A stretch of 64,000 nucleotides of DNA from Octopus vulgaris. Lineage: Eukaryota. Each line of letters starts with the position of its first letter. Position 1 is the first letter of the stretch. Below the pieces are notes generated by a model that was not told the DNA's origin, made no database searches, and worked only from the letters and a program-made list of their open reading frames with translations. Positions 1 through 64,000 of the stretch are shown piece after piece. A program made the translations under genes and the position numbers. The stretch spans positions 36,146,001 to 36,210,000 of the forward strand of contig OX597816.1 of the NCBI GenBank assembly GCA_951406725.2, given 5' to 3'.

Positions 1-172
1 TGGGGTATTCGATTAGATCGACCCCGGTACGCAACTGGTACATAATTTCTCGACCCCGAAAGTATGAAAGGCAAAGTCGACCTCGGCGAAATTTGAAATC
101 AGAACCTAAAGATAGACAAAATACCGCTAAGCATTTTGCCGGGCGTTCTAACGATTCTGCCAGCTCATCGCC
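1..172 (-). mobile_element. tRNA-derived SINE family B (Deu/Nin-domain-like), cut by the window edge
   Basis: Reverse complement matches the family B head (GGCGAGCTGGCAGAATCGTTAG...) and core GCCTTTCATNCTTTCGGGGTCGA seen at 5106, 39987 and 46035. Confidence 0.85.
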
Positions 173-376
173 TTATGATCCTTATATATTAGTATTGGTA
201 TCATATTGTTTTTAACGGAAATATAGTTCAATGGTTATATTCTACTTTGATTAATTGTGTCAGTAACGACAACAAAAATTGCTACGAGTATACACATTTT
301 GGCTGATGTTGTTGTTCCATGTATTTACTAAATCCGTTTCTTGCGGTACCGATTAATTAGAGCATCCTAAACAACC

Positions 377-540
377 AGGCGTAGGAGTGGATGTGTGGTA
401 AGTAGCTTGCTTACCAACCACATGGTTTCGGATTCAGTCCCACTGCGAGGCACCTTGGGCAAGTGTCTTCTACTATAGCCTCGGGCCGACCAAAACCTTG
501 CGAGTGGATTTGATAGATAGAAACTGAAAGAAGTCCGTCG

Positions 541-589
<49 letters not shown>

Positions 590-797
590 CTGTGTGTCTT
601 TGTCCACCCAACTTCGCTTGACAACCGATGCTGGTGTGCTTATGTCCCCGTAACTTAGCTGTTCGGCAAAAGGGACCGATAGAATAAGTACTAGGCTTAC
701 AAAGAATAAGTCCTGGGGTCGATTTGCTCGGCTAAAAGCGGTGCTCCAGTATGGCCGCAGTCAAATGAGTGAAACAAGTAAAAGAGTAAAGGAGTAA
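377..797 (+). mobile_element. tRNA-derived SINE family A with internal (TA)n(TG)n
   Basis: A-box-like TGGATGTGTGG, B-box-like GGATTCAGTCC, CCTTGGGCAAGTG core, (AAAAGAGT) tail; >10 similar copies in the window. Confidence 0.9.
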
Positions 798-1907
798 ACC
801 ACACATTTCATCAATTTGTGTGGAGGCAAACACAAAGTTGCACATTTATTTATTGAAAGAAAATCACACAAACACACAGCAAATCATTTATATACGACGG
901 GATTTTAAACAGTTTTATCAAATGCACACACAAAATTTTAAACGCCTTAGGTCTAAAACAGAAGTAACTATGAGGTAGCAAGGCAACCATCTTAATTACA
1001 AAGTTTTGTTTGCTCCTATTTGTAAGTTCTATAACATCATTTATGGAAATTTGTTCTCTATTTTCTGCAATTCTAACACGCGCACAGAAACTTTTTTTTT
1101 TTTAGTCTGTCGTATTTAAATACCACACAACGCATTATGATAAACGATTCAGTAGCTGAAATCAATAAAGAGTGTGTAGAGCAGAAGGCTGCTACTCAAT
1201 TACACCATATGACATGAACACTACAATTATTGTCTTACTGTTATCAAACACCACAGAGGAAACACAACATTTTTGTCAGTAGAAGCGACGGAGATATAAA
1301 TACTTATACTATTAACTAACATAGCTGTACAATATATCTTCCCTGCGTGTGTGTACTCGTTAGGGTGGTACACTTACAGCTGCCTTAATAATTGTACTAA
1401 CAAAACATAAACGAGCTATTGTGGTGATGATTGTATAAGTATTAAGAATTTCGTTTGTGAATGTTGCTTCACAACTTTCTTTCTGAACGGTAAATTTACA
1501 TGATGTCAATCACTGAAGATTATGTAGATTAATATCAGAATATATCACGGGAAAAAGAAATTCGTTTTATATTTTCCTGAATAGAATTATTTTATCTTTA
1601 ATTTGAGGCAAATAGAAAATTACATTATTGAAGAATAGGGCATTGTCTAGGGAGGAAAGAAGTCTGAGAAATTCTATCGATGTCATTTTGGATAAAGAAG
1701 TGATATCTTAGTCAATTTACATTTCTATTGAGGTCGAAGTAACGAAACTTTTTCATAAGTAAATGTGTTTCTGATACATTTTATTAAACTGGTGTCTTGT
1801 GTGACAAATAACACAATGCATGAAAAACAAATTCGGCAAGATATACAAATGAAGGGAACTGGTTACGATTGAAAACTTTGGCAAATGAAAGAGAATGTAT
1901 AATTGTA

Positions 1908-3051
1908 CGAGGAACCAGTTGAAATGTTCATAGACTGACCAAGATACTCTCATGGAATTTGATCAACTGAAATATATTATTCAACATCGAAGTTGCTGTG
2001 CCTAAATGCCGTTGATGGAGATACTTTCATCTTGTTGGTCAAAAAGTCATCAACAGCAAATTATCATCACTCCGATAGTGTTTCCCAGCTAACTGTTTTT
2101 TTTATGTAGAGGAACAGAAGATAGTGGGATAGGACCAAATCAGGAGAATAGGGAGGTTGATCAATAAGCTCAAACACACAATCACACCTACAAGCCAGTG
2201 AAACCAAGGGTTTGTCTACAAAAGTATTGACTTCATTGAACAGGAACCTCTTTTTCAATTTTGTTGTTGTTTGCTGTTGATAGCCTTTCGTTACTCGGCA
2301 AGTTGGCATAGAACACTGCTTTGGTGGTGAGGTTAAACACAATAATTACAAGGGTTTTGCATCCCCCTACAGATGAAATTGAACAGATGAGGAGAAGACC
2401 AGCGTTTCCACAGCATGAACTGTCTATTTGTCTGTGGATGAAATTGATGAACATAGCACTCATCCTGGCATAGGAAACATTCATGGAAACTAGCTGAACG
2501 TGACCCCTTGATGTGATGAACTTAGTGCGCTTTTCACCAGGTGTCAGAGTACGTGGCACTCATAGAGACGAAACATACGCCATGCCAATTTCATTGGGCA
2601 GAATATTCTCAACTCTTTCGCAGAGTATGCAAATAACATTAGATATTTTATCTATATCCTGTCATCCATTATTATATGATACGCACGATCAATGTTTCCT
2701 CGGTGGTGACAGTTGCAGGAATCTAGCCCTTGGATCATCTTTAAGAATATCCTTCTCCTTCTCCTCCTAAATTCAGCTTCCCGTTTTTGAAGTCATTATT
2801 ATGCTGGAGCGTCATCCACTAATATAGCAACTATGTCAGCATGAATGTCATTGGGAACTAAACCTTGGTTCTACAAATAGATATTAACAAAAGAAAGCGA
2901 TACTATCATAGTTGCTTTTGAAGTCTTCTTTGAATTGTCAGAAGCCAGTTTACGTGGAGAGAATCAACACAGTTTCCAATAAGAAAATTAATAAGATATC
3001 ACAGCTTTAACATCACTCCTTCATAGTCATGAACATTCCAGCCCACCCACG
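1908..3051 (-). mobile_element. Degenerate mariner DNA transposon
   Basis: Imperfect TIRs (CGAGGAACCAGTTGAAATGTTCATAGACT / AGTCATGAACATTCCAGCCCACCCACG) with TA flanks; minus-strand PPYSPDLV and (W)VPRTLT transposase motifs with frameshifts. Confidence 0.8.
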
Positions 3052-3196
3052 TATGTAAAAATAACTATCTTTAATCTGGAAAATTTACATTGAAATCTGC
3101 CTTAAAAATTTAACGTTTATTTTTATCGCTTGACAAGTAATTACTTAACTTCATATATTTCGGTGAATACACTTCAGGAACTGTGTGGGGATGTAA

Positions 3197-3239
<43 letters not shown>

Positions 3240-3576
3240 ATAATAATATTTGATACAAGTTATAGCTGGTTGGTTGGTTGAGTTCTGTAACGCTTTGCAT
3301 CATATATAACGAGAGAAGGAGAAGGAATGTAAAAGAGAGATGCAAAGTGTGTTAAGAGCTGTATGATGTACACACATATGAGGCGTTTTGCAGGTGATGA
3401 CACTTGTCAGAACAATATAAATGAAATTTTGAAGAGGGAGATTATTGATGGAGTAGAATGCGTTTGTCTTTAAAAAAAAAAGATTAGAAAAATAATAGTA
3501 AATTTATGAATTTGTTTTGCGAGATTCCTGATGTGAAATCGTGTGTTGAAACGGGTATTGTTATATATCGGGATAC

Positions 3577-4700
3577 TTTTTTACTCTTTTACTTCCTTCA
3601 GTCATTTGACTATGGCCATGCTGGAGCACCGGCTTTAGTCGAGCAAATCGACACCAGGACTTATTCTTCGTAATCCTAGTAGTTATTCTATCAGTGTCTT
3701 TTGCCAAACTGCTAAGTTACGAGGACGTAAACACACCAGCATCTGTTTCAAAGCGATGTTGGTGGAACAAACAAAGACACACAAACATAAACAAACACAC
3801 ACATACACACACACACACATATATATATATATAGGTGAGAAAGTTGGTACGTGAAAGCACGTGGTTCGATGTATAAAAAATAGAAAAGAGTGAAAAAACT
3901 ACAGAAGGTTTGTTTTATGAGGTTAAAGAATATATTTAAGTCGTTATGTTAGAAAAATGTTGTAAAATTTTGTGTATAGTAACATAGATTTTGGAGAAAT
4001 AACCGGTTTCGTGTAAACTTTTCAAATTTCTCAAATGTCTTTACCTACATCGTGTCATGTCTTCGTTATGAAGTGCAAAGAAAAGTTCCAGACAGGGGAA
4101 GGTAATAAGGGATTTTTTCCGGTATAAGGGAGATAATCGCTTTATATTTCTTTTCCCCTTTTTTTAATAAGATGAGTTTCTCTGTATAAGAATGTTAGGA
4201 TGGTTAAGTTCAGGCTTATATTTTTCAATGAAGAATGTTTCCTAGTTTAATATAATTTGTGTTGGTGTTCCTATAGCACATTGATAGAATGGAAAGATTA
4301 AGAATTGTGGTAGTAGTTGCTTTGCGCATTTTTCAATATGCTCACTAAAGGGTATCATTCTGTATTCTGGGAATGCAACTGTTGTCGATGCAGAGTGAAT
4401 CTGCGTCTCAGTGATAATCCCGTAGACCCTACGTAGTTTTGGTGGCAGCCCGAGCATCTTATGACATAAATTATGTTTTCAGAAGCACAAGTAAAATTAG
4501 GTCTGATCTTGTAAAATTAGATCTGATATATATATATATATACGACAAGCTTCTTTCAGTTTCCCTCTACCAAATCCACTCACAAGGCTTTGGTCGGCCC
4601 GAGGCTATAGTAGAAGAAACTTGCGCAAGATGCCACGCATTGGGACTGAACCCAGAACCATGTGGATTGTAAGCAAGCTACTTATCATACAACCACTCGT
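3577..4700 (-). mobile_element. SINE family A, split by a PLE inserted in its internal (TA)n
   Basis: 3' half at 3577-3832 and 5' half at 4526-4700 join across the (TA)n tract. Confidence 0.85.
3833..4525 (-). mobile_element. Penelope-like element 3' fragment (GIY-YIG C-terminus + 3' terminal region)
   Basis: Minus-strand translation SEHIEKCAKQ...FLIFPFYQC...ETFFIEKYKPELN, typical PLE GIY-YIG C-terminus; decayed HHR-like GAAACCGGT at about 4001-4010; (TA)n on both sides. Confidence 0.75.
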
Positions 4701-4974
4701 TATCCATTCATTTATTATTGTACTTGCTTTATCCTAAGTCCTATACTGATATTTTTGCAATTATAAGAAATCCTTTATTTCCTTTTATTTTTATAAGATG
4801 ATAAAAACATTTCTGATGAAAGGTAGTATATATTCCACCATTTTGCGTAAGCATGAAAGCTTTGATAAAATATCATAATTACTGTATGTAGGATATTTTC
4901 AGATTTTAAGTCATATGACAGGTGGCACTCGAGTGTATTGCCTAATATTTTAATGCTTAATATAAATCGTTATA

Positions 4975-5322
4975 TTGCAAATTCTGCCGACGTCGACTTT
5001 GCCTTTCATCTTTTCGAGGTCAATTAAATAAGTACTAATTACGCACTGGGGTCGATGTGATCGACTTAAACCTTTGCCCTTGTTTATAAATATAAATTGT
5101 TATTAAGGTGGCGAGCTGGCAGATTCGTTAGCACGCCGGACCAGATGCTTAGCGACATTTCGTCCGTCTCTACTACGTTTTGAGTTCCAATTCCGCCGAG
5201 ATTCACTTTGACTTTCAACCAACGGGGATGATCAAAAAAGAAGCAGTTGAGCACTGGTAATCGATGTAATCAACTTGGCCCGTCCTGCAATACTGTTGGC
5301 CTTGTACCAAAATTTGAAACAG
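4975..5322 (+). mobile_element. SINE family B: partial copy (4975-5070) plus fuller copy (5106-5322)
   Basis: GTCGACTTTGCCTTTCATC...GCACTGGGGTCGATGT and head GGTGGCGAGCTGGCAGATTCGTTAGCACGCCGG. Confidence 0.8.
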
Positions 5323-8300
5323 TATAGGTCATTATCTTTACTTCTTTGATGAAATCTGGTTCCGCAGCTAATGATGCAATATCAAACCATGCTATATTCT
5401 ATTCTAGTATACAGTACATGCTTTTTGACATATAGTATTTGTACATAATATCCACCTCAAAGGGAAATATATTTTCATATCCGTGTCGATCGATCTACTC
5501 TTCACACACATGCGAACACACAGACACACACAGATGAATGTAAATATATAAATATAAATGCACCTATATGCTTTGTATGTATGAGTAATATATCATATAC
5601 ATAAAAGAGTGTGTGTGTGTGTGTGTGTGTTCGTGTGAATGCGTTTGAACGCAAGTCACGTAAACGTATAAAATTATACATAATTATGCATATGTATGTC
5701 ACTCTGTTTCTGACAGGATATTATATTAAGACAAGCAACAGTAGGTACGCGGCCGCTCATAAATATCTAATTGTGCTAGAAATTGTCGTTTTGTCAAATA
5801 TCATATAGATTTCTTGTATGACAGGATATCAAAATATAACGGCTATTTCATTGTCTGTATTGAGTATTGAATTTCCTCTGGTCATCCATAATAAATGCAA
5901 TACGCTATGTAGACAAACATAGTTATCGTAGAGTCTGAAATGTTGACACCGACGAGGTTTCAGTTATATCATCTATTTTTATTGGTGTCGGTATGAACAG
6001 GATTTGTTTAAAGTGATTCAATATAGTGAATGTAAAAGAGAATATTTCGACGAATATTCCAAAAACATAATGTCGATCGAATGATTAGGAAGTACGAAGT
6101 TCTGTTGTTAGTAACATGTTCCTCTCAAAGTGTGTGGTACAAAATCACTTAACACGAAAGCTATAGAGAAATACACGCAACTACAATGTAGAAAGAAAAT
6201 AATGGTATCCAAAGACTGAAATGTAAATATAAAATATAACAAACTATGCTTCACATGTTTTGTAATAACGACATGTCTTATTCAGCAATATTTATTGTTT
6301 AACTTCCATATATTTATATTACTACCTGCAAGGGTATTTAGGTACGGATGAAGAGGTTTCCATGGTTATTTCGTTGTTAAAAACCATTTGCTTTACATTC
6401 ACGATGTTCGAATTACTAGAGATATTTTTTCCTTCTTTAAATATTGTCTGAAATGGTTAACATGAAACGTATTCTCATGAACATGGCAAGACTCACAAAC
6501 AAATTCTGAACACATAACTATATTGAACTAACATTTTCCTATGGAGGATGTAAGGTCATGTTCAAAGTAGTAACGAAAATCCTCATGAATAAAGATATGT
6601 TGAGTGTTACAGGCCTGGGGATAACAATGAGCACAAGAAGCTATAAAAGAAAAATAATAAATAAAATGTGTCTATTAGTAATCATTTGACAATTACGTTA
6701 CTTTAATTTGCAGTTGGGGAGATCGAGTCCAGCGATCACCTTATTTTACTGAAATTTGATTTAAACAACACAATTCTGCAAGAATCTCAGTCCACAACTC
6801 CACGAATTTTGTCACATTGATGTGATTTATGATAATGTTTTATTGGATTTGTCTTAGCGTTTGTCTTGTGTTTCTGCCAGGAGGGAGCGTTAAGGCTCAT
6901 CACACCTTTCAGCACTATAAAGACAGTTGGAAGTAGAGCAAAACAATATTTTCAAACCGGAGACATAGCCCCAATTCTTGCACCAAATTGAAACGAGCTA
7001 AAATCAAGCAGGGCACAGCTATTGGTGTTAAAATAAGCCACAGATGAGGTAAATCCCCAAGTAGCCTATGGTGGAATTTTTAAGGAAAATTCAAAGAGCC
7101 GCAAAGAAACCTAATCGGGCTTTTCTCTGCGAGTCTGATATTTCTACGAGTTCAAAACACCAGACGTATATTTTATTCACCATAACAGAAGGTTAAAATG
7201 CAAATGTGTTAAATGTGTACGGTGGTGTTTCAACTGAGAACGCAATAATCGAAAATAAATACGGTAAGTTATTTCTTCAGACATTCTAACGACTTTCCTA
7301 TTTTGCTGATCTCGTAGTACAGTTACTTGGGTGAAGTAGTTTACAGAATTTTTTTTCCTTTAAAAGCAGATGAAAAGTGTCTTCGACTCTGACAAGGAAG
7401 GTCCGATGAGAAATCGGTGAGAATCTGATTATTTTGTAATTATTGGTATACCATGCGCTGAATTATCAATGACTGAACCAATATCCATAGGCTAACTCTT
7501 CACATCGCACACTAGATCAAACATTATTATGTCCAAGTCACCTTCGAATCTAAATCACAGGCGTTTTGTATCAAATCAAGTAAAATCACGGCATTTGAAA
7601 TTATTTTACGTGGCACAACGAAATAAATGGTTCTCACCTAGCTCGCAAATGATGTTGAAGCAACATTGTGTATGTTGCAACACTGAATCATACAAGCCGA
7701 ATTCTTCTGTCGCTCAAAATGAATTTGTCCGTTGGAACGGATTTTGGATATGATGACCACTATCATATTACCTATTCCCTATGTCAATCCTAAGATTCTG
7801 TAAGTAATCCCGCTTCGAATGCCGCTAGATTTTCTCTCCGTTGTGTATCGAAAGGCATACAGAATACAACTAAATCTCTTCTAATACTAAAAAATAAATC
7901 TACCTCTACTTACAAGTAATTTCCGTATGCGAAAGTACCTCAAGTCGCTTCAACTTGACCGCGCCACCAGCCTGCCATTATCCCTTCTCACTCGCCAAAA
8001 TGTTATCCAATCTCACCTTTCTCTGCTCGTCAATTTCTCCCTGTGAGTCAAAATCTCTACCACCATCACACCACCTCTTTCTTTCTCGCTTTCTTTCTCT
8101 GTGGGTGTGTGTCTGTACTGATCTAAGTTAGCATGTTAAAGTGTCTGTGTAGTCTTTCAATGTCAGCAATATTTTCGACATAGCCAAACATCATCCTATA
8201 ATTTACATTGCTGATATCTCATTGAGATTATGGTGACAGTAATTAACAAATACTTTGTCTATCACCGTTAACATATGTCACTTATAAATGATCACTAGTA

Positions 8301-8599
8301 TGGAATTCGCCTAGCCATCTTAACCACGTACACCTACACGTCTCTTTCACTCAGAAGTGGGCGTACTATACTCTTACGTTCGATATTTATAACTATCTCA
8401 TAATCTGAGTTATATTTTGGTGCAGGCTGGAACTGCTTTAAACTGAATTATCGATATGGTGACACATTTTGTTTCTTTACTCACTTAATAAATTTTTCAG
8501 TCTTACCGGTTTGGAGTCGTCATGCCTTTCTTCTCGTGGTTGTTTTATTTTCCATGTTTTTGTATTTCATATAACCTCTTTAGTCTTGAATGTACGTAC

Positions 8600-9069
8600 G
8601 CGTATGTGTGCGTGTCTCTGAATGAGAGCAAAGTGTGTCTTTGTTGGGAAGACAAGTGAGATGCCACATCTGTAGAAATATGGACCATATCAATACTCGC
8701 TGCCTACACAACCAAAACAGAGACGGGAAACGAAGAACTCCATTATTGACGACATCACAGACCCAAACAACAACATCAGCATAGAGCAGTAACAAAAGCA
8801 GCAGCCTTAGTGAAGAAAACAAGAAAAAGAGCACCAAACCCAACCACAGAAGCAATAGCAACATCAGTAATACAAACGAATACAGATTCTGCTGAACCTA
8901 AAAGTGCTCTATTTCCAGCAACTTCGAGGGCCAGCTCTCAGTGGTGTCGGGCGTCAACGTAGAGCCCTCAACTACAGCAAGACGACCAAAGTTTTTTTTC
9001 CAATGTCTGAGGTCTCCCGCCTCTAAGCCCTAGACCATCACCTAATCACCCTTACCCGTCTTGGTGCTT

Positions 9070-9115
<46 letters not shown>

Positions 9116-10995
9116 GAAACAATGGCACAAAATGCGACAAATTCAAAACTTTCCTCCCACCAAAATTTCCAACCTTGCACACACTGTATTACGCTTCCTC
9201 TCCTCCAAATCGTCCATTTTCAAACACTCATAACATATGGACAAACGCAAACGCATCACATCATCCACACCCGCATGGGATCATTCCGATGTGGAAACAT
9301 TAACTAACAAGGAGGAGTTGCAACGAAAAAATCAAATATATAATCAAACGAGGACATGTTAAAAAAAAAACACGTTCACACTAAATACTGTATCATCGAA
9401 ACCAAACCATCACCCAGGAGATAATTTCACAATAACACGGACACCACCTTCAAAAACTTCTACAACATCAAAAGACACAATATACATGAACAGTTCCAAC
9501 AGAGAGACACACAAACCCTGCATCAAATATCACACTCAAACATTGTGCTGATAGTTTTTTAAAACCGAAAACTGATATCCTTTAGGGCAAGAATAGAGCA
9601 ACTAGGTACAGCATAAGACGCCAACAAAGATCTTTACTATTACCAAAATTGCATGCAAACCGAGTGACTCACGTGGCCAGGAGGAACACCAAATATGCAT
9701 CTCGTACTTTTTTATTCTCCTGCTCCTTTTCAAACAACATGGCAGCTTTAATACAGATGCACAGGACCTAGAATCAGGTTGATCTGCTCGATGACCAAAT
9801 GTGACTAGATTTGTGCGTGGTAGCCATTGATTAAACGAGGATTTTAAACTAACATGCCTTACACCTATTTCTACTGACTTTGGAGATCTTTGCACATTTT
9901 ACCAGTCCAGAATGTTGGAGCGGAATGGAGACAGAGTTTAGGAAATGCCTGGGCTTCGAAATACCTCGAAGAAATACGTCCAAGAAGTGATTGCCGATTG
10001 CATAGGGGAAGTATTCTTATGGGCTTCTTATGAGCTTCAAATGTAAATACTAGACTTGTTTGGGTCGCACTACGTAGTTATCTACACCATTCGCACATTT
10101 GGGAAATTTACATTCGCGCATTGCGAAAAATACGCGGTTGTTCTCCTGTGAAAGGACCCGAACAAAAGGGTTACTCCTAGCAGCATCAGGCCTGTAACTC
10201 TTATGAAAAATGAGTTGAAGGTATGTTCAAGATGTTAACGCAGATGTTGGCGCTTATCAGAATTCTTATAGGGTGAGTATAGACCCATACCAAATATCTA
10301 TCCAGTACCTCCTCGGACGATACAACTTAGAAAGGCTAATTACGGTAAGTAGTGTGTGGGGGGAGGCAGATCAATTTAAATCAAAGAAGGGCTTTCGATT
10401 GTGTTGAACATGAATACTACATGGCTGTCCTGAATGTGGATGGTTTCGTGCTCACCTTCAATTGTCAGATCGCAGCAAAATATGTAACTATATATGAACA
10501 TTCCTAAGAAAAACTATTACCGCATGTTGGAACAGTTCAGAGTCATGCACGCAGGGCGAAGCAGTGCTTCCTCTCTATTTTTCTATATGTACTCTAATTC
10601 TACTGCTACAGGAGTTGAAGGTTTCGAGTAAAATTCCGTAGAAAGTAGGAATTGGAAGACTCATCTTAACATATAGAACGACGTCAGCGTATTTTCTCCG
10701 AATACCACGCACATGATGAAGATGGGCCTACACTAAATGAATAGAAGACGATGGCAGGAGTAAAAATTAATCAGAATCTATGGGCCTGCAGCTCGGCACA
10801 GGTACATTCCATTGAACAGCATTCGTTGTGTGAGGGACGGACGGGCGGACAGACTAGTTAAATTGCTTGGGATTCGATTTGGACCAGATGAACAGATAGA
10901 CAAGAAATGGAGAGGACGAGTAGCGCGGCCAGTTTCTCTTAGAAATTGGCCGAACAGGATCTATACTTGAAATGTGGACCGGTTTGGCTGACTAG
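8600..10995 (+). mobile_element. Decayed L1/Tx1-like LINE (ORF1/APE remnants + RT)
   Basis: Degenerate RT motifs in order: RPVTLMKNELK (~10187), INLNQRRAFDCVEHEY (~10370), TYxxDVSVF-like (~10670), GVKIN, VKLLGIRFG (~10857); many stops/frameshifts; left boundary approximate. Confidence 0.7.
9070..9114 (+). repeat. (AAC)n microsatellite
   Basis: Direct reading. Confidence 0.95.
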
Positions 10996-11097
10996 AATGG
11001 ACAGCTTGTTCTTGCACTTTCTGTTGTGGGAATGTACAGCTTGCTCTTGTTGTTGTCGATGTTGTTGTTATTATTATTATTATCATTAATCAGAGAC

Positions 11098-11215
<118 letters not shown>

Positions 11216-12967
11216 TCATTATTATTATTTCACAACGATCTTCTTTGGTTGTTTAGACATTTCTAGTACTGGAGGATTTCTCTGATATTTCATTCATGAT
11301 GAGTCAGAGACATGAGCGTTTCTTTAGAATTTTCATGGCAAATTATCTTTTGCTGTAATTAGGCGTAAGAAAAAATATTGTGAACAGTTTTCATTAGCTG
11401 ATTTTCGGCACAGAATTTTGACAAGAATATCTGTACAAATCACAGCTACTCACTCAAAAGCGAAAACCGTGTTAATTACATAGAAACACAATCAAAATCA
11501 AATAGAAAATCACAAGAATATTGTTAAAAGAAAATGTTTTTAAAAATTGCTGCTGTTTTTTTTTAAATAGAAATGAGACTAATTTTGACGTCTTGCTCAA
11601 CTATAACGATGACAGCCACAACATAACAACTTTGCAAATAGGAAAATCGAATACCAAGTCGAGTTCCACTCAAAGGTGTATTATGAGCGACTCGTTCCTT
11701 TTGTTCACAGAAATTCACTACAAGTGACTTATGAGAAAGCTGGCACACCGTAGTTCTCAAGCCGAGAATGTAATGTACTTTTCTACTAGGAATTAACGCC
11801 ACTTCGTCGTTGTTGTTTTATGGGACAGTGTCTAGCCTATCGGGGTTCAAGGAATCTAGATTAAGCATGGTTGTATGCACTTTACGGCTGAGGAGAAACT
11901 CCCCACTCGAAAACAAACGCAGATATAAAACTAAGGCCTCCATAACTCGACAAAAACCACGGGCAAAAATATTGGAAAGTAATCAATAGTTTTAAACAAA
12001 AATTAATCGTGGTTTTCATTGCAATCAAATACACCTTCGGTGAATTATTTAACCACAACGTCTGGCCGTCCTATTTTCTTATGACAGAGAGCTTTTTTCG
12101 TGGCTATTAATCGTGTCGGAGAGAAACAAATTTGAGAGATATGTATCCCTAGGATCTGGAACGTTTTAGAGGGCTGTGAACAGGACCTACACCAATCAAA
12201 TCCAAATGTTCTAACAATACATACAACTGTATGCCTAGAAATGGCTAAGGACCCGCTTTGATCTCATATCCTGAAGTAGCTGATATAGAAATATCGTCTC
12301 TTTCAGTAAGAACAACTAGTAGTACCACTCAGTATCATTGTGGCAATTAGGATAAAATGAAAGCTGGTAATATGTGCGAAGTCACTCTAGAAGTAAGTAA
12401 AATGGAAGAAAACAATTCGAATTGAAAAATGCCCATAGAGAACACTTCTCTCCACTGGACGACATATACGTGATAGCCACCCACAACATTGAGTAACATC
12501 TGTTTCAGAGTGTAGCTGAGTTCCTATAAAAGCGATGGAGCTTTTGAACTGATTTTGTATGAGTTGGAAGGCCTAGGGTCGACATAGAAAAATAACTAAA
12601 GATGAATTGTTGCTTGAAGACACGCCAATATTTTGAGAAAGACAATTTTAAAATGCTTACAATCATGTAAAACGTATTCAACTACCATTGAGATACATTA
12701 AACGACAAGCGAAGAATTTTGTGGAGTTATGAGATTTTGAGTGAATTAATGAATTACAAAGGTTGTGCTTTTATTTCTTTATTTCTTTCTGCAATTATTG
12801 GTTATTATATTCAACATGTTAATTTTCCTGCAATCATTATCATATGTTAATGCACTCAACGTGTATCGTCCGTGTTACCCATTTTAGTATACTTTTGTCT
12901 ATATCCATTCCTATAGGAATTTAATTTCCTATTTATCGAGGTGCGCCGGCCCTTCTTCGTAACAACA

Positions 12968-13039
12968 TATTATTATATTGTTATTATTATTATTAATAAT
13001 AACAACAACAACAACAACAACAGCAACAATAACAATAAC

Positions 13040-13106
<67 letters not shown>
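12968..13106 (+). repeat. (TTA)/(AAC)/(AAT)n compound microsatellite
   Basis: Direct reading. Confidence 0.95.
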
Positions 13107-13875
13107 TGTTTTTTTGTATTTGCACGTCTTCTTTTGTTGGAGATGTACTAGGGTGCCAACTGTTCACAACCAAGTTAACTAAGGTAACACCCGTTATTTT
13201 TCGAGCACCATCCGCAGCATTCGAACGCTTCCAAGCAATGCTGCTTTCGGTAAGTGCTGCACCATTGTTGCAGCCCCTATTTGTTCCATGTACATTTCAA
13301 GATTTTTACTCTGACAGCTGCTTAACATCCCAAGCTAACCTGTCACATCTATCGACTTTTCTTTCTTCCTTATCGCATACCTTGCTGTCAGCTGAACTGG
13401 ACATGCTATATGTTTGCGATATGTCACCAATTTGTCCACAAATTCTACACATATCACTTTCTGTTGTCAATTCTGTATTTGATGTAATTCGTTCTCAGTG
13501 CTTGCTCTTGGGCAGCAAAGATTAGAGACTGTGTTTCCAGTTTTAAATTACTTTTAGTTATCCATAGCTATCTTTTTATCTCTATCTGTATTATCTTCTG
13601 TCTGTATTATCTTCAACAGCCCTATGATATTTTCCATGCATTCTTTTCTTTATCCAACTATTTTCAGTTTCATTCATTCTCAAGTATTTGCATAGTGCTT
13701 TATCTTTGTAATCTTCCATCCCACATAAAATGACTTTCTTACTTCCAATAACAGTGGTTCCGTGACATTTTTTACATACCATACTATGTTGTTTTCTTCT
13801 GTTCTAACGCTGTGTTCACATCCAATCAATACTGTTACCCTCTTTTTTTTTTTTTTGGTACATCCAGTCTGTCTG
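13107..13875 (-). mobile_element. R4/Dong-like (REL endonuclease) LINE 3' fragment
   Basis: Minus-strand W..KRMHGKY...ETQSLIFAAQEQALRT..., CRIC zinc-knuckle remnant; 3' end abuts the trinucleotide microsatellite. Confidence 0.7.
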
Positions 13876-14048
13876 TAAATATCTAAAAATATAACTTATT
13901 TCTTTATTATCTCTCATGTGTGGGGGAGAATATTTGTCATCTAATTCGATTATTTATAATGTAGTTAGCAATTTGGAATCTGATATGTTTAAGCCCAATA
14001 ACATAACCGCTCTATCAAGAATTCTTATAATAATTCAAAGTAAAACCG

Positions 14049-14134
<86 letters not shown>

Positions 14135-14140
14135 TACTAT
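14049..14140 (+). repeat. (TTA)n microsatellite
   Basis: Direct reading. Confidence 0.95.
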
Positions 14141-14149
14141 CCTCATCGT

Positions 14150-14285
14150 TTTCAAATCCCGTCGTGGTCAACTTTGCCTTTCATTCTTTCCGGGTCGATA
14201 AAATAAGTACCAGTTGAGTACAATGATCAATGTAATCGACGTATCCCCTCTCCTGAAATTGCGGGCCTTGTGCCAAAATTTTAAT
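14150..14285 (+). mobile_element. SINE family B partial
   Basis: ACTTTGCCTTTCATTCTTTCCGGGTCGATAAAATAAGTACCAG. Confidence 0.75.
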
Positions 14286-14313
14286 TCATTGTTAGTGTTA
14301 TCATTGAGTCAGG

Positions 14314-14480
14314 GAGCAGTGCATGTCATCAAAGTGACACCGGGGTGAAATACCCATCATGACTACACGTCTGATAAGTGTACACCAGGCACATGCATCA
14401 GAACTATATAGACAGCGCATGACCTTCGAGATGGGGCCCAATTAGAATTTTCTTCATGTTGAGAAGCCCATCCCGCTCAA
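14314..14480 (+). repeat. Interspersed repeat family D (unclassified), internally deleted copy
   Basis: GAGCAGTGCATG(T/C)CATCAAAGTGA...CCCATCCCGCTCAA shared with 34748-35100 (+) and 36860-37090 (-). Confidence 0.75.
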
Positions 14481-14682
14481 GTTCTAAAGTCAATGACATC
14501 GAGTAAAACTTTCACCGAAAATCCTTACCTTCTAAATATTCTAAAAAACTGACAGCAGGCAGAATGATTAGATCGTTAGACAAATATATTGCGGTACAGT
14601 TTCGGGTCCTTTATGTTATAAATTTTCTGCGTGTTTGTTTGCATGTGGTTGTGATACAACTGACCAGTCATTGACAAGCATA

Positions 14683-14899
14683 TACTCTTTACTCTTTACT
14701 CTTTTACTTGTTTCAGTCAGTTGACTGCGGCCATGCTGGAGCACCGCCTTTAGTCGAGCAACTCGACCCTGGGACTTATTCTTTGTAAGCCCAGTACTTA
14801 TTCTATCGGTCTCTTTTGCCGAACCGCTAAGTGACGGGGACGTAAACACACCAGCATCGGTTGTCGAGCAATGCTAGGGGGACAAACACAGACACACAA

Positions 14900-14969
<70 letters not shown>

Positions 14970-15130
14970 GACAGGCTTCTTTCAGTTTCCGTCTACCAAA
15001 TCCACTCACAAGGCATTGGTCGGTCCGGGGCTATAGCAGAAGACACTTGCCCAAGATACCACGCAGTGGGACTGAACCCGGAACCATGCGGTTGGTAAGC
15101 AAGCTACTTACCACACAGCCACTCCTGCGC
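14683..15130 (-). mobile_element. SINE family A, near full length
   Basis: Reverse complement of the 377-797 family sequence. Confidence 0.9.
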
Positions 15131-16555
15131 TTATGTGCTAATTTTCTGTCAGAAATTTGCTATTACTTCAAAATTCGGCCACTTGCCCGTAATTCTACCT
15201 CCCGCTATTTCACATTTATATTCAATATCTTAAAAATATAGCTTATCTTTTTATTATCAGTCATGTGTGCGGCAGAATATTTGTCATCTAATTCGATTAT
15301 TTATAATGTAGTTACTCATTCGAAATCTGATACATTTAAACCCAATAGTATAACGACTCTATCAAGAATTGCTCTAATAGTTCAAAATGAAATCAATTTT
15401 TTGGGATGTAGTTACAATATAACCTAATTAATAACATCGTGTAAACTATTTAAAACTTGAGAGATGAGTGGCGATCCTATTATCAAGTATAATAGTATTA
15501 CATCTAGCAAGAGACCGCAACATGAATAACTACCACGTGACTCCTGCTATGGGAATATCATGTTTTATGTGTTCAATTGAATAGTAATATTGAATCAAGT
15601 TTCAATGATCGGTAGTGAAAATTGGAATTTAGAATATCTTGAAGGAAATAAAAGAGATGACGGAGCGTCTTTGTTTTCATGACACTCAGTCCCAACACAC
15701 TGTTCGATACCGTGCTAATTCTCACTGACATGGCCTTTTCAAATCAATATTGTTTACAGGACAGTTAGAACTTTACAGGCAAAGTTCTGTAAAAGTGTTA
15801 GTTATTCTTTTTGTTTTAAGTGTGTTTCTATCAATAACAATTCTATTTTGGGCATTCATTAGACAACGTTGATAACTCAGGTCTAACATTCATTGACCCT
15901 ACACTAGGGGTTAACATTTAAATATCCACGCTTTGATGTTCAGTCACATTTTGAAATATTGATAACACATCTGTCAGCCAGTAACATTTTGATAAGTTTT
16001 AATACGTCCTATTTAAATATTTTTTTCAAATGGTAGAGATAAGATAAATACTGCAATTTTATGTTGGTTGCTTGGATACTTATGCGTGGATGTGTGCGCA
16101 CGCGCACTCGAAAATGGAGAATGAGAGGAAGGAAAAATCATCGAAATACATGAAATGGAGATTATCAAACATTACTGTAGATGCAATTATTTTAATTAAT
16201 CTATTATTATTTTAAACACACGAGCGTCTAGAAGCAATGGCGCCACATATTCACGATAATATTTTTCGTTGTTCATACAATACGGTGTGACAAATGTAAT
16301 ATATATTATTACAAGCAATTTCCAGAATAGTGGAACAGGCACACATACATTAACATGCATACAGACATCATGTAGAATAGATTCCTTAACTGCACTTTAG
16401 AAAATAGACTGAAATCTTTTTAGCATTAAATATATCGTTCACTTATATACGGGATTATTAGGCGAAAATTAAAAGTGAGGATGCAGGATAAGTAGGTGGG
16501 GTAGATATTATGGGGGTGAGGTCATGCTCTTTCAAAAGCACAAATTTTCTTCAAA

Positions 16556-16886
16556 CTCTTTTGTTACTCTTTTACTCTTTTACTTGTTTCAGTCATTTGA
16601 TTATGGCCATGCTGGAGCACCGCCTTTAGTCGAGCAAATCGACCCCAGAACTTATTCTTTGTTAGCCTAGTACTTATTCTATCGGACCCTCAGCCGCATC
16701 GCTAAGTTACGGTGACGTAAACACACCAGCATCGGTTGTCAAACGATGTTGGTTGGGGGGACAAACACAGACACACACCCATGCATATATATACGACGGG
16801 TTTCTTTCAGTTTCCGTCTACAAAATCCACTCACAAGGCTTTGGTCGGCCCGAGGCTATAGTAGAAGACACTTGCCCAAGGTGCCT
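16556..16886 (-). mobile_element. SINE family A, head truncated
   Basis: Family match ends at CCCAAGGTGCC. Confidence 0.85.
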
Positions 16887-17725
16887 TTTCAGTTAAATAA
16901 TGTCGAAAGTCTTGTTGACTCAGCAAATGAAAAGGTACGCTGTAGTCGTTGGATTAAAAGCGTAGTGTAATGATACAGTGATAGCTCGCTTCCCGATCCT
17001 TCGTTTTTCAGTGTTCGAAAGGAGTGGAAAACGAGGAGCCAACATCAGCAGCTAAATGTAAAATGCGTGCACAGAGTTCTAATACCATCAGAACATAGCT
17101 TTGTGGAAAAAGTCCAAAATTATACTCGACAAAATCACCAAAAATTCAATCAGAACCATCGAAAATAACTGCAAGGTTTTAGGATGCACCACCAGGACGG
17201 TTGTGCAGGAGGTCAACCGCTATAAGTCTTATATTATGCTAACGGCTCAGATTATGCCGGATGGGACAAGAGAGAATCATTCGATCCGCGCAAAGCGTTT
17301 TCAGAACAATTCAAAACATCGAGAACCTGGAATGCTTCGTTTTTCTCCGATAAGGCAAAACTTCGATCAGAAACTGGTAAACCGTAAGAACGACAAATGG
17401 TTAAACGGCGACCCGAATGAGACTCCAACAGTAACGCGTACTAAGTACTCTGCAACTGTGATAGTTCTGAGAAGAAAGTTTTCATCCCTCCTCACTTTTT
17501 CACTGTGCTTAAGAGCCAATGCCATTGTAGACACAGTAGTTGGAGAAACTTATGAGGCTCCGGATACACAAAGTGCACAACGGTAGATAATATGTCTTCC
17601 AACAAGACTCTGCACCGTCTCATAAGTCTAAAAGAACCGAAGCTTGCATGCGCACCAATCCCTATGATTATGTTCTCCCAGACATCACTTCCGAGCTCAC
17701 CAGACCTCAATCAAAAACTAAACTA

Positions 17726-18997
17726 TCAGGTCATCCCATAAGTGCTGTCCAATTTTACCTGTTTCTAAAAAATTGAATGAAATTTAATAGTATTTTAGAA
17801 TGTCTAATTGAATTAAAGATTATTTTTATTCATTTGTGTTTATTTAAACTAATTAAATATTATTTTACAGAATAATAAAATTAAAATTTCTTTGATCAAA
17901 AACCCTTTCTAACATGGAAGTATCCAAAGAGCATTTAAGGCACATAATGATTTATGAGTACAAAAAAGGAAACTCTGCAGCCCAAGCGACTCTATAACTT
18001 ACGTTCAGCTTATGGGAAAGAATGCTTGAATGAAGGGACTTGCAGAAGATAGTTTACAAATTTCAAAAGTGGAGACTTCAGCCTTGAAGATGAAGATCGA
18101 ACAGGACGTCCAGTTGAGTTTGATGATAAGATATGTGAGACATAACTTGAAGAAAATCCTGCATTATCAGTTGAATAATTAGCAATAAAACTTAGTTCAA
18201 ACCAGACAACAGTTCATCGTCACCTTCAACAACTTGGAAAGGTCCCTAAACTTGGAAAATGGGTGCCTCATGTTGGAAAGTAAATGCAAATCCCGAGTTG
18301 ACATCTGCTATTCCCTGTATTCTCGCGAAATCATTTTCACCTTTTTCGGATAGACTTGTGACTGGTGACGAAAAATGGATCTTCTATCAAAATGTTAAAC
18401 GTCGTAAACAGTGGCTGGGTAAAAAGGAAAAATCGCAACCACAAACGAGGAGGGAACTTCATGGGAAAAAGTTTCTTCTCTCTATCTGCTGTGATTACAA
18501 AGGAGTAATTCACCTTGAATTGTTACCACATAATGCAACAATCAAAGCAATTAGAGCGTTTGAACTAAGCTTTGAAGGACAAAAGACCCGCTTTAGTGAA
18601 TCGGAAAGGAATGATGTTTCTTCAGGACAATGCGTGACCCCACACTGCAAAGATCACATCAAAGAAGATCGAAGAACTTGGTTGGGAAAAAATTCCTTCC
18701 CCACCCTATTCTCCCGACCTTGCTCCTTCAGACTACGATTTGTTTCGTAGTTTACAGAATCATTTGGGCGACATAACTTTTGCAAGCCAGGAGGAGATAG
18801 AAACTGACGTTTCAGAGTTCTTCGCTTTGAAGCCAAAAGGGTTTTACATTGATGAGATTAAAAAGCTTGTAAATAGATGGAAGGAAGTCATGGACAATCA
18901 GGGAAAGTACATTGATGATTGCATTTCAATTAAATATAACATTTGATCACTTGTTTTCGTTATTCAAAATTCGGACAGAACTTATGGGATGACCTGA
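17726..18997 (+). mobile_element. Mariner (DD34D) transposon, full length, 1272 bp, defective
   Basis: TIRs TCAGGTCATCCCATAAGTGCTGTCC / GGACAGAACTTATGGGATGACCTGA; TA target duplication at 17724-17725 and 18998-18999. Confidence 0.95.
17914..18946 (+). pseudogene. Mariner transposase pseudogene
   Basis: MEVSKEHLRH start; WVPH, TGDEKWIFY, LQDNA, YSPDLAPSDY motifs; stops and frameshifts. Confidence 0.9.
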
Positions 18998-20174
18998 TAT
19001 TACATTTGGAAGATAGTCGATAGACAAGTCACTCATTACTCCCATTACACCAAGCAAACTTTCAAGTCCGTCTTAACGAACACTTTGTCGAAAATTAACC
19101 AAGATCCTAGGATTTGGCTATGTTAGGGCTTCCACCACGGTATTAAAGCGCCCATGGATGCTAACGGTAGATTCATTGAGCAAGTGGGATAAAAAGATTC
19201 TATAGATTTTTTTCTACTGATTGGTGTTCGAATGTAGTTTTTCTTTGATGACCTATGAGTTTTTTTTCTAAATTCATACAAATGACCACCAACACTAATA
19301 TACTCTGCATATATGTGTGTGTTTTTGCTTGTGTGTGCGTGTCTTTGTGTTTGTGTGTGTGCTTGTATAAGTGCATGTGTATGTGTATATGTGTGTGCTT
19401 GTATAAGTGTATGTGTGTGTGTATATGTGTGTTCAGTTAGCGCATGCACTAATATGTGCGTGCCTGTTTGTGTACATGGGGAGAAGGTATCGAGATAAGA
19501 AAGACAAAGGAGGAACAATAAGAGAGAGAGAGAGAGAGTGAAAGACGGATGGACGGTGACAGACAGACAGACAGGAGAGAGAGATCAAGATGTTAACTCC
19601 AATCCATCACGGCCTGAACACTTGTATTCTTATATCTTTTGCATAAATAGCACATCGCTGTAACAAAATATCAGAAGTAACATATTGCAAAAATCATAAT
19701 TTCAAGACGTTAAATCGATTTTTTTGCTATCATTGCGACAACATTAACAAAGGTAATTTACATATTGACAATGAATAATATGCTGTAGGGGTTATTGGTT
19801 TAACTACAAACAACCAAAACACACCCTGCAGCTAAAATTTTAATACTATTTGTTAGTGATGATAGCGTCACCATTCTTGTGTTTTGTTAACTATAAATAA
19901 ATCCATTAGCGCAATGTAGTTCTATTCCATTACTTTAGAATAGAAAAAACAGTGACATTTTAATGTTGATTTTGCTTATAAGAGAGAGAAAGTGCATGTT
20001 CTTTATATAATTTTTAAATGTTACCTTGAAAACAGAAGAAAAATTGCTATTTAGCCAGACAACAACATTACTGGCATTGTCTTTCAAAACATTAACCTGA
20101 AATGTTACATCTGTACCGCATGCATATAAATAAATGCTTGTGTGTGTGAGTGTGTATATGCATGTGTGTATTAA

Positions 20175-20184
<10 letters not shown>

Positions 20185-20235
<51 letters not shown>

Positions 20236-20248
20236 TATATACATATAT

Positions 20249-20338
<90 letters not shown>

Positions 20339-20406
20339 ATATTTCGGAATGGTCATATTGCCAGTTTAGCCAATAAAAAATCTTGCACAACAAATATTTA
20401 AACGTA

Positions 20407-20442
<36 letters not shown>

Positions 20443-20443
20443 C

Positions 20444-20486
<43 letters not shown>

Positions 20487-20556
20487 CAAATATATATATA
20501 TACATACATATATATATATATATACATATACATACATACATATGCACACACATATG

Positions 20557-20617
<61 letters not shown>
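20185..20617. repeat. Long (TA)n/(TACA) compound microsatellite, two blocks
   Basis: Direct reading. Confidence 0.95.
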
Positions 20618-20621
<4 letters not shown>

Positions 20622-21096
20622 GAAGGCAAGTGAAGGAAAAACGAAAAAACAAGCAGGTATATTAATGCTCGGGAAGAATGGAAAAGGTTTGGAGCATACT
20701 CTCTTTGACGTCAAGGAATGAAAGGGGAGAAAAAACGTAGAGTGCGAAAACAAATGGAGAGAAAAAAATTGTGTAGCGATTGAAGGTTCAAAATGAATAT
20801 ATAAGAATATATCAGAAAAAGGGATGACAGGAAAAACAATAGTTTTGTTAGGAACTTCATTAGCTTAGAGCTATTTTTGCTATTAGATACAGTGCTGACG
20901 TATTTGAGTGCCTGAATAACGTCGAACAACTTCAGCGGGATTGTGAATGTGAAGTGCAATTTGAGAAAAAAACGAATTACATTTGTGCTATTTAGAGGGA
21001 AGACACTACCAGTGAGAAAGTCATCACTGATGTATTTACAAAAATGTATATCCAAAAGGGCTTTAGATTTACTAGTAGAAACTCTAGAAAAAAATA

Positions 21097-21485
21097 ATGT
21101 GGCTGTATGGTAAGTAACTTGCTTACCAGCCACGTGGTTCTGGGTTCCGTCCCACGGCGTGATACCTTGGGAAAGTGTATTCAACTATAGCCTCGGGCCA
21201 ACCAAAGCCTTGTGAGTGGATTTCGTAGACAGAAACTGAAAAGAAGTCCGTCGTATATATGTTTGTATATATGTGTGTGTGTGTTTGTCCCCCTCCCCAC
21301 AACATCGCTTGGCCACCGATGCTGGTGTGTTTACGTCCCCGTAACTTAGCGGTTCGGCAAAATAGACTGAGAATAGGTACTAGGCTTAGAAAGAATACGT
21401 CCTGGGGTAGATTTGCTCGACTAAAGGCGGTGCTCCAGCATGGTCACAATCAAATAGCTGAAACAAGTAAAAGAGAAAAAGAGTA
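21097..21485 (+). mobile_element. SINE family A
   Basis: Family match. Confidence 0.88.
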
Positions 21486-21563
21486 TATGTACATAACACA
21501 TGCGCACGCACTCGGAAAACTCGGTAAACACGCGGAGTGGCTATTAGTCATGCAATGTCTAAG

Positions 21564-21671
<108 letters not shown>

Positions 21672-21886
21672 ACGAAGAGACACATATTAATTGTCTTTTA
21701 ATTATATGTTAATATTATGGCGCGGTCTCTAAAAGATAACTGGAATAAAATAACAAGGTAAAATTCTGTATTTTTCGTTCATTTTGAAGATTGCCCTTAA
21801 ATGTGGTTTTGTTCGTTTTGACTACTTCTAGCGTCAAAAAACTGCCTACTGATTGCAGTTTTCGTTTGGGTTTAAATATATATATA

Positions 21887-22484
21887 GTGAAGACTATTTG
21901 CCACTTAAATGTGGCTAACCCCTAAGAGTGAATTCTACTCTAGCTTGTTTTCCCAGCTGGCTTGTTCCTCCAGTTGGCTATTGACACGCTTTCCGTGCCC
22001 TATCAGTATTTGCAAAGGGAAATCTGACATAATACACTCGGACTCGAGTTTCTGGGTATTGACCCGTCATTAGCGTGTGACAATCACCGATTTCCAATGA
22101 AAAGCGGGTGCCCTTTGCAAATATATATCCTTTTTCCAATATCGAAAACGTGTAAACAAGCAATAATAAATCTCTATGCGAGGTATAAACGGTAGCTACA
22201 CGACGTCGTAAAGTATATTTGCTACTTAAATGCGGCTAACCCTTAAGGGTTGGTGGTGCTGTAGCTTGTAGTCCCAGGAGGACACTTCCTCCAGCTGGCT
22301 ATTGACACACTTTCTGTGCCCTATCAGTATTTGCAAAGAGAAGCCATCCTTCCCATCTCCGATCTGACATGATTCACACGGACACGAGTTTCTGGTTTAG
22401 CCACATTTAAGTGTTAGCCACATTTAAGTGGCAAATATATTTCACGATGTCATGCAGCTACTATTTATACCTCGCTCAGAGATT

Positions 22485-22490
<6 letters not shown>
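21887..22490 (+). repeat. Non-coding about 321-bp tandem unit (about 1.6 copies) plus inverted terminal segment, between (TA)n tracts
   Basis: 21895-22055 similar to 22216-22395; 22397-22488 is the reverse complement of about 22165-22240. Confidence 0.85.
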
Positions 22491-22540
<50 letters not shown>

Positions 22541-22543
<3 letters not shown>

Positions 22544-22703
22544 CGCAGAAGTGGCTGTGTGGTAAGTAGCTTGCTTACCAACCATATGATTCCGGGTTCA
22601 GTCACACTGTGTGGAATCTTGGTCATGTGTCTTCTGCTATAGCCCCGGGCCGATCAATGCCTTGTGAGTGGATTTGGTAGACGGCAACTGAAAGAAGCCT
22701 GTC

Positions 22704-22755
<52 letters not shown>

Positions 22756-22807
22756 GTGTGTATGTGTGTATGTGTGTGTGTGTGTGCATATGTTTGTGTG
22801 TCTGTCG

Positions 22808-22865
<58 letters not shown>

Positions 22866-23050
22866 TGTGTGTCTGTGTTTGTCTCCCTAGCATAGCTGGT
22901 GTGTTTACGTTCCTGTCACTTAGCAGTTCGGCAAAAGAGACCGATAGAATACGTACTGGGCTTACAAAGAATAATTCCTGGGAGCGATTTGCTCGACTAA
23001 AGGCGGTGCTCCAGCATGGCCGCAGTTAAATGACTGAAAAAGTATAAAAG
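22541..23050 (+). mobile_element. SINE family A with expanded internal microsatellite
   Basis: Family match. Confidence 0.88.
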
Positions 23051-23089
23051 AAAGAGAGAAAAAAAATATATATATGTATGTATGTATAC

Positions 23090-23710
<621 letters not shown>

Positions 23711-23712
23711 GG

Positions 23713-24080
23713 AAAATGGAGTTTGCAAGAATCCTTATTCAACACAACGGTTGTTTTCGACCCATCAGGTAGGATATTGTGCAGCTAGTTGTGCTGCATC
23801 CACAATGCAGAATGCGACTCATCAGGCGTCTCATTTTAAATAAGTTACTTCACTACATAATTAATATCCTACCCGCAAGGGATAGAAGCATAATGGGTCG
23901 AAACGACCGTTGCGTAGAAAAATCTTTCTTGCAAACTCCATTTCTTATTTCCGTCATTCCTTATAAAATCAACGAACATTGAGGAGTTCCTGACGTAGAT
24001 CCAGTGAGATTTATATCATAACTGTGAATTACACTGGGGAGCGTAAACAAACCATATAACGAAAGGTCCAAATAATTACT
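23713..24080. mobile_element. Inverted-duplicated PLE-type terminal fragment with degenerate hammerhead
   Basis: Arms 23713-23778 and 23864-23943 are inverted copies; minus strand reads ACGC-CTGATGA...GGGTC-GAAAAC-AACC-GTT-GTGT at 23829->23742. Confidence 0.6.
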
Positions 24081-24131
24081 TATACAAGCGTGTATGTATT
24101 AAGTATGTATGTGTGTATGTATGTATGTATG

Positions 24132-24223
<92 letters not shown>

Positions 24224-24226
24224 CTT

Positions 24227-24874
24227 CGGTCGCAACTGCGGTAAGTACGAAATCACAGATGATACAAGACTAAATTCATTTTTTAAATGTCTTGCTTTGA
24301 AAAATTGCATTGGGTATGATTAGTAAAATTCTTTGGTAGAAATGACTAATGTCCCTCTTAGCGTGTGGCATGTATGTGTAATAATGCCCTCTATATATAA
24401 ATTAATATGTTCAATAAGAAAGAATTATTTTCGAAATGTTTCTCTTATGAGGTTTTTCACGCTATCTACCTGATAATTTCTTGTTAAGATTCCTTATTAA
24501 TAGGTTATCCTAAATTGTTAAATAATTTTATTCCGAAAAAACTTTTCATCCGAAATGCAATTCGAAGAAGCCTGCCATTTACCGGATGTATTATATGTAA
24601 ACTTCCCCATGTGCTTCGTTGGAGTAGAACAGATAGCTGTTCGGCTTTGACGGTGCGAGGTCGTTTATTTATGATATGTTCAGAATCAGTCTTGCTGATG
24701 AGTACGGTCGCAACTGCGGTAAGTACGAAATCACAGGTGATACAAGACTAAATTCATTTTTTAAATGTCTTGCTTTGAAAAATTGCATTGGGTATGGTTA
24801 GTAAAATTTTTTGGTAGAAATGACTAATGTCCCTCTTAGCGTGTGGCATGTATGTGTAATAATGCCCTCTATAT

Positions 24875-24882
<8 letters not shown>
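24227..24882 (+). mobile_element. Retrozyme-like non-coding element: 478-nt unit with 178-bp direct terminal repeat, inserted in (TA)n
   Basis: 24227-24404 repeated at 24705-24882 (period 478); no meaningful ORF; contains an intact HHR. Confidence 0.8.
24683..24755 (+). ncRNA. Type I hammerhead ribozyme (canonical core)
   Basis: Stem I AGTCTTG(24688)/CAAGACT(24749) extended by GAAT/ATTC; CTGATGA 24695-24701; stem II GTAC/GTAC; GAAA 24727-24730; stem III ATCAC/GTGAT; predicted cleavage after AUA at 24742. Confidence 0.88.
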
Positions 24883-24927
<45 letters not shown>

Positions 24928-24933
<6 letters not shown>

Positions 24934-25133
24934 ATTCGTTAGCTACTGCACGCATTTTTTTCTCTCCTTCTTTCTGTGTTTTTCTCTCTCTGTGTATCTT
25001 TCTGTTGAAGAGCGTAGGCTCGAAACGTTAAAGACTTGTTTTATTTATATTTCCTGAGCGCCATACTAATACAATTGTTCGTTTGTTTTCCACCTGCCTT
25101 CGTATTTTGTTTATTTTCATAAAGCTTCCCGTT
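24928..25133 (+). mobile_element. Solo PLE 3'-terminal repeat, same family as 32683-32885
   Basis: Near-identical to the last about 200 bp of the PLE at 30903-32885; (TA)n on both sides. Confidence 0.9.
24997..25034 (+). ncRNA. Minimal PLE-type hammerhead, CUGUUGA variant
   Basis: TCTTT-CTGTTGA-A-GAGC-GTAG-GCTC-GAAA-CG-TT-AAAGA; stems I and II pair; palindromic AACGTT stem III. Confidence 0.65.
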
Positions 25134-25517
25134 ATATATATATATATATGCATGTATGTATATATATATATATATATATATAGATAGATATAGATAGATA
25201 GATAGATATATTGATTCATTCTATATTGATTGAGAATACGCTATAGACGATTTGTTTTGGAGTCTAATAATACCATGTACGCCTATGAAGATTTACAAAC
25301 ATACTTTTCCAGTGATACTCGGTTTACCTACAATTATAAACAATACCGAATGTGATACAAGTCTTTGGTGTAGCAATTGCATGCGGCTGAAGAGGGCTTT
25401 TGAACTATCTGTTATGTCGATCATACATTGATGTAAGCATAAGTTGTTCTATAAAGCTCGAAACATATGTACCGCAACATCCTTTGCGTCCTGTTTTTCA
25501 TTTACTTCATTTGATAC

Positions 25518-25518
<1 letters not shown>

Positions 25519-25548
<30 letters not shown>

Positions 25549-25576
25549 TATAGATAGATAGATAGATAGGTGGGTG

Positions 25577-25652
<76 letters not shown>
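25519..25652 (+). repeat. (GATA)n microsatellite
   Basis: Direct reading. Confidence 0.95.
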
Positions 25653-26282
25653 TGTTATTTATTTTATTTCTTTATTGCCTGAACGCTCGCACGGTTGTAA
25701 TCAGTTAGGTGGTTTCCGTTTATTTATCACCACATAAATTAAATGAAAGTGGTTTTACGAGAGGTTCTGTTCGAGAGTCATTTTACTGTCAACAGATGAG
25801 ATTAGTTTATTGATGTTTCATCTTGGATGTTCTGCTTGTATTGTGTGTCGGTTCCTTGCCATACTGATTACTATGACTAACTTATATCAGTCAAAATCTT
25901 TCTTGCACATATATTATATTCTGATGAAATGATAGAAGTTGCTTCGGCATTCATATATCTGGATTTCTCAGTGGGAAAATTTTTATCATCTCAAGAGTTA
26001 TTATAATTGCTTTGGAGTATGTAAGCTTTGTAAACCTTATGGTATGGTAATCTGCCACCTATGTTGACATAATGCATTAGTGAAATATCCCCCTTCTCGG
26101 CATAAAGATAAGGTTTCTGCTTTGTATGAGAGCTTTATTTAAATACATTGGCTTTATAATAAGTGTCATAGATAATGTGGAATCCACGCTGAGTATGTCT
26201 TCCTTATATTTAGCATTTCATTCATACAAACATTTCTGTTAGATTTTATATCAGCATCATTTTCCTCTATAGAAATGAATAT

Positions 26283-26338
<56 letters not shown>

Positions 26339-26381
26339 AATGAAATGCGTACATACACATACACTCACACACACACACATA

Positions 26382-26458
<77 letters not shown>

Positions 26459-28028
26459 TTCAATAGACACGATAAATGTTATTCTGTGCTACTGATATTT
26501 TCATATGTTCAGGAATACCTGAAACAATCATCAGGCGGAAACCGTATGACATAACAAATTAAAAATTGAACGAGAAAAGATACGTGGAAAGTTGAGAAGG
26601 AAACATATAGAAAAAGCGTAAGTTTAATTTTTAATTTTAGTTCGTTATATATTGATTGTGCTTGATGAATGTGTTCGCGTTATTTCTCAACAAGAATAAC
26701 AATTATTGTATCTATTAATTAAAATTTAACTCTCACCAGATGGAGTACTTTTTTGTTGATCTTACCATTACGGAACACTACACTAGGTGTGTGTATGTAT
26801 GCCATATGTGTGTGTCTCCGTGTGTGAGTGCATATATGTATATATGGCATGCGTGTATATGCATGTCTCCATGTGTGCATATGTTTTATTGTGTCTGTGT
26901 CTGTGTGTATACGTCTGTCTCTTTACCTATGAATATATTCATGACATAATTTGAAACCATTACTCAGCCTTTAAATCTCCATGTGCAAATCTGTACATTA
27001 GTGGCTATGAATATAAACAAGCGGGACATCTGAATATATCAGGGAATTATTGATAAACCTATTGCGTTATTTCTGAAAACTTTATCCCAAAACCTGAAAG
27101 CGTAGCCTGTGATGCATCTGTGTCTGCTACTCATTGAATATGGAAAGAACTGGAATACGATATTACGATGATAATTTTATTACTCTATACATAAACTTTA
27201 TATACTTTATATAAATTATGCATAATAACATATACTTAATACACAGCACTCATAAAATAAATATTCACTCTTATTTTCCCTTTCATCCATAAAGAAAAAA
27301 ATTATCCCGTACATATGATACAACCTTTAGTTAAATTGCATATATCTGTCATGTAAATAAGAATGAATATTTCACGAAATTGCACTAATGCGCATGCATT
27401 GTTAGCTGATATAAAATACTCAAGTTCAATTCAAAACAGTACACTTTTCACTATCCAATAACCACCATCATCACCCCCACTACCACCAGCACCGCCATCA
27501 TCATCTCGCCTACTCACTCTCCTTTCTCTCTTCCTCCTTTCTCTGTCTGTCTGTCCGTTTTTCTTTAACCTCGCCATCAAAACATCACCCCTCTGCTAAT
27601 ATTATATGTTTAACTCTCCTCCTGTACATCCAACTAAATTTTTAACCACGTAATAAATATTACGTACCCCCACCTCACGTTGTGGACGCTTCTCTCCTCC
27701 CCCCTTTTTCTTTCTCCCTGAAATGAAGCTTATTCGCGGAATTTGATTCAACGCTATATTTGCATGTTATAATCATAGTGCAATTGGCATATTTTAAACA
27801 TATTCAACTGTTTGCTATAAGTGCTTACAGCATTTCCTCCGGCATTACCTGCCGGGCTCAAATTCCGTCCAGATTAACTCTTGCGCTTCATGCTTTTGAG
27901 TTCGATGACTTACGAAAGAGTCAGGCACTGGGGAAAATGTAATCGGCAAGCTCCCTCTACTAAAAGTATTCTTCTGCATCATATCGTCTTGTAATGAATG
28001 CATTATGTGAACGTATTAATATTTATCA

Positions 28029-28075
28029 CTAGCCGACCCTGTGCCGTTCAAAAGGACGGATAATTGTAATATTCT
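28029..28075 (-). mobile_element. Helitron-like 3' end remnant
   Basis: Minus strand CCGTCCTTTTGAACGG hairpin, then about 11 nt, then CTAG|T. Confidence 0.45.
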
Positions 28076-28564
28076 TTATAGAAATAGGGACAGAAGGTAG
28101 CATATGGATAGTAATTCAAATTAATACACTTCTCAATGTTATCTAGTGGTTGTATTTTGAGATGTGCCATCGATTATCGTTTGTTAATGAAAGAACGCTG
28201 GTTCACATATTTAACAATTCACATACTTCTCTTATACATGCAGACACATACACACATATACTCACACAGATTTGAAAAGTTGTTTGACCTTTCTTTTCAG
28301 CGTTGAACGTTCAACAACTAATGTCTAATGCACACACAGACACACACACATTCACATACCTCCCTTTTATATATACTCACACAGAGTTGAAGTGCTGTTT
28401 GATTTTTTACCGTGAAATTTCCATCATCCCAGTAACAGATTGCCATTACCCCTTCCTTCTTTATTCATCTATTATCTCTTCCTTTCTCATTGATGTGTTG
28501 TGACAGAGAAAAACGAAAAAGTATTAATATGGTAGTGTATTTTGTGTAGTATGCATCATTGCAT

Positions 28565-28960
28565 GCTTTAAGACACTTGGTTTGCAACCATGTGGTTTCA
28601 GGCTTTGTATCACAACGTGGTACCTCGACTCTGCTGGAGTCTGAGTTCGACAAACGATTGGTTAGTGGATTTGGTACTCAGGGACTGTTAAAATGTTCGT
28701 TGTATATGTGTATGCCTGTATATACATATATAAATGTGTGTGTGTGTGTGTATATATATGTGTATATATGTATGTCTGTTTGTTTGTGTTTACCCCCACC
28801 GATTGGCAACCGGTGTTGGTTAATTTACATCCCCGTAGTTTAATATTTCGACACAGAGACCGAAAGAATAAGTAAGAGCTTGAAATATGTAGTAAGGTCA
28901 GTTTATTCAACCGGTGACGGAGCATGGCCAAAGGACCGATGACTTGAAAACCTAAAAGAA
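28565..28960 (+). mobile_element. Highly diverged SINE family A
   Basis: AACCATGTGGTTTCAGG...GTGGATTTGGTA...CAACCGGTGTTGGT...CAGAGACCGA...AGCATGGCC. Confidence 0.6.
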
Positions 28961-29449
28961 AAAAGGCTATACATTGGCAAAAGATGACCATCCCCAAATA
29001 TAACGACATAGATATATGTGTGTGTGTAAGTATGTGTGTGCTTATGCATGTATATGTGTGGTTGGTATGTGTGCTTGTATGCGCGCGCGTGTGTGTGTAT
29101 TCTTATCAACTTTTATATTGTGCTCGAATATATTTTGTAACATATTCAATTACCGCGATGCACACGTTATTTCAAATTCGATTTCTTCTATTATATATTA
29201 ACCTATTCTGAAATGTCTAACTTCGGGAATCATAAAAGTATTATTTTCAAAAATTTGCATTGCAATTTCTGATAATTCATCTAATGACACTGCAAAAGAT
29301 CATAATCAGGACATGGTTAAAATTATGTATTTTTGAGTGTGTCGATTTATGAATGTAGACGCGTGAGTAAAAGTCTGTGTGTATGTAAACATCTTTTGTG
29401 TGTCTGTATTTATATGCGTATATCTATCGATCTCTGTAACTCCCTTGCT

Positions 29450-29680
<231 letters not shown>

Positions 29681-30020
29681 CATGTATGTATTTAATTTTG
29701 GGTGTGTGTGTGCCATGTGACTTCATACACTATTGTAAATATTCGTCTCCACATTGAGGTGATTGATTAAAATCAACATTGTGGCATATTATAATTAGGT
29801 CGGTAATTTATAGAAAATTGACGGGAGATGAATAATTCAAGAAATTAGATTCTAGTTTTAATTTCCTTTGCATAGTTCAAATAGAATTTTAATTTATTAT
29901 TGTATCCTATATTTTAGCTAATTGTAGGTAGTCATGTACTACCGAGCCTGCAAGCATGCATATATTTCTGTATGTGTTGTTGAGAATTTGTTGGCATAAA
30001 ACGCAAAAAAATCTATAAAT

Positions 30021-30073
<53 letters not shown>

Positions 30074-30707
30074 GTGGGGGAGAAGAAATACAATGATTAC
30101 ACATACATCTTTATGAATACAAGTAGCTGTCTGCAGATGTTAAAAGCAAAAAAAAAAAAAAATTAAAAGAAATGAACATTTGAGACTAAAATTAAGTATT
30201 TGTTCAAGAGTTATTATTTAATTTCAGTAGAAATTGTTCACCAATGCCAGTAAGTGAAGATGATGGGCATTTGTGTATCTTCTTACTTTCAAACAGTCTG
30301 TGTTTCGACTACACTACTCTTCTTTATATATATCCTATATCGTCTTTGATCGCTCTTAGATCGCATTTATCCATGATTGTATGTGTGATAGTTAATTCAC
30401 ATAAGTCTATCTGAACTATGCGCATGCAATTTAAGTTACCGATTATGCATGCATGTATATATGTATGTATGTTTGTATGTGCACAACGCGGGCGCTGAGA
30501 TATAGTGGGTTTGCATAAACGAAAATACAAGAGTATCAGTTAATTACGATTTTATTCCAGTTTCAGATTCACATTCGTATTGCAGCGGTCCTTGAATGTT
30601 TCTAAGCCCCGTAAACATTTTTTTTAAAACTCGTAATGGTCGGGCCCTAGAGAGACTTTTCACGATACCTTTAAAGCCAGAAACATTTCACCACCCCTCG
30701 TATATGC

Positions 30708-30757
<50 letters not shown>

Positions 30758-30786
30758 TCTAGATTCCTTCCTCTCTTTCGTCCAAT

Positions 30787-30846
<60 letters not shown>

Positions 30847-30902
30847 TCTAGATTCCTTCCTCTCTTTCGTCCAATCTTTATATATATATATATATATATA
30901 TA

Positions 30903-31918
30903 TCATCTAGATTCCTTCCTCTCTTTCGTCCAATCTTTCCATCCAGCCCTCCACTTCACTTCCACTATCTCCAACACCTCTGTCTCCTTCCTCGACATTT
31001 CGGTTAGCATTCTTCACTCCACTCTTACCACCTCCATTCACTACAAACACACAGACTCACACTCATACCTCAACTTCTCTTCCTCCCACCCAGAACACAC
31101 CAAGCTTTCCATCCCCTATTCCCAATTCCTCCGTCTACGTAGGCTCTGTAGTGACGACCATGACTGAGACTCAGTCTCAACGTATGGCTCACCACTTCAC
31201 CCTACGTGGATACCCCCTCACCACTATCCACACCGCCCTTGCCAGAGCACGGTCCGTGGACCGTGTATCTGCACTCTCTCCCCGAACCCGCCCTGTAGTC
31301 TCCCGCCTCCCTTTTCCCCTCACTTACCACCCCACGACCCTACGTCTCCAACGCACCATTCTTCGAGCTTTCCGTCATCTCCAGTCCGACCCGTCCACTT
31401 CACACCTCTTCCCTAACCGACCCCTCCCCTCTTTCAAACGAGCCCAGAACCTTCGAGACCTTTTGGTCCATAGCTCCTTCCCTGACCCTACCTCCCAACT
31501 CGGCTCGTTCCCCTGCTCCCGCCCACGTTGCCGCACTTGCCCTTACCTCTCCAACACCACCCGCCTCACTAGCACCCACCATCGACCCTATCCCATCATC
31601 CACTCCTTCACCTGCACCTCCAGCAATATTATCTATTGCATCTCTTGCTCTCTCTGCAATTCCTTGTACATCGGACAAACGGGACGCCGCTTGGCTGACC
31701 GGTTCGCGGAACACCTTCGTGACATCCACCTTGCGAACGACACACCGGTCTCACGCCATTTCCGCTCCACCGGTCACTCCTTGCAACACCTATCTGTGTT
31801 CGGTTTGTCCTTACACAGAGGCCATCCGGATTCACGTTTGCGCCGTGAACAGGAATTAATCTTCTCTCTTCGCTCTTATACGCCATTTGGTCTCAACTCT
31901 CCCCCCCTCCTCATCTAA
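30903..31918 (+). pseudogene. PLE reverse transcriptase C-terminus and GIY-YIG endonuclease
   Basis: SFLDISV...HYKHTDSHSYLNFSSSHP...SIPYSQFLRLRRLCS; frameshift near 31160; then RGYP, CxxxxCxxC, NIIYCISCSLC..LYIGQTGRRLADRFAEH, REQELIF..GLN. Confidence 0.92.
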
Positions 31919-32234
31919 CCCCCCTCTCCCCCCTCCTCACCTATCCTTTCCCCCCGACCCATACTTCTTCAGTCCTTCATCCTTTCACCCCTACTCCCGT
32001 TCCCTTCTTCCCTCCTTCTCCCTCTCTCCTTCCCTCTTCCCCTTCCCTCTGCTCCCTCACTCCCTCTCTCCCCCTATCCCTCTTTCCTCCTTCATCCCCC
32101 TCCTCCCCTTCCTTCTCCCCCTCCTATCTCTCCCCCCTCCTCTCATCCCCCTCTTCTCCCCCCCTCTTCTCCCCCTCCCCCTCTTCTCCTCACTACACCA
32201 CACGACTTTACACATCACATCATATATGATGTGC

Positions 32235-32570
32235 CATACTAATACATACACCAACTAATACATACTAATACGTACTAATACATACTAATACATACTAATA
32301 CATACACCAACCCTATACATACACACGTCCAGACCCCGCATACGCACTTATACTCTCTCATACACACACACACACACTTATACATACTAATACGTACTAA
32401 TACATACTAATACATACTAATACATACACCAACCCCATACATACGCACATCCAGAACAATCCTACGCACTAATACTCTCTCATACACACACACACACACA
32501 CACCCTTATACATACTAATACATACACCAACCCTATACATACACACGTCCAGACCCCTCCTACGCACTAT
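32235..32570 (+). repeat. CATACTAATA-based minisatellite with higher-order (~120-130 bp) repeats inside the PLE 3' UTR
   Basis: Repeated CATACTAATA and ACCAACCCTATACATACACACGTCCAGACCC blocks. Confidence 0.85.
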
Positions 32571-32751
32571 TAGCTGGTCCTTCAACCCTATTATCAACCC
32601 TATTATCAACCCTATTATCTCCCCTTATTTCGCTCTCGCGTCTCATGTTTGATCTTTGACCTCTGGCCGAAATCAGATCGCCATGTTGATTCGTTAGCTA
32701 CTGCACGCATTTTTTTCTCTCCTTCTTTCTGTGTTTTTTTCTCTCTGTGTA

Positions 32752-32789
32752 TCTTTCTGTTGAAGAGCGTAGGCTCGAAACGTTAAATA
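32752..32789 (+). ncRNA. Minimal PLE-type hammerhead, CUGUUGA variant (second copy)
   Basis: Same as 24997-25034, with one stem I mismatch (AAATA). Confidence 0.6.
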
Positions 32790-32883
32790 CTTTTATTTAT
32801 ATTTCCTGAGCGCCATACTAATACAATTGTTCGTTTGTTTTCCACCTGCCTTCGTCTTTTGTCTATTTTCATAAAGCTTCCCG

Positions 32884-32926
<43 letters not shown>

Positions 32927-32928
<2 letters not shown>

Positions 32929-34740
32929 AATTTTTTGCGTAATGAGATAAAAAAAAAACAAGGCTGTGTAGATATTAGAGCATTTATAGATAGAAGGTCT
33001 TACAACTGGTTGTAGGGTATTTATTAATAATATCTCTTCATCGGAGACGGTGTGAGAGGATGGTTAAGTCATAGTTTAGTTGTGATACAGAATTGAGAGT
33101 GAGGTGGAGAAAAGAAAATAGATGAAAGATATGTATGGATATTGAAGGTATAAATCTATTTTTTAGGTATAATGGTATATATGCAATATTCCAATATCCT
33201 ATGAGTAAAGTCCAAAAGTCCAACAGAGTTTAAAATGGTTCTTTCCAAATATAGAGTTTATAAGCAATGAAAGATTCCCTTATGAGTGAGATACAACAGA
33301 TTTTTAAACTTGGTCATTCCCAGTAGAGAATTTATATAGTGTTGCAGAGTCAAAAGTTTTTATTTAAAGTGACCTAAAAATAGGGAGGTCAACTCGAAAA
33401 CAGGAAGAGAGGAATGAAGAAAGAGAAAAAGAAAGGGAAGAGAAAAAAGAGAAGAGAAAGAAAAATGAGAGAGAGAAAAGAGAGAGAAGAAGGAGAAGGA
33501 AGTAAGAAGAAGATTAATAAAATAATAACAAAATAAAAAATGAAACCCCTGAAGAGAGATATAAAGGGAATAAAGAAAAACAGAAAAAAGAAAAACGAAG
33601 ATAAAGATCAGTCAGTGGTCACTAGAGGTAATTTGAAAGTAGGAGTGGGGATATGAAGAGTGAAAGAGAGAGGAAGGTATTATAGTGTAAAAACATAGAA
33701 GGTATGATGGGGGTAAGAGGTAAAGGAATCATAAATGTGTAGTAGTAGAGTCTATGTGTATGGGCAGAGAAATGGTGTTAGTATTATGAAGAATTAAGGA
33801 ATTTATATGTTTGGCAGTTCTGTTTTTAGTAATATGAGAAAATATATATGTGAAGATGTATATACATGTATATATCAGACACGTTACACATACAACCCTT
33901 ACTTGCATGCATATGTACTTATGCACACTCACTTATACGTTCGCCTGTATGTATCATCGTCCCTGTATACGCAGGTATATATACCTTGTATGCATACATA
34001 TATTTACACAAACCCACATACATATACGCATACGCTCACTCATACATATACACGCAGACATGGGTGTATGCACATATATACGAATACAATAAGATGGTTG
34101 TACATGTGAGGAACTAGATAGGGATTAGGAGTTAGAGTGTATATTCATAAGGTTATTTTGATTACCTAAGAAGTATTGTGGAAATGTGCTGTATTGTTAT
34201 TTTTGCATTTGGATTTGTGGTAGGATTTTAAATGTGTGATAAATGCGGTGGTGGCATGTACTTAGTGCCTCGTTATGTTTATTTAGCAGTGTTAGAGAGT
34301 TGTACTTTAATATGTGGAGTGCCTCTTTCAGGCAGAACTTGCAGGTTGAGCGTTGACCTCGGTAGGGAAGTCCTGAGTCCATTATGGATCATGATAGATT
34401 ATAGGGTATATTTGCATTTTTGAGATGATGTATGTGGTTGGCGAGTGTTGTAGATTTTCTATGTTTATCGTATCTAAAAGAATGGAAATGAGTGGGATAC
34501 CGTTGCTTAAATTTTTTTGTTGATCTTAGGTATATGGCTGTAGAGTTGTGCAATAGATTAAGGACCGTGCATTTGTAAATTACATTATATCTTCTGTAAT
34601 AGGTTTGTAACGGGCAGGGGGTTCCAGGACGGCAATTACAATTAAGTGAACTTTGGGGACCGTGATCGGTAATATAGGAGGTAGCATCGTCAGAAGAGAG
34701 GTTATAGAAGGGGGTGAAAATTTCTATATTATTAATATTA
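32927..34740 (-). mobile_element. Penelope-like element 3' part (GIY-YIG + long 3' UTR + degenerate HHR)
   Basis: CNCR..PCPL....NVIYKCTV...IYL.ST.KFKQRY..H; CKFCLKE....LLNKHNE..STCHH; decayed HHR GTCT-CCGATGA-A...CAGTTG-TA-AGAC at 33048->32997. Confidence 0.85.
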
Positions 34741-34747
34741 GTGAGTG

Positions 34748-35100
34748 AGAGAGCAGTGCATGCCATCAAAGTGAAACTTGGGTAAAATATACGAAGCGCA
34801 GTATACCCATCATGACTACCCGTCTGATAAGGGTTCACTAGGCATATGCATCACAGTCATATGTGTGCGACATTGTGATTTCATATGAAGATAATTAGCA
34901 CGTGACCTTGCAGGTGGGGCCTAGTTAGAATTTTCTTCTGGTCGAGTAACACATCCCGCTCAAAAGGTCCCTGAATAAGGGTTGTTTAAGCATTTTGAAC
35001 AAAACACCCATGTTTCCAAATGTGAATTATCCAAACCCCAAAGAATCCCTCCCAATACATGGCTATGAAGCTCCCCCAATAATTGCGCCTGTTCTTGGTG
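34748..35100 (+). repeat. Interspersed repeat family D
   Basis: Longest copy of the repeat also at 14314 and 36860. Confidence 0.8.
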
Positions 35101-35442
35101 TTCCGGGAAAATTTGGCCAGTTGGATTCCTCGATTATCACTAGAGGTCATTCGATATCAGGAGGATTACATCTCTATCACACTCTCCCTTTTCCTGTTTG
35201 TCTTTTCTCTTTCCTTTTCTTTAAACCTTTGTATGCTATGTATAATTCCGTTCCTTTACATACCCGTGTATACTTACATATTTTTTTTCTGTAATTATTT
35301 TATCATTTCGGTATATGTAAACTCCTACATTTTATGTCTGTCTTCGTATTGTCCCCTCTCATCCTTCGCCCTGGTGGCAAATGAATGAAGTTATTATTAT
35401 TATTATTATTATTATTATTGTTGTTGCTGCTGTTATTATTAT

Positions 35443-36200
35443 ATGTTTGACTTTTACTTTGTATTTGTACAAATTGACTCCAAGTTTCACCCACAGACCT
35501 CAACAGACAACAAGTTAGAATTTCAAATTGGCATTATGCCTAGGGTGTCATATATTTGGTTTTGTAGATAGTATTGTTGTAGTAAATGTTTAACAAAAAC
35601 ATAAGTATATTATAAGTTTGTTTTAAAATTTGAGATTACATAGACAATATTTTACGTAAGAAATAGACAGTTCCCATTCGCACTATTATTTGAATTTCTG
35701 CCATTTTACGGTTTTCTGGTATCTGAGCTAGGTAGGAATCAACCCATTTTGCTATCATTCCTAGGGCACCTATGGCAACAGGTATCGTTTTAGTCTTGAG
35801 GCTCCACATTTTACCAACTTCTATTTCAAGATCTTTATACTTGCCCAGTCTTTGGTAAATCATGACAAATACATTTATGTCGATTGGGACAGTCATATCA
35901 ATGAGGAGGCATGATTTTTGTCTTAAGTCTTTCAATATAATATCTGGCCTATTCGCATCTATTTTTTGTATTTGGAATTCATTTAGATATTTCACAGTCT
36001 GTTTTATTACTGAATATGATGCTCTCTTGTTGCCGTGCTTTAAGACAGGTTTTAACATCCAGTCATTAGAGTTTTTCAGTGAGGTGCTTAGGCCAATTGT
36101 GGCAATCTTCATTGTTACTTCCAGTTATAAAAGTCCACGGCCACCCTCTTTTCCTGGCAGGTAAAGCCATTCTATATCTACCTTAGGGTGGTGTATTCTA
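35443..36200 (-). mobile_element. R4/Dong-like LINE 3' end (REL endonuclease), internally deleted
   Basis: ORF 35636-36112: ANRPDII.....CLLIDMTVP...KYKDLEIE..KMW...IPVAIGALG; 3' end runs into (TAA)n on the minus strand (35390-35442). Confidence 0.88.
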
Positions 36201-36390
36201 ATTGAAAATGGCCAGCCTTGTCACATCTAATATTTGCTGTAGTTATTTCTCTTTGATGTAACAATGTGTTTATGTATCTAAGTATCAACTTTTCTTTCCT
36301 TCTATGTATCTACATTTTGCGAAGTGTGTATCAGTCTACTCTGAAAATACTGAGAAACATTTAAAAACCCAAAACGAACGCCGTCACCAA

Positions 36391-36451
<61 letters not shown>

Positions 36452-36859
36452 CACACACACTCTCTCTCTATTTCTCTCTCATTTCGTCTTTGTTCTCCAT
36501 TCTCTCACTTTGCTACTCAATTCTTCCTTTAAAATAAGAGTGACACACATGAGAAGTACGTACAAAAATATTTTAAAATGTTGGTATATTAATATTATTG
36601 ACAAATGCTCTGATGCAGTACCACGCAGTGGCTCATATGCGTTTTGATTTTATTTAATTGGAAGTATTATCAAATACATGTTTTGTCTGTGTATGAAAGA
36701 TATGCTACAGCAAATATTCTGCTCAATACCACCGATTTGCGTCTCATTTATTTGACCATTACCAGGTGAACATGTCCCTCGGTTGTTGGCGATATGTGCA
36801 TCTCTGATCACGAACAGATGTAAGGGCTGATAATCAGAGCCATGTATTAAGAGGAATTC

Positions 36860-37090
36860 TTTGTGGTTTAAATAATTCAACTCTGGAATCATGGACGGCT
36901 TTCGTTCACCATCCTTAAATAAACCTTATTTAGGGCCATTTTAGGAGGACTGGGCTACAGGACGTGAAAAAGATTCTAACTGGATTCCACCTGCATGGTC
37001 ATGTGCTGTTTATCTTGACATGAGATGACCATGTCGAGCACTTATGTTCTCTCTTTTTCCACACACATCGGTGTTTTCAATGCATGGCAC
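36860..37090 (-). repeat. Interspersed repeat family D, diverged
   Basis: Reverse complement of 34850-35030. Confidence 0.65.
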
Positions 37091-37169
37091 CTCACGTAAT
37101 AACATCATCAGATGAGGGACCGTATTGTCCCTAAATATCTTTAGATGAAACTTCAGTGCAACCCGCATG

Positions 37170-37284
37170 AGACAGACAGACAGACAGAAAGACAGGTAGT
37201 TAGATATACAGTCAGGCAGATAGATAGATAGATAGACAGACAGAGAGACAGAGAGACATACAGATAGATAGATAGATAGATAGT

Positions 37285-37361
<77 letters not shown>

Positions 37362-37443
37362 GAATAGATAGATAGATAGATAGATAGATAGGTAGATAAA
37401 TAAATAAATAAATAGATAGATAGATAGATATATAGATAGATAA

Positions 37444-37508
<65 letters not shown>
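37170..37508 (+). repeat. (GACA)/(GATA)n microsatellite
   Basis: Direct reading. Confidence 0.95.
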
Positions 37509-38767
37509 CGAATGAGTAAAAAAACCAAAGTAAGGCGCACTCAAAATATATGTTATGCTGTATCTATTAAATAACTACTTGAAGTTGACACTACTGTTAC
37601 GTGTACCTGTTTTTTTCTTCTTTCTTTCCACATCTACTCTGTCTAAGCATCATGATGAGCTAAGTCTACTTGTTACACTATGTTTGTTAGGGATCGGGGC
37701 TGTTGGATGATGCATACGGCATTCAAAAATAAGATCCAGTGGTTTCGCTTGAATGGTTTTGAAAATTTTGATATGCAAACAATGGGTTATAAATATGACG
37801 GAAATATTACGTTGATTACTTAATAATAATAATGGCTGCTTTCGTTTCGATTTACTCACTACTGCGAAACACTAAACATCAAACAGTCTATCGTATGATG
37901 TTTAATTAGTCTGGAGGTTTCGTTTCGATTATCAAAAATTCTTTCTTACTACAGTTCAAAGTACACTGGACTAGAAGAGTTGGTGAAAAGGTATAAATCA
38001 ATTAAAAGCTGAGATATACATATTTTATTTGATGTAATACTGTAAGACAAAGCAATAAAACCAGCTTTCTTCCTATTAATATTCCAAACAAAGAACACTT
38101 ATAAACAGACAAGTTTCTAGAAACAACGCACCAAAAATAGAAGAAATATAAGACATAGCATAGGGGAATGATTAAACAAAGACTTTGTATACAACAAATC
38201 TCCGTGCCAGAAGTAGGCAGGAGAGATGACGACTGATTTGCAGCAAGTAAAGAAGAAAAATGGGAAACATCTTATGTTACATTAAGTGTAAGTGAAGATG
38301 CTTTTCTTCTTTCTCTTTTCCCTTCCCTCTCTATTTGTCTTTCCCATTCTACACCCCTCTCACTCTCTCTTTTAACCTCCCCCACTCTTTCTACCGATCT
38401 ATCCATCTATTTAACAGTCTGTGTCTCTCTATATATCTGTTTATCTATCTATATATAAATACATAAATAAATAAATAAGTATATATATACAGCTAGCTAG
38501 CTGGTGGGTTCTCGCTCTCTGCATTTGGTTTATCCATATTTTATTTAGTAATAAAATTCATCTTCCTGCATTCAGTACACAAATAGATTGGCAGATATAC
38601 CTAAATACATAAGCATATATATATATATGAAGCTTAACATACATAAACACAAATACGCAAAAATGAAACCATCTCCGGCACACGCACACTCACATACACA
38701 CACAGAAGCATAGCACATACACTCATATCCATAATGCATAAATGTATATGTATGCGTGTATATATAT

Positions 38768-38876
<109 letters not shown>

Positions 38877-39161
38877 TATATATATAAATGTATCATTATA
38901 CATAATTGGGATAAAATCATTATTTAATGATCTATCAGTGGCCAGCATACTAAAATTACCATTAATGTTTAATAGATATTAAAATTATAATAAGGATGTT
39001 GAATGATTACAACACTTATCTGCTAGAAATAGATCCCGATAGGTCAATGAACCACTTAGATTATTACCCTATTACAGAAGGTTGTAAGCGAGGAAAATAT
39101 ACAGCGAGGATTGATAAAATTAATTTTTTATATGTAAACATGTGTATTTATATGCATTCAT

Positions 39162-39214
<53 letters not shown>

Positions 39215-39269
39215 ATATGATTCAGCATGGCCGAAGTCAAATAACGGAAACAAGTGAATGAACAGAGTA

Positions 39270-41160
39270 AAAGAATATGTACATACATGTGTATTAAAGA
39301 AACTAAGCAACATTGGAATCCAAGGGATTAAACTCCCAACATGTGATGATAGATGTGGTTCGATCAGGCTCGGCAAACATAATCAGTAGCGTCCCACAAC
39401 CTCTGTGTTGGGTCCACTCCTTTTTCTGGCTTCACAAAAATGACATCATTGTCGTCATCAAACAGTTGTTTTAGAATTATCGCGGATGACTAATGTTTTG
39501 AAAGGCGTGAATTGGGCGATTTTTTTGTCTGTTATCTGATAGACAGAGAAACACAATATGCAGATTAACGGGAATATATTTGAATGAATTCTCTTGGGTA
39601 AGGTAGCCGCACTTGCCTCGTATGCAAACGTCATGACATCAAACACCACTACGGTATTCGGTATAACTGCCGACAACAATATAAGCTGGAGTGGCCACAT
39701 ATATAACGAAATCGACATGGCCTGCAAGGCTTGCTCTTTGATCCTTAAGAGTTTGGGGCTAGAGATGCTCATACCATTATCCTCCTCCTTTCAACCCTCA
39801 CCCATCCCCAACTTGGATACTGTTTTCTGCTGTGTCCTCCCGAAACAAAGCAAAATATAAAATTTGAAGAACACCAGAAATTCATCACAAGAAAGTAGTG
39901 ATGTATAGTGTTAATCGGGTTAGTCTCGAGAAGCTCAATTTTATTCCATCCAATGCCGTTGCAAGAGCTATATCATTTGCAAGTTGAAGACGGCGAGATG
40001 GCAGAAATGTTAGCACGCCGGGCGAAGTGCTTAGCGGTATTTCGTCAGCCGCTCTGTTCTGAATTCAAATTCCGCCGAATCGACTTTGCCTTTCATCCTT
40101 TCGGGGTCGATAAATTAAGTACCAGTTACGCACTGGGGTCGATGTAATCGACTTAATACCTATGTCTGTCCTTGTTTGTCCTCTCTGTGTTTAGCCCCTT
40201 GTGGGTAATAAAGAAATAGAAATAGGTATTTCGTCAGCCGCTTTGTTCTGAATTCAAATTCCGCCGAGGTCGACATTGCCTTTCATCCTTTCGGGGTCGA
40301 TTAACTAAGTACCAGTTACGCACTGGGGTCGATATAATCGACTTAATCCGTTTGTCTGTCCTTGTTTGTCCCCTCTATGTTTAGCCCCTTGTGGGCAATA
40401 AAGAAATAAGAAACGTTAGCACGCCGGGCGAAATGCTTAGCGGTATTTCGTCTGCAGCTACGTTCTGAGTTCAAATTCCGCCGATATCGACTCTGCCTTT
40501 CATCCTTTCGGGTTCAATAAATAAAGTACCAGCTTCGCACTGGGGTCGATGTAATCGACTTAATCCCTTTGTCTGTCCTTGTTTGTCCCTCTATGTTTAG
40601 CCCCTTGTGGGCAATAAAGAAATAAGAAACGTTAGCACGCCGGGCGAAATGCTTAGTAGTATTTCGTCTGCAACTACGTTCTGAGTTCAAATTCCTTTCG
40701 GGTTCAAAAAATAAAGTACCAGTTTCGCGCTGGTGTCGATGTAATCGACTTAATCCCTTTGTCTGTCCTTGTTTGTCCCCTCTATGTTTAGCTCCTTGTG
40801 GGTAGTAAAGAAATATATATCATTTGCGCGTTGTGGTAAAAATGCCAACACCAATACGCAAATGATACTGCCATCATCTATAAAAGTTAACCCAAAGTTT
40901 CGCCGCTGTGCCTTCCGTCATCTACAAAAGTCATGCCCGAGTCATTAAGACTTTAATTCACTTCTACTGGCCCAGTTTTCTTTAACATCATGACAAGATA
41001 CCTGAGAGAAGAAAAAAATCGCGTAACATCCAAACGAGTCTTGGACAAATATCGCCAACAAATTTCAGATAAAACATTTACACCCGGATGTATAGTCGCA
41101 AAAAAATAATTCTTCACTCGAAGTGATGCTCTTAAGTTATACTTGCCAACGGTTAATTAT
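39270..41160 (+). mobile_element. Decayed CR1/L2/Jockey-group LINE 3' portion, interrupted by a SINE B multimer
   Basis: VPQ..LGPL-like motif (~39390), FGIT.DNNISWSGHI; continuation after 40827; clade assignment uncertain. Confidence 0.55.
39987..40815 (+). mobile_element. Tandem tetramer of SINE family B with 12-bp target-site duplication
   Basis: Units about 39987-40218, 40223-40410, 40411-40625 and 40626-40815; TATATCATTTGC at 39969-39980 and 40816-40827. Confidence 0.88.
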
Positions 41161-41177
41161 GACAGAAAATTATCCAA

Positions 41178-41188
41178 GTGTGCGTGTG

Positions 41189-41270
<82 letters not shown>

Positions 41271-41295
41271 TGCGTGTATGTGTGTGTTGTGTGCG
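41178..41295 (+). repeat. (TG)n microsatellite
   Basis: Direct reading. Confidence 0.95.
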
Positions 41296-41574
41296 TTAAC
41301 TGGCTCGTCTACAACATTGGGAGCTCTCCTAGATTCGGCTTCTTCATGTGTTTCTAATGCGCTTTCACTCTTCTTGGTAAAATCATTTGATTCTTTCCAG
41401 CTTGTTCAGGAGTTTAAGTGTCCCTAAGTATTTGCTTATTATCAGCATTGGAAGTCCTCCTGGCTGCTGTTTGATCTCGATTTTCATTTGCACGGACCTT
41501 TCTCTTCCTCGCTGCAGCTTTTTTTTTTTATTGTAAACAGGTCATCTGTTGGCGGAGATTTATTTTTACGTGGC

Positions 41575-42110
41575 ATACTGATGTCCTCAGGCAAGCAGGA
41601 ATACCAAGCATGTTTGCACTCCTCACACAAAGACGTATGAGATGGCTTGGGCATGTTAGCCGTATGAAAGATGGCAGAATCCCCAAGGTCATACTCTACG
41701 GAGAGCTTGGTAGGGGTACCCGGTCTGTCAGTAGACCGCTCTTACGTTACAAGGATGTTTGCAAAAGGGACATGAAGGCCTGCAACATCAATATTAGCGG
41801 TTGGGAGGCGGTTGCCGGCAACCGTGGAGACTGGCGACGTACGTAAGAGAGGGAATACAAAGGAGTGACAGAGAGAGAGAGAGGAGAAATGGAAAGACAA
41901 GAAAAGACGTCAACAGGAGACTATGGCATTACAACCAGCCAGGAACAGTCTTCGCTACATTTGCGCTACCTGCCAGAAGGAGTGTTTGTCCAGGATAGGA
42001 CTACACAGCCACAGCAGGAGATGTATCAGGACATGAAATATAAAAGCCGGACTAGACTACTTTATGCGCAACTCCATTGTCTCCCGAGACAAAAAGGATG
42101 CCAACCAACT
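41575..42110 (+). mobile_element. RTE-clade LINE 3' end
   Basis: RRMRWLGHVSRMKDGRIPKVILYGEL..G.R...RP.LRYKDVCKRDMK; terminal C2H2 CATCQKECLSRIGLHSH. Confidence 0.88.
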
Positions 42111-42333
42111 GCTGCCGTATGCGATTGGTAACAATAAACTACAGAACTGAAAAATTATCATTGTATTTAAGTATTACATTAATATTTAAGCCTAACTTTT
42201 AAATGTTCAACGACAATTCTTCTCTTAATTTGAAAACAATTTTCGCACTTTTCTCACAAATAATTATGGGTGACTTACGACTGATTTCGCAATTTATTTC
42301 CATGTTATAAAAATTGTTACATCAATATGCTAA

Positions 42334-42718
42334 TGGAAACACTCCGTCGGTTACGACGATGAGGGTTCCGGTTGATCCGAATCAACTGAACAGCCTGCTC
42401 GTGAAATTAACGTGTAAGTGGCTGAACACTCCACAGACACGTGTACCCTTAACGGAGTTTTCGGGGATATTCAGCGTGACACAGAGAGTGACAAGGCCGG
42501 CCGTTTGAAATACAGGTACAACAGAAACAGGAAGTAAGATTGAGAGAAAGTTGTGGTGAAAGAGTACAGCAGGGATCACCACCATCCCCTGCCGGAGCCT
42601 CGTGGAGCTGTTAGGTGTTTTCGCTCAATAAACACTCACAACGCCCGGTCTGGGAATCGAAACCGCGATCCTATGACCGCGAGTCCGCTGCCCTAACCAC
42701 TGGGCCATTGCGCCTCCA
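42334..42718 (-). mobile_element. tRNA-derived SINE family C (tRNA-Arg-like head)
   Basis: Reverse complement of 53807-54183; A box TGGCCCAGTGG, B box GGTTTCGATTCC. Confidence 0.9.
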
Positions 42719-43611
42719 CAAGAGAAATATACTGCATTAAATGCAGGTAAAGGTTAGATGCAAAGACACATAGAGGAGGGAGAGAGGACGGAGGGGGAAG
42801 AGAGAAAAAAGATTTAGAGATAGAGATTGGGTGAACAAAAGGAATGGATCGAGAATGATAGTGAAAGAGAAAACGATGGTAATATTTTCGTTTTGCACGA
42901 TATATGATAAAGCCATTGTAACAGTTATTCTATGCCGTTTGATAGTTACTTGTATAAAATTTCATTAAAAATATCAATTTTCCTGAAAGTTATGAGGCGG
43001 ACAATGTCAGGTTGTGTGAATTTTCTGAAACTCCTCAACCTGGCCCCCTTAGGAAAAATTTTTCCAACAAATTTTAACCTACACTCATGCAACAAGATGT
43101 AAGCGATTATTGATGGAATTTATGAAGCAACGCAATCGGTGGGGGTATACATCTATAATTAAACCCACAATTTTTCGATATTTATTAAATGAAGTCACTA
43201 TTTAATGATGCTTACACGTTTTATATTTTCTGTCAAGTTTTCATAGGTCCAGTGAGTAAAAACTGTTATCGTACAAAAAAACTCGTCGCCAAAAAATCAC
43301 GTAAAAAAATCACCGAAAAAAATCGCAGTAGTGAAAACTTGAGAATCCAAAATTTCAGGATTGCGGGTCTGCATTCGGCCCTGCATGCTTTTAATTTACT
43401 GACGGAGTCGGCCTGATTCCAAAATGGTATGATATTTTTGGCTACGGCATCTAGGAATAAAGTTGAAAATGTGTGACTCATTGACAGGCTGACATTAACA
43501 TATATTTTGTTATATTATATTATATCATATTATATTATATATAAATATACATATATAAAACTTACTTGGAAACGGACGCGTGACGTTCAGTCATATAATA
43601 ATATCAATAAC

Positions 43612-43648
<37 letters not shown>

Positions 43649-43650
<2 letters not shown>

Positions 43651-43852
43651 GGTCCCGGGTTGATTCGGGGTTAACCACAGTAAGTAAGGCACTCAATACA
43701 TAGCAGAGTAAAATTAATTTATTATATAGAAGGAGCTTCTACAGGACTAGTACTGTTTCATTCAAGAGAAATCTTCAGGAAGCTTCCTGAAGATTTCTCT
43801 TGAATGAAACAGTACTAGTCCTGTAGAAGCTCCTTCTATATAATAAATTAAT
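43649..43852. mobile_element. PLE-type terminal fragment forming a perfect 140-bp palindrome (43713-43852), inside (TA)n
   Basis: 70-bp arms, no mismatch, no spacer, centre at 43782/43783; (TA)n on both sides. Confidence 0.85.
43781..43831 (+). ncRNA. Type I hammerhead ribozyme (mirror copy on the minus strand at 43734-43784)
   Basis: AGCTTC-CTGAAGA-T-TTC-TCTT-GAA-T-GAAA-CAG-TACTAGTC-CTG-TA-GAAGCT; GUA cleavage triplet ending at 43825; U-U at the base of stem II. Confidence 0.75.
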
Positions 43853-43924
43853 ATATATATATATATATATATATGCATATTTACATATATATATGTACAT
43901 ATTTACATATATATGTATATACAC

Positions 43925-44385
43925 AGGACGTCATAGAACTTAGACAACATGAAATACGAAAACATGGAATACGAAGTTTTTGCGAACAACGAAAGAAACA
44001 TAGAGACAAAAAGACAAAACATGAAGAACGAGCCTTCATCAGTTGTCGGCTGGTTTATCTCCTCTATATTTCGAGCATTTTGATAAGATGTGCTTTCGTC
44101 AACACAGTTACTCCCGTAAAGCAAATTAAATAACATTTCGGATTTCCGCAGGGTCAAAAATCAATAGCAAAAAAGGACAATGTAAACGGTAAGCCATGAC
44201 GAGGTGAGGTGGCGGCCGCTGGATAAACAAGCTTTGACAGCAGATGCAAGGATGCCACTGATCTCTTGTAGCGGATAGGAAGAAAAGAAATAAATTCGAG
44301 TTAGGAAAAGGAAGATGGCGTATGGTTACGTGTGAGCAACGAGAGAGTAAAGGAGGAAGAGTGAGGGAGAGAGAGGGACAGTCAT
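43925..44385 (-). mobile_element. Putative PLE-derived terminal fragment with degenerate HHR-like motif
   Basis: Minus strand TTGACGA-A-AGCA...TGCT-C-GAAA-TA-TA (~44102->44064); 44110-44380 resembles 63550-63820; ends at (TA)n. Confidence 0.45.
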
Positions 44386-44389
44386 GAAA

Positions 44390-44580
44390 CTTTCAGTCAT
44401 TAAACTGCAGCCATGCTAACGCAACGCCTTCACGAATTGTGCATCGAGTACATATTTATTTTAAGCCCGCTACTTATTCTCTCGGTGTCTTCTGCCGGGT
44501 CGCAACACGCAGTGGATCTGAACCCGAAACTATGTGGTTGGGAGGCAAACCTCTTACCACACAAGCATGACTGCACCCAT
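44390..44580 (-). mobile_element. Deleted SINE family A remnant
   Basis: TTTCAGTCATT...GCCATGCT...ACGCAGTGGATCTGAACCC...CTTACCACAC. Confidence 0.6.
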
Positions 44581-45295
44581 GTTTGCTTAACAGTGAATTT
44601 ATGAAATAACAGTAATACGGTTGGATTTAAAACTAGATAAATTTGCAACCTTAGTAGATAATAGACACGCACCTACGCAAAACCACACATACACAGAAAT
44701 TCACACGCACGCACACACTCACACACACATATGCACACACAAACACACATATGAGCCACAGTAAAATAAAGCAAGACAACATATTTGATAAATTTTTTGC
44801 CATTATTACTTCAATTCTCCCTTATCAAAACTTTCTAGACACACTTTCTTGGCGTTGTACTGCAGACTAAATAAAGCGATGGTGAAACCTTATATGTTTG
44901 TTCCCGATTCATTAGTTACATCAGTTCATTAACTGGCAGCAATTCATAAGGATTGATGAGAAATAAATTACTCGCAATATACTATGTATGCTATTAGATG
45001 CAGGGAGGAGCTTAAGACGTTTCAACTACCTTGGGTGTATGTCAATTATACCACCGACACACTAAAATCTCTGTGGAGTTACAGATACAAGGATCCAGGT
45101 CTCCGTAGAAGGTATAAAAACAACTTTCAAGAAATTAAAGTGATTTATTGACGTAGAAGGTGTTAAATGTTTCTCATATCGATTTCTATAGGGTGAAAAA
45201 TGTCATTTTATAATTCACGGGGCTATAGATCACGGCCCATGTTAACTCCTTCGAATTTACATGAGACCCTTTGACTACAGTGGAACTTTCATTTG

Positions 45296-45390
45296 ACTTT
45301 GGCCTGATGAGTAGCTAGCGGAGTACCCCTAGTTTTGTAATTACTACTTCCGAGTTTCTGCTAGCTAGGAAACATATATACCCTAGACTT
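45296..45390 (+). ncRNA. Degenerate hammerhead-like motif with long stem II
   Basis: CTGATGA (45304) G TAGCTAGCGGA...TCTGCTAGCTA G GAAA CATATA TA; stems I and III decayed; (TA)n about 30 nt downstream. Confidence 0.5.
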
Positions 45391-46021
45391 TACCTACTTC
45401 ATTTCCTAAATTTACATTATATATATATATATATATATATATACTCACAAGAAGACAAAAATCACATTCATGCACTCAATTGAAAATAACCTAGAATAGC
45501 TGCTCGCTTGTTTCGACGAGGAGAATTTCCACTTTCTATCGACTGAAATATTTGTGATTTGAAGTAGCTTCAATGCAATTGAGCACTTCATAATCACGAG
45601 TAGCTATATCGACATTCTCAGTTATAAGCAGTTTGACACTTTCCGTCAAGGGTTAATATAAATTTACTAAAAATTCCTACGTTGCATGCGTCTACAATGT
45701 TTCTTCTCGTTATAATTATCTGTCAGGTGAGAAAGTTAGTGATGAAATTTCGATACTAGTTAAAATACATCATTTTATTCAATAGTAAATACATTTTTAT
45801 AGGACATTTACAGATACATTAACCGACGAGAAGCTATAGTAAAAGACTATTAGACAAGATACCACACAATGAGATTTAACCAGGAATCTTGTGATTGCGA
45901 ATTTACAATTAGATTATGAATGCCTAGGTACAATTATGCCTACATACCTACCTACTTATATCGGTAAACAGACCTACATGCACACATACGAACATATATG
46001 CATACACACATATATATATAC

Positions 46022-46332
46022 ATATTTCTTTACTACCCACAAGGGGCTAAACAGACCTACATGCACACATACGAACATATATGCATACACACATATATAC
46101 ATATTTCTTTACTACCCACAAGGGGATAAACACAGAGAGGACAAACAAGGACAGACAAGCGGATTAAGTCGATTATATCGACCCCAGTGCGTAACTGGTA
46201 CTTATTTAATCGACCCCGAAAGGATGAAAGGCAAAGTCGACCCCGGCGGAATTTGAACTCAGAACGTAATGGCAGACGCAATACCGTTTAGCATTTCGCC
46301 CGGTCTGCTAACGATTCTGCCAGCTCGCCGCC
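46022..46332 (-). mobile_element. SINE family B, with about 80-bp tandem duplication at its 3' junction
   Basis: Family match; 45968-46046 repeated at 46051-46125. Confidence 0.88.
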
Positions 46333-46663
46333 TCTATATACATACATATATACAAGTGTACATTTTCTAATAAAAATGTACATACAAGCAAACATGCATG
46401 CACACATACACAAGCCATGCATGCATTCACACAGAGTGACATACAAACTTATATGTTTGTCATAGGGAATTTGGGATGATAAGTCATTCTGTGGTGAAGT
46501 AATGTGACATTTACAATATCATAGTGATTTATAGATTTTCATTTGTACATTTTGTCAGTGGGCACTAGAATGTGAAACAACGTCCGCAAAAAAGACTACG
46601 ATTCCTGAGTTCCTCTGAGAAAAAAAATAGCAAATTTATTTGTATATTCCAAATTGAAGCCCT

Positions 46664-47110
46664 CTTTTACTCTTTTTTACTCTTTTACTCTTTTAATTGT
46701 TTCAGTCATTTGAGCACCGCCTTTAGTCATGGAGCACCGCCTTTAGTCGAGCAAATCGACCACGGGACGTATTCTTTGTAAGCCCAGTACTTATTCTATC
46801 GGTCTCTTTTGCTGAACCGCTAAGTGACGGGGACGTAAACACACCAGCATCGGTTGTCAAGCAATGCTAGGGGGACAAACACAGACACACAAACACGCAC
46901 ACAGGCATACATATATATACATATATACGACAGGCTTCTTTCAGTTTCCGTCTACCAAATCCACTCACAAGGCATTGGTCGGCCCGGGGCTAAAGCAGAA
47001 GACAGTTGCCCAAGATGCCACGCAGTGGGACTGAACCCGAAACCTTGTGGTTGGTTAGCAAGCTACTTACCACACAGCCACTCCTGTGCCTATAAGCCAC
47101 TCCTGCGCCA
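46664..47110 (-). mobile_element. SINE family A
   Basis: Family match; short internal duplications (GAGCACCGCCTTTAGTC; AGCCACTCCTG). Confidence 0.9.
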
Positions 47111-47205
47111 TTAAGTTTTTCAGTGAAAATTTGTAAACTATTCCCACGACATTCAAATTCACTTCAATTATGTATGAAGGTATGCACACACACACACACA
47201 CACAC

Positions 47206-47315
<110 letters not shown>

Positions 47316-47339
47316 ATACAGATATACATTTGTAAACTA

Positions 47340-47700
47340 TTTGATAGTCATGATGTTTTAGCGAAGACACTCTATAATGAAATGCTTCGGACTGATAACC
47401 CCGAGGACAAGGAAATAAGAAACCACAGTATGGTGGAAACTATAACCACTCATAATAAAATGTAGTGGTGGAATGACGTAGTGAGGACCTCAATAATGTG
47501 TAAGCACAAGAGACCTGATATAAGGATTTGTGACAGAGAAGAGTAACTGCATACAGTTGCGGAAATTAGCTGCCCGACGGGTGTTCGAGAAAGCTGTTTC
47601 GAAGACTATAGACCCAATCCATCACTAGAACTGTAAATATCTGTAACAATTTCCAGAATTTCAACATTTAAATATATATGAGTATGTCTAGACATGCAAC
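47340..47700 (+). mobile_element. REL-endonuclease LINE remnant (R4/NeSL-like)
   Basis: From 47466: WWNDVVRTSIMCKHKRPDIRICDREE*LHTVAEISCP (RPD...E-S-CP motif). Confidence 0.65.
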
Positions 47701-47856
47701 GACATTTATGAGAATGAATAGATAAAGCAAAATATAAAAATCTGCACGTATACATACATACATGCATGCATACATACATACATACATACATACATACATA
47801 CATACATACATACATACATACGTACATACATACATACATACTTACATACATACAGG

Positions 47857-49333
<1,477 letters not shown>

Positions 49334-49694
49334 CTTATATACATATATACATACATACATACAAAAATGCTTTGTTGTTGATGTAGACATTCCAATGAAG
49401 GAGTCTTTTCTGTTTTTCTCTTTTTCTATTGGAAAAAAAATCTTGAAATAAAACTGAAAAATGACCTACATAAAAGAAAAATACAATCCAAACAGTATAG
49501 ATATTTACCATATAAATGTATGGTGGGTTTAGCGAAATACTAATGTGAAAATCACAAAATAACCTGGGCAGATGTACGCAATATGAGACCAAAAAGGGTT
49601 CAACTCCTATTGCTAGCAATATTAGTAGTATAAGTCGCAATTATCGACGATTTTTTGGTTTTGTATTGCGTATGGCTGCGTACGCGAGTTTATA

Positions 49695-49731
<37 letters not shown>

Positions 49732-51447
49732 TTACAGATAGAGATTTGGTATTTGAGTTAAAGTTGTTGATTATCCAGGAACACTTGATAAGTTGATGAC
49801 AAGTCAATAGCTTTGGATGATATAAACACTAAAGCTGAAGGCGAGAAAAAGTTGCTGACATGGAAGGCTCGAAGCTATCCGAATATTGAAATAGAGTTAC
49901 ATGTATGATGATGATTTGCACTGGATATCAAAAGGCTGGCATCACGACTTCTAATTAATGCTTAGTGCACATTGTAAACACACACAGCAACTATACCCTC
50001 AGTCCTTTTGCCCCTGCATTAATAACAATGACAAATCATCCAGCACCACAAAATTACTTGATCCATCTAACTGACAGATCAGATGCAATTTAAAATCTCT
50101 AATCCACTTGGTATCCTGGGTGTAATATACCAACACCTACGTATGCTGCAGATACGTTTCTGTAACACATTCGCAAACTGTGGACAACTGTAGAGAGCTT
50201 ACTAACATTTAATTAAATGAAATACAGAGCATAGAGTTTTCAGCCGTATTCCATTTAAGAGAAATAATGATAAATTTACAATGCTAAACATCGTGCTACT
50301 TGCACACGTAATAGTCGTAGATATAATAGAAGCATGCACCATTAAACTCTTGTGCCCCAACATGCCTAAGGATTATGCATGACCTGCATGCTTGGGGATT
50401 GAATACGCTTCTCCTGTATAAATATTCTAAGGAAATATGTAATGAGAGACATGTAAGCGGAAAGATGATACTCGTTGTTCATGTGTGTATGGTTATAACC
50501 CATATACACATATAGATACATACATTTTCAGACAGACAGGCAGATAGATATAGACGTGGAAACACTGGAGAAAAGCTAAAAATACGTTAAATTTTTATAT
50601 TTATTTAGGCTTTTTCAAAAACGAAGGCACAAATATTTGGTTCGCCAAAAAGGACATTCTATTACTCGGGACACTAAACTTCTAGCACTCTCATAAGTAA
50701 CTAAGTACAGTCCGTCTCTTGCGCATGAACACACAAGTTACATACTTAATATTTCGACGTAGTCCCGACGCCATATCACGACAGGACAGGTTTTATTTTG
50801 TGTGCTTGGAATCACCCTGAAAATTGGGAACCAAAACACGTAATGCTTTTTTTATTATTATTTTAGAAACAGTAACGATGAAGTCGTTCTCAAGATTTCG
50901 ATCGGTAAAACTTTTCGAATCAAGATACACCACGCTCAAATCAACCAACTGAGATAAATTGCGACACCAATCCTCCTTATGCAACCAGGATGGTCGCATA
51001 TGGTCCTTAAATATTGAAACTGAGTGTTGAAATCCACCTGAATCAACAGATGAGCGGCGTACTGCCACAAAGTAAGATATCAACTGAAGATGCATATGCT
51101 TTTATTTTGCTAGATTAGAAGTGTGTTGTCTTTTGCAAGCTACTGTCCCTGGGCAAGGCCTTCAGTTCGATGACGTACTGTGACAATTTGGATAACTTAA
51201 ACACAGTCGGCTATAATAATGTAGACTTCCAGTCTTATTGCTTAGAAGGTATGGCGTTGTAGAGAAAACAAATGGATGAAAATATTACAGATGCTTAAAA
51301 ATCGGAGAAAAACTGGTTATTTTTGGCCAATAGCGAGAGAGAAATTTTCTACGCTTAGCGGAACGGTGTCAACTTTAAGTATGTAGCCTGTTAAATTTAC
51401 AGTTTAGCGTCTAATCTGTTTATTGTAGGTTTCTAAATAAACAGAAA

Positions 51448-51845
51448 TCTTTATATATAAAAGTCAAGTTGTGTGTCTGTCTCCTACGATTTAGATTCCT
51501 AACTACTCCCACATTTTGCGGTGCAGTGTAACCAAAAGCGGGTATCTTATAGTCGTGATTCATATCGAGCCCTTCTGGGTATTAGCGCGCGTCTACGATG
51601 AGTCTACGGTTTTTAAAATAATTTACCATCATTTTTTTTCATTTTAATGCATTTTTTTCGCTATTATATAAGGGAAGTAACTCTCTAAAAATGTCTACGA
51701 TGAGTCATTGATTTTTAAAAAAATTACCATCATCTTTTTTCCATTTTTAATGCATTTTTTTCCTATTTTTTGGCTATAACTCTCTAAAAATGCTTATATA
51801 GTTATTTCCCTTACAAACCCGAGCAACGCCAGGCGATACCGCTAG
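51448..51845 (+). mobile_element. Non-autonomous Helitron
   Basis: A|TC start, subterminal CCCGAGCAACGCCAGG hairpin, CTAG|T end, no TSD; internal tandem duplication. Confidence 0.85.
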
Positions 51846-52812
51846 TATCTAATAAAATCAACATGTATCATCTTTTTGCTTCTTTTCTCACTTCATTGAT
51901 TGTATGATTTTTATAATTTTTTTTAAAATTTGATATATCAATATATTTGTCTGCATGTATTTACTTTATGCTTACTTCAGTATTATGTATACCTCCCATG
52001 TATTAATGTACATCATTATTATATAAATACGTGCATGCTTGTTTGTTTGTTTGTGTGTGTGTGTGTGTGAATAGGAGGCGTCTGTCTCTAAAGCTCCAAA
52101 TTGAAGTAACCTTTTCATGCTTAATTGTAAACTACAATAAGATTAACACTGGTCAACATAGAGGTTGTCCTAAGGAAAAGAATACCTGTATCTTATATGT
52201 CTTTGCATTTAGAATTGAACAATGTCAGTTTATTTGTATCACACGCAGTTTCTCTGTTCCACGATGTCCCTCTCAGTTCCTGTTATGTGGGATGAATTTA
52301 ATTTAAACCGTTGAAATACTCCTAATTTATTATTTTTTTAATGAATAGAATTAACCTAGTGAAATCATAAATACAGCTGAGTAACTGAGTTCCAAAAATA
52401 TATGAAAGGAAAAATATGTAAAAATACTAACACACAGAAAAAGCACAGAAAAATACTAACACACAGAAGCACAGAAAAATATGTAATATACTAACACAGA
52501 AAAATTAAAACAAAACACGCTAGTGAAATCAACATAGACAACCGTGAAACGAAAACAGTGTACCGCATGCGGTCGTCATGGTAACAAGCTGCTGATGCCA
52601 CGCTATCGGTTGCTTGGCTAAAATTACCTACATTTTCCCAACTTTAATGCCAAATAGCATCAGTTTTGTTTTTTTAATTTATGAGATACAGTAATTGGTT
52701 GATCGTAATAAAAATTCAGAGTTGCATCGAGACAGCAAAATTGAAAGCAATCTGAGCAAAATTAAGTGGGGCGCATTTTGAGAATGAGAAAGATTAGATC
52801 CAACTAATGCAG

Positions 52813-52853
<41 letters not shown>

Positions 52854-52990
52854 TGTGTGTGTGTGTATCTACATCTATGGTAGTGATCGTGTAAGACACA
52901 GCACGTAAGGTTGTAGTGTGTGTATACATATATATATATATGTGTTTGTGTGTGTGTGTGAGTAAGAGTGTGTATATACAAGCGCTTTAC

Positions 52991-53032
<42 letters not shown>

Positions 53033-53806
53033 TAAATACACGAAACGGGTATGTTTTTGAATCTCTTTAATAATTCACAATAATGACTTTTATTACTTTT
53101 ATTCCTACCCCAGTTCATCTAATTGTATATATCTATATCTATCGCTACTTTTCATAAAAAGCCTTTACTTTTTTTATTTCTAATGTGCATTTTCGCTTCT
53201 TTTACTTCTTGCTTTCCTCTTACATTTACAACGTGTAGTTCTATGTTCATTTTGTAATATATATATATATCTGCAAGGCAAAGTGCAGCATTTACTTACA
53301 TCTATGTGTATATATAGGTAGATGGGTATATATGTTGATTGGTATACGTACATATGTGCGTACATGTATGTGTATGTATTTATGTGTGTGTATATATATA
53401 GTTGCCTAAATATGGATATTTATATACGCGTATGTACAGGAATGTATGTGTATGCATATATATGTGAATACATGTGTGTGAGTATATGTGTGGTTATGTG
53501 TGTATGTATCAGGCAGCTGAATACTAACGGTCAGCTTTTGAAATTAATATGTGCAGCCAACCATATAGAGCAGATCAGAGATAGAGCCAAATTGAGCATT
53601 TAAATGCCAGCCAGTATCTTTTATTACCTATACATAGCAGCCAGTACCATCCACTACATACACATAGCAGCGCCACAAACGCACCCTCACAACACGCAGC
53701 ATGTGTATGTAAGCCGCTTATAAGCTCAAACCACAACAAAGAGAGAAGATGACCTTGAAGTAGAAGATTTTAAGCTAACGGTGACAACACCCGTATATCG
53801 CCTAAC

Positions 53807-54183
53807 GCAATGGCCCAGTGGTTAGGGCAGCGGACTCGCGGTCATAGGATCGCGGTTTCGATTCCCAGACCGGGCGTTGTGAGTGTTTATTGAGCGAAAA
53901 CACCTAAAGCACCACGAGGCTCCGGCAGGGGATGGTGGTGATCCCTGCTGTACTCTTTCACCACAGCTTTCTCTCACTCTTACTTCCGGTTTCTATTGTA
54001 CCTGTATTTCAAAGGGCCGGCCTTGTCACTCTCTGTGTCACGCTGAATATCCCCGAGAACTACGTTAAGGGTACACGTGTCTGTGGAGTGCTCAGTCACT
54101 TACACGTTAATTTCACGAGCAGGCTGTTCCGTTGATTCGGATCAACCGGAACTCTCATCGTCGTAACCGACGGAGTGCTTCCA
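53807..54183 (+). mobile_element. tRNA-derived SINE family C
   Basis: GCAATGGCCCAGTGGTTAGGGCAGCGGACTCGCGGTC...GGTTTCGATTCCC; near-identical to 42334-42718. Confidence 0.9.
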
Positions 54184-54309
54184 AAAGATATGGCCTAAGG
54201 AAATACAAATTGATCTCATTATGCAAACAAAAAGTTGCATAATCAAGTACCTGCATTCTTTTAGAACTACTTTGCCTGAAAACGATTTTAAATAAAATAA
54301 AAAAAATGT

Positions 54310-54545
54310 GCCCTCTTAAAGCCTAGTGAGGCTCATGAGCCTGGTTTCCCGGTTTCAATGGCGCATGTGTTCCCCAGCTGGACGAGACTCCAGTCCATCG
54401 CAGCGTTATTCATTTTCCCCAGCTGAGTGGACTGGAGCAACGTGAAATGAAGTGTTTTGCTCAAGAACACAACGCTTCGCCCGGTCCAGAAATTGAAACC
54501 ACAATCTTACGATCATAATGCTAACCACTAAGCCACGCATCTCCA
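54310..54545 (-). mobile_element. tRNA-derived SINE family E (V/Meta-domain-like)
   Basis: Minus strand GTGGCTTAGTGGTTAG...GGTTTCAATT...GTTGTGTTCTTGAGCAAAACACTT...CTGCGATGGACTGG..TCGTCCAG. Confidence 0.75.
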
Positions 54546-55235
54546 CCGACACAATTTTAGTGAATAGTAAATAAATGTCTAGATGTACTCCTTCTTCATA
54601 ATGGCAACTTCTCAAATTTTATACTAGTACACGACGAATGCTCAAATTTAAATTTGGGAATATATAATAATACTACCGACAGATTTGAGTAATTTTGAAC
54701 GTAAACGAGCTTGACACTGTACTCTACCACCTTTCTAACGAAATAAAACATAACGTATGTGTGTGTGTGTGCGTATGTGCATGCGTGCGTATGTGCATGC
54801 GTGCGTGTGTGTACACAAACATATACATATATAAATTGACGTATCAAAGATTTCGAGGGTTGTTCGTTAACAAGACTGACTGAAATCTTAGCTTGAATAT
54901 TACGTAACTCGTGAGAATGGACGATATAATGACTCGTGTTAATCTAAGGACTGATAAAAGTAAATAGCTATTGAGGTATGTAAATGATAACTTATGTAAC
55001 CTTAAGCAAGTATCAAATGATGTTAAAGCATAGCTTTAAATAAAATTCAGATGGAACAGAAACAAGACGGGGACTCAAAACATAGGTTTCAATAGTATAA
55101 TATTCAAAGCATTATAGCTAACTGGTTTAGAGTATAAAAATAGTGTTCTAAAATAGTGCGAGCGTTTTCACCTAAAATTAACTAGAACATTTTCGGAATT
55201 GCAATTATTCAGTCAACACCCATATTTATCATTAA

Positions 55236-55632
55236 CTAGCAGTATCGCCCGGTTTTGCTCGGATTTGTAAGGGAAATAACTATATAAGCATTTTTAGAGA
55301 TGTAAAGTATAATAGCCATCTCAATATGGCTAACCACAAATGGGGGGGGGGCTACGGTAGCTTTTTACGTTCTGAGATTTAATAATAAATTTTTAGAGAG
55401 TTACTTCCCTTATATATGACAAAAATGCATTAAAAATGGGAAAAATTGATGGTAAATTCTTTTTAAAATCGTAGACTCATCGTAGACGCGCGCTAATACC
55501 AAGAAGGGCTCGATATGAATTACGACTATAAGATACCCGGTTTTGGTTAAACTGCACCGCAAAATGTGGAGTAGTTAGGAATCTAAATCGTAGGAGACAG
55601 ACAGCACACAACCTTTCTTTTATATATAAAGA
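55236..55632 (-). mobile_element. Non-autonomous Helitron, same family as 51448
   Basis: Reverse complement match; TC...CTAG between A and T. Confidence 0.85.
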
Positions 55633-56079
55633 TATAGGGTAAAGCGTACTTGATTGTATTCAAAGTAATATAAAACTCAATAATTTTATCTTTCAATTCC
55701 CATATTTTTTTCAACGAGTGACGTTTCAACTTTACCTGTATCACAACTCTAAATCTTATGAAATTGATTATATAATATACGCTAAGTTGCATTTCCGGTT
55801 TACCAATATAGGTATATGAAATCAGATTTGTCCAAACAAAATATTGTCTATAGATATTTTGTGTAAGGCAAAGTTTAAGAGGACATCGACGTTTATTTCT
55901 AAAATAACTCTACATTAATTTAATTTAAAGTTAATCATTACTGTCCTGATGTTGCAGACGAGTAATGATTAGCATTAATCCTGTTTAATCTATTCCCATT
56001 ATCCAGGATTAAATAATGTCAACGGTGTTGTTGCTATTTTGGATAATTCTTAAAATTACGTTTCTTTTTATAACTCACC

Positions 56080-56650
56080 GCATTTTCTGCGAAATTAGGG
56101 AAATTTCCGGATGAAATTCCCCTGTTGTTAGTCCAACATTGTCATCTGCGCCCCCATCTTGCATATCACTTAGCAGAATTGCATTCCTGATGTAGTGATC
56201 CAGCGCCGCGCTGGCGCAGATATGGTTGACGCCCTCATTGGCTCATCGTAGTTGCGCTAGGTGAGAAATGTTTGCCGGAAGGAGGGCTGCATGTTCCCGG
56301 AAGCAGCTTTTATCGGGTGAACTGCGTCCGCGCAGGTCGAGATTTGGTGGCCAGACGTTCTGATACATGGATATGTTGAATAGATATATGAAGAACTCCG
56401 TCATCTCTCAAGAAAGAAGGAAGGAGAAGGCCCTGCGGCGCAACGAATGGCTCCGATTGCTGAAGCTCATAATTCCAGGCATTCGGGAAGACTAGGAGCG
56501 AACACATAAGAGGCATAATTTCTCCGTTCCGTCGACTCGCTTCATCTGCAGCAGATTCCATCGCTGCAGCAGATCAAAAGCAGGCCTCGTGGCCTACATG
56601 CCAGACATGATTACAAAACTAGAACAGTCAACATCCTCCTACGATGGGCA
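56080..56650 (-). mobile_element. GC-rich decayed RT fragment, possibly R2/NeSL-like
   Basis: Across frameshifts: YLFNISMYQNVWP...ART(QF)..K....PSFRQ...DGGADDNVGL, resembling RT domains 0-2. Confidence 0.35.
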
Positions 56651-56686
56651 GCTGTATATAGCTAGCTAGCTAGATAGATAGATAGG

Positions 56687-56753
<67 letters not shown>

Positions 56754-56814
56754 TTAGATAAATGTATAGATGAATGGATTGATGGGTAACAATATATATA
56801 TTGATATACTCTCT

Positions 56815-57365
<551 letters not shown>

Positions 57366-57386
57366 CTATCTCTTCCTTTCTCTCTT

Positions 57387-57417
<31 letters not shown>

Positions 57418-57423
57418 TCATAC

Positions 57424-57454
<31 letters not shown>

Positions 57455-58296
57455 TAGAGACTATTGTTCTGTTACAGAAAAGAGAAACAACAAAATTAAA
57501 AAGAAACTATTAGCAACCTGGTTCTCAAATAGAACTGACCTTATGCACTAATTTCAAATTGATACAGACTTTTACCTTCGTTACAAACATTCTCGTAACT
57601 GACAGGAAGAATTCAGATCATTAAAATTATAGATCAATCATGCATACACGCAGACATACAAACATATGTATACATTCATATATATATATATATATATATG
57701 CGTGTGTGGGTGCGTCGGTGTGCGCGTGTGAGTATGACAGTATTTGTGTGCATGATTAGGACATTATAAATACTGCTTCTGCGCAGTAAGGAGAAATGGC
57801 TGAACATGGTAACCTTAGTAATTCTTACAGACGAATTTATTCACATAACATTCAAATCTCGGGAAAACATGCTTTGACAGCTGGAAAACAAAATGCTTGA
57901 CATAACATGAATTTAAAGTTTCTAATTCGGATGTTCTGAACGTCAAGCTATGTACACTGAAATTCTGCTGATTTTGCGAAATATAGACAGTAAAGTACGT
58001 AATTGGTATAATAGAACAGAATCTCTCTTAACATACCGGGAAAAAAATTGTTTTATATACGTGCCTGTCAATAACTGTATATAGAACTTCGTGCTGTGAG
58101 ATATAGGAACTTCTCATTGTAAAATCTGGAATAAGAAAATAGAAGTGAATCTTTAACCCGTGGAACATGACTAGGTGAAATCATATTTTTTGCTTTTATT
58201 CCAATTAATGGGGAAGAATTACATTCAGTCTCAGACATATGCATAACTTAATCCACAGAAACACAAATACATTTCTCTCTCAGTTACCATCTTCAC

Positions 58297-58337
<41 letters not shown>

Positions 58338-58454
58338 TCTTTTTCTCTCTCTCTCTCTCTCTCGATCTCCATCTCCCTCTGTACATATACATACATACTC
58401 GCGCCACGCGCGCACACACGTACACACATATATGTATGCATATACATATCAAAA

Positions 58455-58660
58455 TGCCACTACAAGTGGATCGTTGGCGTTGTTTTCCTCCGTCTTCATT
58501 TTCTCATGGACTTTCCTCTGTCTACAGGTGTTGAAGAAGAGCTTTGCTCGAATCGTGAAACTACTTTTCTTTCCCTCCCTGACCGTCTGTTAATACTTTG
58601 CATGTACCACGTCCTTGATTTTTTTCTTGTGTTTTTCTCTCTTCGTTTTCCTAGATTAAC
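58455..58660 (+). mobile_element. Solo PLE-type terminal fragment with degenerate minimal HHR
   Basis: TTGAAGA-A-GAGC-TTT-GCTC-GAAT-CG-TG-AAAC at 58531-58561; same layout as 24928-25133; ends in (TA)n. Confidence 0.55.
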
Positions 58661-58686
58661 TATATACATATATATATATATGTATG

Positions 58687-58767
<81 letters not shown>

Positions 58768-58802
58768 CATATATACATATATATGTATACATATACATAT
58801 GC

Positions 58803-58868
<66 letters not shown>

Positions 58869-58896
58869 ATATGTATGTATGTAAATATATATACAA

Positions 58897-60155
58897 CAGA
58901 TATGCAGGAAATAAATAGACACCTTTCATTTACAAAATTTCTCATCTAAGCGTCTTAATATGTTTTCAACGCTGTAGAATTTATAATCTAATTATTCTTT
59001 TTCATTCCAGGCACCATTATATTAAACATTTGCGAAGAGAAACGATGCCACGCACAAAAAATTCAGCAGAACCGTCAGATTTTCCAAGACGTCGTATTGT
59101 AGAGTAATCTAAGTCTGGTCTTAGTCAGCAAAAACTTGCCAAATATCTTCAAATTCCTATTACTACTGTTAATAGAATTCTAGTGCAATGCAAAATCCGA
59201 GGAAAATACTCAACAGATTCTCGTCCCAGTTGACCTGGGCCCTCGGAAAGGAAGCTTCCCTGTTTGAAGGGATTTGTGGAAAAAGAACCCCGTCCGAAGG
59301 CTTTTGACATTGCAAAACAGCTGGAAGTTACTCCAAGAACGTGTGTTACATATCTGCATAAGATAGGGTATTATGGACGAACAAACCTCTCCTTCAACCA
59401 ATTAATATCACGAAAAGAAAGAAATGAGCGAAGATGTCAGAAAAATCCAGTTCATTTGAGATAGAGTGATTTTCTCAGATGAATCCAGATTTGCATTATT
59501 TTCAGACAGTGGACATGTTTGGGTCGGGAGGCTTCCCAATCAAGAATTTGATTTGAAAAGACTCCAACCGATTGTGAAACATGGCGGTATATCTGAAATG
59601 GTATGGGATGCTGTCACCAGCAATGGTCGTTCTTAGCTGATCGAATGTGTTGGAACCATAAACTCTGAAAAATATATCGAAAGACTTAAGCGAGGACTAC
59701 TTCCGATGTATTAACACGATAACATGACGAAAAATGAGGTTTTATTCATGGAAGATGGGGCTCCATTCCACACAACGAAAAGGAATCAACAATGGCCGAC
59801 TAAAAATGAAATCAAAAAGCTTCCTAGGCCGAACCAATCTCCTGACATGAACCTAATTGAACATCTTTGGAGCATACTAGATAGAGCTATACGAAAAACT
59901 CGACGGAAACGTAAGTCTAAAGACAAATTGTTTCAATAGTTGCGTGAAAAGTGGGCAGAAATTCCAGAAGAGACAATCACAAAGCTCATCAGTTCAATGC
60001 CAAAAAGAGTTTCTGAATTAAAAACTACAAAGGGGATGTCAACTAAACACTAAAGCATGTTATCCTACCTATCGATTCCATTTCGATTGTTCGCTGCTTT
60101 GCGTAGTAAATAAATGATTTTGAAAATTAAAGGTCGCTATTTACTTCCTGCATGC

Positions 60156-60158
<3 letters not shown>
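58897..60158 (+). mobile_element. Tc1-like (DD34E) transposon, defective
   Basis: TIRs ATGCAGGAAATAAATAGACACCTTT / AAAGGTCGCTATTTACTTCCTGCAT; VIFSDESRF, VKHGG, MEDGAPFH, SPDMNLIEHLW; ORF remnant about 59044-60053. Confidence 0.9.
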
Positions 60159-60227
<69 letters not shown>

Positions 60228-60279
60228 GTGAAATAGATATGTGTGTATGTGTGTGACTTTGTGTGTGTGTGTAAGGAGT

Positions 60280-60570
60280 TAGAGCGCATACCTTAGTGGT
60301 TAATGTGAGCACGCACGATTGCTAGATAGTGACTTCAATACCAAGATGGTGCGTTGCGAAACACTTCATCTTACTTTGCTGTGTGATCACTTCGACACCT
60401 GGTGTGTAATACACCGTGCACCTGTTCAGAGAACGTCGATTTGATGGAGAGAGTGAGCTAATGAGAGGCACGAACATTCGATCAATTTAAACAAATAATT
60501 TGTGCTGGCCGTTTGGTAAAGATAAACGCTCACACATCCACTTAGACGGGAGAGAGTCCATCATATATAC
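60280..60570 (+). mobile_element. Old tRNA-derived SINE remnant
   Basis: CCTTAGTGGTTA A-box-like, TTCAATACC B-box-like, AAACACTTCAT core. Confidence 0.5.
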
Positions 60571-60703
60571 GTTTCAAATATTTAATACATACACACACTC
60601 GCAAATACAAATTTACTTGGAAATGTATGCGTGGCGTTATACATATATATATATCTATATCTAGCTATATATATATATATAAGCACATTCTATGAACATC
60701 TAT

Positions 60704-60776
<73 letters not shown>

Positions 60777-61318
60777 ATGTATATACGTATGTGTTTTCAA
60801 ACACACACACACGCTCGCGTATCATTCTTATACAATGATGTTGTTGACAGCGAACTCCTAGTGTGCCTCTGTGTACGTATTTATAACGATAAGTTACATC
60901 ATTACTAATAATAGTTTAGAGTTATTTCTCTTTTTAGGAAGTGTGCACTCAGAATTGAATTCTCGTACATCATTTAACAACCTTGAAGCCACTTAAATGA
61001 AGTATTTATTTATTGCAAAATACATTTAAATACTTTCTACAATAAACACATCGTTTAAATAGCTCCAAAGAAGTTATAAAACGTCACACCTGTACGTAGA
61101 TGTCAATCACGCATACCTATTGCAGAAACAGCTGTACATAAAAATAATGTGGTTACGTAACTGCTGTCTGTTATTCGTTAAACGATATTCCTTTCAAATG
61201 ATACTTTACTGTGGGGCATATTCACTTTTAACAACTGTTTATTAGTAGGCTGAATTTTTATACGTACATATGTGTGTAGTTTGATATTTCTATCCTTAAT
61301 TGCCTATCATTCTAAGTG

Positions 61319-61361
<43 letters not shown>

Positions 61362-61970
61362 CCATGATTATACTATAACCACCACTGAGCTCTTTATGAC
61401 ACATTACTTATGTTTTCAGAAACATTTGCATTTAATGTAAATACCTCAAATAAAATCCACACGTCCTATTGATTTTGTCTGAAAGCTATCGAATTGTATA
61501 AAATGGCAAACAATGATTTTATCTGCGATTGTTATTCATTTAGTACATCGATTTAATGATATAAATGTGTAAATATGTCACACCAAACAGCGTTAAATAC
61601 CTCCCAGTATAAACAATCAAATATTAATCACAGAGTTCCTATTAAATTACATCTTTAATATATGATTGAATAATATCGTTAGCCATTCAAGATATGTAGG
61701 ATATACTGTCACATAATTGTTTAATGAAATCATATAAAAACAAATGTAATTGAAATATTAATATATACACAACATGATCTGGTCCTGGTAAATTAGGTGA
61801 TACGGTTATTATTGTTTACGAAACAATATTATTCATCTTCAATTAATTTTCTTGCAATTTAAATATAATGTTAAACAAAAAAAAAAAATGACTTCGAATT
61901 CATACATGAATATTTCTAAATTATTAACTTTCTCTCTTCCACTTTTTCTCTCTCTCCTTCTTTCTCTCTC

Positions 61971-62062
<92 letters not shown>

Positions 62063-62544
62063 TAGTCTCGTTCTGGACATGCATATATTCACAACATAAT
62101 TCGTTTATTACTGATTAGTAACAAACGTACCCAGTTATATGTAAACATACGCGTAAAATATGTTTGTCTGTGTGTATCTATATTTGGACGCATAACATGT
62201 TTTCACAGTTTATATTTTCCCCAATTTTACATGTTTTTCAATATTCCAGTGCATTCAAATTATATAACAATATTCAATTAAAATTCAATTAAATATCATT
62301 TCCAAAGTACTAATGATTTGGACAAATGAGAAGTTTCATCGATTGATTAATATATTTTTCAATACACAATATAATATACTCATATTCAGAGATATGTTTA
62401 TTTGCATGCGTTATTACAGTTTTCAGCTAAATCTTTTTGTAGTCGCATTTACAATTCGCTAATATACTTCAACTGACAATTGTTATTGATTCATTAATAC
62501 ATTTATTTACACACACACATACACACATACATACATACACACAT

Positions 62545-63060
62545 ATGGCCTGGTGAAGATAACGGCAATAGAGAAGAACAATGTAAAATAATTAGATTTA
62601 TGTCCATTTAAGATGGTGTGGAATCAAAATAGGTCTAAAATCTCGATCCAGAGAGGGTGATGTTTGTCAGTTCGCCGAAAGCAATTGCCCATATTTTTGC
62701 ATTTGCTGAAAATTTTCTCATCTGGAATTCAGCAGTGTAGTGGCAATTTTAGAGCTAGAAAGGGTATACTATCTTTCAGCAAAGCATAACTTGCATTTTT
62801 TTTATCCTTTAATATATAGCATAGAATTTTCTACCTTCTTCCGCTTGATACAAGGTGCCGTGCAGTTGGTCGTCAAATCGCCATCGTGGCTAACCAGCTT
62901 AGTAGGTTTATATGTATTTAGTGGCTTTTTCCAACTTACTGGTTTTGTCCATGTGCCGGAAACTTGATGGAGGTTGACATAGAAACCTTTGAAATCATCT
63001 TCGCATAACCCGATTTAATACTTCTCGATTTGGTCATTATGCAGCGTTGCTATAACTTCT
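62545..63060 (-). mobile_element. Decayed PLE reverse transcriptase fragment
   Basis: Minus-strand Q...MG....L.NI and LFYCRYL (RYxDD-like) remnants. Confidence 0.45.
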
Positions 63061-63289
63061 GCCTTTTATATGATGGAGTTAATCATACACCCCTGCTCGA
63101 GTGGAGACGCTCCTGGATCTCGACAGTTACAATTGAGAGTAAGCCTTTAAGAAAATATCAATACACATATATATATAGATACGCTTCCCACATAAATACA
63201 ATAGTATTGACAGTGAAGCTAAGAAATTAACCAATATGGTGATAGGAACCTTCACCAGCGCGGATGCTTTTGACCCTATAATTTTGTAT

Positions 63290-63430
63290 AATTTTGAAAA
63301 TCTTAACATTCCAAACCTATCCGCCAGTCAAGAAATTTTCGATGACGCAGCGGCCTATTACATTGATGCCTTGGCGCGCAGTGGGTTTAAGGAATATATC
63401 TCGTATATGCCAGGTCTCAGGACCTGTAAA
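63290..63430 (+). mobile_element. PLE RT thumb fragment
   Basis: NLSASQEIFDDAAAYYIDALARSGFKEYISY, typical of Penelope/Poseidon-type thumb (LS..E.F..A..Y..AL..SG). Confidence 0.6.
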
Positions 63431-64000
63431 AGTCGTTTATTTTTTTCCCTCCCTTTTCGCTCAACAACGCTTGCGTGGGAAAAAGATCCCTTAGATTAGT
63501 GGACAAATACTTCACACACTCACACATATGCGATAAAACTATTGCTCCTGCAACGCAAATTATATAAAGTTTGGGATTTTGCGGAGGGTCAAAATTGCTA
63601 GCACAAACAGGTCAGTGAAAACAATCAGGAAGGGCCGTTAAGCCTAACCGTGGTTGTGGTGGCGAACGCGTAAATCAAGCCTGAACTGGAGACAGTAAAG
63701 AACACGTCTTCTTTGCTCCACCTACAAACGGAGAGAAGGAAAGAAACACGAGTTATGAGTAGTAATATTACCGATGGTCACGTGTGAGCCACGTGAGGAA
63801 GGGAGGAGTGAGGGGGAGAGAAAGTACCATTCTTCCTCCCTTGCGCACGTGGCTCCCACGTGATCATCGGTCGTCTTTCTTTCTTCTCCTAACTTGTGTT
63901 TCTTTATTTATACATTCAGTATCTAATTTCGAATTCAGATGTTTTAGTGCTTGGCACATTGTGAACCATCTTTATGTAAGAAGAGATTCATATAAATTGA

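Follow-up and report, generated by a model that had tools for sequence, protein, structure and literature searches.

A dispersed, protein-free repeat of Octopus vulgaris with a conserved hammerhead ribozyme and a candidate route into (TA)n

The Octopus vulgaris window considered here (the whole stretch of DNA analysed, 64,000 nt) sits on one contig (G000:C3) of an assembly of 2.8 Gb in 227 contigs and contains a short, tandemly repeated insertion. Is this insertion a local duplication, the terminus of a larger element or a mobile element in its own right, and which RNA and which enzyme would have placed it there? A preliminary description read it as a retrozyme-like, protein-free element made by reverse transcription running more than once around a 478-nt circular RNA, and mobilised by TA-targeting Penelope-like elements (PLEs) nearby.

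The window copy and its ribozyme

The insertion (24227-24882, + strand) belongs to subfamily A and consists of a single, 5'-truncated arm of 1.37 units that terminates at a site termed E1. As first described, it holds a 178-bp direct repeat with a period of 478 (24227-24404 and 24705-24882), the two copies differing by 3 substitutions; (TA)n target sequence lies on both flanks (24137-24221 on the left, 24883-24929 on the right), and coding capacity is absent, the longest stop-free frame being 87 aa at a GC content of 34%. Five junction bases at the 5' side (24222-24226, + strand) resemble neither the unit nor (TA)n and are likely untemplated. If the unit is numbered from the first base past the predicted ribozyme cut (m1, window 24265 and 24743), the arm begins at m441, crosses two cut sites and ends at E1. 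Site E1 (24860-24882, +), presumed to be where reverse transcription starts, is an AU-rich fixed 3' end that lies about 140 nt past the cut; it occurs a second time internally, ending at 24404. Site E2 (24524-24531, +), about 260-267 nt past the cut, is the fixed 3' end of other copies and is internal here. The "tail" between the two (24405-24531, +, about 120-127 nt) pairs with a stretch 5' of E1 in the consensus fold of the family, in which 11 of 69 pairs vary on both sides. The cut-to-cut monomer (24265-24742, +; 478 nt, 34% GC), which is the predicted circular RNA unit, is itself strongly self-paired (z = -4.45), and 0 of 100 shuffles are equally stable.

The downstream copy was said to complete a canonical type I hammerhead, and all stems and the core can indeed be located within 24683-24755 (+), with a predicted cut after 24742; fold and natural-variant pairing both support the assignment. 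Stem I has 7 bp (24688-24694 with 24743-24749) and a 4-bp extension (24683-24686 with 24752-24755), all on the + strand. The core comprises CUGAUGA (24695-24701) and GAAA (24727-24730), stem II has 4 bp (24702-24705 with 24723-24726) topped by a capping hairpin, and stem III has 4 bp closed by a tetraloop, with A17 at 24742. The upstream copy carries only the 3' half of the ribozyme (24227-24264, +: loop II, the 3' arm of stem II, GAAA, stem III and A17 at 24264), as had been noted; its start is the last base of the stem II 5' arm rather than a position in the loop, and it therefore lacks the core. Because just one complete ribozyme is present, the window copy is probably the outcome of a copying event, not a source of further ones, and may represent a dead end.

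Comparison with Rfam Hammerhead_1, a check that the preliminary description had proposed, gives a local match in a 161-nt search (24689-24748, 17.4 bits, E 0.086) that stays below the gathering score of 34; in a scan of the whole window, a hammerhead is not among the matches listed. Exact matches to the 40-nt core pattern number 37 in the genome and 0 for a reversed control, so the pattern is not a chance feature. In 20 natural ribozymes, selected to span subfamilies and related in sequence, 96.8% of stem cells are paired, against 23-45% if the structure is slid by 1-3 columns, and both-sided changes occur at 10 of 19 stem pairs. The covariation score is reached by 0 of 500 shuffles; for two further measures, based on the number of pairs or of types, the real alignment does not stand out from the shuffles (97/500 and 211/500). 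The fold is likely under selection, since the stems covary and no shuffle matches the score. Each unit thus has the canonical type I hammerhead expected of a retrozyme, although it scores below the Rfam gathering threshold.

Elsewhere in the window, an 80-nt near-perfect palindrome (43743-43822) has a mir-3199 match under the gathering score, and 18250-18750 contains a Mariner-type transposase fragment (PF01359).

A family with two fixed ends

Genome-wide, the core-plus-stem-III pattern has 660 matches and a second stem III variant a further 505, with 0 for the reversed controls; the resulting total of more than 1,100 ribozyme junctions counts motif matches, not loci. By sequence, the element is a dispersed, protein-free mobile repeat present in hundreds of genomic places, with a conserved ribozyme predicted to be self-cutting. 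This supports the multicopy, TA-targeted, retrozyme-like, protein-free element proposed at the outset, and makes a single-copy locus or plain local duplication highly improbable. At least 8 subfamilies are distinguished, with unit lengths of 457-497 nt: the 13 reference units measure 457-494 nt at 65-96% pairwise identity, and other monomers reach 497 nt. When a divergent family copy serves as query, family members alone are returned. Short head-to-tail units, lack of coding capacity with GC below 50% and a self-paired monomer are all retrozyme traits found here. In the accessible literature, searches for a cephalopod retrozyme turned up no description of the family; supplements and Repbase might list it.

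Tandem copies are scarce in the older subfamilies, whose 660 cores include 44 head-to-tail pairs and 1 triple. The view that arrays are lacking throughout the family is overturned by the youngest subfamily, H, which has 2-4-mers plus one 31-mer, and in which 17 of 64 arms cross at least 2 cuts. The 31-unit array (G000:C1:64.64-64.655 Mb; L319, L320) is bounded by E1, E2 and (TA)n; its arm ends at E2 and faces an E1 arm. Its units are nearly identical, one variant being common to 3 non-adjacent units. As its size is far beyond the length distribution, the 31-mer may reflect later amplification.

Insertion anatomy was analysed in 187 loci of the older subfamilies (less 20 duplicate fetches and 8 loci with multiple or unclear insertions) and 36 loci of subfamily H, 223 sampled loci in total. 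Of the 300 arm ends in the 187 older loci, 158 are located at E1 (~m140), 123 at E2 (~m260-267) and 19 elsewhere, so that E1 or E2 accounts for 281. Beyond 266 of these 281 canonical ends (TA)n follows directly, in keeping with the microsatellite target of non-autonomous PLEs; any target-site duplication is masked by (TA)n. The 5' ends are variable, and many loci consist of two arms placed head to head. In two-arm loci with two canonical ends, one arm stops at E1 and the other at E2 in 83/86 older loci (p 3e-21) and 18/18 H loci, 101/104 overall. The remaining two-arm loci have one non-canonical end (11 older, 5 H) or are complex (10 and 2). Insertions therefore do not start at the ribozyme cut, but at two fixed internal 3' ends. 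A genome-wide search for the circularly permuted, multimeric, TA-flanked copies anticipated in the preliminary description finds the multimers and the TA flanks but no free permutation, the 3' ends being fixed. Both arms often halt at m55-70 near a short A/T palindrome (L081, L090, L104, L105, L124), and m41-80 holds 23/82 arm ends, which suggests a stall or joining site around m41-80.

This layout of partial tandem, inverted 5'-truncated arm and one-end tail is that of non-autonomous PLEs, except that the tail is longer than described. It also matches the pseudo-LTRs of PLEs, and could in principle be produced if the copies were truncated termini of autonomous elements, or local duplications. 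However, an attached RT/GIY-YIG ORF is found at 0/58 loci chosen solely by a 22-mer of the 3' end; moreover, 5' of the ribozyme every long copy runs into another unit, and a unit of 457-497 nt is kept across subfamilies that are just 65% identical. Termini or duplications of this kind are thus a highly improbable source of the family.

The RNA template

The reading preferred here, with a probability of roughly 0.6, is that the reverse transcriptase (RT) of an autonomous PLE copies into (TA)n a unit RNA that has been cut by its ribozyme and likely closed into a circle. The 1.37-copy layout, from which copying around a circle was originally deduced, is insufficient alone to show a circle, because autonomous PLEs in this genome form the same partial tandems. 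A trimer (L141) was likewise set aside as proof of rolling, as it may be a later duplication. Further evidence comes from the behaviour of the arms at the cut and from the alleles of successive passes.

Single-pass copying of a cut linear monomer would end every cDNA at m1. Instead, among 44 arms that reach the first cut (drawn from 52 loci chosen only by their 3' end), 40 continue past it according to a separate alignment, and the remaining 4 extend 4-20 nt beyond it. In the family, 266 junctions are in register at the cut and 0 carry an indel; 17 further matches to the junction pattern proved on inspection to be unrelated sequence. Read-through could also arise if the RT, on reaching the 5' end of a cut linear monomer, jumped precisely to the 3' end of that monomer or of a second one, with stem I as the clamp. 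Such jumps would account for homogeneous passes as well as for the few loci with differing later passes, stem I does unite both monomer ends, and in a larger set six arms halt within 5 nt of the cut. However, end-to-end jumps of an RT usually scar the junction, as seen in work on R2, and none of the 266 junctions has an indel; nor is a pile-up of 5' ends at the cut obvious by inspection. Jumping between monomer ends is accordingly held to be improbable, though less so than an origin from PLE termini.

Copies diverge by 0.9-3.0% within a locus and by 2.5-4.6% between loci. Across 15,067 sites, 25 alleles private to one locus (absent from the other loci among the 223 sampled) recur in each tandem pass, spread over 16 loci; coincidence would yield 0.2, and the count is restricted to groups with at least 8 other loci. 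Subfamily H adds 14 such alleles in 8 loci over 6,810 sites, for a total of 39 in 24 loci; one H locus of 4.2 units (L312) has three private alleles in each pass. Opposite arms share private alleles at a rate similar to that of tandem passes (29 in 12,772 sites), which argues against conversion confined to tandem units. At four loci the pattern differs: an allele present in the first pass of both arms is missing later (L022 at 3 sites; L329, L337 and L339 at 1 each), as would be expected from a template switch, from later conversion or from a linear template whose units are unequal.

These four loci, where an allele is dropped in a later pass, would also fit a second explanation, in which the PLE enzyme primes as proposed but reads through an uncut linear dimer or array, with the units kept alike by local amplification or conversion from time to time, and the ribozyme serves another step. 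Arrays of near-identical units do occur, autonomous PLEs make partial tandems too, and the in vitro reaction of Poseidon_Ac used mainly uncut RNA (PMC11167929). Against an uncut template, private alleles common to all passes are far more frequent than private alleles that agree by position, and the 44 pairs and 1 triple among the 660 older cores imply few long donors; in addition, the common allele of the first and last pass of L312 is poorly explained by amplification after insertion. Uncut read-through is therefore considered unlikely, while being the most serious of the competing explanations. Most likely, judging by the sequences, one unit-length RNA was copied repeatedly, a circle being favoured. 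Of the initial proposal, repeated cut-to-cut copying is thus favoured by the shared private alleles, and the 1.37-copy layout offered for it is not what carries it.

The unit is covered by contigs of sequencing runs whose RNA origin is a guess, no run being recorded as RNA; such contigs would look alike whether they derive from a circle, a tandem transcript or DNA. One of them (X5 record 25) spans the upstream cut and extends beyond it by more than 31 letters in both directions, a DNA source being possible, and H-type letters recur in contigs of three runs guessed to be RNA (X2, X3, X6).

Under the preferred reading of a cut and circularised template, mobilisation would begin with transcription of a locus that holds at least two cut sites. 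The hammerheads, whose fold and conservation are observed, would release a monomer of 457-497 nt, which a host ligase would circularise, as in described retrozymes. A PLE RT/GIY-YIG complex would then cut both (TA)n strands and prime one at E1 and the other at E2, in line with the two ends and their pairing in the loci. Each cDNA would cross the cut, sometimes repeatedly, and stop at a variable point, as the footprints indicate. Finally, the two cDNAs would be joined head to head, or one would be lost as in the window, which are the layouts present. In a more specific and decidedly tentative form of this scheme, the element would be a viroid-like circular RNA parasite that captures the PLE enzyme by structure and not by common sequence, with double priming at E1 and E2, one for each strand of the cut TA repeat, and up to ~31 rolls.

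The candidate enzyme and related systems

Of the several PLE families seen, two that are young and autonomous and have intact frames, Neptune-type and PLE-B, were compared with the unit; protein searches for PLEs were saturated by near-identical copies. The PLE adjoining the window copy, presumably Neptune-type to judge from its linker motif, is a neighbour outside the element: its 3' terminus lies at 24928-25139 (+) and includes a minimal hammerhead-like motif (25002-25030). Neptune-type elements target (TA)n and have a single fixed end; a 3' tail is absent from all 36 loci, as is an inverted arm from the 27 loci that have the 5' end in view; one locus (L177) has one short, separate reversed fragment. 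Without tail, inverted arms or similarity to the unit, the adjacent element is unlikely as the mobiliser. Mobilisation of a PLE type, as first suggested, is thus retained, but the abutting Neptune-type copy is probably not its agent. This family is very young, with 20,229 candidates and full copies that have frames of 1,100-1,200 codons, and is also present at 30904-32891 of the window. At the position of core A6, the hammerhead-like motif at its terminus shows U or C-containing changes, and may thus be inactive.

PLE-B (L205, L279) encodes an RT with a C-terminal GIY-YIG domain in open frames of 1,310-1,312 codons, and copies of its RT region are 86-100% identical. Like the octopus unit, it targets (TA)n and forms head-to-head arms. 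Its ends lie 127 and 180 nt past its hammerhead-like motif, and are paired as E1 and E2 in 15/15 two-arm loci, which were chosen for inversion and not by their ends. The E1 offset is 140 nt in the unit and 127 nt in PLE-B. In PLE-B, unlike the unit, the tail is 53 nt and the minimal hammerhead is degenerate, and sequence similarity between the two is not significant. Local alignment of the unit with the ends of both autonomous families gives scores inside the shuffled range. PLE-B or a relative would be the best candidate partner by its insertion signature; the link is drawn from signature only, because neither PLE family examined shares significant sequence with the unit. PLE-B also has a long Asn-rich insert, many identical copies and 753 C-terminal aa that have no Pfam match, and fragments of it occur in the window (20331-20406, 3496-3574, 14066-14146). 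An assignment to the Hydra clade was rejected, as its DKSG motif and linker are unlike those given for that clade (PMC8557442).

Other elements of similar type occur nearby and elsewhere. Window positions 23711-24085 hold a head-to-head element with two related arms, one with CUGAUGA...GAAA, which is unmatched in the fetched loci and possibly represents another small PLE-type family. A degraded GIY-YIG fragment (34389-34850, - strand) belongs to a further PLE family. The unit sequence has no match in six other hammerhead loci. A second hammerhead-bearing, TA-ended family, unrelated to the unit (L061-L063, L065; 3' end ~160 nt past the motif), is present in 1.26-kb duplications on C27.

Among known systems, the closest are the metazoan non-LTR retrozymes, with which the octopus family shares a short non-coding unit, a type I hammerhead, low GC, a self-paired fold, monomers to multimers and a proposed PLE mobilisation via circular RNA (PMC7229834; 10.64898/2026.07.22.740005). 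The unit exceeds the 170-400 nt of PMC7229834 and falls within the 51-972 bp of 10.64898/2026.07.22.740005, and, compared with the retrozymes described there, most copies are under two units. Neither main text mentions cephalopods, and a strict (TA)n target, two fixed internal ends and inverted arms were not found described there. Circles and cleavage were demonstrated for the described retrozymes, whereas the octopus family is known from sequence alone; of nine Xenopus retrozyme dimers, 8 failed to cleave in vitro (10.64898/2026.07.22.740005). The circle model was already proposed for retrozymes and PLEs (PMC7229834, PMC4209133). In animal retrozymes, the mobilising enzyme and circular templates are presented as proposals, and the repeats as having no motif that hints at a partner (PMC7229834, PMC7761336).

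Endonuclease-bearing PLEs provide the second comparison (PMC8557442, PMC11167929, PMC4209133). Their signature of partial tandems, inverted truncated arm and one-end tail (PMC8557442) recurs in the octopus family, as do the microsatellite target and a start 3' of the hammerhead. In contrast to these PLEs, the family has no ORF, a tail of ~120 nt rather than 30-40, and a complete stem III where the PLEs have a minimal hammerhead. Non-autonomous elements of Chlamys and Xenopus share sequence with autonomous PLEs in the accounts cited here, whereas the octopus family shares none with the two families examined. In the sole in vitro PLE system, Poseidon_Ac has two internal start sites and both strands are cut and extended, in agreement with the scheme proposed for the octopus unit; ribozyme cleavage is dispensable there and the main substrate is uncut RNA (PMC11167929). 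A description of the paired-end (E1+E2) mechanism was not found in the accessible literature.

The element is a metazoan non-LTR retrozyme, additional to the members described, and its mechanistic footprints are better than theirs: there are two priming sites, a strict E1+E2 pairing found in one autonomous family and not in another, and private alleles by which the repeated copying of a single unit can be traced. With footprints this clean, defined RNAs and an intact ORF bring the questions of enzyme and template within reach of testing. The family also bears on the purpose of PLE hammerheads and on the origin of PLE tails and inverted arms. If a circle that captures the enzyme by structure is the true reading, the loci would document directly, at the level of the genome, that a retrozyme undergoes rolling-circle reverse transcription, and the element and an intact candidate enzyme in one genome would form a ready pair for reconstitution.
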